From: Alphaproteobacteria bacterium
GTDB lineage: Bacteria > Pseudomonadota > Alphaproteobacteria > MPNO01
NCBI GenBank assembly: GCA_965248835.1
Contig: CBDFLJ010000001.1
Span: forward strand, 608,001 to 672,000
Length of the DNA: 64,000 nt
Direction of reading: 5' to 3'
Every line of letters starts with the position of its first letter. The stretch's first letter is position 1. The notes under the pieces are model-generated. The model was not told the DNA's origin, made no database searches, and saw only the letters and a program-made list of their open reading frames with translations. The position numbers were made by a program, and so were the translations under genes. This document shows positions 1 to 64,000 of this stretch, piece by piece.

Positions 1-273
1 GTAGATGACCGGGATCCCCGCCTTGCGCGCCGCGGCGAGAAGCTGCTTGGTCGGCTCGATCGCCTCCCAGGCATACTTGCCGCAGGTGTTGGGGTAGTCC
101 AGGAGCTCGTGGGGCGGATGGTTGCCGCCGCGATAGACCAGGTTGTAGAGGTCGATCGCCAGCAGTGCGGGGCGGGTGCCGATCCGCAGCGCGCGGCGGT
201 ACGGCGCGTAGATATCGAGAACCTCCTGCGGGACCAGGTCCTTCCAGCAGTGATCTTCGAAATCGCGGGCCAT
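1..273 (-). CDS. Isochorismatase/cysteine hydrolase family protein (N-terminal part; gene runs off the window edge)
   Basis: Manual translation MARDFEDHCWKDL...RPALLAIDLYN...LLAAARKAGIPVIY; ALLxID and AR..GIPVIY motifs; AGGAGG RBS upstream of ATG at 273. Confidence 0.8.
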   Translation of the reverse strand, partial: MARDFEDHCWKDLVPQEVLDIYAPYRRALRIGTRPALLAIDLYNLVYRGGNHPPHELLDYPNTCGKYAWEAIEPTKQLLAAARKAGIPVIY

Positions 274-392
274 GCTCGCCTCCTGATATTGGATCGCCCG
301 CCAGTCTACCCGGCTGGTCGGCGCTGACAATCGGCATCGGGCACGCCGCATGTTAGGCTGCACCCGGCGAGACCGTGCAATTGGAGGCAAGG

Positions 393-818
393 ATGGCTGA
401 GACCGCACCCGCGCTGCGCCTGACCAGCGAAGGCGCGATGAAGATGCTCCAAGCCGCGATGGCCAAGGCCGAGGCGATGGGCGTGCCGCAATGCATCTCG
501 ATCGTGGATACCGGCGGCCATCTGCTCGCGTTCTCCCGGATGGACGGGGCTTACGTGCTTTCCATCGATTCCTCGATGGTCAAGGCGATGACCGCGGCGT
601 CCTACGGCGAGCCCACCGGCCATATCCCCGAAGGGGTCGATATCAAGCTCGCGATCGCGACCGGAGGCAAGCGGGTCAACCTGCCCGGCGGCCTGCCCAT
701 CGTCGTGGACGGCCACGTCCTGGGCGGAATCGGCGTCGGGTCGGGCCAGGGCCATGAGGACCTCGAGGTCGCCAAAGCCGCGCTTGCCGTCGTTCCCGGC
801 GCCAGGAATTTCGACTGA
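393..818 (+). CDS. GlcG/HbpS (DUF336) heme-binding family protein
   Basis: ISIVDTGGHLLAFSRMDGA, KAMTAAS, PGGLPIVVDGHVLGGIGVGSG..ED motifs; GGAGG RBS. Confidence 0.85.
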   Translation: MAETAPALRLTSEGAMKMLQAAMAKAEAMGVPQCISIVDTGGHLLAFSRMDGAYVLSIDSSMVKAMTAASYGEPTGHIPEGVDIKLAIATGGKRVNLPGGLPIVVDGHVLGGIGVGSGQGHEDLEVAKAALAVVPGARNFD

Positions 819-832
819 GCCGCCGCGGGCGT

Positions 833-1561
833 CTATCTGGCGGCAGCCAGCGTCCGGGTCGGCCGGCGGCGGGCGATCTCGAGAATCAGCTTCTTGCGGA
901 TCCCGTCGGCGAAGTCCGCGAAGTCGTCGATGGTGATCATGAACGCGCCCGGGCCGCCGATGACGCTGCTGCTGTAGTGGACATCGACCGCCTCTTCCGG
1001 CCAGGGCGGACGGCTGGGCCGGTCGTTGAGAATCGCAAGCCCGTTGATGGTGATCCCCTTGGCGAGCGCGTCGTCGCGGGCGGCGGCGCTGGGCCGGCCG
1101 CGGTTGTTCGGGCCGTCGCCCGAGACGTCGATCACCCGGCGGGTCCCGTCGATCCCGTTGTCCTCGAACAGGCCGGCGGCGAAGTCGATCGCCGCGCTGA
1201 TCCCGGTACCGTCGGAATAGCGCCGCGGCAGGCCCATCAGCATCTCGGCGAAAGACGCCGCGGCGGCCGGGCCGTCGATCACGGTCCAGTCGACCAGGGT
1301 GGCCTGCTCGACCTCGCCCGACCATTCGACATAGGCAACCGCGATCCTGCGCAGGAGGCCCGAGGTGATCGCGCGGATCACCTCGGGGTGGGTGAGCGCT
1401 TTGGCATAGCCTTCACGCTGCAAGGCGTATTCGTAGCCGTCAATGCTGCGCGAGGCATCGACGGCGAGCACGAGCTCAAGGTCGACCGCGGTCTCGCCCG
1501 CCGCCGACCCCGCCAGGAAAAGCCCCGCGACTGTCGCGGCCAAGCGGGCGAGCCGGTTCAC
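833..1561 (-). CDS. DUF1194 vWA-like secreted protein
   Basis: Signal peptide; DLELVLAVDASRSID, VIDVSGDGPNNRG, INGLAI, VIGGPGAF motifs. Confidence 0.85.
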   Translation of the reverse strand: MNRLARLAATVAGLFLAGSAAGETAVDLELVLAVDASRSIDGYEYALQREGYAKALTHPEVIRAITSGLLRRIAVAYVEWSGEVEQATLVDWTVIDGPAAAASFAEMLMGLPRRYSDGTGISAAIDFAAGLFEDNGIDGTRRVIDVSGDGPNNRGRPSAAARDDALAKGITINGLAILNDRPSRPPWPEEAVDVHYSSSVIGGPGAFMITIDDFADFADGIRKKLILEIARRRPTRTLAAAR

Positions 1562-1589
1562 CTTACCGGCTCTGCCCGGCCGGATGCGA

Positions 1590-2828
1590 TCAGCCCGCCG
1601 CAGGTGCCGGCACCAGGCCGCCGCCCCGCGTCTCGGGAATGAACAGCGACATGAACGCCGCCATCAGCGCGAGCACGAAGGACAGCAGCCACATCCAGTC
1701 GTATTGGGCGAAGCTGTCGAACAGCCAGCCGCCCATGAACGACCCCAACGCGCCGCCGATGGAATGGAAGGCGAACAGCAGCCCCATCGTCAGCCCCATG
1801 ATGCGCAGCCCGATATGGGTCGAGACGATGTTGGCGACGATCGGGAAGGTCGAGAAGTCGAAGATTCCGAATATGGTGGCAAAGAGAAACAGTAACGGCA
1901 CGTCGCCGGCGATATACATCAAGAGCAGAAAGCAGAACGCGCGCAGGAAATAGACGCTGGCCAGCAGCAACGGCCGGTGAAACCGGTCCGACAGCGCACC
2001 GTAGCCGATCATGCCGATCGCCGAGAACGTCGCCAGCACCCCGAACGCGGTCGCGCTCTGGATCGGCGGGAAGCCGCAGGACGCGGCATAGGGCAGGAAA
2101 TGGATGCGGATCGCGCCGATGGTTGTGAACCCGCACACGATATAGCCCAGCCCCATCAGCCAGAACGACCGCGACCGGGCGAGATAGCCGAGCTGGGCCC
2201 AGACGGTGGACCCGGCCGCGGTGTGGCTAGACTCCAGGCTGACGGTGCCCCGGCGCTTGATCAGCATCCAGGTCAGCACCGTCGTCGCGGCGAGCAGCGC
2301 GGCAAGAATGACGAAGCTCGGCCGCCAGCCGATCGCCGAGACCGAGACCGCCAACAGGGGCATCAGGACCAACTGCCCGCCGGTCGCGCCCGAGGAGGCA
2401 ACCCCGGTCGCCAAGCCCCGGCGGTCTTCGAAATACATCGATACCACGGTGCCGACCAGCGGCGCGGAAATCGCCGAGAACCCGATCCCGCCGATGACCC
2501 CGAAGACCAGGATATAGTGCCAGCCCGCACTCATCCCGGCGGTGAGCAGCATCGCGAGCGCGACCACCAGGAGCCCGGCGACATTGACCGTGCGCGCGCC
2601 GATCCGGTCGAGCGCAAGGCCCGCCAACGGCGAACAGACCGCCATCATGACCAGCATGACCGCCCCGCCGGTGGAGATGAAGGTCCGGCCCCAGCCGAGC
2701 TCCTCTTCCCACGTCGGGATCAACAGCCCGATCGTCGTCCGCGAGACCATGACCAGGCTGAGCACCAGGAACAGGACGGCGACGACGATCCAGCCGTAGG
2801 GATTGGAACGAAAGAGCTGCAAAAACAT
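1590..2828 (-). CDS. MFS transporter
   Basis: About 12 hydrophobic segments; GLALDRIGAR and GALSDRFHR MFS motif A copies. Confidence 0.9.
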   Translation of the reverse strand: MFLQLFRSNPYGWIVVAVLFLVLSLVMVSRTTIGLLIPTWEEELGWGRTFISTGGAVMLVMMAVCSPLAGLALDRIGARTVNVAGLLVVALAMLLTAGMSAGWHYILVFGVIGGIGFSAISAPLVGTVVSMYFEDRRGLATGVASSGATGGQLVLMPLLAVSVSAIGWRPSFVILAALLAATTVLTWMLIKRRGTVSLESSHTAAGSTVWAQLGYLARSRSFWLMGLGYIVCGFTTIGAIRIHFLPYAASCGFPPIQSATAFGVLATFSAIGMIGYGALSDRFHRPLLLASVYFLRAFCFLLLMYIAGDVPLLFLFATIFGIFDFSTFPIVANIVSTHIGLRIMGLTMGLLFAFHSIGGALGSFMGGWLFDSFAQYDWMWLLSFVLALMAAFMSLFIPETRGGGLVPAPAAG

Positions 2829-3007
2829 CGACGCGCCGGGGGCTGGCCCTCCTGGTCACCGGTTGCAGCATCCTAGCACGCCGCCCGACGCGGCCGGCAA
2901 TCGCGTCTCGGCATGGGAGAAATGCATTTGCGTGGGTGATTCGGCCAACCGTTCTAGGATGGCGGACGGGGCTTGCCGATGTGCGATGACCTTCAGGGAA
3001 CCGCTTC

Positions 3008-4636
3008 ATGCCGCTCGCCGGCCACTTAGGCGACGTGATCATCATCCTGGCGGCGGCGGTCGTCGCGCTGGTCGCGCTGCAGCGGGTGAAAATCTCGCCG
3101 GTGCTGGGGTATCTGGTGGCCGGTGCGGCGCTGGGGCCTTACGGGCTGCACTTGGTCGGCGATGTCGACAGCGCGCGCGCACTGGCCGAGTTCGGCGTGG
3201 TGTTCCTGCTGTTCTCCATCGGGCTCGAGCTGCCTCTCGAACGGCTGAGGGTCCTTTCGCCGATGGTGTTCGGCATGGGTGTCGCGCAGGTCGTGATAAC
3301 GGCGCTGGCGATCGGCGGGCTTGCCCATGCCTTCGGCCTGCCGGCCGATGCCGCGATCGTGGTCGGCGCCGCGCTGGCCCTGTCCTCGACGGTCTACGTC
3401 ATCCAGCTCCTGATCGAAAGCCGGCGCCTGGCCACCCGATTTGGCCGCTCGGCCTTCACCGTGCTGTTGACGCAGGACATTGCCATCGGCCCGATCCTGG
3501 TGATCACCATCGTGCTGATCGAGCGTGAAGCCGGGCTCGGTCTGTCGCTCGCCATCGGGGCGCTCAAGGCCTGCGTCGCGATCGTCGTGATTTTCGCGCT
3601 CGGCCGTTATGTGCTGCGCCCGCTGTTCAGCGTGGTCGCGGTCGCGCGGACCGACGAGACCTTTGCCGCGACGACGCTGTTGGTGGTGCTGTGCACCGCC
3701 GGGCTCACCGAGCTGGCCGGGCTCTCGCTCGCGCTCGGCGGGCTGCTGTCGGGGATGTTGCTGGCCGAGACCCAGTACCGTCATCAGGTCGCGGCCGAGA
3801 TCCAGCCGTTCCGCGGCATCCTTCTGGGCCTGTTCTTCATGACCATCGGCATGGCGACCGATCTTGGCCACGCGGTCTCGGAGATCGGCCAGATCCTGGT
3901 CATCACGATCGTTCTGATCGCCGTGAAGGCGCTGATCCTGGCCGCCCTGTCGCTGCTGTTCGGCTTGCCGGTGGGCTATGCCCTGCCGCTCGGCCTGCTG
4001 CTCGCCCAGGGCGGCGAATTCGCCTTCGTGGTCTTCAGCCTCGCGGCGGGTGGCGGGCTGCTCGGCGAGCCGGTCGTCCGGACGCTGACCGTCGCGGTCG
4101 CGCTGTCGATGCTGCTCACCCCGGCGCTTTCCTGGGCGAGCACGCGCGTCGCGCGGCGGACCGCGGCCCGATCGGTCGCCCATGCCGACATCCTGGACCA
4201 GGGTGGGCCGGAGATCAGCGACCATGTGATCATCGCCGGCTACGGCCGGGTCGGGCAGACCGTCGCCAAGCGGCTGTCGGCGCACGGCATCGGACATATC
4301 GCGGTCGACCGTGATCCCTATTCGGTCGCGCGCGCCCGCGCCCGGGGCGAGCCCGTCTTCTTCGGCGATGCGACCCGCCCGGACGTTCTGGAGGCGCTCC
4401 ATGTCAGCAGGGCGCGCGCGGTCGTCGTTGCGCTGTCCGATCCGGCCGCCGCCACAAGGCTGGTCGGGCTGCTGCATTACATCCTGCCCGACCGACCGGT
4501 CATGGCGCGCGCGGAAACCGAGGACCACGCCCGCGAGCTCATCAAGGCGGGCGCCCGGGCGGTTATCCCAGAGCTCGTCGCGACCGGTGACCGGCTGGCG
4601 GCGCTGGTCCTCGGCGATGACGCCCCGCAGGCGTGA
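3008..4636 (+). CDS. CPA2 cation:proton antiporter (KefB/KefC-like) with C-terminal TrkA-N domain
   Basis: AEFGVVFLLFSIGLEL, ALSST, QDIA, PFRGILLGLFF, QGGEFAFV, GYGRVG Rossmann. Confidence 0.9.
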   Translation: MPLAGHLGDVIIILAAAVVALVALQRVKISPVLGYLVAGAALGPYGLHLVGDVDSARALAEFGVVFLLFSIGLELPLERLRVLSPMVFGMGVAQVVITALAIGGLAHAFGLPADAAIVVGAALALSSTVYVIQLLIESRRLATRFGRSAFTVLLTQDIAIGPILVITIVLIEREAGLGLSLAIGALKACVAIVVIFALGRYVLRPLFSVVAVARTDETFAATTLLVVLCTAGLTELAGLSLALGGLLSGMLLAETQYRHQVAAEIQPFRGILLGLFFMTIGMATDLGHAVSEIGQILVITIVLIAVKALILAALSLLFGLPVGYALPLGLLLAQGGEFAFVVFSLAAGGGLLGEPVVRTLTVAVALSMLLTPALSWASTRVARRTAARSVAHADILDQGGPEISDHVIIAGYGRVGQTVAKRLSAHGIGHIAVDRDPYSVARARARGEPVFFGDATRPDVLEALHVSRARAVVVALSDPAAATRLVGLLHYILPDRPVMARAETEDHARELIKAGARAVIPELVATGDRLAALVLGDDAPQA

Positions 4637-4695
4637 CATCGCCGGCCATTCGCGTAAACATGCCCGGCCGGAGCGCGCAACGGAGAGGCGCAAGC

Positions 4696-5475
4696 GTGAA
4701 CTATCAGACGATCCTCTACAAGGAGGACGGGCCGGTCGGGACGATCACCCTGAACCGGCCCGATGACGGCAACATGTTCACGATCCAGACCTGTCACGAG
4801 GTCCGCGACTGCATCAACGAGATCCGGCGCGAGACCAGGACGCGGGTGATCGTGCTGACCGGCGCAGGGGAAAAGTTCTTCTGCATCGGCGGGCGCAAGG
4901 ACGGGGCGGAGCCGACGACGCTCTACGCCGGCATGCTGCCGACGCTGGAGATGTACGAATCGATCGACCGGCTGCAGAAGCCGGTGATCGCCTCGGTCAA
5001 CGGCTTCGCGGTCGGCGGCGGCAACGTCCTGCAGATGGTCTGCGATCTGACCATCGCCAAGCAGAGCGCGGTCTTCCGCCAGGTCGGCCCGATCATGGGC
5101 TCCTTCGATGCGGGCTACGGCACCTGGTACCTGGAAGATCTGGTCGGGAAGAAGCGGGCCAAGGAGATCTGGTACACCAACCCGAGGATCACCGCGGCCG
5201 AGGCGCTGGCGATGGGGCTGATCAACCGCGTGGTCGCCGATGACGCGCTGGCGGCGGAGACCCGCGCCTATGCGCTCGACGTCGCCGAGCGCGGCAGCTT
5301 CGCGCTGGCTTCGATCAAGGCCGCTTTCAATGCCCGCCACGGCGGCGTTTCCGGACTGGCGCGGCTGGCCCACGACCTGCTGTTGGGCGGCTATCTGAGC
5401 AGCGAGGAGTCCAAGGAGCTGGGGGCCGCGTTCGCCGAGCGCCGGACGCCGGACCCGGGCCGCTTCGGGCACTGA
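4696..5475 (+). CDS. Crotonase-fold MenB/BadI-like beta-ketoacyl-CoA hydrolase (2-ketocyclohexanecarboxyl-CoA hydrolase-like)
   Basis: FCIGG, VNGFAVGGGNVL, QVGPIMGSFDAGYG, VGKKRAKEIWY typical of MenB/BadI clade; GTG start with GGAGAGG RBS. Confidence 0.8.
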   Translation: MNYQTILYKEDGPVGTITLNRPDDGNMFTIQTCHEVRDCINEIRRETRTRVIVLTGAGEKFFCIGGRKDGAEPTTLYAGMLPTLEMYESIDRLQKPVIASVNGFAVGGGNVLQMVCDLTIAKQSAVFRQVGPIMGSFDAGYGTWYLEDLVGKKRAKEIWYTNPRITAAEALAMGLINRVVADDALAAETRAYALDVAERGSFALASIKAAFNARHGGVSGLARLAHDLLLGGYLSSEESKELGAAFAERRTPDPGRFGH

Positions 5476-5481
5476 TCGGCG

Positions 5482-7107
5482 ATGCGGGCGTTCCTGACCC
5501 TTCACAGCCCGGCCGAGACACGCCGCTACTACGAGACCGGCGTCTGGCAGGAACAGACCTTCTACGGTCTGCTCGCAAAGCACGCCGCCGAGCGCGGCGC
5601 GGCGTTCGCGCTGCGCGATGCGGCCCGCCGGCTGACTTGGGCGGAGGTCAAGGCCTGGGCCGACGGGCTTGCCGCCGACCTGCGGTCGCACGGGCTGGTG
5701 GCCGGCGACCGGGTCTCGATCTGGCGCGGCAACGCGATCGACTCGGTGATCGTCCTGCTCGCCTGCTCGCGCGAGGGCATGGCCTGCAACCCGACGCTCC
5801 ACCGCACCAACACCTGCGCGGAGGTCGCAACGCTGTTGCGCCGGCTGCGCAGCGCGGCGTTCTTCACCGAGCCCGGCTGGGGTGCGGACCGCGCCGATGT
5901 CGACTTCGATGCCATGCTGTCGGAGATCGGCCACCTGCGCATCGTCCACACGCCGGACAGCTTCCCCGGCCCCGGCGCGGCGCCCCGGACCGCGCCCAAC
6001 GCCGACCCGGACAAGGTCGCCTATCTCGCCTTCACCTCGGGCACGACCGGGACGCCCAAATGCGTCATGCATTCGGACAACACCCTGTTCGCCAATGCGC
6101 GCGACATGGTCGACACCTGGGGGATCGGCCCCGACACGCGGCTGCTGTCGCTGAGCCCGCTGTCGCACCACATCGCCTGGGTCGCCGCCGCCCAATGGGT
6201 GTTGAGCGGCTGCGAGTTCATCACCGACGACCGTCCTGCCGGGGTGGAAAAGATCGACTGGATAAGCGAGACCGGGGCGAGCTACGTGATGGGCGTGCCG
6301 ACCCACGCAATGGACGTGCTGGCCGAGCAGAAGGCCGCCGGCGCCCCGCGGATCGGCGCGGTCGAGATCTTCTACATGGCCGGCGCGCCGATCCCGCCGG
6401 TAGTCTGCGAGGCCTTCCTCGCCCAGGGCATCAAGCCGCAGAACATCTACGGCATGACCGAGAATTCCTCCCATCATTTCACCCACCCCTCGGACTCCGC
6501 GGAGACCATCACCCGGACCTGCGGGCGGGGCGGCAAGGCCTACGAGGTCGCGATCTTCGACATGGAGGATCCCGACAAGCGCGTCGGGCCCGGTGTCACC
6601 GGCCAGATCGGCGGCCGCGGCGGTGCGCTGACCTTGGGCTATTTCGGCAACCAGGAGGCCACCGAGGACAGCTTCAACCGCGACGGCTGGTTCCTTTCCG
6701 GCGATCTGGGTGCGCTGGATGCGGACGGCAACCTGTCGATCGAGGGCCGGCTCAAGGACCTGATCATCCGCGGCGGGCACAACATCTACCCTTCCCAGGT
6801 CGAGGCGCTGGCGATCCGCCACCCGGACATCGAGCGGGTTGCGGTCTTCCCGGTCCCCGACGACCGCCTGGGCGAGAAGGGCTGCATCGCGGTCATCGGC
6901 ACGCCCGAGCCCGAGGCGTTGCTCGACCATCTGTACCGCGAGGGCCTGTCGCGCTACGACATGCCGGAATACTTCATCCGCATGGAGGCGTTCCCCTTGA
7001 CCGCAAGCGGCAAGATCCTCAAGCGCGCGCTGGTCGATCAGGCGAAGTCCGGCGAGATCGTACCGGTCCCGGTGCGATTCACCGCCAAGCCGGAGGCCGC
7101 GCAATGA
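5482..7107 (+). CDS. Class I adenylate-forming acyl-CoA ligase (AliA/cyclohexanecarboxylate-CoA ligase-like)
   Basis: FTSGTTGTPK, YGMTE, SGDLG, GRLKDLIIRGG, TASGKILK. Confidence 0.9.
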   Translation: MRAFLTLHSPAETRRYYETGVWQEQTFYGLLAKHAAERGAAFALRDAARRLTWAEVKAWADGLAADLRSHGLVAGDRVSIWRGNAIDSVIVLLACSREGMACNPTLHRTNTCAEVATLLRRLRSAAFFTEPGWGADRADVDFDAMLSEIGHLRIVHTPDSFPGPGAAPRTAPNADPDKVAYLAFTSGTTGTPKCVMHSDNTLFANARDMVDTWGIGPDTRLLSLSPLSHHIAWVAAAQWVLSGCEFITDDRPAGVEKIDWISETGASYVMGVPTHAMDVLAEQKAAGAPRIGAVEIFYMAGAPIPPVVCEAFLAQGIKPQNIYGMTENSSHHFTHPSDSAETITRTCGRGGKAYEVAIFDMEDPDKRVGPGVTGQIGGRGGALTLGYFGNQEATEDSFNRDGWFLSGDLGALDADGNLSIEGRLKDLIIRGGHNIYPSQVEALAIRHPDIERVAVFPVPDDRLGEKGCIAVIGTPEPEALLDHLYREGLSRYDMPEYFIRMEAFPLTASGKILKRALVDQAKSGEIVPVPVRFTAKPEAAQ

Positions 7108-7871
7108 CCGTCGCGCTTTCCCGCGACGGCGAGGCGGCGCTAGTCACGCTGTCCCGCCCCGAGGCGCTGAACGCGCTGTCCTTCGGGGTCCTGCGGGACC
7201 TCGGGGCAGCCTTCGATGCGGTCGCGGAGACCGATGCGCGGGTGCTCTTGATCACCGGCGCGGGCGATCGTGCGTTCTGCGCCGGCGCCGACATCAAGGA
7301 GCTCAAGGGGCGCACGGTGATCGAGGAGAAACAAGACACCCGGCTCGGCCAGTCGGTCTTCGCCAAGCTCGATGTCCTGCCGATCCCCTCGGTCGCGCTG
7401 ATCAACGGCTACGCCTTCGGCGGCGGGCTGGAGCTCGCCCTGGCCTCGACCTTCCGCCTCGCTTCGCCGGACGCCAGGCTCGGCATGCCCGAGGTCAAGC
7501 TCGGCCTGATTCCGGGCTATGGCGGGACCCAGCGGCTGCCGCGGCTGATCGGCGAGGCGCGCGCGCTGGAGATGATCCTGACCGGCCGCACGGTCGGGGC
7601 CGAGGAAGCCGGGCGCATCGGGCTGGTCAACCGGGTCGTCGAAGGCGACCTGATCGCCGCCGGGCGCGACTTCGCCGCTCAGTTCACCGGCTACAGCCTG
7701 CCGGTGCTCGCGATGGCCCGCGAAGCGGTGCAGCGCGCGCTGGACAACCCGATCACCGAAGGGCTGAAGATCGAGGCCGACCTGTCGACGCTCGCCTACC
7801 GGACCGAAGACGCGGCCGAGGGCATGGCGGCATTCGAGGAGAAGCGCAAGCCGGACTTCAAGGATGCCTGA
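7104..7871 (+). CDS. Enoyl-CoA hydratase
   Basis: AFCAGADI, GGGLELALA, MPEVKLGLIPGYGGTQRLPR; ATGA overlap with ligase stop. Confidence 0.92.
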   Translation: MTVALSRDGEAALVTLSRPEALNALSFGVLRDLGAAFDAVAETDARVLLITGAGDRAFCAGADIKELKGRTVIEEKQDTRLGQSVFAKLDVLPIPSVALINGYAFGGGLELALASTFRLASPDARLGMPEVKLGLIPGYGGTQRLPRLIGEARALEMILTGRTVGAEEAGRIGLVNRVVEGDLIAAGRDFAAQFTGYSLPVLAMAREAVQRALDNPITEGLKIEADLSTLAYRTEDAAEGMAAFEEKRKPDFKDA

Positions 7872-8580
7872 ACCGGGCCGGCGGGTGGTGGTCAGCGGCG
7901 CGAGCCGCGGCATCGGCGCCGCGATCGCGCTCGGCCTGGCGGATGCCGGTTATGACGTGATCGGCCTGTCCCGCACCGGTGCCAGCGCGGCCGGACGCGG
8001 CATCGCCTGCGACATGACCGACGAGGCGGCCGTCAAGGCCGTCTTCGCCGGGCTTGCCGTCGATCCGGCGCCGCTCGCCGGGCTGGTCAACAACGCCGGC
8101 GCCCACGGCCAGGCACCGATTGCGGATATGGCGACCGAGGATTACGAGCGGGTGATGGCGTTGAACGCCACCGCGGTGATGGTCGCCGCGCGCGAGGCCT
8201 ATCCGTTGCTCAAGCGCGACGGCGGCGGGCTGATCGTCAACATGGGCTCGTTCTTCGACAAGCTCGGCGTGCGCGAGCACCTCGCCTACTGCGCCTCCAA
8301 GGCCGCGGTGGGCGCGATGACGCGGTGCATGGCCGTCGAGTGGGCCGAGGACGGGATCGCCGTGGTCAACCTCGCCCCGGGCTATGTCGAGACCGACTTC
8401 AACCGCGCGTTCCTGAACCGCGAGTCGGTCAAGACGTGGATCGGCCGCCGGGTGCCCGTCGGGCGCACCGGGACGCCGGACGAGGTCGCCCGGCTGGTGG
8501 TCGCGCTCTATGTGGCGGACATCGCCTACCTTACCGGCGAGACCATCTATCTCGACGGCGGGCACGGGATGAACCACTGA
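7864..8580 (+). CDS. Short-chain dehydrogenase/reductase
   Basis: SGASRGIG, NNAG, YCASK, PGYVET. Confidence 0.92.
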   Translation: MPEPGRRVVVSGASRGIGAAIALGLADAGYDVIGLSRTGASAAGRGIACDMTDEAAVKAVFAGLAVDPAPLAGLVNNAGAHGQAPIADMATEDYERVMALNATAVMVAAREAYPLLKRDGGGLIVNMGSFFDKLGVREHLAYCASKAAVGAMTRCMAVEWAEDGIAVVNLAPGYVETDFNRAFLNRESVKTWIGRRVPVGRTGTPDEVARLVVALYVADIAYLTGETIYLDGGHGMNH

Positions 8581-9746
8581 TGACGGTGTTCGACCGCCTG
8601 GCGGCGTCCCGTCCGTGGACCGAGGATGAGCGCATCCTCATCGACCAGGTCCGGCGCGTCGTCGATCAGGTGCTGGCGCCGAACGCCGCAGATTTCGACC
8701 GGACCGGCGCGTTTCCCTGGACCAATGTCCAGGCGCTGAACGCGCTGGGGCTGAATGCGCTCTTCGTGCCCGAGCCCTATGGCGGCGCTCCGGCGCGCTA
8801 CCGGCTCTATATCGAGTGCGTGCGCCTGATCTCGGAGGCGTGCGCGGCGACCGGCATCATCTATGCGACCAACTTCCATGCCATGAAGCCGGTGATCGAC
8901 TTCGCCGACGAAGCGCTGAAGGCCCGAGTGTTGCCCCGGATCGCGGGCGGCGGCCTGGCCGCGATCGCCATCACCGAGACCTCCGCCGGATCCGATGCCA
9001 CGGGGATGAAGACCCGCTTCACCCCGGACGCCGAAGACGTGGTGGTCGACGGCGGCAAGCTGTTCATCACCAACGGCGATGTCGCCGATCTGATCCTGTT
9101 GTTCGGCAAATGGTCGGAGATCGAAGACGACCGGGAGGCGATCACCGCGCTGGTCTTCGAAAAAGGCACGCCGGGCTTCGAGGTCCTGCGCACCGAGACC
9201 AAGATGGGTCTGCGCGCGTCTTCGACCGCGGCGATCGCCTTCGACGGCTGCCGCGTGCCGCGCGCGAACCTCGTGGGCGCGCCGGGCCGGGGGCTGGAGA
9301 TCCTGCTCGCCTCGCTCAACCTCTCCCGCCCCTCGGTCGCCGCCCACGCGCTGGGCATCGCGACCGCCGCCTTCAACGACATGACGGGCTACATCAACCA
9401 GCGCAGCCAGTCGGGACAGCGGATCATCGACTTCCAGGGCAACCAGTTCCTGCTGGCCGACCTCGCCAGCGAGATGGCGCTGGTCGGGTGCTGGATCGAC
9501 CATGTCGCCGGCATGATCGATGCGGGCGCCGCCGACTTCGGCATCGAGGCTTCGATCGCCAAGCTGCGCGCTTCGGACCTCGCCATGCGCATGACCACCG
9601 AGGCGGTCCAGATGCACGGCGGCTACGGATATTGCAGCGATTACCGGGTGGAGCGCCTGATGCGCGATGCCAAGATCACCCAGATCTGGGAGGGTACCAA
9701 CCAGATCCACCGCCAGCTCATCGGCCGGAGCTTCCGGCAGCGATGA
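8580..9746 (+). CDS. Acyl-CoA dehydrogenase
   Basis: ITETSAGSDA, KLFITNG, KMGLRAS, QMHGGYGY, ERLMRDAKITQIWEGTNQI. Confidence 0.93.
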   Translation: MTVFDRLAASRPWTEDERILIDQVRRVVDQVLAPNAADFDRTGAFPWTNVQALNALGLNALFVPEPYGGAPARYRLYIECVRLISEACAATGIIYATNFHAMKPVIDFADEALKARVLPRIAGGGLAAIAITETSAGSDATGMKTRFTPDAEDVVVDGGKLFITNGDVADLILLFGKWSEIEDDREAITALVFEKGTPGFEVLRTETKMGLRASSTAAIAFDGCRVPRANLVGAPGRGLEILLASLNLSRPSVAAHALGIATAAFNDMTGYINQRSQSGQRIIDFQGNQFLLADLASEMALVGCWIDHVAGMIDAGAADFGIEASIAKLRASDLAMRMTTEAVQMHGGYGYCSDYRVERLMRDAKITQIWEGTNQIHRQLIGRSFRQR

Positions 9747-10624
9747 GCACCGCCATCACGACCGTCGGCGTGTGCGGGGCGGCCGGCACGATGGGAGCCG
9801 GGATCGCGATCGTCGCCGCGCGCGCCGGCTTCGAGACGGTGTGCTACGACGTCTCGGCCGAGGGGCTGGAGAAGGCCGGTGCCCAGACCGAGGCGTTCTT
9901 CGAGCGCTCGGTCGAGCGCGGCCGGATGTCGGGGCACGACCGGGATGCGGCGCTGGCCCGGATCCGCGCGGCCGACGGGCTCGAGGCGCTCGCCGGCTGC
10001 GATCTTGTGATCGAGGCGGTCTTCGAGGAGCTTGCGGTCAAGCAGGCGCTGTTCCGCGCGCTCGATCCGATCTGCGGCAAGCACACCATTTTCGCCTCCA
10101 ACACCTCGACCTTGTCGATCACCGAGATCGCCTCGGGCTGCGGGCGGGAGGACCGGGTCGTCGGCATGCATTTTTGCCTGCCTGCCCAGCTCATGAAGCT
10201 GATCGAGATGTCGCCGGGGGTGAACACCTCCGATGCGGCCTTCGCCGCGGCCTGGGCCTGGACGGAGGCCGCCGGCCAGCAACCGGTGAGGACCCAGGAC
10301 AAGCCCGGCTTCGTCCTCAATGCGCTGCTGGTTCCGTTCAACAACGACGCCATCCGGGCGGTCGAGGCCGGGGTCGCCGGCGCCGCGGATATCGACAAGG
10401 CGATCAAGGCCGCGCTCGGCTACAAGATGGGGCCGTTGGAGCTGGTCGACCTGATCGGGCTCGATACCCAGATCCGCCTGTCCGAAGCGTTCTACCCGAT
10501 CACGCTGGACCCCCGCGCGGCCGCTCCGCCGCTGCTGCGCCGGATGGTCGCCGCCGGGCGTCTTGGCCGCAAGTCGGGCCGCGGCTTCCACGACTATGAG
10601 GGCAGCACGATGTTCGGAGCCTGA
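9743..10624 (+). CDS. 3-hydroxyacyl-CoA dehydrogenase (NAD-binding + dimerisation domains)
   Basis: GAAGTMGAGIA, EAVFEE, ASNTSTLSI, GMHF, MGPLELVDLIGLD, GRLGRKSGRGF. Confidence 0.92.
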   Translation: MSTAITTVGVCGAAGTMGAGIAIVAARAGFETVCYDVSAEGLEKAGAQTEAFFERSVERGRMSGHDRDAALARIRAADGLEALAGCDLVIEAVFEELAVKQALFRALDPICGKHTIFASNTSTLSITEIASGCGREDRVVGMHFCLPAQLMKLIEMSPGVNTSDAAFAAAWAWTEAAGQQPVRTQDKPGFVLNALLVPFNNDAIRAVEAGVAGAADIDKAIKAALGYKMGPLELVDLIGLDTQIRLSEAFYPITLDPRAAAPPLLRRMVAAGRLGRKSGRGFHDYEGSTMFGA

Positions 10625-10627
10625 ACG

Positions 10628-11253
10628 GTGGCTTACGCGATCCGCAGCGCCGGCGAAAGCCGCTCGTTCCCGCCGGGCGATCCGTTTCTTGCCGGTGCCG
10701 AATCCGATGCCGACATCCTGGTGCTGCTCGGCGTGCCGTATGCACCCGACCCGGCGCGGACGGCGATCCTGATCGAGCTCGGGACCGAGTGCCTGGGGGT
10801 GCACACCGGGGAGAAGGCCGGCGCGGAAGGCTCGAATGCGGTCGGCTTCGCACGCTACCGCAACGGTTCCGATCCGCCGTCGAACCTGGTCGAGCTGGTG
10901 CGCCAGCCGGCGAGCGCGGACTCCGCGATCGCGGCAGCGCGGGCGGTCTTCGAGGGCGCCGGCCTCGACGTGGTGGTCTCCGCCGACCAGGTCGGGCGCA
11001 TCATCGACCGTCTGGTGCGCCCGAAATACAACGCCGCGCTCCGGTTGCTCGACGAGGGGCTTGCAGCCGCGGCCGACATGGACCTCACCTGCCGGCTCGG
11101 GCTCGGCTACCCCGACGGCCCCATCGAGCGGGTCGAACGCGGCGGGCTGGTCCACCACTACGAGGTCTGCCGGGCGCTGTTCGCGGTCAACGGGACGCCT
11201 GGCTACGCGCCCGCCCGCCGTGCCGTGGTCGCCAAGGCGAGGATGGGGGGCTG

Positions 11254-11254
<1 letters not shown>
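10628..11254 (+). CDS. 3-hydroxyacyl-CoA dehydrogenase C-terminal-like protein lacking the Rossmann motif
   Basis: VELVR, DQVGRIIDRL, DMDLTCRLGLGYPDGP resemble the second half of PaaH-type enzymes; GGAG RBS. Confidence 0.75.
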
Positions 11255-12374
<1,120 letters not shown>

Positions 12375-12378
<4 letters not shown>

Positions 12379-13106
12379 GCCCCTGCGCGCCGGGGCTGGT
12401 GCGAAAGCGGATCTATCTCCTGCGCCACGGCGAGGTCTCGTATTTCGACGCCCGGGGCCGGCCGGTTGACCCCCGCGCCGTCCGGCTCACCGAGACCGGC
12501 ATCGCCCAGATCGAGGCGGTCGGCGCGCTGCTCGCCGAAGCGGCGATCGACCGGGCGGTCTGCAGCGGCCTGCCGCGGACCCGCCAGACCGCCGAGATCG
12601 CGCTGGCCGGCCGGCCGGTCCCGATCGAGGATGAGCCCGACCTGCGCGAGATCAAGGGCGGGCGCTTCGCCGACGTCCCGCCCGAGCGCGCACGCGCGCT
12701 GATCGCCAATGCCTTTCGCGGCGCCGGGGACGATGCGGCGCGGTTCTTCCACGGCGGCGAGAGCTTCGGCGCCTTCGGTGCGCGGGTGACCGCGGCCTTC
12801 GAGCGCGCGCTGCGCCGGCCCGCATGGGACCGGCTGCTCGTCTCCGGCCATGACGGGGTCAACCGGGTGATCCTGTGCTGGGCCGCCGGCGCGGGCCGAG
12901 GCGCGATGGCGGCCTTCGAGCAGGATCACGGCGGGCTCAGCATCATCGACATCGATGTCGAGGCCGAAAGCGGCGCGATCGCCCACCGGATGCTGCGCTG
13001 CGTCAACCTCACGCCGGCCGATCCGGCCAAGCACCGGACGTGGGCGACTTCGATGGAACCGATCCATGCCCGCTATCTCGAGGCGCGCGAAAAGGGGCAT
13101 CTGTGA
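12375..13106 (+). CDS. Histidine phosphatase (phosphoglycerate mutase-like) family protein
   Basis: LLRHGE, SGLPRTRQTA, LREI, GGES, VSGHDGVNR. Confidence 0.85.
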
Positions 13107-13125
13107 GCCGGCCTGTCCGGAACTG

Positions 13126-14874
13126 TCAGGCCCTTTCAAGCTGTTCGGCGTCGAGCGCGTAGAGATGGTCGGCGCCGTTGCAGGCGCTTGCGGCCAGGGC
13201 ATCGGCGGTCGGCATGATCTCCAGGGCGTAGAAGCGCGCCAGCGCACGCATCTCGGCGCCGTGGCGGTCGTTTCCGGCCGCCTCGGCCATGCGGTGCCAC
13301 ATCCAGGCAACGGCAACGGTCGCAACCAGGCGCAGATAGGGCGTGGCGCCGGCCAAGGCGTCGGGCGTGGCCGCGGCCGCCAGGCGGTCGAGGAGATGGG
13401 TGGTGGTCGCCCGCAGCGTTGCCAGCCCGTCGGCCAGAGCGGCTTGGATCTCGGGAACCGCCGGGCCGGAGGCACTGCCGGCGAGCTGTGCCTCGATGCG
13501 CCGGGCCAGGATCTCGAAGGTCGCGCCTTCGTCGCGGCCGAGCTTGCGCAGCACCAGATCGATCGCCTGGATGCCGTTGGTGCCCTCGTAAATCGGCGTG
13601 ATGCGGGCATCGCGCATGAGCTGCTCGACGCCGTGCTCGGCGATGTAGCCGTGGCCGCCGTGGACCTGGACAGCGAGGCTTGCGACCTCGACCGCAAGGT
13701 CGGTGCAGTGGGCCTTGCAGACCGGCAGCAGGAAGGAAGCGAGCGCCGCGGCATCGGCATCCTCCGCGCCGCGGGCGAGGTCGAGCTGACAGGCGGCCTC
13801 ATAGGCCAGCGCCCGGGCGCCGCAGGTCTGCGCTTTCATGGTCAGCAGCATGCGCCGGACATCGGCATGCGCGATGATCGGCGTGCCGTCCGCGGCGCTG
13901 TTGCCGCCCTGGACACGCTCCGCCGCGTAGGCCAGCGCCTTGTCCAGCGCGGCCCCGGCGATGCCGACGCCTTCCAGGACGACCTCCAGCCGCATGGTAT
14001 TGATCATCGTGAACATGTTCTGGATGCCGCGGCCGGGCGCGCCGAGCAGGAAGCCGGTCGCGCCGTCGAGCTGCATCTCGCAGGTCGGCGAGCCGTGGAT
14101 GCCCATCTTCTCCTCGATGCGGGCGGCACGGATGTTGTTGCGGCTGCCGAGCGCGCCGTCGCTGCCGGGGAGGAACTTCGGGACCAGGAACAGGCTGAGC
14201 CCGCGCACGCCGGCCGGCGCACCGTCGATCCGCGCCAGCACGATATGGCAGATCTGCTCGGTCGCGTCGTGCTCGCCGAACGAAATGAAGATCTTGGTCC
14301 CGGTCAGCGCGTAGGAGCCGTCGCCGTCGGCGACGGCCCTGGTGCGCGCCTGGCCGATATCGGAGCCCGCATGGGGCTCGGTCATCACGATGGTGCCGGC
14401 CCATTCGCCGCTTACCAGACGCGGGACGTAGAGCGCCCGGGTCGCCTCGTCGGCATGGGCCAGCAGCACCCGCGCGGCGGCGCGGCTGGTCACCGTCAGC
14501 ATCGTGAAGGCGAGGCTCGCGCCGTTGGACATCTCCGAGACCGCGGCCTGGGCGATCTCCGGCATCGCCTGCCCGCCGAACGAGTCGGGCAGCGCGAGCG
14601 AAGGCCAGCCGCCGTCGCAGAACGCCCGATAGGCGGCATCGAAGCCGGGTGACAGGCGGACCACGCCGTTGTCGAACGTTGCGCCGATCCGGTCGGCGTC
14701 CCGATTGATCGGCGCGATTGCCTCGGCGGCCAACCGGCCCGCCTGGCGGACCACCGCCTCCAGCGTCTCGCCGTCGAGGTGGGCGTAGGCCGGCAGGGAA
14801 AGCACCCGCCCGGTGTCGATCACCCGGCGCAGCACGAACGCGATGTCCTCGACCGGCGGTCTGTAGCCTGCCAT
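13126..14874 (-). CDS. Long-form acyl-CoA dehydrogenase (DmdC/FadE5-like)
   Basis: MTEPHAGSD, GTKIFIS, EEKMGIHGSPTC, QVHGGHGYI, RITPIYEGTNGIQAIDL; ~582 aa. Confidence 0.9.
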   Translation of the reverse strand: MAGYRPPVEDIAFVLRRVIDTGRVLSLPAYAHLDGETLEAVVRQAGRLAAEAIAPINRDADRIGATFDNGVVRLSPGFDAAYRAFCDGGWPSLALPDSFGGQAMPEIAQAAVSEMSNGASLAFTMLTVTSRAAARVLLAHADEATRALYVPRLVSGEWAGTIVMTEPHAGSDIGQARTRAVADGDGSYALTGTKIFISFGEHDATEQICHIVLARIDGAPAGVRGLSLFLVPKFLPGSDGALGSRNNIRAARIEEKMGIHGSPTCEMQLDGATGFLLGAPGRGIQNMFTMINTMRLEVVLEGVGIAGAALDKALAYAAERVQGGNSAADGTPIIAHADVRRMLLTMKAQTCGARALAYEAACQLDLARGAEDADAAALASFLLPVCKAHCTDLAVEVASLAVQVHGGHGYIAEHGVEQLMRDARITPIYEGTNGIQAIDLVLRKLGRDEGATFEILARRIEAQLAGSASGPAVPEIQAALADGLATLRATTTHLLDRLAAAATPDALAGATPYLRLVATVAVAWMWHRMAEAAGNDRHGAEMRALARFYALEIMPTADALAASACNGADHLYALDAEQLERA

Positions 14875-14961
14875 CCGGTAGTCCCTCCCCTGCCCCGCTT
14901 CCGGCGCCACGTTGCTGCGCGGGCGGCGGCGTGTAAACGCCCGACTGGATCGGAACGAGCG

Positions 14962-15432
14962 CTATATCGGCTTGGCCAGAAGCGTTGGGATGGAATAGGT
15001 GTCCAGGACGACGATCCGTTCCAGGAACTTGAGCTCGTCGCCGAACGCGGCGACGGTGTCGCGATAGCACCCGACGCTGAACAGATGGGAGCTGCCCTCG
15101 ACATTGGTCTGGTAGAGCGCGTAGCCGGTCTCGGCCTCGATCCGGCCTTGGTGCGTAGAAACCACCCGCGGCAGGCCGATGACGTGGCGCGTGGTGTGCG
15201 GGTTGTAGGTGTTGGCCTTCAGGAGCGAGACGATCCGATCGCTCAGCGCCTTCTTGGTCTCGCACAGCATGACGCTGCCCGGCAGCCCCTGCTGGATGTT
15301 CTCCAGCGGCACGATCCGATAGCTGCACTCATCGTGAAACAGGTCGAGCCAAGCCTGATAGGTCTCGTTGTCGAGATGGGCGCCGGCGCGCGCCATCAAA
15401 TCCTGAAGCTTGACGAAAACGGCGGCTTCCAT
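14962..15432 (-). CDS. Aromatic ring-hydroxylating oxygenase beta subunit
   Basis: AWLDLF, SDRI, RHVI, VGCYRD, ERIVVLD...LLAKPI (NagH/TphA3-like ending). Confidence 0.88.
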   Translation of the reverse strand: MEAAVFVKLQDLMARAGAHLDNETYQAWLDLFHDECSYRIVPLENIQQGLPGSVMLCETKKALSDRIVSLLKANTYNPHTTRHVIGLPRVVSTHQGRIEAETGYALYQTNVEGSSHLFSVGCYRDTVAAFGDELKFLERIVVLDTYSIPTLLAKPI

Positions 15433-15435
15433 CTC

Positions 15436-16701
15436 TCACCCTGCGGGCGGGTCTTTCAGATTCATGATCTCGTAGTAGTAGGACCAGAAACCCCGGATCA
15501 TCACGTCGTCGAGCTTCTCGTCGCCGTCCCGGATCGGACCGCGCCCGCCCATCTCGACCACCGCGCTGTCCGCGCGCGCGGAGCGGTGGCCGTTCTGGCA
15601 CGCCTCCAGCGCTTCGGCATCCTCCAGCGAGACGAAGCCGGCCGGCCCGGCGAAGTTGGCCTGGCGCAGCCGGTGCCGGGTCATGTCCTCCCCGTCCTCG
15701 GCGTAGCCGAAGATGGTGAAGACGAGCTCGAACGCGCCGGGGCCCTTGGGCCGGACCTGGCGCGCGGCAAGCGCGTTGCGGATCTGCTGGAAGACGCTGT
15801 TGGGAAACACCGAGCACATGGTGGTCGAGTGGTCGTCGTCGAATTCCGGCACGAAGCGCAGCAGAGCGGGGTCCTGCAGCGCGAGCCTCGCGCCCGCGCT
15901 TGCCTCGGCTAGCGGCAGAAGCGGCGCGGCCGGGTCGGTCCGCGGCGGTTCGTCGTCCTCGTACTCCTGGCGCGGCTGGCGGACGAACAGGATGCTGTGC
16001 CTGTGTCTGGCGTCCATCCTGGAGCCGCAATCGTGGCTCGCGCGGTTGATCCCGAACGTGTTCTGGAAGCCGTGCAGCAGGGCGCCGTGATAGTGATCGC
16101 GCACGTTCTCCAGATAGGCCTTCCAGTTGCTCCGGACGTATTGGCGCTGGTAGCCGAGGACCCGGACCGGCTTGTGGAACAGCCGGTCGAGATGGGCGAG
16201 ATGGCTCGGTCCGAGATAGTCCCGCAGCGGCTCGACGGTTTCGGAGAAGCTCGCGAACAACACGCCGTTGACGCCGTCGACGCGGAGCCTGCGCAGCCCG
16301 TGGCACGCCATGTCGAAGTCCGCCGGCATGCCAGGGCTGCCGCCGATCCCGTGCCGGTGGGGCACGCCGATGAGCGCGCCGGTGAGGTCGTAGGCCCAGC
16401 TATGGTAGAGGCAGACATGGGCGGGCGTGTTGCCGAAGTTCTCGCGCGCGATCAGCGCGCCGCGGTGAGAGCAGCGGTTGACGAAGGCATGCACCCGGCC
16501 GTCCTGATCCCGGTTGTATATGACGGGCGTCTCGCCGATGAAGGTCGTGCGGAAATCGCCCGGGTTCGGGATCTCGGCCTCCAGCCCGAGATAGGACCAC
16601 GTCTCGCCCTCGAAGATGCGCACCAGCTCCTCGGCATAGAGGTCCCGGTCGTGGTAGAGCGCATAGGGGATACGATCGAAGCCGGCGTCCGCGTGAACCA
16701 T
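15436..16701 (-). CDS. Rieske ring-hydroxylating oxygenase alpha subunit (salicylate/terephthalate/anthranilate-type clade)
   Basis: NRCSHRG...CLYH Rieske motif; ENVRDHYHGALLH Fe site; GPAGFVSLED. Confidence 0.9.
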   Translation of the reverse strand: MVHADAGFDRIPYALYHDRDLYAEELVRIFEGETWSYLGLEAEIPNPGDFRTTFIGETPVIYNRDQDGRVHAFVNRCSHRGALIARENFGNTPAHVCLYHSWAYDLTGALIGVPHRHGIGGSPGMPADFDMACHGLRRLRVDGVNGVLFASFSETVEPLRDYLGPSHLAHLDRLFHKPVRVLGYQRQYVRSNWKAYLENVRDHYHGALLHGFQNTFGINRASHDCGSRMDARHRHSILFVRQPRQEYEDDEPPRTDPAAPLLPLAEASAGARLALQDPALLRFVPEFDDDHSTTMCSVFPNSVFQQIRNALAARQVRPKGPGAFELVFTIFGYAEDGEDMTRHRLRQANFAGPAGFVSLEDAEALEACQNGHRSARADSAVVEMGGRGPIRDGDEKLDDVMIRGFWSYYYEIMNLKDPPAG

Positions 16702-16798
16702 CGCAGATAATCCCTCGCCCGTTGAGTCCGCCCGCCAATCCTATCCCCCGCCTCGCCCGCGCGCCAACGCCGCAGCCGCCGGTCGATATCCTCGCCCG

Positions 16799-18274
16799 TC
16801 AGCCGCCGCGCGGTGTCAGGAGGTGGCCGAATTTCTGGCGCGCGCGCCTTGCCTGGTCGGGGCTGGGCGCGTTGACCTTGGGGAACTGATCGCGCCAGTG
16901 GAACGGCCGGCAGGCGTCGATCACCGCGCGGCCCATGCTGAGGTCCTGGCGGGCGCGTTTTTCGGCCGACAGCAGCGGGTCGGCGGGCGAGGTGCGCGCG
17001 CCGTTGATGATGTCCATCGAGCTTGCCGGGTCCGACCGGGTGAGCAGCGCCCACCACAGCTCCTCGAGGTTGGTCACGTCGACGTCCTCGTCGACGACCA
17101 CCACATAGCGGTTGGCGTAGTTCGCGGCATGGCAGTGTGCGGCCACATGGCCGGCCTGTTTGGCATGGCCGGGGTAGCGCTGTTTGATCGCCACGCCGTG
17201 CAGCAGGCGGGAGGAGCCGATCTCGTAGCACCACACACCGGCGACGTCGGGCACCCCGGCGGAGGCAAGCGCCTCCTTGACCATCGCCGAGCGCAGCACG
17301 GCGCGGTAGCGGCCCATCTCGTCCGAGCCGCCGCCCATCGGCGGCACACCCAGCAGGATCGGGTCGTTGCGGTGATAGAGCGCCTCGATCTCCAGCACCG
17401 GCTCGGGGTGCTCGCCGCTGGCATAGTAGCCGGTCCATTCGCCGAACGGGCCCTCCATCTTCTCGTGGCCGGCGCTGAGATAGCCCTCGATCACCACCTC
17501 GGCGTTGGCCGGGAACGGCAGGCCAGTGACCTTGCCCGCCACGCAGTCCAGCGGCGCGCCCCTGATGCCGCCGACGACGTCGAACTCGCAGGTGCCGGCC
17601 GGCACCTCGGTGCAGGCGGTGTAGAACGACATCGGCTCGGAGCCCAGCACCATCACGATCGGGAACCGCTCGCCCCGCGCGAAATGCTTCTCGCGGTGGA
17701 TGTGGCCGTGCTTGCCCGGCACCATCAGGACGCCGACCGACTTGCGGTCGTGCACCATCGCGCGGTAGGTCCCGACATTGAGCCAGCCGTCGTCGGGATC
17801 GCGGGTGACCGAATAGCATCCGGTCCCGATATAGCGGCCGCCGTCCTCGACATGCCAGACCGGCGTCGGGAACTTCATCAGGTCGATGTCGTCGCCGGTC
17901 AGCACGTTCTCGAACACCGGGCCGTCCTCGACGATCCGGTGCGGGATCAGCGGCCGGTCCTTGACGAAGCCGGCGTAGCAGGCATCGCTGAGCTCGACCT
18001 TGGAGAGGTCGTCCGGGAAGCCGAGCGTCATGTTGCGCCGCTTGCCGGCGAAGACGTTCATGATCAGCCGGTGTCCCGGCGCGCAGCCCGGCACGTCCTC
18101 GAACAGCACCGCCGGGCCGTCGTCGTGCTTGATCACGGCCTCGGCGGCAAGACCGATATCCTCCTGCCAGGACGCGCCGCGGACCACGCGCAGCTCGCCC
18201 AGCCGGTCGGCCTCGGCGATCCACTCCCGGAGGTCGCGATAGGCTAGAACGCAGCGAAGATTGTCACCTGTCAT
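16799..18274 (-). CDS. UbiD-family prFMN-dependent (de)carboxylase
   Basis: DGGRYIGT, NVGTYR, EGPFGEWTGYY, VVVVDEDVD, AVIDACRP; GAGGGAG RBS. Confidence 0.92.
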   Translation of the reverse strand: MTGDNLRCVLAYRDLREWIAEADRLGELRVVRGASWQEDIGLAAEAVIKHDDGPAVLFEDVPGCAPGHRLIMNVFAGKRRNMTLGFPDDLSKVELSDACYAGFVKDRPLIPHRIVEDGPVFENVLTGDDIDLMKFPTPVWHVEDGGRYIGTGCYSVTRDPDDGWLNVGTYRAMVHDRKSVGVLMVPGKHGHIHREKHFARGERFPIVMVLGSEPMSFYTACTEVPAGTCEFDVVGGIRGAPLDCVAGKVTGLPFPANAEVVIEGYLSAGHEKMEGPFGEWTGYYASGEHPEPVLEIEALYHRNDPILLGVPPMGGGSDEMGRYRAVLRSAMVKEALASAGVPDVAGVWCYEIGSSRLLHGVAIKQRYPGHAKQAGHVAAHCHAANYANRYVVVVDEDVDVTNLEELWWALLTRSDPASSMDIINGARTSPADPLLSAEKRARQDLSMGRAVIDACRPFHWRDQFPKVNAPSPDQARRARQKFGHLLTPRGG

Positions 18275-18369
18275 CCGCACTCTCCCTCGGATGCGTTTAT
18301 AGCCCATCTCGTCGCCGTGGACAGGCCGGCGCGGCTGGTCCAGACTCGTCGCCCCGTTGGGAGGACGCG

Positions 18370-19713
18370 ATGACCCATCCAGGATTCGATGCCGCCCGCT
18401 ATATCGACGACCGGCCGGACGAGCACATGTTCCGCGTCGACCGGCGCGCGTTCCACGACGCCGATCTCCACGAGGCCGAGATGGCGCTGATCTTCGAGCG
18501 CCAATGGAACTATCTGTGCCACGAAAGCCAGATCGCCGCGCCGGGCGATTACCACGCCACCCATATCGGCCGCCAGCCGGTCTATGCGATCCGGCGCGCC
18601 GACGGCGGCATCGGCGCCTATCTGAACGCCTGCGCCCACCGCGGCGCGGTGCTGACGCCGTGCCGGGCGGGCAACGCGCGGGTCCTGACCTGCCGGTTCC
18701 ACGGCTGGGCCTATGACACGGCCGGAAAGTGCATAAAGATCAAGAACCAGCAGAGCGGTTTCCCCGATCCGGGGTTCGATCGGGCGCGCTTCGACCTCAA
18801 GCCGGTGCCGCAGGTGGCCGCCTATCGCGGCTTCGTCTTCGGCTGCCTGGACGCCGCGGCCGGGACGCTGGAGGACCATCTCGGCGAGGCGCGGTTCTTC
18901 ATCGACATGTTCGCCGACCAGTCGCCGGACGGGCTGGAGATCCTGGCCGGCTCGCAGACCTATGTCTGCGACCACAATTGGAAGTACCAGGCCGAGAACG
19001 TCACCGACGGCTACCATGTCGGCACCGTGCACCGGAATTTCGCCGCCACGATCGCCGCACGCGAGGCGCGCGAGGGAACCGAAGGGCTGCTGAAGACCGA
19101 GACCGGGCGGATCAGCGGCAACGTCGCCAACGGCTGCTACGATCTGGGCGGCGGCCACATCGCGCTGTGGGCCGACCGCGCGAGCCCCGAGGCGGCCCCG
19201 CTGGCCCCGGCGACCGCCGCAATCGAGCGCACGCCCGGCGGCGCGATGGCCGATTGGATGCTGCGCCGCGGCCGCAACGTTCTGGTCTTCCCCAACATGG
19301 TGCTCAACGACCTCGCCTCGACCCATCTCCGCACCCACCGCCCGCTCGGGCCGGAGCGCACCGAGGTAACGATCTGGTGCATCGCCCCGAAGGGCGAGCC
19401 GGCCGAAGCACGGTTCGCGCGGCTCAGGAAGTTCGAAGACTTCTTCCTGGTCACCGGGCTTGCGACGTCCGACGACGTGATCTCGCTCGATACCGCCCAG
19501 GCGGGCTGCCACGGCTCGGAAGCGGGCTGGAACGAATACACCAGGGGCCTCGCGCAGGCCATCGACGGCCCCGACGAGCGCGCCCGCGCATTGGGGATGC
19601 ACCCGGTCCGATCGTGCCCGAGCTGGGACCACGAGGCGGAGCATGTCGGCTTCTACCGCCACTGGCGGGACTTGCTGGCCGCTCGCGTGCCGCAGGCCGT
19701 GGCCGCGGAGTAG
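18370..19713 (+). CDS. Rieske oxygenase alpha subunit (BenA/AntA/XylX-like), no adjacent beta subunit
   Basis: NACAHRG...CRFH, ENVTDGYHVGTVH, FEDFF..TG.ATSDD; GGAGG RBS. Confidence 0.9.
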   Translation: MTHPGFDAARYIDDRPDEHMFRVDRRAFHDADLHEAEMALIFERQWNYLCHESQIAAPGDYHATHIGRQPVYAIRRADGGIGAYLNACAHRGAVLTPCRAGNARVLTCRFHGWAYDTAGKCIKIKNQQSGFPDPGFDRARFDLKPVPQVAAYRGFVFGCLDAAAGTLEDHLGEARFFIDMFADQSPDGLEILAGSQTYVCDHNWKYQAENVTDGYHVGTVHRNFAATIAAREAREGTEGLLKTETGRISGNVANGCYDLGGGHIALWADRASPEAAPLAPATAAIERTPGGAMADWMLRRGRNVLVFPNMVLNDLASTHLRTHRPLGPERTEVTIWCIAPKGEPAEARFARLRKFEDFFLVTGLATSDDVISLDTAQAGCHGSEAGWNEYTRGLAQAIDGPDERARALGMHPVRSCPSWDHEAEHVGFYRHWRDLLAARVPQAVAAE

Positions 19714-19726
19714 CGCCAGCGCCGAT

Positions 19727-19751
19727 CGGGCCGCCCCGGGCCGGCGGCCCG
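19727..19751. terminator. GC-rich hairpin between convergent genes (possible bidirectional terminator)
   Basis: CGGGCCGCC-7 nt-GGCGGCCCG perfect 9-bp stem; no U tract. Confidence 0.4.
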
Positions 19752-21155
19752 CTAATCCAGGAAGTCGGCCAGATCGACCGTCTCGTGGTTGAACGGCATC
19801 GCCGGGCGGAAGCGCTCGCGCGCCGGCAGGTCGCTGGCCGCCGGCATGGTCGCATCGATGATCGTCTTGGTGCCGATCCGGTACATCGCGCTCATCCCCG
19901 GCACGATGTCCGAGACGTTGTCGAGCGACCAGATCCGGGTGTTGGGGATCCGGATCACGTCGCGCTCGGCATGGACGCGGGTGGTCAGCGACCAGAAGAT
20001 CTGGCGCAAATCGCCGGCATCGATATCCTCGTCGACCGCGATGGCGAGCTTGGGATGGAGATAGGGGCTCGATAGCGCGGCCATCAGCGCGGTCTTGGCC
20101 TGGCCTTCGACCCGCGGGCGGAGCTTGAGTACGATCGCCATCAGCCCGGAGATGCCGAGAAGCCGGATGTCGCGCAGATCGAGCCCGCCCTCGACCGAGC
20201 GCAGGTGCTCGCTCACCACGGTCTCGATGCAGGTGGCGGTGATCGACTGGGTGTCGGTCATCGGGATGCCGCACTGCATCGAATAGAAGATCGGATCGGC
20301 CCGTCGGGTGATCGCCTTGACCCGGAAGATCTGGGTCGAGCCCTCCATCGCGTACGTCCCGCTGGCTTCGCCGAACGGCCCCTCGGGGGTCATTTGGTCG
20401 GTCGGCACCTCGCCCTCGATGACCATCTCGGCCTCCGCCGGCACTTCGAGGTCGATGGTCTCGCACTTGACCATGCGGATCGGGTCCTCGAGCAGGGCGC
20501 CGGCGATCGTCAGCTCGTCGAGCCCGTAGCTCGAGGTGAAGCCGGCGGCGTAGTAGAGCGCCGGATGGGCGCCGACGACCATCGCCACGGGCATCGGCTC
20601 GCCGCGGGCCTGATAGATCTGGAAGATCCTCAGCGCATGGCGCGGGCAGATCAGGAACCCGGTGCTGTCGGGCCCCAGGATCTGCTGGCGGTGGATCGAC
20701 ATGTTGCGGATGCCGGTCTCCGGGTCCTTGATGATCGCCATGCCCGAGGCGATGTAGGGCGCAGGGTCGTTCTCGGAATGCCACACGGCGGGGACCTTGG
20801 TCAGGTCCACATCGGCGCCGGTCAGCACGACCTCTTTCACCGGCGCCTGGGCGCGATCGACCGTCACCGGCGCGACCGGGCTGCGGACCCGCGCGCGAAG
20901 GGTCGGGATCAGCTCGTCGGGCGTGACGCCGAGCGCGATCGACCACTTCCTGCGGTCGGCGATCACCTGGCTGCACACCCGCCATCCGGGGTAGTCGGGA
21001 AGGTTCGCAAACAGCGCCGCCTTGCCCAGCGTGTCGTAGGTCTTCCACGACAGCGCGGAGACGTTCTCGTGGGGGTCGACCGGCTTGTTGAAGCGGATCA
21101 GCTCGCCCTGTTGCTCGAGGTTGCCGACATGGACCCGAATCGATTGTTCGCGCAT
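19752..21155 (-). CDS. UbiD-family prFMN-dependent (de)carboxylase (second, divergent paralogue)
   Basis: RNMSIHR, EGPFGEASGTY, AVDEDID, KTIIDAT. Confidence 0.92.
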   Translation of the reverse strand: MREQSIRVHVGNLEQQGELIRFNKPVDPHENVSALSWKTYDTLGKAALFANLPDYPGWRVCSQVIADRRKWSIALGVTPDELIPTLRARVRSPVAPVTVDRAQAPVKEVVLTGADVDLTKVPAVWHSENDPAPYIASGMAIIKDPETGIRNMSIHRQQILGPDSTGFLICPRHALRIFQIYQARGEPMPVAMVVGAHPALYYAAGFTSSYGLDELTIAGALLEDPIRMVKCETIDLEVPAEAEMVIEGEVPTDQMTPEGPFGEASGTYAMEGSTQIFRVKAITRRADPIFYSMQCGIPMTDTQSITATCIETVVSEHLRSVEGGLDLRDIRLLGISGLMAIVLKLRPRVEGQAKTALMAALSSPYLHPKLAIAVDEDIDAGDLRQIFWSLTTRVHAERDVIRIPNTRIWSLDNVSDIVPGMSAMYRIGTKTIIDATMPAASDLPARERFRPAMPFNHETVDLADFLD

Positions 21156-21302
21156 CTTCCGATCATCCTGCCGCCGGTCTGCACCGGCAGACACTGTCGG
21201 GCAGAGTAGCCGCCGGATCGCCGGGCCCGCAACCGCGGAGACCGAGATTTGCTCGTGGTCTCGATCCGAGCCCGGCGGCATTCGGCGTTCCGCCGCGCCT
21301 CA

Positions 21303-21423
21303 AGGCGTCCTTGGCGCACGTGTTCGAGCGCGCACTTCCGGACGCTCTCGAAGGACGCCTGATGATGCGTTCCATTGGGGTCGGCCACCGCGGGGAACCG
21401 AATGCGACGCATCACATCAGGCG
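21303..21423. repeat. Two overlapping inverted repeats (REP-like or structured RNA)
   Basis: AGGCGTCCTT(21303-12)/AAGGACGCCT(21351-60); CGCCTGATGATGCGT(21356-70)/ACGCATCACATCAGGCG(21407-23). Confidence 0.5.
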
Positions 21424-21682
21424 CGTTTCAACCGCCTTCGGGTGCGTCCGGGACGAGGCGTTCAAACCGCCGCCGGCGCTGCCCGACGCCGGGATCGTGG
21501 CGATCCGCCAAACCAAGCCGCCGGGCGATCCCGCACCGGCCCATGGCCTGCGGGCGGCCGGACGGTCGCGGCAGGCGCGGGGAAGCTGCAGCAAAACATA
21601 TCCAGCAGCGCCGCCGTCGTGATTGCCAACCCGATTTCAGCACCGGAACGAATAATCCGGGCGAACAGAACGAAAATGGATC

Positions 21683-21711
21683 GAATTGGCCGATGTCAGA
21701 CCAATTCTGAC
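21683..21711. promoter_or_regulatory. Putative operator (nested palindromes, GntR/FadR-like) upstream of the MetE-like operon
   Basis: GAATTGG-N11-CCAATTC overlapping GTCAGA-N5-TCTGAC; TATAGT at 21748. Confidence 0.3.
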
Positions 21712-21781
21712 TCGGTTGCGCGCCCCCGTGACCGGCGGATTTCGATGTATAGTCGCGCCGATCGGATGAAGGGGGAGCGTG

Positions 21782-22822
21782 ATGGTGGAGACCTTGCTGC
21801 CGACGACCGTGGTGGGAAGCTATGTCCAGCCCGACTGGCTGGTCGATCGCGACAACCTCAAGGGCCGGCTGCCGCCGCGGGTGCGCGCCCGCGAGATGTG
21901 GAAGGTCGCCGGTTCCGACCTGGAAGAGGCCCAGGACACCGCCACGCTGGCCGCCATCCACGACATGGAGCAAGCCGGGGTCGACATCATCAGCGACGGC
22001 GAGATCCGGCGCGAGAGCTATTCCAACCGTTTCGCAACCGCGCTCGGCGGCATCGACATCCAGACCCCGGGAACCGCGATCGACCGGACCGGCCATGCCA
22101 ATCCGGTGCCGCGGATCGCCGGTCCCATCGTGCGGGCACGCCCGGTCGAGCTGCGCGACGCCGAATTCCTGGTCGCCAACACCGCCCGGATGACCAAGAT
22201 CACCATCCCGGGCCCGTTCACCATGACCCAGCAGGCCCAGAACGACCACTATTCCGACGACGAGGCGGCGGCGATGGACTATGCCGCGGCCGTCAACCAG
22301 GAGATCAAGGCGCTGTTCGCCGCCGGCATCGACGTCGTCCAGCTCGACGAGCCGTACATGCAGGCGCGCCCGGAGATCGCCAAGTCCTATGCCGTCAAGG
22401 CGATCAACCGCGCCCTGGAGGGCGTCGGGGGCACGACTGCGGTGCATCTGTGCTTCGGCTATGCGCACATCGTCCACGACCGGCCGAGCGGATACTCGTT
22501 CCTGCCCGAGCTCGAAGGCGCGGCGGTCGATCAGGTCTCGATCGAGGCGGCTCAGCCGGGCCTCGACCTCGCCATCCTGGAGCAGATGCCGACCAAGACC
22601 ATCATCCTGGGCGTCCTCAGCCTCGGCGATCCGCAGATCGAGACCGCCGAGACCGTCGCCGCCCGCATCCGCCGCGCGCTCGAGGTCCTGCCGCCGGAGC
22701 GCGTCGTGGTGGCGCCGGACTGCGGTATGAAATACATCAGCCGCGAGACCGCCTTCGGCAAGCTCAAGGCATTGGTCGAGGGCGCGAAGATCGTGCGCAG
22801 GGAGCTCGGCGGTAACGCTTGA
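21782..22822 (+). CDS. Single-domain cobalamin-independent methionine synthase II (MetE C-terminal-like) Zn enzyme
   Basis: PTTVVGSY, DIISDGEIRR, PGPFT, QLDEP, Zn ligands HLC / SIE / PDCG; no N-terminal folate-binding half. Confidence 0.9.
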   Translation: MVETLLPTTVVGSYVQPDWLVDRDNLKGRLPPRVRAREMWKVAGSDLEEAQDTATLAAIHDMEQAGVDIISDGEIRRESYSNRFATALGGIDIQTPGTAIDRTGHANPVPRIAGPIVRARPVELRDAEFLVANTARMTKITIPGPFTMTQQAQNDHYSDDEAAAMDYAAAVNQEIKALFAAGIDVVQLDEPYMQARPEIAKSYAVKAINRALEGVGGTTAVHLCFGYAHIVHDRPSGYSFLPELEGAAVDQVSIEAAQPGLDLAILEQMPTKTIILGVLSLGDPQIETAETVAARIRRALEVLPPERVVVAPDCGMKYISRETAFGKLKALVEGAKIVRRELGGNA

Positions 22823-22874
22823 CCTGTTCCGGCCGCGGATGGAAGATCGCAGCAACGCAAGAGCGGGATTCGAC

Positions 22875-23180
22875 ATGCAGAGGCAACACGACCTCGGCGG
22901 ACTGCCGGGCGGGTCGATCGAGACGAACTCGCCGCCGACCGCGCCCTGGGCGAAGCTGATCACGGCCACGGTCGGAGCGCTGCGCGAGCACAAGCTGATG
23001 ACCGTCGACGAGATGCGCCGCGCCTTGGAGGACCTGCCCAAGGAGCAGTACGACAGGGAATATTTCGAGCGCTGGGCCGAGGCGCTGTGCGACCTGTTGG
23101 AAGAAAAGGGTTTGCTGAGCCATGACGAGGTCAGCGAGCGCATGGCCGCGCTGCGCGGCACGCTGGCGGACGGGACATGA
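22875..23180 (+). CDS. Nitrile hydratase beta N-terminal-half protein (thiocyanate hydrolase ScnB-like)
   Basis: HDLGG, TVDEMRRALEDL, YFERW, LEEKGLL; alternative start 22839. Confidence 0.85.
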   Translation: MQRQHDLGGLPGGSIETNSPPTAPWAKLITATVGALREHKLMTVDEMRRALEDLPKEQYDREYFERWAEALCDLLEEKGLLSHDEVSERMAALRGTLADGT

Positions 23181-23479
23181 GTGAAGCCGCCACGGAGGCG
23201 CGCCGCTTCGCGGCCGGCGACCGGGTCAAGGTGGCGGTCACCCATCCGCCGGGTCATCGGCGCACCCCCTATTACATCCGCGGCAAGACCGGGGTGGTCG
23301 AGCGGTATTGCGGCGCCTTCCGCAACCCGGAGGAGCTCGCCTACGGCTTCAGCGGCGAGCCGCGGCGCCACCTCTACCGCGTCCGGTTTCCGCAAAGCGA
23401 GATCTGGCAGAATTACGACGGTCCGGCGCAGGACACGCTGGACCTGGAGGTCTTTCAACACTGGCTGGAAGAAGCCTAG
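23177..23479 (+). CDS. Nitrile hydratase beta C-terminal SH3-like protein (thiocyanate hydrolase ScnA-like)
   Basis: FAAGDRVKV, GHRRTPYYIRGKTG, LYRVRF, EIW, LEVFQHWLE. Confidence 0.88.
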   Translation: MSEAATEARRFAAGDRVKVAVTHPPGHRRTPYYIRGKTGVVERYCGAFRNPEELAYGFSGEPRRHLYRVRFPQSEIWQNYDGPAQDTLDLEVFQHWLEEA

Positions 23480-23489
23480 GAGAACCGGC

Positions 23490-24161
23490 ATGGCCGAAGA
23501 GGAACGCGGCGCAGGCGCGCACGCCCACGATCACGGTCACCCCCATACCCACGACCATGAGGTCGCACCGGAGAACCGCGACGTCGACGAGATCGGTCAT
23601 TACGAGCTCATGGCACGCGCCATCCGCGAACTGCTGATCGAAAAGGGCGTGGTGAGTGCGGGGGAAGTCCGCGCCCAGCTCGAGTTCATGGATTCGCGGG
23701 GCGAAGAGCTCGGCGCACAGATCGTTGCCCGGGCCTGGACCGATCCGGCCTATCGCGAGCGCCTGCTGGACGACGGGACCGCCGCGGCCGGCGAGTTCGG
23801 AATCGATATGGCCGGTGCCGAGCTGATCGTGGTCGAGAACACGCCCGCGGTCCACAACATGATCGTCTGCACCCTGTGCTCGTGCTATCCGCGCACGGTG
23901 CTGGGGCTGCCGCCGGACTGGTACAAATCGAAGTCCTACCGCTCGCGCGCGGTCATAGAGCCCCGCGCGGTGCTCGAGGAGTTCGGCACCACTGTCGATC
24001 AGGATGTCAGCGTCCGGGTGCACGACAGCAATGCCGACATGCGCTATCTGGTGCTGCCGATGCGGCCCGAGGGCACCGAAGGCTGGAGCGAGGATCGGCT
24101 GGCCACGCTGGTGAGCCGCGATTCCATGGTCGGCGTCACGCGCGCCAACAGCCCGGGCTGA
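23490..24161 (+). CDS. Cobalt-type nitrile hydratase alpha / thiocyanate hydrolase gamma (ScnC-like) subunit with His-rich N-terminus
   Basis: VCTLCSCYPR metal motif, ARAWTDP, WYKS..YRSR, RYLVLPMRPEGTEGW; AGGAG RBS. Confidence 0.93.
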   Translation: MAEEERGAGAHAHDHGHPHTHDHEVAPENRDVDEIGHYELMARAIRELLIEKGVVSAGEVRAQLEFMDSRGEELGAQIVARAWTDPAYRERLLDDGTAAAGEFGIDMAGAELIVVENTPAVHNMIVCTLCSCYPRTVLGLPPDWYKSKSYRSRAVIEPRAVLEEFGTTVDQDVSVRVHDSNADMRYLVLPMRPEGTEGWSEDRLATLVSRDSMVGVTRANSPG

Positions 24162-25064
24162 TCAAGCCCCGCTGCCGGCCGCGCGGCCGGCGGTCGCCAG
24201 CCAGATGCCGGTGAAGATCGCCGCCACGCCGGCCAGGTGATACCAGCCGGTCGTCTCTCCGAGGACGGTGACGGCGATCGCCGCGCCGAAGGCCGGCGTG
24301 AGATAGATGAAGTAGCCCGCCCGCGTCGCGCCCACCCGGGCGACGCCCGCCGCCCAGAAGAGCTGGGCCAGGACCGATGCGAACAGCGCGACATAGACGA
24401 TTGCGGCCAGCGCCGTCCAGGTCAGCGGCATCCCATCGCCGTTGGCGATTTCCCAGAGGTGCAGCGGGAAGGTCGTCACCGTGCCGACGAAGAACATCAC
24501 GGTGAGGAAGGCCGGCAGGCTCAGCGTCATCGGCCGGCGCGGCAGCAAGATCGAGAACAGGGCGTGGCAGAAGACGCCGAACCAGATCATCGCGTCGCCG
24601 ATATTGAGGCTGAAGCCGGACAAACCGGTGACCTCGCCCCGCAGCACGATCAGCACGAAGCCGAGCCCGCCGGCGATCAGCCCGAGGATCTGGCGCGCGC
24701 TGGCTGCGGTGCCGAGCACGATCATCGCGGCGATGATGATGTTCAGCGGCAGGGTGCCCTGGATCAGCGAGCCGTTGATCGCCTCGGTATGGTGCAGGCC
24801 GACGAAGATCAGCGCGCTGAAGGCGGTCATTCCCAGGAGGCCCAGCAGCAGCAGCATCCGCCAGGCCGCCAGCACCTCGCGGCGCAGCGCCCAGACCTCG
24901 CGCAGGCCGAACGGCAGCAGGATCAGCAGCGCGCCGAACGAGCGCCAGAAGGCGAGCGCCATCGGCGGCAGTAGATCGGCGACGGCGCGTCCGACGACGG
25001 TGTTGCCGGCGAAGAACAGCGCCGTTCCGGTCAGCGCCAGATAGGCGATCCAGTCGCGCCTCAT
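24162..25064 (-). CDS. DMT/EamA family transporter
   Basis: 10 TM pattern; AGNTVVGR, LAFWR, GVARVGATRAG, VLGE. Confidence 0.9.
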   Translation of the reverse strand: MRRDWIAYLALTGTALFFAGNTVVGRAVADLLPPMALAFWRSFGALLILLPFGLREVWALRREVLAAWRMLLLLGLLGMTAFSALIFVGLHHTEAINGSLIQGTLPLNIIIAAMIVLGTAASARQILGLIAGGLGFVLIVLRGEVTGLSGFSLNIGDAMIWFGVFCHALFSILLPRRPMTLSLPAFLTVMFFVGTVTTFPLHLWEIANGDGMPLTWTALAAIVYVALFASVLAQLFWAAGVARVGATRAGYFIYLTPAFGAAIAVTVLGETTGWYHLAGVAAIFTGIWLATAGRAAGSGA

Positions 25065-25116
25065 CGCCCGATCGGCGGCCGCGGCGGATCCGCGTCCCCG
25101 GCGGTCCGGCAGCGGC

Positions 25117-26298
25117 TCATTCAGCGGCTGTCGTCGCGTCCGCCGGCACCGGCTCGCCCAGGGGCCGCAGCGCCGGCATCACCTCGTCGGCGAACAGCCT
25201 GAGGTTCTTCTCGGTCAGCGCGCGCGGCAGGGTGCCGAACTGCAGCATGGTCACCAAATTGCCGTAGCCCATCTCGTCGAACCGCTGGGCCAGGATCTCC
25301 TTTACGGTCTGCGGGCTGCCGCAGACGAACATGCCGTTGCCGGTCAGCGTCCGGTAGGACAGGAACTGCTCGCGGACCTTGAACTTGGTCTCCATGACAT
25401 AGCGGTAGGACGCCATCGAGGAGTAGCCCGGCGGCAGCTTGTACTCGGCCGGGGAGCGGACGAACTTGTTGAAGAACGCTTCGATATGGGGCGCGGCCTC
25501 CCGCGCGGCGATTTCGTCGGTCTCGGCGACATAGACCGGCAGCGCCCAGCCAAGCTGGCCGGGCTCGGCCTCGTAGCCGTATTCCCCGGCCTGACGGACA
25601 TAGGCATCGAGGTTGCGCTTGACCGCCTCGGCCGGGTTGAAGGTGATCAGGTAGGTGTAGCGCCGGTCGGGATGGGCGGCCCATTCGTAGGTCTCGCGCG
25701 AGCCCTGGGAGGGGATCCAGATCGGCGGGTGCGGCTCCTGGTAGGGCCTGGGCCACAGGTTGACGTAGTTGAACCGGTAGTGCTTGCCGTCGAAGGCGAA
25801 CGGCCCGGTCTCGGTCCAGGCGCGCACGATCAGGTCGTGCGCCTCGTGGAAGCGGGCGTGGCTGAAGGACGGGTTGGCCATCGAGGCGTGATACTCGGTC
25901 CCCAGCCCGCGCACGAAGCCGGCGATGAACCGGCCCCCGGTCAGGTTGTCGAGCATCGCGAACTCTTCGGCGATGGTCAGCGGGTTGTCGGTGATCGGCA
26001 GCGCGCGCCCCAACACGCAGACCTTGCCGTTCTTGATGCTGCGTGACAGCGCGCCCGCCAGGACGTTGGGCGCGGGCATCATGCCGTAGGCGGTCTGGTG
26101 GTGCTCGTTCACGCACACCCCGTCGAAGCCCAGCGCATCGGCGAGCTCGAGCTCGTCGAGATAGCGGTGATAGAGGCCGTGGCCGAGCCTGGGGTCGTAG
26201 TAGCTGTTGGGCAGTGTCAGGTAGGCCGCCTCGTAGTCCGCGTCGTAGTCGAGGTCGAGATGCGCGTACGGCATCAGGTGGAAGAAAAAGAACTTCAT
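25117..26298 (-). CDS. LLM-class (luciferase-like) flavin-dependent monooxygenase
   Basis: GFDGVCVNEHH, AEEFAMLDNLTGGR, WPRPYQEPHPPIW, LFADEVMP. Confidence 0.92.
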   Translation of the reverse strand: MKFFFFHLMPYAHLDLDYDADYEAAYLTLPNSYYDPRLGHGLYHRYLDELELADALGFDGVCVNEHHQTAYGMMPAPNVLAGALSRSIKNGKVCVLGRALPITDNPLTIAEEFAMLDNLTGGRFIAGFVRGLGTEYHASMANPSFSHARFHEAHDLIVRAWTETGPFAFDGKHYRFNYVNLWPRPYQEPHPPIWIPSQGSRETYEWAAHPDRRYTYLITFNPAEAVKRNLDAYVRQAGEYGYEAEPGQLGWALPVYVAETDEIAAREAAPHIEAFFNKFVRSPAEYKLPPGYSSMASYRYVMETKFKVREQFLSYRTLTGNGMFVCGSPQTVKEILAQRFDEMGYGNLVTMLQFGTLPRALTEKNLRLFADEVMPALRPLGEPVPADATTAAE

Positions 26299-27080
26299 GA
26301 CGGGTTGCTTTCCACGATTTCCAGCACGCCGTCCAGGAACGCCTCGGTCTTCTCCTGGTGGGGCAGGTGGCCGCATTCCTCGATCACGCGCAGCCGGGCG
26401 CCGGGGATCAGGTCCTGGAACGCCTTGGCATAGGGCAGCGGGATGATCCTGTCCTCGGCCCCCCACAGGATCATCGTGGGGACGGCGATCCGGTGCAGCC
26501 ACTTGGGCAGGTCCGGATTGCAAAACCGCGGGTTCCAGGCGAGCCTGGCCGTCGTGAACAGGTTCTTGAGCGCGATGTCGGCCTCTTCCTCGCTCGGCGG
26601 CGCCGCCAGGCGCCGCTCCGCGATGGCCTGATCGAAGAACGTGTTGCGCACCCGCGCATCGGGCTTCCACAGGAAGATATCGCCCTTGGGAACCCCGGCG
26701 ACCTCGATCCCGGCAGGCGAGACCAGGGTGAGCGTGCGGAACCGCTTGGCATCGCGGACCGCGATCTCGCAGGCGAGCCAGCCGCCGAGCGAATTGCCGA
26801 CCACATGGACCTCGCCGGGGTCGAGCGCATCCAGCAGGTCGAGATAGAAATAGACCAGATCCGACATCGAATCGAGCCAATCGGGGGTGTCGGAGCGGCC
26901 GAACCCGGGGTGGCTCGGGACGATCACCGAGAAGCGCGTGGCCAGCCGGTCCATGAACGGCGCCCACGCCGCGGCCCCGCCGGCGCCGTGGAGGAACATG
27001 AGAGGCGGTCCCGCGCCGCCGCGCAGCAGTTCGATCCGGCAGCCGCGGATGTCGATCATCTCCGATATGTGCTCGCTCAT
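26295..27080 (-). CDS. Alpha/beta-fold hydrolase
   Basis: FLHGAGG, HPGFG, GNSLGG nucleophile elbow, WGAED, CGHLPH. Confidence 0.92.
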   Translation of the reverse strand: MSEHISEMIDIRGCRIELLRGGAGPPLMFLHGAGGAAAWAPFMDRLATRFSVIVPSHPGFGRSDTPDWLDSMSDLVYFYLDLLDALDPGEVHVVGNSLGGWLACEIAVRDAKRFRTLTLVSPAGIEVAGVPKGDIFLWKPDARVRNTFFDQAIAERRLAAPPSEEEADIALKNLFTTARLAWNPRFCNPDLPKWLHRIAVPTMILWGAEDRIIPLPYAKAFQDLIPGARLRVIEECGHLPHQEKTEAFLDGVLEIVESNPS

Positions 27081-27117
27081 GACGGACGATTGTTCGTCCC
27101 GCACGCGGCCGCGTCAA

Positions 27118-27987
27118 TCAGGCCGCGTCCGCGCCGTCATCGGGCAGCGCCGCTGCCTCGGCGAAGAACAGCCAGCGCTCGATCACCACGCCGGCGCTGG
27201 CGCTGAGCGCGGCGCCCACGCTCGCCGGGACCGCGATCGACGACGACGCCTCCATCGCCGCAAGCGCGCAGACCAGCGGCAGGGCGAACAGCAGAACGAA
27301 GGCATAGCGCCTGTGCTTCGCCGCATCCTTGCGCGCGATGCCAAATCCCGTCTCGCCGGCCGCGGACATCGCCGGGCCGGCGGTGGAGTCGATGAACCGC
27401 CAGTATTTGCGCTTCAGGTAGAAGGCAAGGAACAGCGCCAGCACGAGGACCATCGAGACGTCCGGGCTCGGCCGGCCGAACAGATTGACCAGCGCGTTCA
27501 GCCACAGCGTCCCGGTGAGCAGCGCCAGCGCCAGGAAGTTGGGCACGACCCAGCGGTTGCACCAGGCGGGTACCGGCGTGCACGCGGCGTAGATCATGCC
27601 GGTGGCATGGACCGTCAGCCCGCAGAACACGGTGGTGGCCAGTCCGAACAGCCGAAAGACGCCGTCGGTCTGGCCGTAGAAGACCCAACCGACGGCGAAG
27701 CCGACGGCGGGCACGTAGGCCGCGCCGGCCAGCACGCCCACGCGCGCCGGCCACCGCGTGGGCCATTGCGACCCGGCCATGACCGCGCGTCCGGTCCGGC
27801 CGGGGCGGAAGGGCGCGCACAACAGGCCGAAGCTCACCGCGCCCAGCGCCAGCACGACGGCGGTGCCCGCGAACCCGCGCCCGGCGGGCAGGATGCCGGC
27901 CGATGCGAGCAGGCCCAGCATGGCCAGCAGGCCGTAGCCGGCGCCCGACGCGATGGTGAAGAAGATCACCGGATAGGCCGGATGCAC
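27118..27987 (-). CDS. DmsC/SoeC-type membrane anchor subunit, degenerate and orphan
   Basis: N-terminus HPAYPVIFFTIASGAGYGLL, TGMIYA, C-terminal ERWLFFAEA; conserved HLGxP/SWLSRE region altered. Confidence 0.75.
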   Translation of the reverse strand: MHPAYPVIFFTIASGAGYGLLAMLGLLASAGILPAGRGFAGTAVVLALGAVSFGLLCAPFRPGRTGRAVMAGSQWPTRWPARVGVLAGAAYVPAVGFAVGWVFYGQTDGVFRLFGLATTVFCGLTVHATGMIYAACTPVPAWCNRWVVPNFLALALLTGTLWLNALVNLFGRPSPDVSMVLVLALFLAFYLKRKYWRFIDSTAGPAMSAAGETGFGIARKDAAKHRRYAFVLLFALPLVCALAAMEASSSIAVPASVGAALSASAGVVIERWLFFAEAAALPDDGADAA

Positions 27988-28137
27988 CGATCCGCTCCCA
28001 TGGCTTGTCCGGGACATGCTCTAGGCTGCCGGCCGCACGAGGTCAATTCGGCACAAGGTTGCGAATTGCGAATCCAACGAGCCGATCGTTTACAGTAATA
28101 TTTTCCCGCTGGAGACCGTTTTGGCCGAGGAAATTCC

Positions 28138-29001
28138 ATGAACCCGCGCGTCGATGCATTCTTCGACCCGGCGACCAGCACGGTCTCCTATGTCGTGGCC
28201 GACCGGGGCGCGGGCCGCGCGGCGGTCATCGATCCGGTTCTGGACTTCGATCCGGCTTCCGGACGGACCGGCACCGATTCGGCCGACCGGCTGATCGCGG
28301 CGATCGAACGGGCGGGCCTCGCGCTGGAGTGGATCATCGAAACCCACGTTCATGCCGATCACATCACCGCCGCGCCGTATGTGCAACAAAGGCTCGGCGG
28401 GCGCATCGGCATCAGCGCAGGCGTGATCGCCGTGCAACGCCATTTCGGCGCGCTGTTCAATTTCGAAGACGGGTTTTCGGCCGACGGATCGCAGTTCGAC
28501 CACCTGTTCGCCGACGGCGAAACCTTCCCCCTGGGCGGAATCGAAGTCCGGGTGATGCACACCCCGGGTCATACCCCGGCGTGCGCCTGCTACGTCTTCG
28601 GCGATGCGGGCTTTGTCGGCGATACCCTGTTCATGCCCGACTCGGGCACCGCGCGGTGCGATTTCCCGGGCGGCTGCGCCGAACGGCTGTACGGATCGTT
28701 GCGCCGGATCCTGTCGCTGCCGCCGGACACCCGGTTGTTCATGTGCCACGACTACGGCGCGGGCGGGACGCGCGAATATGCCTGGCAAAGCACGGTGGCA
28801 GAACAGCGCAGCGCCAATATCCACTGCCGCGATGGCATCAGCCGCGAGGACTATGTCGCCATGCGCCGGGCGCGCGATGCGCGGCTCGCGATGCCGCGCC
28901 TGATCGTCCCCGCGGTCCAGGTCAACATCCGCGGCGGCCGCTTCCCGCCGGCCGAGGCCAACGGCACAAGCTATCTGAAGATCCCGCTCGACGTCCTGTA
29001 G
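28138..29001 (+). CDS. MBL-fold persulfide dioxygenase (Sdo/Blh/ETHE1-like)
   Basis: ETHVHADH, TPGHTPAC, GDTLFMPDSGTARCDFPGG, MCHDY, YLKIP. Confidence 0.88.
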   Translation: MNPRVDAFFDPATSTVSYVVADRGAGRAAVIDPVLDFDPASGRTGTDSADRLIAAIERAGLALEWIIETHVHADHITAAPYVQQRLGGRIGISAGVIAVQRHFGALFNFEDGFSADGSQFDHLFADGETFPLGGIEVRVMHTPGHTPACACYVFGDAGFVGDTLFMPDSGTARCDFPGGCAERLYGSLRRILSLPPDTRLFMCHDYGAGGTREYAWQSTVAEQRSANIHCRDGISREDYVAMRRARDARLAMPRLIVPAVQVNIRGGRFPPAEANGTSYLKIPLDVL

Positions 29002-29084
29002 CATTGGCCCGGAACACGCGCCGGCCGGCGACGTTTCGCTTTGCGCCGGCTATAGTGGGCGGGTCCGACTGGGAGTTGACGGCG

Positions 29085-30014
29085 ATGACCACGCTTCTTC
29101 TGCATCACGAGAGCTCGGCCAGGCACGACACCGGTCGGGGCCATCCTGAGCGGCCGGGGCGAATCGAGGCGGTGATGCGCGCCCTTGCCGAGGAGCCGTT
29201 CGCGGCGCTCGTCCGCCGCGAGGCGCCCGCGGCGAGCCCCGACCAGCTTGCCCGCGCCCATCCGGCCGCCTTCGTCGAGGCGCTGCTGGATGCGATCCCC
29301 GAAGAAGGGCTTGCCCGGATCGACGCCGACACGGTCGTCTCGCCGGATTCGGGCGAGGCCTCGATCCGGGCCGCCGGTGCGATCGTGGCCGCGATCGATG
29401 CGGTCTTCGCGGGCGAGGCGCACAACGCCTTCTGCGCCGTCCGCCCGCCGGGTCACCATGCCGAGCCCATGCGCAGCATGGGTTTCTGCCTGTTCAACAA
29501 CGTCGCCGTGGGCGCTTTCCACGCGCGCGCCGCCCACGGCGCGGAACGGATCGCGGTGGTCGATTTCGACGTCCACCACGGCAACGGCACCCAGGCGATG
29601 TTCGAGGCCGACCCCAACCTGTTCTTCGCCTCCACCCACGAGTTCCCGCTCTACCCCGGGACCGGGCGGGCGGAGGAAACCGGGCTCGGCAACATCGTCA
29701 ACGTGCCGCTGCGCGGCGGCTCGGGCTCGGCGGAATTCCGCGCCGGGATGGAGCGGGCGATCCTGCCGGCGCTCGCCGCCTTCAAGCCCGACCTGATTCT
29801 CGTCTCCGCCGGCTTCGATGCCCACGCCGAGGATCCGCTGGCGTCCTTGCAGCTCCGTGAGGCGGACTATGCCTGGGTCACGCGGCGGCTTTGCGGGCTG
29901 GCCGAGGAGCTGTGTGCCGGACGCATCGTCGCCACGCTCGAAGGCGGCTACGACCTCGACGCGCTGGCCGCAAGCGTCAGCGCCCATGTCGCGGAATTGA
30001 TGGAGGCGGCGTGA
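29085..30014 (+). CDS. Histone deacetylase family protein
   Basis: GHPERP, RPPGHHA, GFCLFNN, DFDVHHGNGT, SAGFDAH, LEGGY. Confidence 0.95.
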   Translation: MTTLLLHHESSARHDTGRGHPERPGRIEAVMRALAEEPFAALVRREAPAASPDQLARAHPAAFVEALLDAIPEEGLARIDADTVVSPDSGEASIRAAGAIVAAIDAVFAGEAHNAFCAVRPPGHHAEPMRSMGFCLFNNVAVGAFHARAAHGAERIAVVDFDVHHGNGTQAMFEADPNLFFASTHEFPLYPGTGRAEETGLGNIVNVPLRGGSGSAEFRAGMERAILPALAAFKPDLILVSAGFDAHAEDPLASLQLREADYAWVTRRLCGLAEELCAGRIVATLEGGYDLDALAASVSAHVAELMEAA

Positions 30015-30026
30015 CACGCCGCCGAG

Positions 30027-30455
30027 TGTCGCCAGCAACCGGAATTGTCGGTTTTGTAGCACATCGATTGTCCGCTTCCGTCGAGGTTGCCGGCCCTGCG
30101 GGGCTCGGCCGGAAGTACCGCCTCATCCATCGTGACCGCCGCGAGCGGCCGCTTGGCGTCGTCCCTGCGCCGCGCCGCTTCAGCGGCCCCGCAAGGGTTA
30201 CGCCATGCTTTACGCGGCGAAAGCCGTGCGCGGCCGGTTTTTGGGGAGTTCTTGCGCATAATCGCTTATATGCCGGCGGCGCCGCGAACGCCCGCCGACG
30301 GCCTGTGTCACGGCGATGCCCCGGCACATAGGGAAACTTCTGCATCCTGCGTTCCGCCAGCCATGCCGTCCGGGTCATCACTGCGCTTCTCTCTGAGACA
30401 TCTAACCGGACAACGCGTGTGCTCGCTGAACCGGACAGATCACGTGTTGGCGGCA
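30027..30455 (-). mobile_element. Non-autonomous ISNCY/IS1202-like element (internally deleted IS / MITE)
   Basis: Imperfect terminal IRs TGTCGCCAGCAAC.. / TGCCGCCAACACG.. with repeated subterminal (C)GGACA motifs; end AAGCGGACAATCGATGTGCTACAAAACCGACA typical of this group; transposase N-terminal remnant. Confidence 0.7.
30318..30378 (-). pseudogene. ISNCY-like transposase N-terminal remnant (~20 codons)
   Basis: MTRTAWLAERRMQKFPYVPG resembles the MxRTxxLQxxRMxKF starts of ISNCY transposases; similarity ends soon after. Confidence 0.55.
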
Positions 30456-30524
30456 CGTGTGCCGCCGCCCGGTTGCCGAGCCCAAACAGTCCCTCTAGTG
30501 TCTCGGGACAGCGGGAAAGATGGA

Positions 30525-30779
30525 ATGGCGGAAGCCGACACGAGCGCGCCCGAGATTTCGGGCCTTTCATTCGAAGACGCCCTGGCGGAGCTCGAAACGA
30601 TCGTCCGCCGGTTGGAGGAAGGCGGCGGCAAGCTCGACGACGCGATCGGCGCCTATGAACGCGGCATCGCGCTGAAAAAGCATTGCGAGGCCAAGCTGAG
30701 CGAGGCAAAGGCAAAGGTCGACAAGATCGCTTTCGACGACACCGGTGCGGTCGGCCTGGAGCCCGCCGGCCTCGAGTGA
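30525..30779 (+). CDS. xseB: Exodeoxyribonuclease VII small subunit
   Basis: LSFEDALAELETIVRRLE..LDDAIGAYERG...CEAKL. Confidence 0.95.
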   Translation: MAEADTSAPEISGLSFEDALAELETIVRRLEEGGGKLDDAIGAYERGIALKKHCEAKLSEAKAKVDKIAFDDTGAVGLEPAGLE

Positions 30780-30817
30780 GGTCCTGATCGAACCCCGCCT
30801 GGCCGAATCGATCGCCG

Positions 30818-31594
30818 ATGACGCCGCAGCAAAGCCGAAACGGGCCTAGCCGGCCGGGCGCCAAACAGCGCCTGGATTGGCTTGTCGAGGCCCGCGGGCT
30901 CGCGCCGAGCCGGACCCGGGCCCAGGCACTGATCCGCGCGGGCAAGGTGTTCTCCGCCGGCATGCGGCTCGACAAGCCCGGCCACCTGGTGCCCGCCGAT
31001 ATCGCGCTCGAAGTGCGCGGGCCGGCCCATCGGTGGGCGTCCCGCGGCGGGGTGAAGCTTGCCCACGCGCTCGATCACTTCGCAATCGCGGTCACCGGCT
31101 GCACCGCGCTCGATATCGGCGCCTCGACCGGCGGGTTCACCGACGTCCTGCTGGCGCGCGGCGCGGCCAAAGTCTACGCGGTCGATGTCGGCCGCGGCCA
31201 GCTCGACTGGCGGCTGCGCCAGGATCCGCGGGTGGTGGTGCTGGAACGCCTCAACGCGCGCCGTCTGAGCACCGCCCACATCCCCGAACCACCCGGGATC
31301 ATCACCTGCGACGTCAGCTTCATCGGGCTCGAGCTCGCCCTGCCGCCGGCGCTGACGCTCGCCGCACCCGGCGCCCGGCTGATCGCCCTGATCAAGCCCC
31401 AGTTCGAGGTCGGCAGGTCCGAGGTCGGCAAGGGCGGCATCGTCCGCGACGAAGCCGCGCGCGCGGCGGCGTGCGCCCGCATCGCGGCCTGGCTCGACAG
31501 CCGGCCGGGCTGGCGGACGGTGGGGCTGACCGAAAGCCCGATCACCGGCGCGGACGGCAACCGCGAGTACCTGATCGCCGGCTGCAAGGCATGA
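30818..31594 (+). CDS. tlyA: TlyA family rRNA methyltransferase
   Basis: S4 domain RLD..LV, SRGGVKL, DIGASTGGFTD, DVSFI, LIKPQFE, GNREY. Confidence 0.95.
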   Translation: MTPQQSRNGPSRPGAKQRLDWLVEARGLAPSRTRAQALIRAGKVFSAGMRLDKPGHLVPADIALEVRGPAHRWASRGGVKLAHALDHFAIAVTGCTALDIGASTGGFTDVLLARGAAKVYAVDVGRGQLDWRLRQDPRVVVLERLNARRLSTAHIPEPPGIITCDVSFIGLELALPPALTLAAPGARLIALIKPQFEVGRSEVGKGGIVRDEAARAAACARIAAWLDSRPGWRTVGLTESPITGADGNREYLIAGCKA

Positions 31595-31635
31595 CGCCGA
31601 AGACCCCTTGCGGACCGGCGCGCCCCGAACACGGC

Positions 31636-32706
31636 CTATCCGCATTGGGCACGGTGCAGGAGCAGGTGATCGGCAAGGACGCAGGCCATCATCGCCTCGC
31701 CCACCGGCACGGCGCGGATGCCGACGCAGGGATCATGCCGGCCGCGGGTCGCGATCTCGGTGTTCTCGCCCCCGGTGGTGATCGTCCGCCGCTTGGTGAG
31801 AATCGAGCTCGTCGGCTTGACCGCAAAGCGGACCAGGATCTCCTGGCCGGTCGAGATCCCGCCCAGGATCCCGCCGGCATTGTTGGACAGGAACGCAGGC
31901 TTGCCGCCGCGCATCCGCATCTCGTCGGCATTCGCCTCGCCCGACAGCCCGGCCGCGGCGAAGCCGGCGCCGATCTCCACGCCCTTGACCGCGTTGATGC
32001 CCATCACCGCAGCGGCCAGGTCGGCGTCGAGCTTGCCGTAGACCGGCGCGCCGAGACCGGCGCGAACCCCGCTCGCCACCACCTCGATCACCGCGCCGAG
32101 AGAGGATCCGGTTCGCCGGACCTCTTCCAGGCGGGCCGCCCAATCCTCGGCCGCCTGCGGATCGGGGCACCAGAACGGGTTGTCCTCGACCGTCTTCCAG
32201 TCCCAGCGCGCCCGGTCGATGGCGTGCGTGCCCATCTGGACCATCGCCCCGCGGATCCGGACCCGGCGGCCCAGGATCTTGCGGGCGATCGCGCCGGCGG
32301 CTACGCGGCCGGCGGTCTCGCGCGCCGAGGCCCGCCCGCCGCCGCGGTGGTCGCGGATGCCGTACTTGGCCTGATAGGTGTAATCGGCGTGTCCCGGCCT
32401 GAATTTGTCCCTGTTCTCGGAATAGTCCTTGGCGCGGGCATCCCGGTTGCGGATCAGCAGCGAGATCGGCGTGCCGGTGGTCCGCCCTTCGAAGACGCCG
32501 GACAGGATCTCCACCGTATCGGGCTCGCGCCGCTGGGTGACGAACCGGCTCTGACCGGGCTTGCGCTTGTCCAGCCAGAACTGGATGTCGTCCGCTGCCA
32601 AGGCGATACCGGGCGGCGTGCCGTCGATGACGCAGCCGATCGCCGGGCCGTGGCTTTCGCCCCAGGTGGTGAAGCGGAAGATCCTTCCGGATGTGTTGAA
32701 CGACAC
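31636..32706 (-). CDS. aroC: Chorismate synthase
   Basis: [37 protein letters not shown]. Confidence 0.97.
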
Positions 32707-32796
32707 GGCAGCGGCCTCCCGGCCCACCCGCCCGCGCGGCTAAGGGGTGTCTGTTTCAGGCCGCACCGGACCGGCCCGTTGGGAACCGGGCATCGG

Positions 32797-33618
32797 CTAG
32801 TCGGCCGCGACGGTGGCGATATCCGGCGCGTCGACCGCCTTCATGCCCACCACGTGATAGCCGCAATCGACGTGGTGGACCTCGCCCGTCACGCCGGCCG
32901 ACAGGTCGGAGAGCAGGTAGACGCCGGCGCCACCGACATCGTCGATCGTGACGTTGCGCTTGAGCGGTGCGTTGAGCTCGTTCCATTTCAAAATGTAGCG
33001 GAAATCCCCGATGCCCGATGCCGCGAGGGTCTTTATCGGCCCGGCCGAGATCGCGTTGACCCGCAAGTTGTCGCGGCCGAGGTCGGCGGCGAGGTACTTG
33101 ACGCTGGCCTCCAGCGCGGCCTTGGCGACGCCCATGACGTTGTAGTGCGGCATCACCCGCTCGGCGCCGGAAAAGGTCAGGGTCAGGAGGCTGCCGCCAC
33201 CGCGCATCAGTTCCGAGGCGCGCTTGCACACCGCGGTGAACGAGTAGCAGGAGATGTTCAAAGACATCGCGAAGTTCTCGGCCGAGGTGTCGACATAGCG
33301 GCCCTTGAGCTCGTCCTTGTCGGAGAACGCGATCGCATGAACCACGAAATCAAGCCCGCCCCAGCGGTCGGCGATTTGGCCGAAGACCCGGTCCAGGCTG
33401 GCGGAATCCGAGACGTCGCACTGCAGCAGGAACGATGAGCCGACCGATTCGGCGAGCGGCCCGACCCGCTTGATCAGCGCATCGTTCTGGTAGGTGAAGG
33501 CCAGTTCCGCACCGTGCCGGGACAGCATGCGAGCGATGCCCCAGGCGATCGAGCGGTCATTGGCGACGCCCATGATCAGCCCGCGTTTCCCGCCCATCAA
33601 CCCCTCGGACCGGGACAT
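32797..33618 (-). CDS. fabI: Enoyl-ACP reductase
   Basis: GVANDRSIAWGIA, YNVMGVAKAALE, SAGPIKTLAA. Confidence 0.97.
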   Translation of the reverse strand: MSRSEGLMGGKRGLIMGVANDRSIAWGIARMLSRHGAELAFTYQNDALIKRVGPLAESVGSSFLLQCDVSDSASLDRVFGQIADRWGGLDFVVHAIAFSDKDELKGRYVDTSAENFAMSLNISCYSFTAVCKRASELMRGGGSLLTLTFSGAERVMPHYNVMGVAKAALEASVKYLAADLGRDNLRVNAISAGPIKTLAASGIGDFRYILKWNELNAPLKRNVTIDDVGGAGVYLLSDLSAGVTGEVHHVDCGYHVVGMKAVDAPDIATVAAD

Positions 33619-33648
33619 GCAACCCTCGCTGAGATCTGTCGGCATGTG

Positions 33649-33672
33649 AAAAAAGCCCCCGCGCAGGGAGGC
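33649..33672 (-). terminator. Putative rho-independent terminator after the lipoprotein gene
   Basis: Minus strand GCCTCC-CTGCGC-GGGGGC followed by TTTTTT. Confidence 0.45.
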
Positions 33673-33722
33673 AGCGGCATCCTACACGAACTGCCACCGC
33701 CGTCCAACCGCCCGGCGCGGCC

Positions 33723-34202
33723 TCAATTGGCGATCTTCCAGCTTCCGTCCGGCTGCCGGCAGACCGTGCCGAAGGCCGTCTCGAGCTTGCCGTCGATGGT
33801 CACGGTCTGCTGGTATTCCCGGCAGTGCCCGCCCGAGGCCAGCTCGTAGGTCCTGGTCGGGGTGATCGTGCCTTCATTTCCGCTATCGGGGTTGCGCCAG
33901 CGCGCCTCCTCCCCGGTCCGGTTGTGCTCCAATGCCGTCTGAGCCGAGCGCTGCATCGCCAGACGGTCTGCCCGGTCGAGCGACTTGCCGACCTCACCGC
34001 CGATATACGCGCCTGCGAGGGTGCCGACGCTGACCACGGCGAGCCTGCCGAAGCCGCGGCCGATCTGCGATCCGGCCAGGGCGCCAAGCCCCGCACCGAT
34101 GAGCGCGCCGCCGGTTTCCTTCGGGCCGCGGCCGTCGCCGGCGCAGCCGGCCAGCGCCACGGCCAGAACCGCCACGATCGCATAGCGCGTCATGTTCATC
34201 AT
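33723..34202 (-). CDS. RT0821/Lpp0805 (17-kDa antigen-like) glycine-zipper lipoprotein
   Basis: Lipobox LAGC, glycine zipper, WRNPDSG, CREYQQ, CRQPDGSW. Confidence 0.9.
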   Translation of the reverse strand: MMNMTRYAIVAVLAVALAGCAGDGRGPKETGGALIGAGLGALAGSQIGRGFGRLAVVSVGTLAGAYIGGEVGKSLDRADRLAMQRSAQTALEHNRTGEEARWRNPDSGNEGTITPTRTYELASGGHCREYQQTVTIDGKLETAFGTVCRQPDGSWKIAN

Positions 34203-34378
34203 GGTCGCTCCCTCGTTTGAACGCCGCCGCGCGCAGGGTGCCGGCGCAGCGTCCGCGTCTCGTGCGGTAAATGGGGATTGAGACACCTGGGCCGCAATAA
34301 GATAACACTGCATCAATGCCGATTGAATGACCACCTGCTCGATCCGGCGAAGACCGCCGGTGGAGGCATCGACTCCCG

Positions 34379-34969
34379 ATGGCCGCCGATACGAAGGATC
34401 CGATCGCGCTGTTCGCTGCCTGGCTCGCCGAGGCGGAGGCGAGCGAGCCCAACGACCCGACGGCGATGACCCTGGCGACGATCGGTGCCGACGGGGCGCC
34501 GTCCGCCCGCATGGTCCTGCTGAAGGATGCCGACGCGCAGGGTTTCGTCTTCTACACCAACACCGAGAGCCGGAAGGGCGTCGAGCTCGATGCCGCCGGC
34601 CGTGCGGCGATGGTCTTTCACTGGAAGTCGCTGCGCCGCCAGGTCAGGGTCGAGGGCACGGTCGAGCGCGTTTCCGACACCGAGGCCGATGGCTATTTCG
34701 CCACCCGTGCGCGGGGCAGTCAGATCGGCGCCTGGGCATCGGACCAGTCACGGCCGATGACCGGCCGGTTCGCGCTCGAGAAGCGGGTTGCCTCCTTCGC
34801 GGCGAAGTTCGGCGCCGGCACCGTGCCCAGACCGCCGCACTGGACCGGCTACCGGCTGGTGCCGGCAGCGATCGAGTTCTGGCGCGACCGGCCGTTTCGG
34901 CTGCACGAGCGGATCCTCTATACCCGGTCCCGGTCGGGCCGGTGGGCGGCCGAGCGGCTTTACCCCTAA
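34379..34969 (+). CDS. pdxH: Pyridoxamine 5'-phosphate oxidase
   Basis: RMVLLK, FYTN..SRKG, RQVRVEG, GAWAS.QS, EFW..R.FRLHER. Confidence 0.96.
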
Positions 34970-35035
34970 TCGGCCTTGCGGGGGGCGTGGAAATCGCCGA
35001 TCCTCCGGCCAACGTTGTGTGACAAGGGAAGACTC

Positions 35036-35902
35036 ATGCGGTATCGGACCTTGCTGGTGCCCGTAAGCGCCCCCGACATCAGCCGGCCGGTCCTTGAAAC
35101 CGCGCTCCACCTAGCGCGGCGCTTCGATGCCCACATCGACGTTCTCCATGTCCGGCCCGACCCGCGCGGACTGGTCCCCTATACCGGCGAGGGCATGGAC
35201 GGCTCGATGATCGAGGAGATCATGGAGGTGACCGAGCGCGAGGGCAGCGACCGCGCGGTGCGCTCACGCGAGATGTTCGATGACTTCGTCTCCGACACGG
35301 GCTTGCGCGTGGTCGAGGAGCCGGACGAAACGGCCGGCGTGACACTGGCGTGGCGCACCCTGGTCGGGCGCGAGGACGAGGCGGTGGCCGTGGAGGGCCG
35401 GCTCTACGACATGGTTGTCGTCGGACGGCCGACCAAGGATGCCGCCCTGCCCTCGCCGATAACGCTGGAGGCGGCGCTGCTCGATACCGGGCGGCCGGTC
35501 CTTGTCGCACCGCCCCAAACGGCCGCATCGATGGGCAGGACCGTAGCGATCGCCTGGGAGGGTAGCCCCGAAGCGGCGCGCGCGATCGCCGATGCGATCC
35601 CGCTGCTCGAACAGGCCGAGAGCGTCCACATCCTGTCCACGGAAGCCGCCCAGGTCTCGCCGGTGAACCCCGAATCGCTGCAACGCCGACTCGCCTGGCA
35701 CGGCATCGGCGCGCGCATCGTGCATTTCGAGTCGACGGCCTCGGAGCTCGGCGCGGCGTTCCTTGCCCAATCGGCCACCGTCGGCGCCGACCTCCTGATC
35801 AAGGGCGCCTATTCCCAAAGCCGGCTGCGCCAGTTCATTCTCGGCGGCCGGACCCGCCACATCCTGGCGCATGCGGAGATCCCTGTCCTCCTGGCCCACT
35901 GA
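35036..35902 (+). CDS. Universal stress protein (tandem USP domains)
   Basis: GRPVLV, AWEGSPEAARA, GAYSQSRLRQFILGGRT. Confidence 0.9.
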   Translation: MRYRTLLVPVSAPDISRPVLETALHLARRFDAHIDVLHVRPDPRGLVPYTGEGMDGSMIEEIMEVTEREGSDRAVRSREMFDDFVSDTGLRVVEEPDETAGVTLAWRTLVGREDEAVAVEGRLYDMVVVGRPTKDAALPSPITLEAALLDTGRPVLVAPPQTAASMGRTVAIAWEGSPEAARAIADAIPLLEQAESVHILSTEAAQVSPVNPESLQRRLAWHGIGARIVHFESTASELGAAFLAQSATVGADLLIKGAYSQSRLRQFILGGRTRHILAHAEIPVLLAH

Positions 35903-35929
35903 CTGAGCCGGATCGCGGGAAGGACGCCG

Positions 35930-36673
35930 ATGGCCGGGCAAGCGCGACAAACCGTCGTTCTGACCGGTGCCAGCCGGGGGATCGGCCATGCGACCGTCAA
36001 ACGGTTCAGCGACGAAGGATGGCGGATCCTGACGTGCTCGCGCGAGGCGGTGCCCGAGGCCTGCAAGCGCGATCCGAACTGGACGAGCCATATCCCGACC
36101 GACCTGTCGGACCCGGCGAGCCTTGCCCGGTTCGTCGACCGGGCGATGGCCGAACTCGACGAGGCGCCGCTGCACGCGCTGGTCAACAACGCCGCGGTCT
36201 CGCCGAAGACCGACTACCAGGAGCGGCTCGGCTGCCTCAACGGCGACATCGAAGGCTGGCGCCGCGTGTTCGATCTCAACCTGTTCGCGCCCCTGATGCT
36301 CTCGCGCGGGTTCGCCGCGGCGCTCAACCGGGGCGGCGGGTCGATCGTCAACATCACCTCGGTCGCCGGCCACGCGATCCACCCCTTCGCGGGCTCGGCC
36401 TATTCGACATCCAAGGCGGCCCTTTCCGCCCTGACCCGCGAGATGGCGGTCGAGTTCGCCGAACTTGGCGTGCGGGTCAACGCGATCGCGCCCGGAGAGA
36501 TCGAAACCGAGATGACCGGGCCGGAATACGAGGCGCTGATCCCGCGGATCCCTCTCAATCGGATGGGCACCGCCGAGGAGGTCGCGGCCATCGTCCATCG
36601 GGTGTGCAGCGGGGAGTTCGGCTACGTCACCGGCACCGAGATCTTCGTTACCGGCGGCCAGCACCTGCTTTAG
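35930..36673 (+). CDS. SDR oxidoreductase (FixR-like)
   Basis: TGASRGIGHATVKRF, YSTSK, PGEIET. Confidence 0.9.
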   Translation: MAGQARQTVVLTGASRGIGHATVKRFSDEGWRILTCSREAVPEACKRDPNWTSHIPTDLSDPASLARFVDRAMAELDEAPLHALVNNAAVSPKTDYQERLGCLNGDIEGWRRVFDLNLFAPLMLSRGFAAALNRGGGSIVNITSVAGHAIHPFAGSAYSTSKAALSALTREMAVEFAELGVRVNAIAPGEIETEMTGPEYEALIPRIPLNRMGTAEEVAAIVHRVCSGEFGYVTGTEIFVTGGQHLL

Positions 36674-37214
36674 GCCGGAGCCCCTGCAGAGCGTCGCGCA
36701 ACCGCTCGAGCCAGTCGCAACGGGCCCGCGCGAGCGCGATGTCGTGGGCGAGCCAGTCGCCGAAATAGCCCGTTGCGCCGCCGTCGTCGGTTTCCAGGTC
36801 GCTGAGCCGGGCGATCTCCGCCTGGCAGGCCTCGATCATCATGTCGGCCTGGTCGCGGCGGTCGGCGGGCGCGAGCAGGTGCAGGAACCGCATCTTCAGC
36901 GAAAACGCGAGGCGACCGACATCGCTGTTGGGCGTCCGGATCGAGGTCAGCAGCAGCGTCTGGAGCTCGCGCCGGCCCGCCGCGGTAATCCGCAAGGGCG
37001 GGTCGTCGCCCGGGCCGTCAGCCTCGATCAGGCCTTCGGTGCGCAACAGCGCGATCGAGCTTCCCATCAGTTCGAGCGAGGGGCCGATGATGCGGCTGGC
37101 GAAATGCCTGACCGCGCCGGCGATCGCCGCATAGCGCTGCGGCTGCTCGCAGACAAAGCCCAGCGCCGCGAGCCGGATCGCCTCCTTGGGCAGCAGGGAA
37201 TTGTCGGCGAACAC
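36648..37214 (-). CDS. Conserved hypothetical protein, PadR-like winged-helix
   Basis: Directly downstream of hemA; LRTEGLI..ITAAGR wing motif and C-terminal helices. Confidence 0.65.
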   Translation of the reverse strand: MFADNSLLPKEAIRLAALGFVCEQPQRYAAIAGAVRHFASRIIGPSLELMGSSIALLRTEGLIEADGPGDDPPLRITAAGRRELQTLLLTSIRTPNSDVGRLAFSLKMRFLHLLAPADRRDQADMMIEACQAEIARLSDLETDDGGATGYFGDWLAHDIALARARCDWLERLRDALQGLRPKAGAGRR

Positions 37215-37259
37215 CGGTTCAGCCCACCCGCATCGGCTTGACGGATTTCCCGGCCACGC

Positions 37260-38471
37260 TCATGCGGCGAACCTGAGGTCGAAACGGTTCCAGATCTCGG
37301 TCAGCGCACCGACCAGACGATCCATCGCGTCATCGTCGTGCAGCGGCGTCGGCGTCAGGCGCAGCCTTTCGGTCCCCTTCGGCACGGTCGGATAGTTGAT
37401 CGGCTGGACGTAGATCGCATAGCGCGCCATCAGCTCGTCGGTCACCTGCTTGCAGCGGACCGCATCGCCGACGAACACCGGGACGACGTGCGAGGGCGAG
37501 GGCATCAGCGGCAGGCCGGCCGCGGCGAGCTTGCGCTTGAGCGTCTGGGCGCGCTCCTGATGGCGCTCGCGAATGGCTGTATCGGACTTCAGCGCCCGCA
37601 CACTTTCCAGCGCGCCGGCGGCAATCGCCGGCGGCAGCGCGGTGGTGAAGATGAAGCCGGCCGCGTAGCTGCGGATGAAATCGACCAGTGCGGCGGAGCC
37701 CGCGATATAGCCGCCGACCACCCCGAACGCCTTGGCGAGCGTGCCCTGGATGACGGTGATCCGGTGCATGTGACCGTCACGTTCGGCCACGCCCGCGCCG
37801 CGCGACCCGTACATGCCCACCGCATGGACTTCGTCCAGATAGGTCATCGCGCCGTGGCGCTCGGCGACGTCGCAGATCTCGCCGATCGGCGCGATATCGC
37901 CGTCCATCGAATAGACCGACTCGAAGGCGACGACCTTGGGCGCATCGGGGTCGCATTCGCCGAGGAGCTGGTCGAGATGGGCGATATCGTTGTGGCGGAA
38001 GATCTTCTTCTGCGCCTTGCTGTGGCGGATCCCGGCGATCATGGACGCGTGGTTGTAGGCATCGGACAGCAGCACGCAGCCGGGCATCGACTGGCCGAGC
38101 GTCCCGAGGCTCGCCTCGTTGGCGACATAGCCGGACGTGAACAGCAAAGCGGCCTCGGTACGGTGAAGATCGGCGAGCTCGCGCTCCAGCAGCACGTGGT
38201 AATGGGTGGTGCCGGAAATATTGCGCGTCCCGCCGGCGCCCGCGCCCACGCGGTCGAGCGCCTCGTGCATGGCCGCGACGACCCGCCTGTCCTGGCCCAT
38301 CCCCAGATAGTCGTTGGAGCACCACACGGTCACTTCGGCGGTGCCGCCGCCCTCATGGCTGGTGGCATGCGGGAAATCGCCCGCATGCCGCTCCAGATCC
38401 GCGAAGATCCGGTAGCGCCCTTCGTCCTTCAGGGCCGAGACCGCCTCGGCGAAAAATTTCTCATGGTCCAT
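37260..38471 (-). CDS. hemA: 5-aminolevulinate synthase
   Basis: [52 protein letters not shown]. Confidence 0.97.
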
Positions 38472-38563
38472 CGGTTCTTGATCCCGTCGGAGCCGTATTT
38501 CCTTTGCGACAGCATACGACGAGCACGCCGGATTTGAAATGCGCTGGATGGGCTTGCGCTGTT

Positions 38564-39952
38564 TCAGCGCAGCCCGCTCGCCTCGACCCAGGCGGTGGTG
38601 TCTTCCAGCGCGCGGGCGAAGCGGGCATACATGTCCTCGATCTCCGGGCCGGTGATCACCAGCGGCGGCGAGAAGGCGATGCGGTCGCCGAGCGCGCGGA
38701 CGATCAGTCCGTGCTCTTCGGCGCGCGCAACCAGGTAGGCGCCGACCTTGGCGGCCGCCGGGAAGGGTGCCCTGGTGGCCTTGTCGGCGACCAGCTCGGC
38801 CACCGCCAGCATGCCGACGCCGTTGACCTCGCCGACCAGCCGGTGGTCGGCGAAACGCGCGACGCCAGCCTGCATGGCCGGCGCGACCGCGCCCACATGG
38901 CCGGCAATGTCGGTCTCGTCATAGATCGCCAGCGTCTCCAGGGCGACCGCCGCCGAGACCGGGTGGCCGGAATAGGTATAGCCGTGGCCGAAAGTCCCGC
39001 GGCGGCCGGTCTCCTCGGCGATGCCGCGATAGACCCGCTCGTTGACCATCACCGCCGCGATCGGCAGATAGCCCGAGGACAGCGCCTTGGCCATGGTCAG
39101 CAGGTCGGGCTGGATGGCGTAGGTCTCCGAGCCCCATCGGTTGCCGGTGCGGAAGAACCCGCAGATCACCTCGTCGGCCACCATCAGGACGTCGTAGCGC
39201 CGCAGAACCTGCTGGATCTTGTCGAAATAGGTCGCCGGCGGGACGATCAGGCCGCCGGCGCCCATCACCGGTTCGGCGAAAAAGGCGGCGACCGTCTCCG
39301 GGCCTTCGGCCAGAATCAACGCCTCCAGCGATTCCGCGCAGCGGCCGGCGAACGCCTCCTCGCTTTCGCCCTGGCGTGCCTGGCGCCAATAGTGCGGGCA
39401 GTCGGTGTGGCGGAAGCCCGCGATCGGCAGGTCGAACCCGCCATGGTTGGGCGGCGTCCCGGTCAGGCTCGCCGCGGCGATCGTCACCCCGTGATAGCCG
39501 AGGTGCCGGCCGATGATCTTCTTTTTGGCCGGCCGGCCGGTGGCGTTGTTGAAATACCAGATCAGCTTGATCGCGGAATCGATCGCCTCGGAGCCCGAGT
39601 TGGCGAAGAAGACCCGCGCCATCGGCACCGGTGCGAGCGCTTTCAGACGCTCGGCAAGCTCGATCTGCGGCTGGTGCGAGCGCCGGTTGAAGCCGTGATA
39701 GAAGGACAGGGTGCGGATCTGGTCGGCCGCAGCCTGGGCCAGCCGCTCCTCGCCGAAGCCGAGCGAGACGCACCAGAGCCCGGCCATGCCCTCGATGTAT
39801 TCCTTGCCGGTCTCGTCCCAGACGCGAATGCCCGCGCCCCGCGTGATGACCAGCGCGCCGTCGCGCTCGTTGGCGATCGCATCGCTGTAGGGGTGGAGGA
39901 CTGCCAGCGGGTCGCGCCGGCCGAGCGTGTTGGGGCGGAGCCGGCTCGCCAT
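38564..39952 (-). CDS. Class III PLP aminotransferase (omega-amine transaminase)
   Basis: [49 protein letters not shown]. Confidence 0.93.
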
Positions 39953-39964
39953 CGCGCGGCCGGT

Positions 39965-40981
39965 CTACCCGCCAGTGACGCTCATGTGGCGCGGGACCGC
40001 GGGCCCGTGGCGGCGCCGGTCGATGATGAAGTCGTGGCCCTTCGGCTTGCGGCCGATCGCCTCGTCGATCGCTTCCATGAGGAGGTCGTCTTGCGCGCTT
40101 TCGCGCAGCGGCGCCCGCAGGTCGGCGGCGTCCTCCTGGCCGAGGCACATGTAGAGGGTGCCCGTGCAGGTCAGCCGCACCCGATTGCAGGACTCGCAGA
40201 AATTGTGGGTCAGGGGCGTGATGAACCCGACCCGCCCGCCGGTCTCGCGGCAGGTGAAATACCGCGCCGGCCCGCCGGTCGAATAGTCGGTCTCATCCAG
40301 CGTGTAGCGCCGGTTGAGCCCGGCGCGGACCATCGACAGGGGCAGGTACTGGTCGAGCCGGGCATCGCCGCCGATCTCGCCCAGCGGCATGACCTCGATG
40401 AAGGTCACGTCGTAGCCGCGCGCACCGCACCAGCCGACGATATCGGCGAACTCCTCGTCGTTGACCCCGCGCAGCGCGACGGTATTGATCTTGACCTTCA
40501 GCCCCGCCGCATCGGCCGCCGCGAGGCCCTCCATCACCTGATCGAACCGCCCCCAGCGGGTGATCTCGGCGAATTTCCGCGCATCGAGCGTATCCAGTGA
40601 CAGGTTGATCCGGCGCACACCCGCGCCGACCATTTCCCGGGCATAGCGGGCGAGCTGGCTGCCGTTGGTGGTCAGCGTCAGCTCGTCCAGCGACCCGTCG
40701 GCCAAATGCCGGCCCAGCCGCTCGATGAGCCACATGATGTTGCGCCGGACCAGCGGCTCGCCGCCCGTCAGCCGCAGCTTGCGCACGCCGCGGCGGACGA
40801 ACGCGCTGCACAGGCGGTCGAGCTCCTCCAGCGTCAGGACCTGCGCCTTGGGCAGGAAGGTCATCGCTTCGGACATGCAATAGACGCAGCGGAAGTCGCA
40901 GCGGTCGGTCACCGAAACCCGGAGATAGGAAACATGGCGATCGAACGGATCGATCAGCGGGGCGACGGACATGGACGGCAT
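39965..40981 (-). CDS. moaA: GTP 3',8-cyclase
   Basis: [30 protein letters not shown]-terminus. Confidence 0.97.
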
Positions 40982-41156
40982 CTCACCTGTAGGCGCCGCA
41001 CGGCGGCTCATGCCGCGAGCGTATGCGGTAACTATAGGGATGGACGCGCGAAAGGAAAGGGGTTGGCGCGTGCCGGTGCCTGTCCGACCACCCCGGAAAT
41101 GCGTCCTCGGCGGCGAGGCGGTTGTCGATCGATGTGATGGCGCGCATATTCCAGGT

Positions 41157-42029
41157 GTGGAAGATTACCTCATCAGACCGGATCCGCACGATGGGCGCCT
41201 GACCCGGCGTGTGCCCGGCGTCGACCAGGACGCCAAGCCGATCGTGACCTCGGTGACGGTCGAACGCCCGTTGACGCTGTTCCTCAACAGCCAGGAGATC
41301 GTCACGCTGATGACCATCGGCGACTATGTCGACTGCCTGGCGGTGGGCTATCTGATCAACCAGAACATGCTGCGCGAGACCGATGTCGTGACCGGCGTCG
41401 ATTTCGACGAGGAGATCGACACCGTCGTCGTCCGCACCGACAGCGATACCGATTTCGAGGAAAAGCTCAAGAAGCGCACTCGGACGTCGGGCTGCGCGCT
41501 GGGCACGGCCTTCGGCGATCTGATGGAGATCTTCGAGACCGTGACGCTTGATGCGGACGCGCGGGTCCATACGTCCTGGCTCTATGCGCTGTCCAGGAAG
41601 ATCAACACCACCCCCAGCCTCTATCTCGAGGCCGGCGCGATCCATGGCTGCGTTCTGTGCCAGCAGGACCGGCCGCTGATCTACATGGAGGATGTCGGCC
41701 GGCACAACGCCGTCGACAAGATCGCCGGCTACATGCACCTAAACGGCATCGCGCCGGAGGGCAAGATGTTCTACACCACCGGCCGGCTGACCAGCGAGAT
41801 GGTCATCAAGACCGTCCAGATGCGCATCCCGGTGCTGGTCTCGCGCTCGGGCTTCACCGCCTGGGGGGTCGATCTCGCCCGCCAGGCGAACCTGACCCTG
41901 ATCGGTCGGGCCAAGGGCAGGCGGTTCGTCGCGCTGGCCGGCGAGCAACGGATCGTCTATGACGCCGATCCCCGGAAGGTCGAGGACGAGCCTCGGCACG
42001 TCCAGCGCAAGGCGAGCGTCGGCGAATAG
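41157..42029 (+). CDS. fdhD: Formate dehydrogenase accessory sulfurtransferase (start uncertain)
   Basis: [29 protein letters not shown]. Confidence 0.93.
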
Positions 42030-42032
42030 GAA

Positions 42033-42641
42033 ATGCGCCTGCGGCTGCAATGGCAGGGTCCCATCGGGGCCGGGCAGTTTCCCAGCGATCCGGGGGAACT
42101 GGAGGGGCTGATGGCGCCTGGCGTCTATCTCCGCCTCAAGCGCTATGACGGCGGCCGTTTGGTCAGCTATGTCGGCCAGAGCAGGAACGTGCTCTCCCGG
42201 ATCGATCAGCACCTGACGGCGATGCTCGCGCTCCAGACGCCGTTGCGCGATGCACGCGGACGGACGGCTTTCAACGGGGAAATCGGCGCCCGCCTTGCGG
42301 CCTATAACGACCTCGAGCCGGCCGCCCTGCTCGCCGCCGGAGAAGCGATGCGGACCGCGTTCCTGGTCGCCTGGTGCGACGAGGACTTCACCGTCGACCG
42401 GCTCGACCTGGTCGAGGGCGCACTCAAGGCGCGGCTCGAGGCGCGGGTCGCCGACGCCGCCGGGCTCACGGCGTGCGAGAACATCCAGGGCGTGCCCGCC
42501 GATCCGTTTGCCGACATCCTCAGCCTGGAGCAGGATCCGGGCGCGCTCGCACCCGAGGATGCCGCACTGCTTGCGCAGGTGCTCGGCGAGGAGCCGATCG
42601 TGCTCGACGGCGCGCTGATCGGCGCCGGCCATGCCGAGTGA
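42033..42641 (+). CDS. Hypothetical protein with GIY-YIG-like motif
   Basis: GVY-x13-YVGQS.N...RIDQH; 3 bp after fdhD stop and overlapping mobA. Confidence 0.65.
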   Translation: MRLRLQWQGPIGAGQFPSDPGELEGLMAPGVYLRLKRYDGGRLVSYVGQSRNVLSRIDQHLTAMLALQTPLRDARGRTAFNGEIGARLAAYNDLEPAALLAAGEAMRTAFLVAWCDEDFTVDRLDLVEGALKARLEARVADAAGLTACENIQGVPADPFADILSLEQDPGALAPEDAALLAQVLGEEPIVLDGALIGAGHAE

Positions 42642-43269
42642 ACCGCGCATCGCCGGCGTCATCCTGGCCGGCGGGCTGTCGCGCCGGATGGGCGGCGGCG
42701 ACAAGACGCTGCGGCGGATCGGCGGCCGGACGATCCTCGAACACGTCATCGAACGCGCCGCACCGCAGGTCGAGGCGCTGGTGCTGAACGCCAACGGCGA
42801 TCCGGAGCGCTTCGCGGCGACCGGGCTTCCGGTTGCCGCCGACGCGCTCGAGGGTCATCCGGGACCCCTGGCCGGCGTGCTGACCGGGCTGGACTGGGCG
42901 ATCGCCAACGTGCCGACGTGTTCCCATCTGGCGAGCTTCGCCTGCGATGCGCCGTTCCTGCCGCGCGATCTGGTCACCCGGCTCCACCGCCGCATGCGAG
43001 CCGCGGGCGCGGAACTGGCCTGCGCCCGATCCGCCGGCCGCGACCACCCGGTCTTCGCCCTGTGGCCGGTAGCGCTGGCCGAGGCGCTGCGCCGCGCGGT
43101 GCTCGACGAGGGGATCAGGAAGGTCGACCGCTGGACCGCGCGCTATGCGCTGGCGACCGAAGACTTCGCCGCCCAGCCGGTCGATCCGTTCTTCAACGTC
43201 AACCGGCCCGAGGACATCGCGGCCGCCGAGACGCAGATTTCGGCCCTCGACGCGCAGAACCGCGTTTGA
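42631..43269 (+). CDS. mobA: Molybdenum cofactor guanylyltransferase
   Basis: LAGGLSRRMGGGDK, GPLAG, CDAPFLP, FFNVNRPED. Confidence 0.95.
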   Translation: MPSEPRIAGVILAGGLSRRMGGGDKTLRRIGGRTILEHVIERAAPQVEALVLNANGDPERFAATGLPVAADALEGHPGPLAGVLTGLDWAIANVPTCSHLASFACDAPFLPRDLVTRLHRRMRAAGAELACARSAGRDHPVFALWPVALAEALRRAVLDEGIRKVDRWTARYALATEDFAAQPVDPFFNVNRPEDIAAAETQISALDAQNRV

Positions 43270-43280
43270 GCCGGCCCCGC

Positions 43281-44213
43281 TCAGCCCGCAGCGCGTTGAG
43301 CGACCACCGCACCCGCCAGAATCACCCATCCGAACAGGCGGTTGGAGCGGAACTTGGCGAGGCAGTCCTTGGGAGAGTCGATGTCGACATCGGCGACTTG
43401 CCAGACGAGCTGGGCCGCGCCGATTGCGAGACCGGCGAAGAACGGCCAAGCCATGCCGGCCTGCTGTCCGGCGGCGGCGAACAGGCAGACCGCGGCGATA
43501 TAGAAGGTCATCAGCCACGGCTTGCTGCCCAGCCCGAGCGCCCTGGCCGAAGATTTGACGCCGGCGCCGACGTCATCGCGCCGGTCCTGGTGGGCATAGA
43601 TCGTGTCGTAGCCCAGCGTCCAGAAGATCCCGCCGACATAGAGCAGGACCGGGGCCCAGCCGAAATCGCCGCGCACCGCCGCCCAGCCGAGCAACGCGCC
43701 CCAGTTGAAGGTCAGCCCGAGGACGAATTGCGGCCAGAACGTCACCCGCTTCATCAGCGGATAGGTGAACACCAGAACCAGCGAGGCCAAGCCGACGAGG
43801 ATGGCAAAGCCGTTCAGCGACAGCAGGATCGCCAGACCCAACGCCAGCTGCGCCGCGAGGAAGACCGCCGCCGCGGCCACCGAGACCTCGCCGCTGGGCA
43901 GCGGCCGGTCGCGGGTACGCTCGACCCGGGCATCGAAATCCTTGTCGCAGATGTCGTTATAGGTGCAGCCTGCGCCCCGCATGACCAGCGCGCCGATGCC
44001 GAACAGGGCGAACAGCCAAAGGCTCGCCGGCGACAGCGGATCGGGCGAGGCCAGCGCGATCGACCACCAGCACGGGAACAGCAGCAGCCAGGTGCCGATC
44101 GGTCGGTCGAGCCGCGCCAACCTGGCGTAGGGGCGCAGCGCGCGCGGCACCAGCCGGTCGACCCAGCCGCCGCGCGGGATGTCGCTCGCCGATGTTTCGC
44201 CCAACCCCGACAT
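43281..44213 (-). CDS. ubiA: 4-hydroxybenzoate octaprenyltransferase
   Basis: RLDRPIG, RGAGCTYNDICDKDFD..VERT..RPL, YPLMKR, YDTIYAHQD. Confidence 0.95.
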   Translation of the reverse strand: MSGLGETSASDIPRGGWVDRLVPRALRPYARLARLDRPIGTWLLLFPCWWSIALASPDPLSPASLWLFALFGIGALVMRGAGCTYNDICDKDFDARVERTRDRPLPSGEVSVAAAAVFLAAQLALGLAILLSLNGFAILVGLASLVLVFTYPLMKRVTFWPQFVLGLTFNWGALLGWAAVRGDFGWAPVLLYVGGIFWTLGYDTIYAHQDRRDDVGAGVKSSARALGLGSKPWLMTFYIAAVCLFAAAGQQAGMAWPFFAGLAIGAAQLVWQVADVDIDSPKDCLAKFRSNRLFGWVILAGAVVAQRAAG

Positions 44214-44324
44214 CGAAGCCCGACATTGCCCTTTGGCGCCTGCCCGACTATATCCGGCTCGGTCCTCCGAGACGACCATGTCCCGGGGCGGCCCGCGCAG
44301 GCGCCAAGGGAACAGAAACCGCCG

Positions 44325-45089
44325 ATGTCCAAAGTCCGGCTTCACCTGGATGAGACACTGACGCCGGAGGGCATCGTCGATGTCGGCCCCGACCGCGCGC
44401 ACTACCTCGGCGCGGTGCTGCGGATGGGCCGCGGCGACGCGTTGGCGGTCTTCAACGCGGCCGACGGCGAATTCGCTGCGGTGATCGAGGAGATCGGCAA
44501 GCGGCGATGCACGGTTCGGCTGCACGCGCGGCAGCGCATGCCGGCGCCGGAGCCCGATCTGTGGCTGGTGTTTGCGCCGATCAAGCGGGCGCGGATCGAT
44601 TTCCTGGCCGGCAAGGCCGCCGAGCTCGGCGCCTCGGCGCTGTGGCCGGTCACCACCGCGCGGACCAACGTCGCGCGCGTGAGCCGCGAACGGCTGCGTG
44701 CCAACGCCGTGGAGGCGGCCGAGCAGTGCGGCCGCTTGAGCGTGCCGGAGGTCTTCGCGCCGGCCTCGCTGGAGACCGCCTTGGCGGGCTGGCCCGACGG
44801 CCGGCGCCTCTACTGGTGCGACGAGACGGGCGGCGGCCGCGCGGCTGCGCGCGTGTTCGGCCAGGGCGTGCGCGGCCCGGCAGCGGTCCTGGTCGGGCCG
44901 GAGGGCGGCTTCGTCGATCAGGAACGTGCGCGGCTGCGGGCGCACCGTTGCGTCACCGCGATCGATCTCGGCCCCCGCCTCATGCGTGCGGAGACGGCGG
45001 CGTTTGCCGCCTTGGCGTGCTGGCAGGCTATCCTCGGCGACTGGGCGGGCGATACCGGCACCGCCGGTGCCGCGGTCGGCCTGCGCTAG
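44325..45089 (+). CDS. rsmE: 16S rRNA m3U1498 methyltransferase
   Basis: HYLGAVLR, KAAELG, EAAEQCGR, VGPEGGF, LGPRLMRAETA. Confidence 0.95.
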   Translation: MSKVRLHLDETLTPEGIVDVGPDRAHYLGAVLRMGRGDALAVFNAADGEFAAVIEEIGKRRCTVRLHARQRMPAPEPDLWLVFAPIKRARIDFLAGKAAELGASALWPVTTARTNVARVSRERLRANAVEAAEQCGRLSVPEVFAPASLETALAGWPDGRRLYWCDETGGGRAAARVFGQGVRGPAAVLVGPEGGFVDQERARLRAHRCVTAIDLGPRLMRAETAAFAALACWQAILGDWAGDTGTAGAAVGLR

Positions 45090-45108
45090 CGCGGAGGGAA
45101 TCCAGAGT

Positions 45109-46473
45109 ATGGCCGCGCCGCCATCCGCCGAGGGAGCCCCGATCGAAAACCGCCGCCAGTTGATCGAATACCTCGATTCCGGCTGCAAGCCCGCCGCCGA
45201 CTGGCGCATCGGCACCGAGCATGAGAAGTTCGTCTTTCATGCGCAGACCCTTGCGCCCGCGCCCTACGAGGGGCCTTGGGGGATCGGCGCGTTTCTCGAC
45301 GGTCTGACCCGGTTCGGCTGGCAGCCGGTCACCGAGAACGGCAATACGATCGCGCTGACCAAGGGCGACTGCAACGTCTCGCTCGAGCCGGGCGGCCAAC
45401 TCGAGCTGTCCGGCGCCCCGCTCGAGACCATCCACCAGACATGTGACGAGGTCCACACCCACCTCGCCGAGGTCAAGGAAGTCGCCGGCGAGCTCGGCGT
45501 CGGCCTGTTCGGGATGGGCTTCCATCCCAAATGGAAGCGCGAGGACATGCCGTGGATGCCCAAGGGCCGCTACCGCATCATGCGCGAATACATGCCGGGC
45601 AAGGGGGCGCTCGGGCTCGACATGATGGTCCGGACCTGTACGGTGCAGGTGAACCTCGACTTCGCCTCCGAGGCCGACATGGTCAAGAAGTACCGCGTCG
45701 GCATCGCGCTCCAGCCGGTCGCGACCGCGCTGTTCGCCGACTCGCCGTTCGTCGAGGGAGAGCCGAGCGGATACTACTCCTTCCGCAGCCACGTCTGGGA
45801 AGACACCGATCCCGATCGGTGCGGCATCCTGCCGTTCGTCTTCGAGGACGGCATGGGCTTCGAGCGCTATGTCGACTATGTGCTCGATGTGCCGATGTAT
45901 TTCGTCTACCGCAACGGCGAGTATCTCGACGCCTCGGGCCTGTCGTTCCGCGACTTCCTCGACGGCCGGCTGCCGATCCTGCCGGGTGAGCTCCCGACGA
46001 TGTCCGATTGGACGGACCACATGACGACGCTCTTCCCCGAGGTGCGGCTGAAGCGATTCATCGAGATGCGCGGCGCGGACGGCGGGCCGTGGCGCCGGCT
46101 GTGCGCGCTGCCGGCGCTGTGGGTCGGGCTGCTCTATGACGGCGCGGCGCTCGATGCGGCCTATGAGATGATCAGCGACTGGACGATCGAGGAGCACCAG
46201 ATGCTGCGCAGCCAGACACCGCTGAAGGCGCTGCATACGCCGTTCCGCGGCCGGACCCTGCGCGAGGTCGCCGGCGAGGTGCTTCAGATCGCCCACGCGG
46301 GGCTGCGCGCCCGCGCCAGACTCGACCGGGTCGGCGACAACGAGACCGGCTTCCTCGGCGCGCTCGATGAGATCGTCCGCCGCGGCCATTGTCCGGCCGA
46401 GCTCAAGCTCGAGCGCTACCACAACGCCTGGAACCGCAACATCGACCCGCTGTTCGGCGAGTTCGCCTACTAG
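45109..46473 (+). CDS. gshA: Glutamate--cysteine ligase (alphaproteobacterial/plant type)
   Basis: RIGTEHEKF, SLEPGGQLELSG, MPKGRY, TCTVQVNLD, FPEVRLK..EMRGAD. Confidence 0.95.
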   Translation: MAAPPSAEGAPIENRRQLIEYLDSGCKPAADWRIGTEHEKFVFHAQTLAPAPYEGPWGIGAFLDGLTRFGWQPVTENGNTIALTKGDCNVSLEPGGQLELSGAPLETIHQTCDEVHTHLAEVKEVAGELGVGLFGMGFHPKWKREDMPWMPKGRYRIMREYMPGKGALGLDMMVRTCTVQVNLDFASEADMVKKYRVGIALQPVATALFADSPFVEGEPSGYYSFRSHVWEDTDPDRCGILPFVFEDGMGFERYVDYVLDVPMYFVYRNGEYLDASGLSFRDFLDGRLPILPGELPTMSDWTDHMTTLFPEVRLKRFIEMRGADGGPWRRLCALPALWVGLLYDGAALDAAYEMISDWTIEEHQMLRSQTPLKALHTPFRGRTLREVAGEVLQIAHAGLRARARLDRVGDNETGFLGALDEIVRRGHCPAELKLERYHNAWNRNIDPLFGEFAY

Positions 46474-46516
46474 GGCCTGTCCGAACGCGTTGGACCGGGT
46501 CGGACCCGCGGCGGCT

Positions 46517-47950
46517 TCAGGCCGCCGTCCCGCCGACCGTCAAGTTGTCGATCAACAGCGTCGGCTGACCGACGCCCACCGGCACCCCCTGGCCGTCCTT
46601 GCCGCAGGTTCCGACTCCGGGATCGAGCGTCATGTCGTCGCCGATCATCCGAACCCGGGTCAGCACGTCGGGCCCGTTGCCGATCAGGGTCGCGCCCTTG
46701 ACCGGCGCGCCGATCCGGCCGTCCTCGATCAAATAGGCCTCCGAGGCGGTAAACACGAACTTGCCGGACGTGATGTCGACCTGGCCGCCGCCGAAATTGA
46801 CCGCGTACAACCCCTTTGGCACCGCGGCGATGATCTCCTCGCTGCTGCGCTCGCCGGACAGCATGTAGGTGTTGGTCATTCGCGGCATCGGTGCGTGGGC
46901 GAAGCTCTCCCGCCGGCCGTTGCCGGTTGGCGCCAGGCCCATCAGCCGGGCGTTCAGCCGGTCCTGCATGTAACCGGTCAGGATGCCGTCCTCGATCAGC
47001 GTCGTGTGCTGGCTCGGCGTGCCCTCGTCGTCGATGCTGAGCGAGCCGCGCCGGCCGGCGATGGTGCCGTCATCGACGACGGTGACGCCGGGCGAGGCGA
47101 TCCGTTCGCCCATCAGGCCGGCGAAGGCCGAGGTCTTCTTGCGGTTGAAATCGCCTTCCAGCCCGTGGCCGATCGCTTCGTGCAGCAGGACGCCGGGCCA
47201 TCCGGGCCCCAGTACCACCGGCATTTCCCCGGCCGGCGCCGGGACCGATTCGAGGTTCACCAGCGCCTGGCGCAGCGCCTCCTCGACCTGCGCCTTCCAG
47301 GCGTCCTCGGCCATGTAGGGACCATAGGCGGTCCGGCCGCCGGTGCCATGGCTGCCGGTCTCCATCCGACCGCCGTCGGCGACCACGATGGAGACGTTGA
47401 ACCGGACCAGAGGACGGATGTCGGCCGCCCGCCTGCCGTCGGCGCGGATGATCTGGATCGCCTGCCATTCGCCGGCGATCGAGGCGACCACCTGGGCGAC
47501 CCGGGCGTCGCGGCCGCGGGCGTAGGCATCGATGTCCTGCAGCAGCTTGACCTTCGCCTCGAAGGAGATCTCGCCCAGCGGGTTGTCCTCGGCGTAGAGC
47601 GCGGTGTTGGTCGCGGCCGGGCCTTCGGCGGCGATTCCGCCGCGGCCGGCCCGCACCGCCTTGACGGTCTGCGCGGCACGCCCGATCGCGGCCTCGGAGA
47701 TCTCCGCGGCATGGGCGTAGCCGGTGGTCTCGCCCGCGACCGCGCGCAGCCCGAAGCCCTGGCTGGTGTCGAACGAGGCAGTCTTCAGCCTGCCATCGTC
47801 GAAGGCCAAGCCCTCCGATTGGCGGTATTCGATGAACAGCTCGCCGTCATCGGTTCCGGCCAGCGCATCGGCAAGCGTTCGCTCGACCCGGGCGCGGTCG
47901 AGCCCGGTGCGGCTGAAGAACAGCTCGTCCGTCGTTGCCAGATCGGCCAT
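46517..47950 (-). CDS. tldD: Metalloprotease TldD
   Basis: GVLLHEAIGHGLEGDFNRK, PRMTNT, GTCGKDGQ. Confidence 0.96.
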   Translation of the reverse strand: MADLATTDELFFSRTGLDRARVERTLADALAGTDDGELFIEYRQSEGLAFDDGRLKTASFDTSQGFGLRAVAGETTGYAHAAEISEAAIGRAAQTVKAVRAGRGGIAAEGPAATNTALYAEDNPLGEISFEAKVKLLQDIDAYARGRDARVAQVVASIAGEWQAIQIIRADGRRAADIRPLVRFNVSIVVADGGRMETGSHGTGGRTAYGPYMAEDAWKAQVEEALRQALVNLESVPAPAGEMPVVLGPGWPGVLLHEAIGHGLEGDFNRKKTSAFAGLMGERIASPGVTVVDDGTIAGRRGSLSIDDEGTPSQHTTLIEDGILTGYMQDRLNARLMGLAPTGNGRRESFAHAPMPRMTNTYMLSGERSSEEIIAAVPKGLYAVNFGGGQVDITSGKFVFTASEAYLIEDGRIGAPVKGATLIGNGPDVLTRVRMIGDDMTLDPGVGTCGKDGQGVPVGVGQPTLLIDNLTVGGTAA

Positions 47951-48270
47951 ATCGGTTTCCTTCGCAATGGCGCACCCGCCTCTATATGGACCCGGCCGGC
48001 TTCGGTGTCACCCTTTGACCGGCCAGGCGTGCCCCGCCGCATACCTTGTTTTTGACGATCGCGGTGTGTATCAATCGCGCGGCTTCGGCCGATGCGCGGT
48101 AACCTCGGAGCGGCCGAGCGCGGGTCGGACGGCATCGGCGGCAGCCCTCTGGACGACAGCAGGTCGATTCCGATGCCTGTCAGCAACGGCAACTTCGCCT
48201 CCGACAGCACGATGACCGATCCGGTTGATCCGGCGGCCGCGAGCCGCCAAGACGACCGGGGGACAGGGCC

Positions 48271-49863
48271 ATGAGCGACGCAGCGGCGCCGCACTTCGGG
48301 CGCCACGAGGACCATCCCAGGGGCTGGCGGCGGTGGGTCTTCTCGACCAGCCACAAGGACATCGGCACGATGTATCTCGTGTTCGCGGTGTTCGCCGGGC
48401 TGATCGGCGGCGCGATGTCGATCGTCTTCCGCATGGAGCTCGCCGGCCCCGAATCCGAGGTTCTGGGCGGCGACCACCACCTGTTCAGCGTGCTGATCAC
48501 CGCCCACGGGCTGATCATGGTCTTCTTCATGGTAATGCCGGCGATCATCGGCGGGTTCGGCAACTGGATCGTGCCGCTGATGATCGGGGCGCCCGATATG
48601 GCGTTCCCGCGGATGAACATCATCAGCTTCTGGCTCCTGGTGCCGTCCTTCATCCTGCTGCTGGCCTCGCCGTTCTTCGGCGGCCTCGGGGACGGCTGGA
48701 CGACCGACCCGCGGCTCGGCGCCGATACCGGCCCGCCCGGGCCCGCGGTGGAGCTGGCGATCTTCAGCCTGCATCTGGCCGGCGCGTCCTCCATCCTGGT
48801 TGCGGTGAATTTCATCACCACCATCTTCAACATGCGCGCACCGGGCATGCGGCTGCACATGATGCCGCTGTTCGTGTGGTCGATTCTGGTGACCGCCTTT
48901 CTGCTGCTGCTGTCGCTGCCGGTGCTCGCCGGCGGGATCACCATGCTGCTGACCGACCGCAATTTCGGCACGACCTTCCTCGAGGCGGCGGGCGGCGGCG
49001 ATCCGATCCTGTTCCAGGACCTGTTCTGGTTCTTCGGCCACCCCGAGGTCTACATCCTGATCCTGCCCGGCTTCGGCATGATCAGCCAGATCGTGGCGAC
49101 CTTCTCCAGGAAGCCGGTTTTCGGCTATCTCGGCATGGCCTATGCCATGGTGGCGATCGGATTCGTCGGTTTCGTCGTCTGGGCCCACCACATCTACACC
49201 GTAGGCCTGGACGTCGACACCGAGACCTATTTCACCCTGGCGAGCCTGGTCATCGCGCTGCCGACGGGGTTGAAGATCCTCTCCTGGATCGCGACCATGT
49301 GGCGCGGCTCGGTCCGGTTCGACACGCCCATGCTGTGGGCGGTCGGGTTCATCTTCCTGTTCACCGTCGGCGGGGTGATCGGCGTCGTCCTGGCCAACGC
49401 CGGCATGGACCGGCCGCTGCAGGACAGCTATTCCGTCGTCGCCCACTTCCACTACGTCCTGTCGATGGGCGCGGTGTTCGCGATCTTCGGCGGGTTCTAT
49501 TACTGGCTGCCCAAGATGTGCGGGCGGCGCTACTCCGAAGCGCTGGGCAAGCTCCATTTCTGGCTGATGTTCCTCGGCGTGAACCTGACCTTCCTGCCGC
49601 AGCATGTCCTGGGCCTGGCGGGCATGCCGCGGCGAATCCCGGACCATGCCGAGGCCGTCGCCTTGTGGAGCCAGATTTCCGCGCTCGGCTCTTGGATCTC
49701 GGCGCTCGGCGTGCTGGTCTTCCTGTGGATGTGCCTGAAGACCCTCACCGCGGGCGAGCGCGTGACGGAGAACCCGTGGGGCGAGGGGGCGAGGACGCTC
49801 GAATGGTCGCTGAGCTCCCCGCCGCCCTTCCGCGGCTACGACGATCTGCCGCAGACACGATGA
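48271..49863 (+). CDS. ctaD: Cytochrome c oxidase subunit I (A-type), diverged
   Basis: TAHG, GHPEVY, WAHH, AHFHY, GMPRR; several consensus deviations. Confidence 0.93.
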
Positions 49864-49866
49864 GGG

Positions 49867-50805
49867 GTGGGAGGACCCGTCAGAGCCTTGGCCGATAGAC
49901 AGACCGGATTGACAGCCCCCCAAATCGCCCTCGCCGACGGGCCGCCGGTCGGCGACTTCGTTGCGCTGCTCAAGCCGCGGGTGATGTCGCTGGTCGTCTT
50001 CACCGCGGTGACCGGGCTGGTTCTGGCACCCGGCGACATGCACCCGGTGCTGGCGGTGATTGCGGTCCTGTGCATTGCGGTCGGGGCGGGTGCGGCCGGG
50101 GCGGTCAACATGTGGTACGAGCGCGACGTCGACGCGCTGATGACGCGGACTCGGGCGCGGCCGCTGCCGGCCGGGCGCATGAATCCCGGCACCGCGCTGG
50201 GCTTCGGGGTGATGCTTTCGGTCGGCTCGGTCAGCGTCATGGCGCTCGCCGCCAACTGGACCGCCGCCGCGCTGCTGTCGCTGACCATCGCCTTCTATGT
50301 CTTCGTCTACACGATCTGGCTCAAGCGGCGGACACCGCAGAACATCGTTATCGGCGGTGCCGCCGGCGCGGTGCCGCCGATGATCGGCTGGGCGGCGGTC
50401 ACCGGCGACATCGGGCTCGGCGGGATCGCGCTGTTCGCGCTGATCTTCATGTGGACGCCGCCGCATTTCTGGGCGCTGTCGCTCTACAAGTGCGGCGACT
50501 ACCAGGAGGCTGGCATCCCGATGATGCCGGTGGTCGCCGGCACGCGCGAGACCAAGCGCCAGATCCTGCTCTACACGCTGCTCCTGGTGCCGGTCTCGTT
50601 GTCGCCGTCCGTCCTGGGCATCGCCGGGCCGGTCTATGCCGGGATCGCCGCGGCGATGGGGCTGGTCTTCATCGGCCTCGCATGGCAGGTCTGGCGCGCG
50701 GCGGACGAAGCGCGGGCGCCCAGGCTGTTCGGTTTCTCGATCCTCTATCTGTTCGTCCTGTTCGCGACGATGCTGGCCGAACGGCTTCTCGCCGGTGTGT
50801 TCTAA
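49867..50805 (+). CDS. ctaB: Protoheme IX farnesyltransferase (start uncertain)
   Basis: LLKPRVMSL, D.LM.RT..RP, LKRRTPQNIVIGG, WTPPHFWAL. Confidence 0.95.
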   Translation: MGGPVRALADRQTGLTAPQIALADGPPVGDFVALLKPRVMSLVVFTAVTGLVLAPGDMHPVLAVIAVLCIAVGAGAAGAVNMWYERDVDALMTRTRARPLPAGRMNPGTALGFGVMLSVGSVSVMALAANWTAAALLSLTIAFYVFVYTIWLKRRTPQNIVIGGAAGAVPPMIGWAAVTGDIGLGGIALFALIFMWTPPHFWALSLYKCGDYQEAGIPMMPVVAGTRETKRQILLYTLLLVPVSLSPSVLGIAGPVYAGIAAAMGLVFIGLAWQVWRAADEARAPRLFGFSILYLFVLFATMLAERLLAGVF

Positions 50806-50809
50806 GCCG

Positions 50810-50938
50810 ATGCCGAGGCGCGCTTACAGCCAACGCCATCGGCGGCGGCGCGCCGGGAACCTCGCGCTGCTGGCGGTGCTGCTCGGGCTGGTGGGGCTGT
50901 TCTACGTCATGTCGATCGTGCGCATGGGCGGGGCCTGA
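50810..50938 (+). CDS. Small membrane protein of alphaproteobacterial cox operons (CoxF-like)
   Basis: RRRR.GNLALLAVLLGLVGLFYVMSIVRMG; normally sits between ctaB and ctaG. Confidence 0.75.
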   Translation: MPRRAYSQRHRRRRAGNLALLAVLLGLVGLFYVMSIVRMGGA

Positions 50939-50989
50939 GATGCCGGCTTCCGGGCGCACGCCCGCACCGCGCGAGGGAAGGGCCGGGCG

Positions 50990-52492
50990 ATGAGACCCGA
51001 CGGTGCCTATGCCGCGCTCCAGGCACGGTTTGCCAGACTCGCAGCGCTGCGCGAAGCCGTCGGCTTGCTCCATTGGGACATGGCGGTGAACATGCCCAGC
51101 GGCGGTGCCGCGGCGCGTACCGACCAGCTCGCCGCACTCAAGCGCGTCTGCCACGAGATCCTGACCGAGGACGGCATGGCCGATCGCCTGGAGGCGGCCG
51201 CCGCCGAGGCCGCCGGGGATGCGTGGCGGTCGGCCAATGTCCGCGAGATGCGCCGTGCATGGATCCATGCCGCCGCCGTCGATGCCGATCTGGTCGAGGC
51301 GCGGTCCCGGGCCGAAGCCGCCTGCGAGATGGCTTGGCGCACCGCACGGGCCGACGACGACTTCGCGGCCGTAAGACCGCATCTGGAGACGGTGCTGGAC
51401 CTGGTCCGCCGCACCGGCGAGGCCAAGGCCACGGTGCTCGGATGCACGACCTTCGAGGCGCTGATGGATGCCTACGAGCCGGGTGCGAGGGCCGCGCGCA
51501 CCGATGCGCTGCTCGACGATCTGGCCGGCTTCCTGCCGGATTTCCTGGCCGAGGTGCTGGAGGCCCAGACCGCCCGCCCGAAGCCGCTTCCCCTGGACGG
51601 GCCGTTCCCGGTCGAAACCCAGCGCGCGCTCGCGTTGAAGCTCATGGAACGGCTCGGGTTCCGTTTCGACAACGGCCGGCTGGATGAAAGCCTGCACCCG
51701 TTCTGCGGCGGTGTGCCGGAGGATATCCGCATCACCACCCGCTACGATCCGGCCGATTTCACCCAGTCGGTCATGGCGGTGCTGCACGAGACCGGCCATG
51801 CGCTCTACGAGATGGGCCTGCCACCGGACTGGCGGCGCCAGCCGGTCGGCCGGGCGCGCGGCATGGCGATGCATGAGAGTCAATCGCTGATGATCGAGAT
51901 GCAAGCGTGCCGGTCGGCGGAGTTCATCGGTTTCCTGGCCCCCCTGGTGCGCGAGGCCTTCGCCGGATCCGGGCCGGCGTGGGAGGAATCGAATCTGCGC
52001 CGCCACTACCATCGGGTGGAACCCGGCCTTATCCGCGTCGACGCCGACGAGGTCACCTACCCGGCCCATGTCATCCTGCGCTACCGGCTTGAGCGGGCGA
52101 TGATCGCGGGCGAGATCGCCGTCGCCGATCTCCCCGAGGCGTGGTCCGAGGCCATGGAGCGGCTGCTCGGCATCCGCCCGCCGAACGACGCCCTCGGGTG
52201 CCTCCAGGACATCCACTGGTATGACGGCGCCTGGGGCTATTTCCCGACCTATACGATGGGTGCAATGGCCGCCGCCCAGCTCTTTGCCGCGGCCAGGGAC
52301 GCCGATCCAGGGATTCGGGATGCGATTGCGGCCGGAGATTTCGCGCCTTTGATGGACTGGCTCGGCGAGAACGTCCACCGCAGAGGCTCGCTGCTGCCCT
52401 CCAGCGATGCGATGCTCGAAGCCGCGACCGGCGCACCGCTGGGCACCGGGGCCTTCAAGCAGCACCTGCACGCCCGCTATCTGGCCCACTGA
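50990..52492 (+). CDS. Carboxypeptidase M32 (Taq-like)
   Basis: HPF, RITTRY, HETGHALYE, HESQS, IRVDADE, GCLQDIHW, GYFPTY. Confidence 0.95.
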   Translation: MRPDGAYAALQARFARLAALREAVGLLHWDMAVNMPSGGAAARTDQLAALKRVCHEILTEDGMADRLEAAAAEAAGDAWRSANVREMRRAWIHAAAVDADLVEARSRAEAACEMAWRTARADDDFAAVRPHLETVLDLVRRTGEAKATVLGCTTFEALMDAYEPGARAARTDALLDDLAGFLPDFLAEVLEAQTARPKPLPLDGPFPVETQRALALKLMERLGFRFDNGRLDESLHPFCGGVPEDIRITTRYDPADFTQSVMAVLHETGHALYEMGLPPDWRRQPVGRARGMAMHESQSLMIEMQACRSAEFIGFLAPLVREAFAGSGPAWEESNLRRHYHRVEPGLIRVDADEVTYPAHVILRYRLERAMIAGEIAVADLPEAWSEAMERLLGIRPPNDALGCLQDIHWYDGAWGYFPTYTMGAMAAAQLFAAARDADPGIRDAIAAGDFAPLMDWLGENVHRRGSLLPSSDAMLEAATGAPLGTGAFKQHLHARYLAH

Positions 52493-52572
52493 CCGCCGGG
52501 CGCCGCGCCGATATCCGTTGCTCCGCGGGCGGATTGAAGCCTATATGCGCGATTGACGCGAAAGGTCCAACG

Positions 52573-53979
52573 GTGCGCTATCTCAGTACAAGGGGCGAGG
52601 CTCCGCCGCTCGATTTCGAGGGTGTTCTGCTCACCGGGCTCGCGCCGGACGGCGGCCTCTACCTGCCGGAGACATGGCCCAGCCTGGAGGCCGGCGAACT
52701 CGCCTCGTTCGCCGCCCTGCCCTATTCCGAGGTCGCGTGCCGGGTGATGGCGCCGTTCGTGGTTCCGGCGATCGAGGAGCAGACCCTGGCGGATATTGTC
52801 GATGCCGCCTATGCCGGGTTCGACCACCAAGCGGTCGCACCGCTGGTCCAGCTCGATCGCAACGACTGGCTGCTGGAGCTGTTTCACGGACCGACGCTGG
52901 CCTTCAAGGACTATGCGCTCCAGGTGCTGGGACGGCTGTTCGACCATGCGCTGCACCGCCGGGGCGAGCGCGTCTCGATCGTCGTGGCGACATCCGGCGA
53001 TACCGGCTCGGCGGCGATCGAGGCGTGCCGCGGGCGCGAAGCGATCGAGATCTTCGTCCTCCATCCCGAGGGAAGGGTCTCCGACGTCCAGCGCCGCCAG
53101 ATGACGACGGTCGATGCGGCCAATGTTCACAACGTCGCCGTCCAGGGCACGTTCGATGACTGCCAGGATCTGGTCAAGGCGCTGTTCGCCGACCGCGCCT
53201 TGCGCAACGAATGCAGGCTCAGCGCCGTCAATTCGATCAACTGGGCGCGGATCATCGCCCAGACCGTCTATTACGTGATCGCGGCCGCGGCGCTCGGCGC
53301 GCCTGCGCGGCCGGTCGCCTTCGCGGTGCCGACGGGGAATTTCGGCAACGTCTACGCCGGCTACGTCGCGCGCCGGATGGGGGTGCCGATCGACCAGCTG
53401 ATCGTTGCCACCAACCGCAACGACATCCTCGCACGGTTCTTCGCGCGCGGCAGCATGACCATCGGCAAGGTGATGCCGACCATCAGCCCGTCGATGGACA
53501 TCCAGGTGTCCAGCAACTTCGAGCGGCTGCTGTTCGACATCCTCGGCCGCGACGGCGCTGCGGTCCGACGGATGATGGAAAGCTTCCGCCAGTCGGGCCG
53601 GCTGAAGATCGACAGCGCCGCCATGCGCGACCTGCGCAAGGTCTTCGCCTCGGACCGGCGCACCGACAGGCAGACCGCGCGCATCATCGAGGCGGAATTC
53701 GACGCCAGCGGCGTCGCGCTCGACCCCCACACCGCCATCGGGGTCGATGTCGGCCGGGCGAAGCGGCGCGATCCGGCGGTCCCCTTGGTGGCTCTGGCGA
53801 CGGCTCACCCGGCCAAGTTCCCCGACGCCGTCGCCGCCGCGACCGGGGAGCGGCCGGTCCTGCCGCCTCGGCTTGCCGGTTTGATGGATCTCCCGGAGCG
53901 GTTCGTCGTCCTGGACAACGATATCGCGGCCCTGAAGGCCCATATCCGCGAGCGCATATCCCTGCGGGGTGCGGCATGA
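52573..53979 (+). CDS. thrC: Threonine synthase
   Basis: YLSTRG, ELFHGPTLAFKD, ATSGDTG, NSINWAR, PTGNFG, TAHPAKF. Confidence 0.97.
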   Translation: MRYLSTRGEAPPLDFEGVLLTGLAPDGGLYLPETWPSLEAGELASFAALPYSEVACRVMAPFVVPAIEEQTLADIVDAAYAGFDHQAVAPLVQLDRNDWLLELFHGPTLAFKDYALQVLGRLFDHALHRRGERVSIVVATSGDTGSAAIEACRGREAIEIFVLHPEGRVSDVQRRQMTTVDAANVHNVAVQGTFDDCQDLVKALFADRALRNECRLSAVNSINWARIIAQTVYYVIAAAALGAPARPVAFAVPTGNFGNVYAGYVARRMGVPIDQLIVATNRNDILARFFARGSMTIGKVMPTISPSMDIQVSSNFERLLFDILGRDGAAVRRMMESFRQSGRLKIDSAAMRDLRKVFASDRRTDRQTARIIEAEFDASGVALDPHTAIGVDVGRAKRRDPAVPLVALATAHPAKFPDAVAAATGERPVLPPRLAGLMDLPERFVVLDNDIAALKAHIRERISLRGAA

Positions 53980-55232
53980 GCGTTGAAGTGACCACGTTGG
54001 CTAACGGCCTGCGGGTGATGAGCGAGCGCATGGAGGCGGTCGAGACGGTCTCGCTCGGCTGCTGGGTCAATGTCGGTACCAGGCATGAGACGGCCGAGGT
54101 CAACGGCATCGCCCACATGCTGGAGCACATGGCCTTCAAGGGCACGCGGCAGCGATCCGCGCGCGCCATCGCCGAGGAGATCGAATCGGTCGGCGGATAT
54201 CTCAACGCCTACACATCGCACGAGTTCACCGCCTACTATGCCACCGTGCTGGCCGGCGACGAGGGGCTGGCGCTGGACATCCTTGCCGACATCCTGCAAC
54301 GCTCGGTCTTCGATCCGGCCGAGCTCGAGCGCGAGCGCACGGTGATCCTGCAGGAGATCGGCCAGGCCAACGACACCCCCGACGACCTGGTTTTCGACCT
54401 CTTCCAGCAGGCGGCCTTCCCCGACCAGGCGGTGGGCCGGCCGGTGCTGGGAACGCCGGAACTGGTCGCCGGGATGAAACGCGCGGCGCTGATCGACTAC
54501 ATGGGGCAGAACTATACCGCGCCGCGCATGGTGGTCGCCGCGGCCGGCAAGATCGACCACGACCGGTTCGCCGGCCACGCCGGAGCCGCCTTCGGCGGGC
54601 TCGTCTCGACCGGCGGGGCGCAGCCGGTCCCGGCGCGCTATGCCGGCGGCGATGCACGCCGGGACCGCGACCTGGAGCAGGTCCATATCGTGCTGGGCCT
54701 GGAGGGCCTCGCCTACGAGGACCCCGACTACTACGCGATGTCGATCCTCTCGGCGATACTCGGCGGCGGCATGTCTTCGCGGCTGTTCCAGGATATCCGC
54801 GAAGACAGGGGGCTGGTCTATTCGATCTACACCTTCGGCTCGACCTACGTCGATTCCGGGATCTTCGGCATCTACGCCGGTACCGGTCGCGAGGCCGCGG
54901 ACGAGGTCGTCGGGCTGATCTGCCGCCACGTTCGCGGAATGGCCGAGGGCATCACCGAGCCCGAACTGCAACGCGCCCGCGCGCAGTTCAAGGCCGGAAT
55001 CGTGATGTCGCTGGAAAGCACCGCCGCGCGCGCCGAGCAGATCGCGCGCCAGACGCTGGTCTACGGCCGGCCGCTTTCGATCCCCGAGGTGATCGCCAGG
55101 ATCGACGCGGTCGATGTCGGCGCGATCGAACGTCTCTCCGGGCGGCTGCGCGCCGGCCCGCCCACGCTGGCTGCGATCGGCCCGGTCTCGGGCATCCCGG
55201 ATTATGACGCGATCGTTGCGGCGTTGACGTAA
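53976..55232 (+). CDS. M16 family (pitrilysin/MPP-like) peptidase
   Basis: HMLEHMAFKGT inverted zinc motif, NAYT, GGGMSSRLFQ. Confidence 0.95.
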   Translation: MSVEVTTLANGLRVMSERMEAVETVSLGCWVNVGTRHETAEVNGIAHMLEHMAFKGTRQRSARAIAEEIESVGGYLNAYTSHEFTAYYATVLAGDEGLALDILADILQRSVFDPAELERERTVILQEIGQANDTPDDLVFDLFQQAAFPDQAVGRPVLGTPELVAGMKRAALIDYMGQNYTAPRMVVAAAGKIDHDRFAGHAGAAFGGLVSTGGAQPVPARYAGGDARRDRDLEQVHIVLGLEGLAYEDPDYYAMSILSAILGGGMSSRLFQDIREDRGLVYSIYTFGSTYVDSGIFGIYAGTGREAADEVVGLICRHVRGMAEGITEPELQRARAQFKAGIVMSLESTAARAEQIARQTLVYGRPLSIPEVIARIDAVDVGAIERLSGRLRAGPPTLAAIGPVSGIPDYDAIVAALT

Positions 55233-55234
55233 AA

Positions 55235-55266
55235 CCCTCCCGATCGCGGGAGAGGCAGGGTGAGGG
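55235..55266. repeat. Alphaproteobacterial REP-like palindrome
   Basis: CCCTCCCGATCGCGGGAGAGGCAGGGTGAGGG resembles the common CTCCC..GGGAGAGGG..GGGTGAGGG repeat; lies between convergent genes. Confidence 0.6.
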
Positions 55267-55272
55267 TTGGTG

Positions 55273-55842
55273 TCAGGCGTGGCCGGCGTCGCCGGAGAGC
55301 ATGTTGATGTTGATGCCGATCTTGGCCATCGCCCGTTCCCAGCGGTTCTCGTGGCTGCCCTCGAAAATCAGGGTCTCGTCGGCCGGCACCGACAGCCAGC
55401 CATTGCGCTGGATCTCGCTGTCGAGCTGGCCCGGTCCCCAACCGGCATAGCCCAGCGCCAGCAGGCTGCGCTGGGGACCCTTGCCCGCCGCGATCGCCTT
55501 GAGGATGTCGATCGTCGCGGTCAGCGCGACCGCGTCGTTGATGACCAGCGTGGCATCCTCGACGAAATCCGCCGAATGCAGGACGAAGCCGCGCCCGGTC
55601 TCGACCGGGCCGCCGAAATGGACGTTGATGCTTCCACCGTCGCCGGAAATGTTGAGTTGCTCCAAGAGGTCGGGAAAATCGACGTTTTCCATCAGTTTGT
55701 TGACGACCAGCCCCATCGCGCCGTCGGCGGTATGCGCGCACAGATAGATGACCGCCTTGGCGAACCGCGAATCCTCCATCTGCGGCATCGCGACCAGGAG
55801 CTGCCCGGTCAGATAGCCTTGGTTGCCGTCATCCGAACCCAT
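55273..55842 (-). CDS. YqgE/AlgH family protein
   Basis: [36 protein letters not shown]. Confidence 0.95.
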
Positions 55843-56034
55843 CGAAACGCCCTTCCTGCGCGGTCAGGTCTCTCCTCGCCTGCCGGGGGCGGGATGGGAC
55901 GACACGCAAATTTTACGAACGCGTGAGCGCCTGTCGTCCTATATATCGGAGGCGAAGCGGCCTCGCTGTCGGGCCGCGCCCCTCGGCGGCTGCCGGACGG
56001 AGTATACCGCAATATCCGAACGACAGGTAATGGT

Positions 56035-58176
56035 GTGAGTGTGAGCGCCAAGCGCCCGGTCGACCGTCTGTTGGCGGCGGCGGCGGTTATGGTTCCGATG
56101 GCCCTGGCGATGCTGGGCGCCGGGCCCGCCCACGCGGCCGCGTCGGAATGGTGGCGGACCGAGCACGGCGCGGTCCGGCTGATCACGGCCACCAACGCAG
56201 TCGGCCAGGGTGCGACGGTCCAGGCCGGGCTGCACTTCAAGATGAACAAGGACTGGAAGATCTACTGGCGCTCGCCGGGCGATGCCGGTTTCCCGCCCGT
56301 GCCCGACTGGGCCGGATCGCGGAACCTGGCCGAAGCGCGGCTGTCCTGGCCGGCGCCGCAGCGGTTCTCGGTCCTCGGCCTGGAGACGCTGGGCTACACC
56401 GGGGAGGTGGTCCTGCCGGTGACCGTCGCCGTCCGCGAGCCCGGCGAGCCGGTCGCCCTGCGGGCGAAGGTGCGCTATCTGACCTGCAACGACATCTGCG
56501 TGCCCTACGAGGCCGATCTCGCCTTCGCGCTGCCGGCGGGTCTTGAGACGTCCTCGATCGAGCACGGCCTGATTGCGGCCTTTCGGGCGCGGGTCCCGGT
56601 GACCGGCGAGGACGGTCCGCTGCGGATCGAATCCGCGGCCGCGGTGGGTGGTGCCACCACCACGGCGGTAGAGCTGCGCCTGCTCGCGCGGGCGCCGCTG
56701 TCGGGGCCCGACGTCTATGTCGAGGGCGCCGCGGGTTGGGCGTTCGAAGCACCGCAATCGATCATCGAGCCCGGCGGCCAGGCCGCCCTGGTGCGGATCG
56801 CCGCGTTGGCGCCGCCCAAGACCACCGAGTCGCTGGTCGGCCGCGAACTGGTTCTGACCGCGGTCGACGGCGACCGGGCGATCGAGCGCACCGTGGTTCT
56901 GAGCGCCCCGCCGGCCGCCGCGCCCGCCCGAAGCCTAGCGGTGATCCTGGCGCTTGCGGTCCTCGGCGGGCTGATCCTCAACCTGATGCCCTGCGTGCTG
57001 CCCGTCCTGTCGCTCAAGCTGTTGTCGGTGGTGGGCCATGGCGGCGGCCACGCGGGCGCGGTGCGGGCAGGGTTCCTGGCATCCACCGCCGGCATCCTGG
57101 TGTCGTTCCTGGTGCTCGGCAGCGGCGCGGTCGGCCTGCGTCTGGCCGGCCAATCGGCGGGCTGGGGCATCCAGTTCCAGCAGCCGCTGTTCCTGGTGTT
57201 CATGGCCGTGATCCTCACCCTGTTCGCGGCGAACCTGTTCGGGCTTTTCGAGATCCGGTTGCCGGGTGCGGTCTCCGATTTCGCCCTCGCCGGCGGCGGC
57301 AAGGGCCACGGCATGGGCGGCCACTTCCTGACCGGCGCGTTCGCCACTTTGCTCGCCACACCGTGCTCGGCGCCGTTCCTCGGCACCGCGGTGGGTTTCG
57401 CACTCTCCCGTGGTCCGTTGGAGATCTACGCCGTCTTCCTGGCGCTCGGGATCGGTCTTGCGCTGCCGTACCTTGCGGTCGCCGCCTTCCCCGGGATCGC
57501 GACCCGGATGCCGCGGCCGGGCCCGTGGATGCGCATGCTGCGCCGTGTGCTAGGGCTCGCGCTGGTCGCCACCGCGGCCTGGCTCCTGAGCGTGCTCGCC
57601 GTCCAGACCGGCCTGGAGCGGGCGGTGGTGGCCGGCATCTGCCTGGTTGGGCTTGCCGTCGGCCTCGCCTTGGCCGGCGCGGCCACCCGCGCCCGGTCGA
57701 GCGCCGGGTTCGCGGTCTCAGGCGCCGCGGTCGTGATCGCGCTGGCGCTGGCGGCCTGGCCCGGCGCCGGACCCGGCCCGAGCAAGGCTCTGGCCGGGAA
57801 ATGGACGGAATTCGACCGGTCGCGCATTGCCCGCGAGGTCGCGGCCGGAAAGCTGGTGTTCGTCGACGTGACAGCGGACTGGTGCATCACCTGCCAGGTC
57901 AACAAGGCCCTGGTGCTCGACGCCCCGCCGGTGAGCGGCCGGCTGGCGGGCAAGGATATTTTGGCTATGCGGGCCGACTGGACGCGCCCGAACCGGGAGA
58001 TCGCCGCGTTCCTGAAGTCCTTCGGGCGCTACGGCATCCCGTTCAACGTCGTTTACGGACCGGGCGGACCGGGCGGGATCCCGCTTCCGGAGATCCTGAC
58101 CCAGAAATCTGTCATGGAAACCCTGGCCCGCGCCGGCACCGGCGGCGGCGGTCCGACGGCGGTAACGAAACGTTAA
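56035..58176 (+). CDS. DsbD/ScsB-family thiol:disulfide interchange protein (start uncertain)
   Basis: YWRSPGDAG, CNDIC, LNLMPCVLPVL, ATPCSAP, thioredoxin WCITC. Confidence 0.92.
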   Translation: MSVSAKRPVDRLLAAAAVMVPMALAMLGAGPAHAAASEWWRTEHGAVRLITATNAVGQGATVQAGLHFKMNKDWKIYWRSPGDAGFPPVPDWAGSRNLAEARLSWPAPQRFSVLGLETLGYTGEVVLPVTVAVREPGEPVALRAKVRYLTCNDICVPYEADLAFALPAGLETSSIEHGLIAAFRARVPVTGEDGPLRIESAAAVGGATTTAVELRLLARAPLSGPDVYVEGAAGWAFEAPQSIIEPGGQAALVRIAALAPPKTTESLVGRELVLTAVDGDRAIERTVVLSAPPAAAPARSLAVILALAVLGGLILNLMPCVLPVLSLKLLSVVGHGGGHAGAVRAGFLASTAGILVSFLVLGSGAVGLRLAGQSAGWGIQFQQPLFLVFMAVILTLFAANLFGLFEIRLPGAVSDFALAGGGKGHGMGGHFLTGAFATLLATPCSAPFLGTAVGFALSRGPLEIYAVFLALGIGLALPYLAVAAFPGIATRMPRPGPWMRMLRRVLGLALVATAAWLLSVLAVQTGLERAVVAGICLVGLAVGLALAGAATRARSSAGFAVSGAAVVIALALAAWPGAGPGPSKALAGKWTEFDRSRIAREVAAGKLVFVDVTADWCITCQVNKALVLDAPPVSGRLAGKDILAMRADWTRPNREIAAFLKSFGRYGIPFNVVYGPGGPGGIPLPEILTQKSVMETLARAGTGGGGPTAVTKR

Positions 58177-58259
58177 CCCGCCGGCGCGCAACGGGCGTGA
58201 CATCGCAAGGGCGATGCCTTATCTCAGGCGCGGACTTTTCGCACAAAGGGGGAAGCGCG

Positions 58260-58742
58260 ATGACGATCACGGTGGGTGACAGGATCCCGGAAGCGACGCT
58301 GACGGCGATGGGCGCGGACGGTCCGGCACCGATCACGACCGAGGAGCTGTTTTCCGGCAAGAAGGTCGCCGTCTTCGCGGTTCCCGGAGCCTTCACCCCG
58401 ACGTGCTCGGCCAAGCACCTGCCGGGTTTCGTCGAGCAGGCCGGCGCGATCAAGGCCAAGGGCGTGGATACGATCGCGTGCGTGGCGGTCAACGACGTCT
58501 TCGTGATGAACGCCTGGGGCAAGAGCCAGAACGTCGGCGACGGGGTGATGATGCTGGCCGACGGCAGCGGCGCCTTCGCCAAGGCGCTGGACGTCGAGCT
58601 CGATCTGGTCGAGCGCGGCCTCGGGATGCGCTCCAGACGTTATTCCATGATCGTCGATGACGGCACCATCACCCAGCTCAATCTCGAGGAGGGCGGCGGT
58701 TTCGAGGTCAGCGACGCGGGCACGCTCCTGACCCAGATTTAG
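58260..58742 (+). CDS. Peroxiredoxin (Prx5 type)
   Basis: PGAFTPTCS..HLPG, VNDVFVM, RSRRY. Confidence 0.95.
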   Translation: MTITVGDRIPEATLTAMGADGPAPITTEELFSGKKVAVFAVPGAFTPTCSAKHLPGFVEQAGAIKAKGVDTIACVAVNDVFVMNAWGKSQNVGDGVMMLADGSGAFAKALDVELDLVERGLGMRSRRYSMIVDDGTITQLNLEEGGGFEVSDAGTLLTQI

Positions 58743-58750
58743 GGCGGGGC

Positions 58751-59191
58751 CTACCCGCGCCCGGCGAGGCCCTTGCGCGCCAGCGCATCGGCGCGCTCGT
58801 TGTCGACATGCCCGGCATGCCCCTTGACCCAGCGCCATTCGACGTTGTGGCCGGCAAGCGCGGCGTCGAGGCGCTGCCATAAATCGATGTTCTTGACCGG
58901 TTTCCTGGCGGCGGTCTTCCAGCCGTTGCGCTTCCAACCGTCGATCCAGCGCGTAATCCCGTCCTTCAGGTAGGTGCTGTCGGTGTGGAGGACGACGTTG
59001 ACCGGGCGTTTCAGCGACTCCAGGGCGCGGATGGCGGCCATCAACTCCATGCGGTTGTTGGTCGTCGGATCCTCGCCGCCGCACAGCTCCTTCTCCGTGC
59101 CGTCGTAGCGCAACAGCGCGCCCCAGCCACCCGGGCCGGGGTTGCCGCTGCATGCACCGTCGGTGAAGATCGCCACCGTCCGGCCGCTCAT
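58751..59191 (-). CDS. rnhA: Ribonuclease HI
   Basis: [34 protein letters not shown]. Confidence 0.97.
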
Positions 59192-60153
59192 GGGTCGAGC
59201 CCGTAGGCGCCCGGCCCGGAAAGCCCGCGGTGGAAGCGCAGCTTGCGCAGGTATTCGAGCGGGTCCTTGCGGCGGACCATCACGCCCTCGGCCGGGAACA
59301 ACATGTCGTGCAAGCGGGTGAGCAGGAAGCGCAGCGCGGCGCCGCGGGTGAGAACCGGCAGGGCGGAGATCTCCGCGCGGGTCAGCGGACGCTCGGCTCC
59401 ATAGGCCTGGATCATGCGGCGGGCCTTGGTGATGTTGAAGTCGCCGCCGGTCTCGAAGCACCAGGCGTTGAGACAGATCGCAAGCTCATAGGCGTAGAGG
59501 TCGTTGCAGGCAAAGTAGAAATCGATCAGACCCGACAGCGCCCCGCCGAGGAAGAAGACGTTGTCCGGGAACAGGTCCGCGTGGATCACCCCGCCCGGCG
59601 CGCCGCCCGGCCATCCTTCGTCGAGGAAATCGAGCTCGCCGTCGATCTCGTCCGCCAGACCGGGCAGGACTTCATCGGCGCGGTCGCGGCACAGCGCGAA
59701 CAGTGGGCGCCATGACCGGACGCCGAGCGCGTTGGACCGCTCCATCCCGAACCCCTCCCCGGCGCGGTGCATCCGCGCCATCGCGCCGCCGAGCAGCGCG
59801 CAGTGCCGCGGAGTCGGCCGCCGGGCGCCAATCCCGTCGAGGAACGTCACCACCGCGGCCGGGCGGCCGCAAAGCGTCCGCAGCGCCCTGCCGTCGCGGC
59901 CGTGGACCGGCGTCGGACAGGCGATCCCGTTCCCGGCAAGGTGTTCCATCAGCCCGAGGAAGAAGGGAAGGTCGCGGGCATCGACCCGGCGCTCGTACAA
60001 CGTCACGATGAAGGCGCCGCGCTCGGTGCGCAGCAGATAGTTGGAGTTCTCGATCCCCTCGGCGATCCCCTTGAAGGCCAGCACGCGGCCGAGATCATAC
60101 TGGGCGATAAAGCCCTCCATGGCCTCGTCGCAGACATCGGTATAGACCGCCAC
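59188..60153 (-). CDS. thrB: Homoserine kinase type II
   Basis: [26 protein letters not shown]. Confidence 0.95.
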
Positions 60154-60174
60154 CGCAGACCGTGCGGGTCCGCC

Positions 60175-61119
60175 TCACGCGGTCAGAGCGCGGGGCAGGG
60201 AGAATTCGACCGACTCGCGGATCAGGTCCACCTCTTCGACCGTGACCTCGAACCATCCGGCGCAGAGATCGATCAGTTCGCGCACCAGGATCTCCGGTGC
60301 CGAGGCGCCGGCGGTGACGCCGAGCCGGGCGACGCCATCGAGCCAAAAGCGATCGATATCGTGGGCGCGCTGGATCAGCAGCGCCTTCTTGCACCCGCTG
60401 GCGCGCGCCACCTCGGCAAGCCGGTTGGAGTTCGACGAGTTCGGCGCACCGATCACCACCAGCGCATCGCAGCGCCCGGCGATCTCCTTGACCGCGGCCT
60501 GGCGGTTGGTCGTCGCATAGCAGATGTCTTCCTTGTGCGGCGCGGTGATTTTTGGGAAACGGCGGGTGAGCACCGCGACGATCTCCGATGTCTCGTCGAC
60601 CGACAGCGTCGTCTGGGTGACGTAGGCGAGGTTGTCCGGGTCGGCGACGTTGACCGACAGGGCGTCTTCCACGGTCTCGACGAGGATCATCTTCCCGGGC
60701 GGGAGCTGGCCCATGGTGCCGACGACCTCGGGGTGGCCGGCATGGCCGACCAGGATGATCTGCCGCCTTTCGCCGGCATGGCGGCGTGCATCGACATGCA
60801 CCTTGGTGACCAGCGGACAGGTCGCATCGAGATAGAACATCTCCCGGCGGTCGGCCTCGGTGACCACCGCCTTGGCGACGCCGTGGGCGCTGAACACCAC
60901 CGGCACGCCGTCGGGGACCTCGTCGAGTTCCTCGACGAAGACCGCGCCTTTGTCCTCGAGCGCGGCGACGACATAGCGGTTGTGGACGATCTCGTGGCGG
61001 ACATAGACCGGCTGGCCGTACTTCTCCAGCGCCAGCTCGACGATCTCGATCGCCCGGTCGACGCCGGCGCAGAATCCCCTCGGTCCGGCCAGCATGATCG
61101 TCAGCGGAAGCTTCGGCAT
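60175..61119 (-). CDS. ispH: 4-hydroxy-3-methylbut-2-enyl diphosphate reductase
   Basis: [46 protein letters not shown]. Confidence 0.97.
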
Positions 61120-61254
61120 CGACGGCGGCCCGTTCGAAATGGCGCCTTGAGCATGTCCGGCGCCTTCACTAAAGTCCGCCGCAGCGACGGCGGTCCGATG
61201 GTCCCATCGGGCACGACCTAAATAATACAGCAACAGCGACAAAGGAAGGTAGAG

Positions 61255-61494
61255 ATGGCGGAGCCGGTTATCGCGCAGAAGGAACCCTATGGCATCGACG
61301 TCGAATCGGGCACGGAATACTGGTGGTGCGCCTGCGGCCGGAGCGCGAACCAGCCGTTCTGCGACGGCTCGCACAAGGGGACCGGGCTGACCCCGATGCA
61401 ATACGATGCAAAGGCGGACCGCAAGGTCTGGTTCTGCGGTTGCAAGCAGACCTCCAACAAGCCGGTTTGCGACGGAACCCACAACAACGTCTGA
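61255..61494 (+). CDS. Tandem CDGSH 2Fe-2S protein (MiNT/CISD3-like)
   Basis: [15 protein letters not shown] and FCGCK.T..PVCDGTH. Confidence 0.93.
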
Positions 61495-61499
61495 ACCCC

Positions 61500-62096
61500 G
61501 TGCGGCAAGCGCCGGCACCCGGCAGGGCCGTCCGGCCGCACGCGGCGCGCGGCATCGCGTGGATCCTGGCCGCGGCACTTCTGGCCGGGTGCGCGGGCTC
61601 GGACGGCAAGCGCCCGCGCAAGCTCTGCCCGCGCGTGGATATCCTGGAATACGCCGACGAACTGGTGCGCTTCCTGCCCGGCCCGGGGCGCGACGTGACC
61701 GATGTCGTCTTTCGCACGCGCCTGGTGAACTACCGGGGCGGGTGCGAGGTCGACAAGAACAAGAACAAGGTCGCGGTCGCGCTCGTCCTCGAGTTCGCGC
61801 TGGAACGCGGCCCGGCCAACCGCGACAGCAAAGCCAGCTTCGAATACTTCGTCGCCATCCCGCAATTCCACCCCCAGCCGGCCGGCAAGCGGCGTTTCGC
61901 GGTCGCCGTCGAATTCGAGAAAGGCCGGAACCGGGCCCTCTACCGCGACGAGATCGCGGTCGAGATCCCCCTCGAGCAAGGCCGGGCAAGCAGCGACTTC
62001 AATATCTTCGTCGGCTGCCAGCTTAGCGCGGCCGAGCTGGACTACAACCAGCGCGGCAGGCGCGACGGTGCCCGACCGGAGCAGCGCTTGCGCTGA
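61500..62096 (+). CDS. Hypothetical lipoprotein (start uncertain)
   Basis: Lipobox LAGC, CPRV, YFVAI; typical alphaproteobacterial gene near ispH/gcvT. Confidence 0.7.
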
Positions 62097-62158
62097 ACGC
62101 GGGCGTGCAATCCGACCCAGTTGCGGTCTAGAATTCGCGAAACAGTTGGAGGCCGACG

Positions 62159-63226
62159 ATGGGTGGGAGCTACAGCACGCTGATCCTGGGTGCATCTTAC
62201 GGCTCGCTGCTCGCCATCAAGCTGGCGGCCGCAGGCCATTCCGCGAAACTGGTCTGCCTGCCCGAGGAAGCGGCGCTGATCAACGCCGAGGGCCAGAAGG
62301 TCCGCATGCCGGCGAAGGCGCGCGACGGTCTGGTTGAGATCGATTCCCGCACCCTGCCCGGCGACCTGTCGGCCGCGACGCCCGACCAGGTCGACCCCGC
62401 CGCCTATGACCTGATCGCGCTCGCCATGCAGGAGCCGCAATACCGCGCCCCGGGCGTGCGCGCGTTGCTCGACGCGGTCGCCAAGTCGCGCGTGCCGTGC
62501 ATGTCGATCATGAACATGCCGCCGCTGCCTTATCTGCGGCGGATTCCCGGCCTCGATGTCGAGGCGCTGACCGGCTGCTACACCGACGCAAGCGTCTGGG
62601 ACAGCTTCGATCCCGATCTGGTCACCCTGTGCAGCCCCGATCCGCAGGCCTTCCGCCCGCCTGAGGAGAAGACCAACGTCCTCCAGGTGAGCCTGCCGAC
62701 CAACTTCAAAGTGGCTCGGTTCGGCTTCGACCGTCACACGGCGGTCCTGCGCGAACTGCAGGCCGATATCGAGGCGAGCCGCTATGACGACGGCAACGGC
62801 GCGATCGAGCTTCCGGTCAAGCTCAAGGTACACGACTCGGTCTTCGTGCCGCTCGCCAAATGGTCGATGCTGCTGACCGGCAATTACCGCTGCGTGCGCA
62901 AGCACGACATGCAATCGATCCGCGACGCCGTCCACGGCGACATCGAGGCGTCGCGCTCGGTCTACGAGTGGGTGAGCGCGCTCTGCCGGGAGCTCGGCGC
63001 GACGCAAGCCGACCAGGTGCCGTTCGAGAAATACGCCAACGCCGCCCAGGGGCTCGTCAGGCCTTCCTCGGCGGCGCGCGCCCTGCTCGCCGGTGCGCAG
63101 AATATCGAACGGGCCGACAGCCTTGTCCGCGCCATCGCGGCGCAGAAGGGGTTGCGCTCGCAGGCCGTAGACCAGACCGTGGCGCTGGTCGATTCCTGGC
63201 TCGCCGCAAACCGCGAAAAGGCGTGA
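62159..63226 (+). CDS. Uncharacterised Rossmann-fold protein, ketopantoate reductase-like
   Basis: LILGASYGSLLA N-terminal motif, LAMQEPQY, MNMPP, KW..L..N, C-terminal SS..RAL..G...IE. Confidence 0.65.
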   Translation: MGGSYSTLILGASYGSLLAIKLAAAGHSAKLVCLPEEAALINAEGQKVRMPAKARDGLVEIDSRTLPGDLSAATPDQVDPAAYDLIALAMQEPQYRAPGVRALLDAVAKSRVPCMSIMNMPPLPYLRRIPGLDVEALTGCYTDASVWDSFDPDLVTLCSPDPQAFRPPEEKTNVLQVSLPTNFKVARFGFDRHTAVLRELQADIEASRYDDGNGAIELPVKLKVHDSVFVPLAKWSMLLTGNYRCVRKHDMQSIRDAVHGDIEASRSVYEWVSALCRELGATQADQVPFEKYANAAQGLVRPSSAARALLAGAQNIERADSLVRAIAAQKGLRSQAVDQTVALVDSWLAANREKA

Positions 63227-63312
63227 TGACGTCCGTCGCCGGGGCGGGCGACCTGCGCCCGGTTCCCGGCATCATCGTGTGGCTGCCTGAGCCGGTTTGC
63301 GGACGAGGCGGC

Positions 63313-63597
63313 TTACGAGCCGCCGGAGGAGGCCTCGGCCCGGAACCCCCACCATGCCAGGACGCATTGGCCGGTGTCGGGGTGGGTGATCCCCTCGACC
63401 AGGAACTGGCTCTGTATGCGGGCTTTCGCGGCGAACCGGGGCAGGCCGGCGTCCTCGGCGATGTCCTGCTCCATCCACATACAGGGATCGAAGCTCCGGT
63501 ACTGGATGTAGGTCGCCGCCGATGCGGCGAAGGTCAGCAGGACCGATGCCCCGACGAAGGTCATCAATCCGGATCTTGTTCTCATCGCCGCACCCAC
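63313..63597 (-). CDS. Small hypothetical membrane/secreted protein
   Basis: 94-aa ORF with N-terminal hydrophobic helix, DPC..M and QC..AWW. Confidence 0.55.
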   Translation of the reverse strand: MGAAMRTRSGLMTFVGASVLLTFAASAATYIQYRSFDPCMWMEQDIAEDAGLPRFAAKARIQSQFLVEGITHPDTGQCVLAWWGFRAEASSGGS

Positions 63598-63770
63598 CGG
63601 TCCCCAATTCCGGCTGTTGTTGGCAACCCAGCCGGTTGAGGCTGTTTATACCATGCCCGGCTTCCGTCGCGCCAACCGCCGCCCCGCGACAATGTTGACG
63701 TTCACAATCCAGGCAATAAGATGGCCTTCGTTCGGCCCCGATGGCTGATCGCTGCGTTACACAGTCGAAT

Positions 63771-63847
63771 CCTGCGGGAGAGGTCGGCGGTCTGCCGGCG
63801 CCGAAGGAGCAAGCGTCCCGGAAACTCTCAGGCAAAGGGACCGCAGG
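63771..63847 (+). ncRNA. Glycine riboswitch aptamer 1
   Basis: CCTGCGG/CCGCAGG P1, GGAGAG, CGCCGAAGGAGCAA, AAACTCTCAGGCAAA. Confidence 0.92.
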
Positions 63848-63856
63848 GGGATGTGT

Positions 63857-63964
63857 CTCTGGAAAGCAGTCCGGTCCGTCTTGGGCGGGTCGGCCTCACC
63901 GAAGGGGTAAGCCCGCACCCGGCGACAGGCCGGGCGGGGGAATCTCTCAGGTCCACCGACAGAG
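63857..63964 (+). ncRNA. Glycine riboswitch aptamer 2 (probably precedes gcvT beyond the window)
   Basis: CTCTGGAAAG, CACCGAAGGGGTAA, AATCTCTCAGG, closing CAGAG. Confidence 0.92.
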
Positions 63965-64000
63965 GGGGCGCGCGGCGCGACGCACGCGTGCCGTTTGTCG

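Follow-up and report, generated by a model that had tools for sequence, protein, structure and literature searches.

Among the cobalt-type hydratases with three subunits, the thiocyanate hydrolase (SCNase) ScnB/ScnA/ScnC has a split beta subunit and the same gene order as the locus described here. For the toyocamycin nitrile hydratase (NHase) ToyJKL, we take the gene order to be alpha first. ToyJKL likewise has three subunits with a split beta, and AnhD/AnhE/AnhA of Streptomyces canus CGMCC 13662 is described as a three-subunit Co-NHase with the order betaN-betaC-alpha that works without an activator and hydrates nitriles (PMC7329996). Among zinc enzymes with the MetE catalytic fold, the solved protein 3RPD has been termed a MesD (PMC7857596). 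We analyzed a locus in which genes related to both kinds of enzyme stand next to each other.

The locus lies in a window of 64,000 nucleotides, which is the whole stretch of DNA analyzed. The list of open reading frames (ORFs) and the junction sequences showed four co-oriented, closely spaced genes at 21782–24161, exactly as proposed in an earlier note on this DNA: a MetE-like gene, the N-half and the C-half of an NHase beta subunit (betaN and betaC), and an NHase alpha gene. The features of the locus and its flanks are listed in the table.

Features of the locus and its flanking genes (positions in the window)
Feature	Position	Strand	Remarks
Single-domain MetE-like (Meth_synt_2) Zn enzyme, MesD-related	21779 (GTG) or 21782 (ATG)..22822	+	347/346 aa
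NHase beta N-half (AnhD-like)	22875..23180, longest ORF from 22839	+	Pfam NHase_beta_N
NHase beta C-half (AnhE-like)	23177..23479	+	Pfam NHase_beta_C; ATGA overlap with betaN
Co-type NHase alpha, CTLCSCYPR metal site, His-rich N-terminus	23490..24161	+	223 aa; TIGR01323, PF02979
EamA/DMT transporter, convergent with alpha	24162..25064	-	Pfam EamA 118.4 bits
UbiD-family decarboxylase (ubiD2), divergent from MetE-like gene	19752..21281	-	TIGR00148 279.9 bits
Luciferase-like monooxygenase	25117..26298	-	Pfam; overlaps hydrolase gene
Alpha/beta hydrolase	26295..27104	-	Pfam; overlaps monooxygenase gene

For betaN, the ATG at 22875 (MQRQHDLGG) is a more likely start than 22839, as it matches eight relatives whose proteins begin with MQRQHDMGG after a GGAGGAC ribosome-binding site. 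Depending on the start chosen, the gap between the stop codon of the MetE-like gene and betaN is 52 or 16 nt. The betaN protein itself weakly matches an accessory-protein model (TIGR03889, E = 1.6e-4). The TGA of betaN is overlapped by the ATG of betaC, giving ATGA, and AGGAG is located 7 nt 5′ of the alpha start. Intergenic spacers in the operon were 5–52 nt in the nine loci compared, and no terminator-like site was seen between the operon genes on the plus strand. This spacing suggests that the four genes form one transcription unit. A riboswitch search 5′ of the MetE-like gene was negative for the window and for 11 representative orthologue loci, and so offers no hint of control linked to methionine or B12. 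At the other end, the stop codon of the EamA gene adjoins that of alpha on the opposite strand.

The betaN and betaC proteins matched NHase_beta_N (62.9 bits) and NHase_beta_C (80.4 bits) of Pfam, respectively, and alpha scored 272.6 bits against PF02979 (NHase_alpha), with a cut-off of 27.2. The ORFs and these matches agreed with the earlier description of a split beta with an ATGA overlap and a CTLCSC subunit in the order N-half, C-half, and alpha. The same description had assigned the three genes to the thiocyanate-hydrolase type. However, alpha scored 256.1 with the NHase-alpha equivalog model TIGR01323, above its cut-off of 249.85, and only 222.1 with the SCNase-gamma model TIGR03887, below its cut-off of 291.45. 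For calibration, two annotated ScnC proteins scored 356.8 and 359.2 with TIGR03887 and 211 with TIGR01323, and the alpha of a Streptomyces three-gene locus scored 231 and 267.5, respectively. The Co-NHase of P. putida was the top solved relative for alpha, betaN, and betaC alike; betaC gave 59.3 bits with the C-half of the P. putida beta subunit versus 36.6 bits with the SCNase alpha subunit, and SCNase beta was absent from the structure matches of betaN at E <= 0.01. The SCNase of T. thioparus was outside the top five matches of alpha, and in the active-site stretch SCNase gamma ranked last among 35 matches. By these comparisons, the window hydratase is closer in sequence to true Co-NHases than to thiocyanate hydrolase in all three subunits.

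The stretch IVCTLCSCYPRT in alpha aligns with VCTLCSCYPW of the solved Co-NHases, and the Thr and Tyr in the C-T-L-C-S-C-Y metal motif presumably mark the Co type. The Arg positions of the beta subunit also align with those of P. putida (DEMRRALE/DEFRHSIE and RGKTG/RGKVG). An Arg three residues past the last metal-binding Cys, which we take to be the equivalent of SCNase gamma-Arg136, was present in both the window alpha and annotated ScnC. CSCYPR was found in 118 of the 119 locus motifs of the clade and in 120/120 among the homologues listed. Because the whole clade carries this Arg, Streptomyces-type three-gene hydratases included, it is not diagnostic of thiocyanate hydrolase.

A quick tree of alpha sequences, with SH-aLRT support only and with two NCBI-annotated ScnC genes from plasmids as the ScnC reference, placed the window alpha in a large clade whose members share CSCYPR and a split beta, from which the classical CSCYPW alphas were split off (100 SH-aLRT). 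The two ScnC rows formed their own branch inside this clade, with a support of 100 and a length of 1.07, and the window alpha was located elsewhere, grouped with other hydratases. What stands of the assignment in the earlier note is the clade and the CSCYPR Arg shared with SCNase gamma, but not the family itself, in view of the TIGR03887 score and the P. putida enzyme as the best solved relative. Nor does the architecture mark an SCNase, given that the characterized NHase AnhDEA of S. canus has the same layout, as described in PMC7329996. It is therefore very improbable that the three genes encode a true ScnB/ScnA/ScnC enzyme converting SCN- to COS and NH3: the subunit order, the split beta, the Arg, and the nesting of ScnC in the clade of the window alpha would fit this activity, but the model scores, the long separate ScnC branch, the poor matches of both beta halves to SCNase, and the clade-wide occurrence of the Arg speak against it.

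Hydratases of this layout were found well beyond the window. In 110 loci examined, the split beta and the order N-C-alpha were found in 79 of the 80 loci showing all three parts. Of 401 Alphaproteobacteria sampled, 133 had an alpha homologue, and the 29 foreign loci, drawn from the best of these 133 homologues, were all of the split-beta CSCYPR type or nearly so. The operon of the window contained neither an activator nor an accessory gene, the gene after alpha being the convergent EamA gene. The first module of the locus, betaN, betaC, and alpha, would accordingly be described as a Co-NHase of the AnhD/AnhE/AnhA type without a dedicated activator gene. Its CTLCSC site in alpha is predicted to hold non-corrin Co(III), with two of the cysteines probably oxidized, by analogy with solved relatives, and the beta halves would provide the conserved arginines that hold the oxidized cysteines. 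The putative reaction converts an organic nitrile (R-CN) into its amide (R-CONH2) by hydration, and the invariant Arg that follows CSCYP suggests that the substrate bears a polar or anionic group close to the nitrile.

The MetE-like protein matched Meth_synt_2 of Pfam with 131.4 bits. Its Meth_synt_1 score was 20.5, below the cut-off of 27, indicating that it lacks the folate-binding half and is not a full-length MetE. Its best solved relative was 3RPD (187.8 bits), and alignment to this structure gave H223-x-C225, E256, and C315 as the Zn ligands, in accord with the earlier description of a Zn-binding MetE-like protein without a folate domain. The homocysteine-binding positions Ser14, Glu75, and Asp190, residues named in PMC7857596, were kept relative to 3RPD. 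The MesD-type Tyr228 was also kept; among 15 paralogues of the genome, only the MetE-like protein and one other have this Tyr. MesX (DUF1852, PF08908) gave no match in the genome of the window or in five genomes with an orthologue of the MetE-like gene, and the same search gave matches in 2 of 151 class genomes as a positive control. MetH was found in the genome, and the MetE-like gene would therefore be free for another role.

The MesD-related family is large, with at least 8000 proteins at E <= 1e-30, and close homologues of the MetE-like protein (E <= 1e-110) were found in 41 of 401 class genomes. Among the matches listed, the neighbours in 80 MetE-like loci varied and included genes for citrate-synthase-like (21/80), AMP-binding (18/80), GTP cyclohydrolase I (13/80), and TauD (13/80) proteins, with no neighbour common to all; the MetE-like loci L002 and L004 had yet other neighbours. 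In the genome of the window, the paralogues showed no enrichment around genes for UbiD, Rieske, LLM, or hydrolase proteins (3, 2, 3, and 2 of 15, respectively, versus 0.8–1.4 expected). The second module would be a MesD-related Zn enzyme that activates and methylates homocysteine, or an amino-acid thiol closely resembling it, probably with a methyl donor that involves neither folate nor MesX.

The linkage of the two modules was followed across genomes. The MetE-like gene was directly upstream of and co-oriented with the hydratase genes in 17 of the 26 hydratase loci of one alphaproteobacterial order, covering three of its five families. In the two other families keeping the linkage, the alpha and MetE-like proteins were 66–72% and 66–79% identical to the window proteins, respectively, and in relatives the linkage survives the insertion of one to three extra betaN-like genes between the modules, immediately 3′ of the MetE-like gene. 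Three genomes of the order retained both genes, but far apart. Of the 80 MetE-like loci among the matches listed, 73 had no hydratase genes in the surrounding DNA examined, and in two of these the MetE-like protein was 81–83% identical to the window protein; the 80 loci came from a pattern scan and omit some linked genomes, so that 7/80 is not an unbiased rate. Conversely, 55 of 58 long hydratase loci had no Meth_synt_2 gene. Three had such a gene near the hydratase; in two of them it belonged to another subfamily, lay on the opposite strand beyond intervening genes, and was not operonic. Outside the order, the linkage was not seen in the loci examined. The co-conservation that the earlier note had proposed to examine was observed within the order, where it is nonetheless broken in three genomes, and not in the loci examined beyond it. 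The operon is real and lineage-restricted, and it joins two separable modules.

The flanking genes are shared with relatives to different extents. UbiD orthologues with 80–88% identity were upstream in 7/7 linked genome_contigs loci and in one same-genus genome examined; of 110 other loci, 6 had a UbiD copy of 65–77% identity beside the hydratase. The monooxygenase and alpha/beta hydrolase pair adjoins the hydratase in six of the seven linked loci and in three more genomes of the family. Among the 44 loci with 2.5 kb or more of sequence past the hydratase, 8 had an EamA homologue downstream, and such a homologue also occurred in relatives from three families.

Co-occurrence at the genome level was considered as evidence of shared function and rejected. 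NHase alpha was found in 35 of the 41 class genomes with the MetE-like gene versus 133 of 401 overall, and it co-occurred with unrelated control genes in 38/80 and 39/69 genomes. However, among genomes of at least 3.5 Mb, 29/41 hold NHase alpha, and the excess for the MetE-like gene is not significant once genome size is considered (p = 0.22). In other phyla or classes, NHase alpha was found in 7 of 10 orthologue-bearing genomes, a count without a matched baseline.

The earlier note had supposed that the two enzymes work one after the other on a single C-N/S compound, and this we consider rather unlikely. In such a pathway, a methyl or alkyl group would be shifted by the MetE-like enzyme between this compound and a thiol, for example homocysteine. 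Possible compounds, proposed just as tentatively, include methyl thiocyanate and nitriles methylated at S, N, or O, whose C-N triple bond would then be hydrated by the hydratase, with the DMT transporter moving substrate or product. In a broader version, not described before and extending to organic thiocyanates other than methyl thiocyanate, a methylated C-N compound would be used in two steps in this order: the Zn enzyme would pass the methyl group to homocysteine, forming methionine without folate, B12, or MesX, and the Co enzyme would hydrate the remaining nitrile or thiocyanate. We regard this route as doubtful. A common pathway would account for the directly upstream, co-oriented position in 17/26 loci and three of five families in spite of extra betaN-like genes, for the spacers of 5–52 nt, and for the use of a MetE-like gene in a genome where MetH covers methionine synthesis; the Arg beside the metal site common to the window alpha and ScnC and a second betaN-like/MetE-like adjacency in the same genome also point in this direction. 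On the other hand, linked and unlinked MetE-like proteins were equally conserved, with the unlinked copies of 81–83% identity in the same well-supported clade, and such a pathway is further opposed by the separation of the genes in three genomes of the order, by the absence of linkage in 55/58 hydratase loci elsewhere, and by a co-occurrence not above that in large genomes. Each module is widespread without the other, and a shared substrate is therefore not required, although survival of the linkage through family-level divergence and betaN-like insertions points to selection for joint expression and so perhaps to a shared pathway. In the literature searched, no description of a MetE-like/split-beta hydratase pairing was found, consistent with what the earlier note had stated.

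The second adjacency is on another contig of the same genome, where a 405-aa MetE-like gene and an orphan 103-aa betaN-like gene are 75 bp apart; the same arrangement was found in one same-genus genome. In the genomes of five close orthologues (81–83%) of the 405-aa gene, the betaN search found no orphan copy, and the adjacency was seen only in the genus of the window. It could mean that betaN-like proteins, which are homologues of activators and metallochaperones, partner MetE-fold enzymes, or the reverse, in assembly or metal handling rather than in shared-substrate chemistry. Two independent adjacencies in one genome and the one to three extra betaN-like genes just after the MetE-like gene in relatives would agree with such a maturation link, as would the role of S. 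canus AnhD (betaN) as a metal and subunit-swapping chaperone, described in PMC7329996. However, with the second adjacency known from one genus only and its chance occurrence estimated at roughly 1 in 100, given about 20 Meth_synt_2 genes per genome, we judge a maturation link to be very unlikely.

The explanation that we favor, with moderate confidence, is that the AnhDEA-type Co-NHase and the MesD-related Zn enzyme are two separable modules that were joined once and form a single transcription unit. The joining would have occurred in an ancestor within the one alphaproteobacterial order, and the modules would have been co-transcribed there since. Split-beta CSCYPR hydratases are common. In the annotated split-beta records examined, the beta halves carried the name "SH3-like domain-containing protein" or simply "nitrile hydratase", and for this reason operons of this type can easily be overlooked or confused with thiocyanate hydrolase. 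Few clues to the methyl donor of the MesX-less MesD-like family are available, and an operon partner that persists in three families is among them. If the two enzymes did share a substrate, the locus would name the methyl donor for this very large family and represent a new route that connects the breakdown of nitriles or thiocyanate with the formation of methionine; otherwise, it would be an ordinary NHase operon with a passenger gene.

Compared with the known systems, the window protein resembles MesD of the MesD/MesX pair (PMC7857596) in the single-domain MetE catalytic fold, the Zn ligands, the Ser/Glu/Asp residues, the MesD-specific Tyr, and the aerobic-type genome. It differs in its score, although the 187.8 bits refer to 3RPD and the orthologue threshold of 390 bits in PMC7857596 refers to ACIAD3523, and MesD is normally encoded beside MesX, which the genome of the window lacks. 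The classical Co-NHase of P. putida (PDB 3QXE) shares the His-rich N-terminus of alpha, CTLCSCY, and the beta arginines with the window hydratase, whereas classical two-subunit Co-NHases differ in their single beta gene, in their accessory-protein gene, and in CSCYPW, and fall in a separate clade (100 SH-aLRT). ScnB/ScnA/ScnC of the Thiobacillus thioparus type have homologous subunits, CTLCSC followed by YPR, and a place in the same broad clade, but the window alpha falls below the ScnC cut-off, ScnC is on a long branch, and the window subunits are nearer to NHases; moreover, the two annotated ScnC loci each have one fused 283-aa beta-like gene, in which beta is not split. A Streptomyces plasmid locus, taken as a stand-in for S. 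canus, has the same layout, CSCYPR, and an alpha of the same clade, and differs in having aquaporin and HoxN cobalt transporter genes downstream instead of EamA and in lacking the MetE-like gene. AnhDEA itself, as described in PMC7329996, is like the window hydratase in its split beta, the order betaN-betaC-alpha, and the lack of an activator gene, and its subunits of about 10, 11, and 21 kDa are similar in size to the window proteins of 101–113, 100, and 223 aa.

The genome stretch contains four co-oriented genes encoding a MetE-like protein, the N- and C-terminal halves of a nitrile hydratase (NHase) beta subunit (betaN and betaC), and an NHase alpha subunit, and the ORF list, junction sequences, and Pfam matches bore out this arrangement and the coordinates given in the earlier note. 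The ATG of betaC overlaps the TGA of betaN (ATGA), and AGGAG precedes the start of alpha. The longest ORF of betaN begins at 22839. The ATG at 22875, which gives MQRQHDLGG, is the likelier start, because betaN of eight relatives begins with MQRQHDMGG right after GGAGGAC. With this start, the gap between the MetE-like stop codon and betaN was 52 nt in the window and 5–48 nt in the eight relatives. No terminator-like sites were found between the four genes on the plus strand. Judged from their spacing and conservation, the four genes are probably co-transcribed.

Features of the MetE-like/hydratase locus and of the wider window
Feature	Position	Strand	Evidence
UbiD-family gene	19752-21281	-	
MetE-like protein, 347 aa	21779 (GTG) or 21782 (ATG) to 22822	+	ORF list; Pfam Meth_synt_2, 131.4 bits
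NHase betaN	22875 (ATG, likelier start) to 23180	+	Pfam NHase_beta_N, 62.9 bits
NHase betaC	23177-23479	+	Pfam NHase_beta_C, 80.4 bits
NHase alpha	23490-24161	+	Pfam NHase_alpha, 272.6 bits
EamA/DMT transporter	24162-25064	-	
Luciferase-like monooxygenase	25117-26298	-	
Alpha/beta hydrolase	26295-27104	-	
Two adjacent glycine riboswitch aptamers	63765-63964	+	RF00504, 70.4 and 37.9 bits

The linkage between the MetE-like gene and the hydratase genes was examined from both sides. Hydratase genes followed the MetE-like gene in 7 of the 80 genome loci among the matches listed, all of them from Defluviicoccus-labelled or unnamed alphaproteobacterial MAGs (82–86% identity); 72 loci had other neighbours, and one ended at the MetE-like gene and was uninformative. 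In a quick tree of 83 MetE-like rows, nine linked copies fell inside one well-supported set of 12, which also contained two unlinked copies with 81–83% identity. On the hydratase side, a home-made Meth_synt_2 profile detected a family member in 3 of 58 loci with long flanks; one of them (in locus L091) was an orthologue of the window's MetE-like gene, and the other two belonged to other subfamilies and lay on the opposite strand beyond intervening genes.

Within the order of the window, 31 genomes were searched and 26 hydratase loci were found, 17 of which had a co-oriented MetE-like gene directly upstream. Linkage was observed at 11/11 and 1/1 loci in two genera of the window's own family, at 2/2 and 3/3 loci in a second and a third family, and at 0/7 loci in two further families; two further genera of the own family accounted for the remaining two loci without the MetE-like gene. 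One to three extra betaN-like genes were present between the MetE-like gene and betaN in the two other linked families, as well as in one genus of the window's family, with the gene order kept. The gap between the MetE-like gene and the hydratase was 0.8 kb in one genome of the same genus, and one genus of the window's family had a gap of 2.5 kb; both genes were present far apart in three genomes from three families, including the window's own. This pattern indicates an old junction that probably formed a single time and persists in many of the descendants, though not in all. The neighbourhood co-conservation that the earlier note had proposed to examine held within the order and not across the wider sets of MetE-like and hydratase loci. 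In some relatives, the MetE-like gene and betaC were separated by two to four betaN-like genes in tandem (L338 4604-5810; L339 1640-2371; L282), and eight marine metagenome loci had one extra 109-aa betaN-like ORF upstream of betaN; such genes may be accessory or chaperone copies.

Close homologues of the MetE-like protein (E <= 1e-110) were found in 41 of 401 sampled alphaproteobacterial genomes, including the window's own genome and the unpublished genome G240. NHase alpha was present in 35 of these 41 (33 of 39 without the two genomes named), compared with 133 of the 401 overall. For two unrelated control genes from the window, the corresponding numbers were 38/80 and 39/69, genome G040 being one of those that carry a control gene. 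When the count was restricted to genomes with a readable size of 3.5 Mb or more, 29 of 41 had NHase alpha, and the excess over this rate was not significant (p = 0.22); co-occurrence at the genome level was therefore dropped as support for a functional link. In other phyla and classes, 7 of 10 orthologue-bearing genomes had NHase alpha, a number that has no matched baseline and is likewise not counted as support.

Whether the steps of the MetE-like enzyme and the hydratase form a single pathway, as the earlier note proposed, can be argued either way. That the junction has lasted within the order speaks for it; the free separation of the two modules elsewhere and the unchanged sequence of unlinked MetE-like copies speak against it. 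A shared substrate is rather doubtful. In agreement with the statement that no pathway with this pairing had been described, no published description was found in the literature on three-subunit nitrile hydratase, thiocyanate hydrolase, ToyJKL, cobalamin-independent methionine synthase, and Defluviicoccus. Among the papers listed, those that name both nitrile hydratase and cobalamin-independent methionine synthase deal with Ni/Co comparative genomics and a thaumarchaeon, and the one on Defluviicoccus with nitrile hydratase deals with wastewater. The functional pairing is a testable idea.

The MetE-like protein lacks the folate-binding half, as had been noted from the sequence; its Meth_synt_1 score was 20.5, under the Pfam cut-off of 27. 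Its best solved relative was 3RPD (187.8 bits), which is treated as a MesD by Price and co-workers (PMC7857596). The Zn ligands, already recognized in the first reading, are kept as H223, C225, E256, and C315. Also retained are the Ser, Glu, and Asp residues at which homocysteine or selenomethionine is bound by its amino-acid end, and the Tyr described as MesD-specific in that paper. Among the 15 paralogues in the own genome, the MesD-type Tyr was found only in the window's protein and one other. The own genome had 23 Pfam matches to Meth_synt_2, corresponding to about 15–20 genes, and relatives carried up to 15 copies of the MetE-like type of about 400 aa. MesD needs MesX (DUF1852). MesX was not found in the own genome or in five genomes with a MetE-like orthologue; the control search gave a strong match in 2 of 151 alphaproteobacterial genomes. 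The own genome encodes a full MetH, and no Meth_synt_1 domain was found in it; given a supply of B12, methionine synthesis does not require the MetE-like gene. The MetE-like family comprises at least 8000 proteins at E <= 1e-30, with automatic names only, and members 63–89% identical occur across several phyla. The enzyme would most likely methylate a homocysteine-type thiol, either homocysteine itself or a close analogue, in a Zn-activated reaction.

A second adjacency was found on contig C2 of the own genome (G000:C2:2544600-2548050; L236 1606-5052), where an orphan betaN-like gene of 103 aa (43% identity to betaN) is divergent from a 405-aa MetE-like gene at a distance of 75 bp. This MetE-like gene is of the YxjG/1YPX type and shares only 26% identity with that of the window. 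The orphan gene overlaps the start of the acyl-CoA synthetase gene (PRK12582) that follows it, and neither betaC nor alpha was found nearby. The pair is also adjacent in one genome of the same genus. Five orthologues of the 405-aa gene (81–83% identity) occur in genomes of another genus, in which the betaN search found no orphan copy. Because a genome carries about 20 MetE-like genes, the probability that such a pair arises by chance is roughly 1 in 100. The second adjacency hints weakly that betaN-like and MetE-fold proteins are connected.

All seven linked genome-contig loci had a close orthologue of the UbiD-family gene that lies on the upstream side of the window's MetE-like gene; in 6 of a further 110 loci, five of which were metagenome contigs, UbiD orthologues directly adjoined the hydratase without an intervening MetE-like gene. 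The EamA gene is convergent to alpha, and its stop codon directly abuts that of alpha (TGATCA, 24159-24164), so this pair has no intergenic space or visible terminator. Of the 44 hydratase loci whose sequence extended far enough downstream, 8 had an EamA homologue there, and homologues were also present in relatives from three families. Members of the window's family retain the luciferase-like monooxygenase/hydrolase pair. On a larger scale, the window consists of a catabolic region and, after it, housekeeping genes. By tblastn, both contigs of the own genome together contained about 38 UbiD, 32 Rieske (alpha), 24 luciferase-like, and 20 alpha/beta-hydrolase matches and at least 15 MetE-like genes, and MetE-like paralogues of this genome were not enriched near such genes. 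A paralogous cluster resembling the region upstream of the MetE-like gene (G000:C1:1941244-1948350) contains two UbiD genes (-), a Rieske alpha gene (+) that shares 48% identity with that of the window, a MetE-like gene (+), and a second Rieske gene. An acidobacterial MAG (L034 3864-7026) has a MetE-like orthologue (67% identity) divergent from a hydrolase gene and a luciferase-like gene, which share 53% and 62% identity with their counterparts in the window. These three gene families thus also adjoin one another in a distant lineage, where the hydratase is absent from the locus.

The earlier note assigned the hydratase to the thiocyanate hydrolase (SCNase) type on the basis of its split beta subunit and gene order. 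We collected 110 loci around alpha homologues (80 metagenomic and 30 from alphaproteobacterial genomes, including the window's own). The order betaN-betaC-alpha with a split beta was observed in 79 of the 80 loci with all three parts visible, one of the 80 being from G240; the other 30 were mostly cut-off contigs. One Streptomyces and one Planktothrix plasmid record have the same layout, and name the beta halves either "nitrile hydratase" or "SH3-like domain-containing protein". On plasmids of Azospirillum and Roseomonas, the two NCBI-annotated scnC genes (L202 4045-5687, L205 3038-4687) each follow one fused 283-aa beta-like gene ("SH3-like domain-containing protein") instead of split scnB/scnA, unlike the window; sulfite-exporter and cobalt-transporter genes adjoin both.

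The window's alpha contains CTLCSCYPR, whereas classical Co-type enzymes have CTLCSCYPW. The Arg was found in 118 of 119 motifs of the fetched loci, in 120 of the 120 homologues listed, and in annotated ScnC, Streptomyces, Rhizobium, Burkholderia, and Planktothrix alphas; in all fetched loci, as in the window (23874-23900), CSCYPR versus CSCYPW cleanly parts the split-beta clade, annotated ScnC included, from classical two-subunit Co-type enzymes. By HMMER coordinates, this Arg maps to position 136 of the Thiobacillus thioparus gamma chain if the alignment is gap-free, which we take to be gamma-Arg136 in the pocket of that enzyme. In a quick maximum-likelihood tree of 52 alphas (SH-aLRT support only; one row from G240), six classical two-subunit alphas split from the other 46 with a support of 100. 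Within the 46, the two ScnC rows formed their own long branch (1.07), and the window's alpha grouped with its relatives and marine metagenome loci, not with ScnC. By tree and motif, the hydratase is of the same broad kind as SCNase, but as an ordinary member of the clade outside the specialised offshoot. Elsewhere in the own genome, a 182-aa protein (L082 1468-2787; G000:C1:992659-993978), encoded between 2OG-Fe(II) oxygenase and BD-FAE-type hydrolase genes, gave a partial NHase_alpha match (64.5 bits over two short stretches) and a weak Frankia-peptide match, and could be an NHLP-type leader-like protein.

Profile scores spoke against the SCNase label. The window's alpha scored 256.1 with the NCBI NHase-alpha equivalog (cut-off 249.85) and 222.1 with the SCNase-gamma equivalog (cut-off 291.45). 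In calibration, the SCNase and NHase models gave 357–359 and 211 for the two plasmid ScnC proteins, 231 and 267.5 for a Streptomyces three-gene alpha, and 191 and 320 for a classical Klebsiella alpha, respectively. The best solved match of alpha, betaN, and betaC was the Pseudomonas putida Co-type hydratase (209.3, 28.9, and 59.3 bits, respectively), with an engineered duplicate-containing chain slightly above the P. putida chain for alpha. SCNase gamma matched alpha with 195.8 bits and SCNase alpha matched betaC with 36.6 bits; SCNase beta was absent from the structure matches of betaN at E <= 0.01. For the 61-residue active-site stretch of alpha, SCNase gamma ranked 35th and last of 35 matches. 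In the alignments, the P. putida beta arginines are retained in the window's beta halves, and the P. putida alpha chain has a counterpart of the His-rich N-terminus of the window's alpha. That these genes encode a thiocyanate hydrolase is very improbable; by sequence, the enzyme is a nitrile hydratase, which would bind cobalt through CTLCSC and convert an organic nitrile to an amide.

The report on the cobalt nitrile hydratase of Streptomyces canus CGMCC 13662 (PMC7329996) gives the gene order anhD, anhE, anhA, in which AnhD and AnhE correspond to the two parts of beta (N and C, respectively) and an activator gene is absent; the substrates are acetamiprid, thiacloprid, and benzonitrile. By analogy with this enzyme, maturation of the window's hydratase would probably proceed via betaN and the His-rich alpha N-terminus instead of an activator. 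The split-beta layout is present as claimed; because of anhD-anhE-anhA, it fits a proven nitrile hydratase as well as thiocyanate hydrolase. The locus is a real, lineage-restricted operon in which a MesD-like gene joins a three-subunit nitrile hydratase of a known kind, whose betaN-betaC-alpha order is exactly that of AnhD, AnhE, and AnhA.
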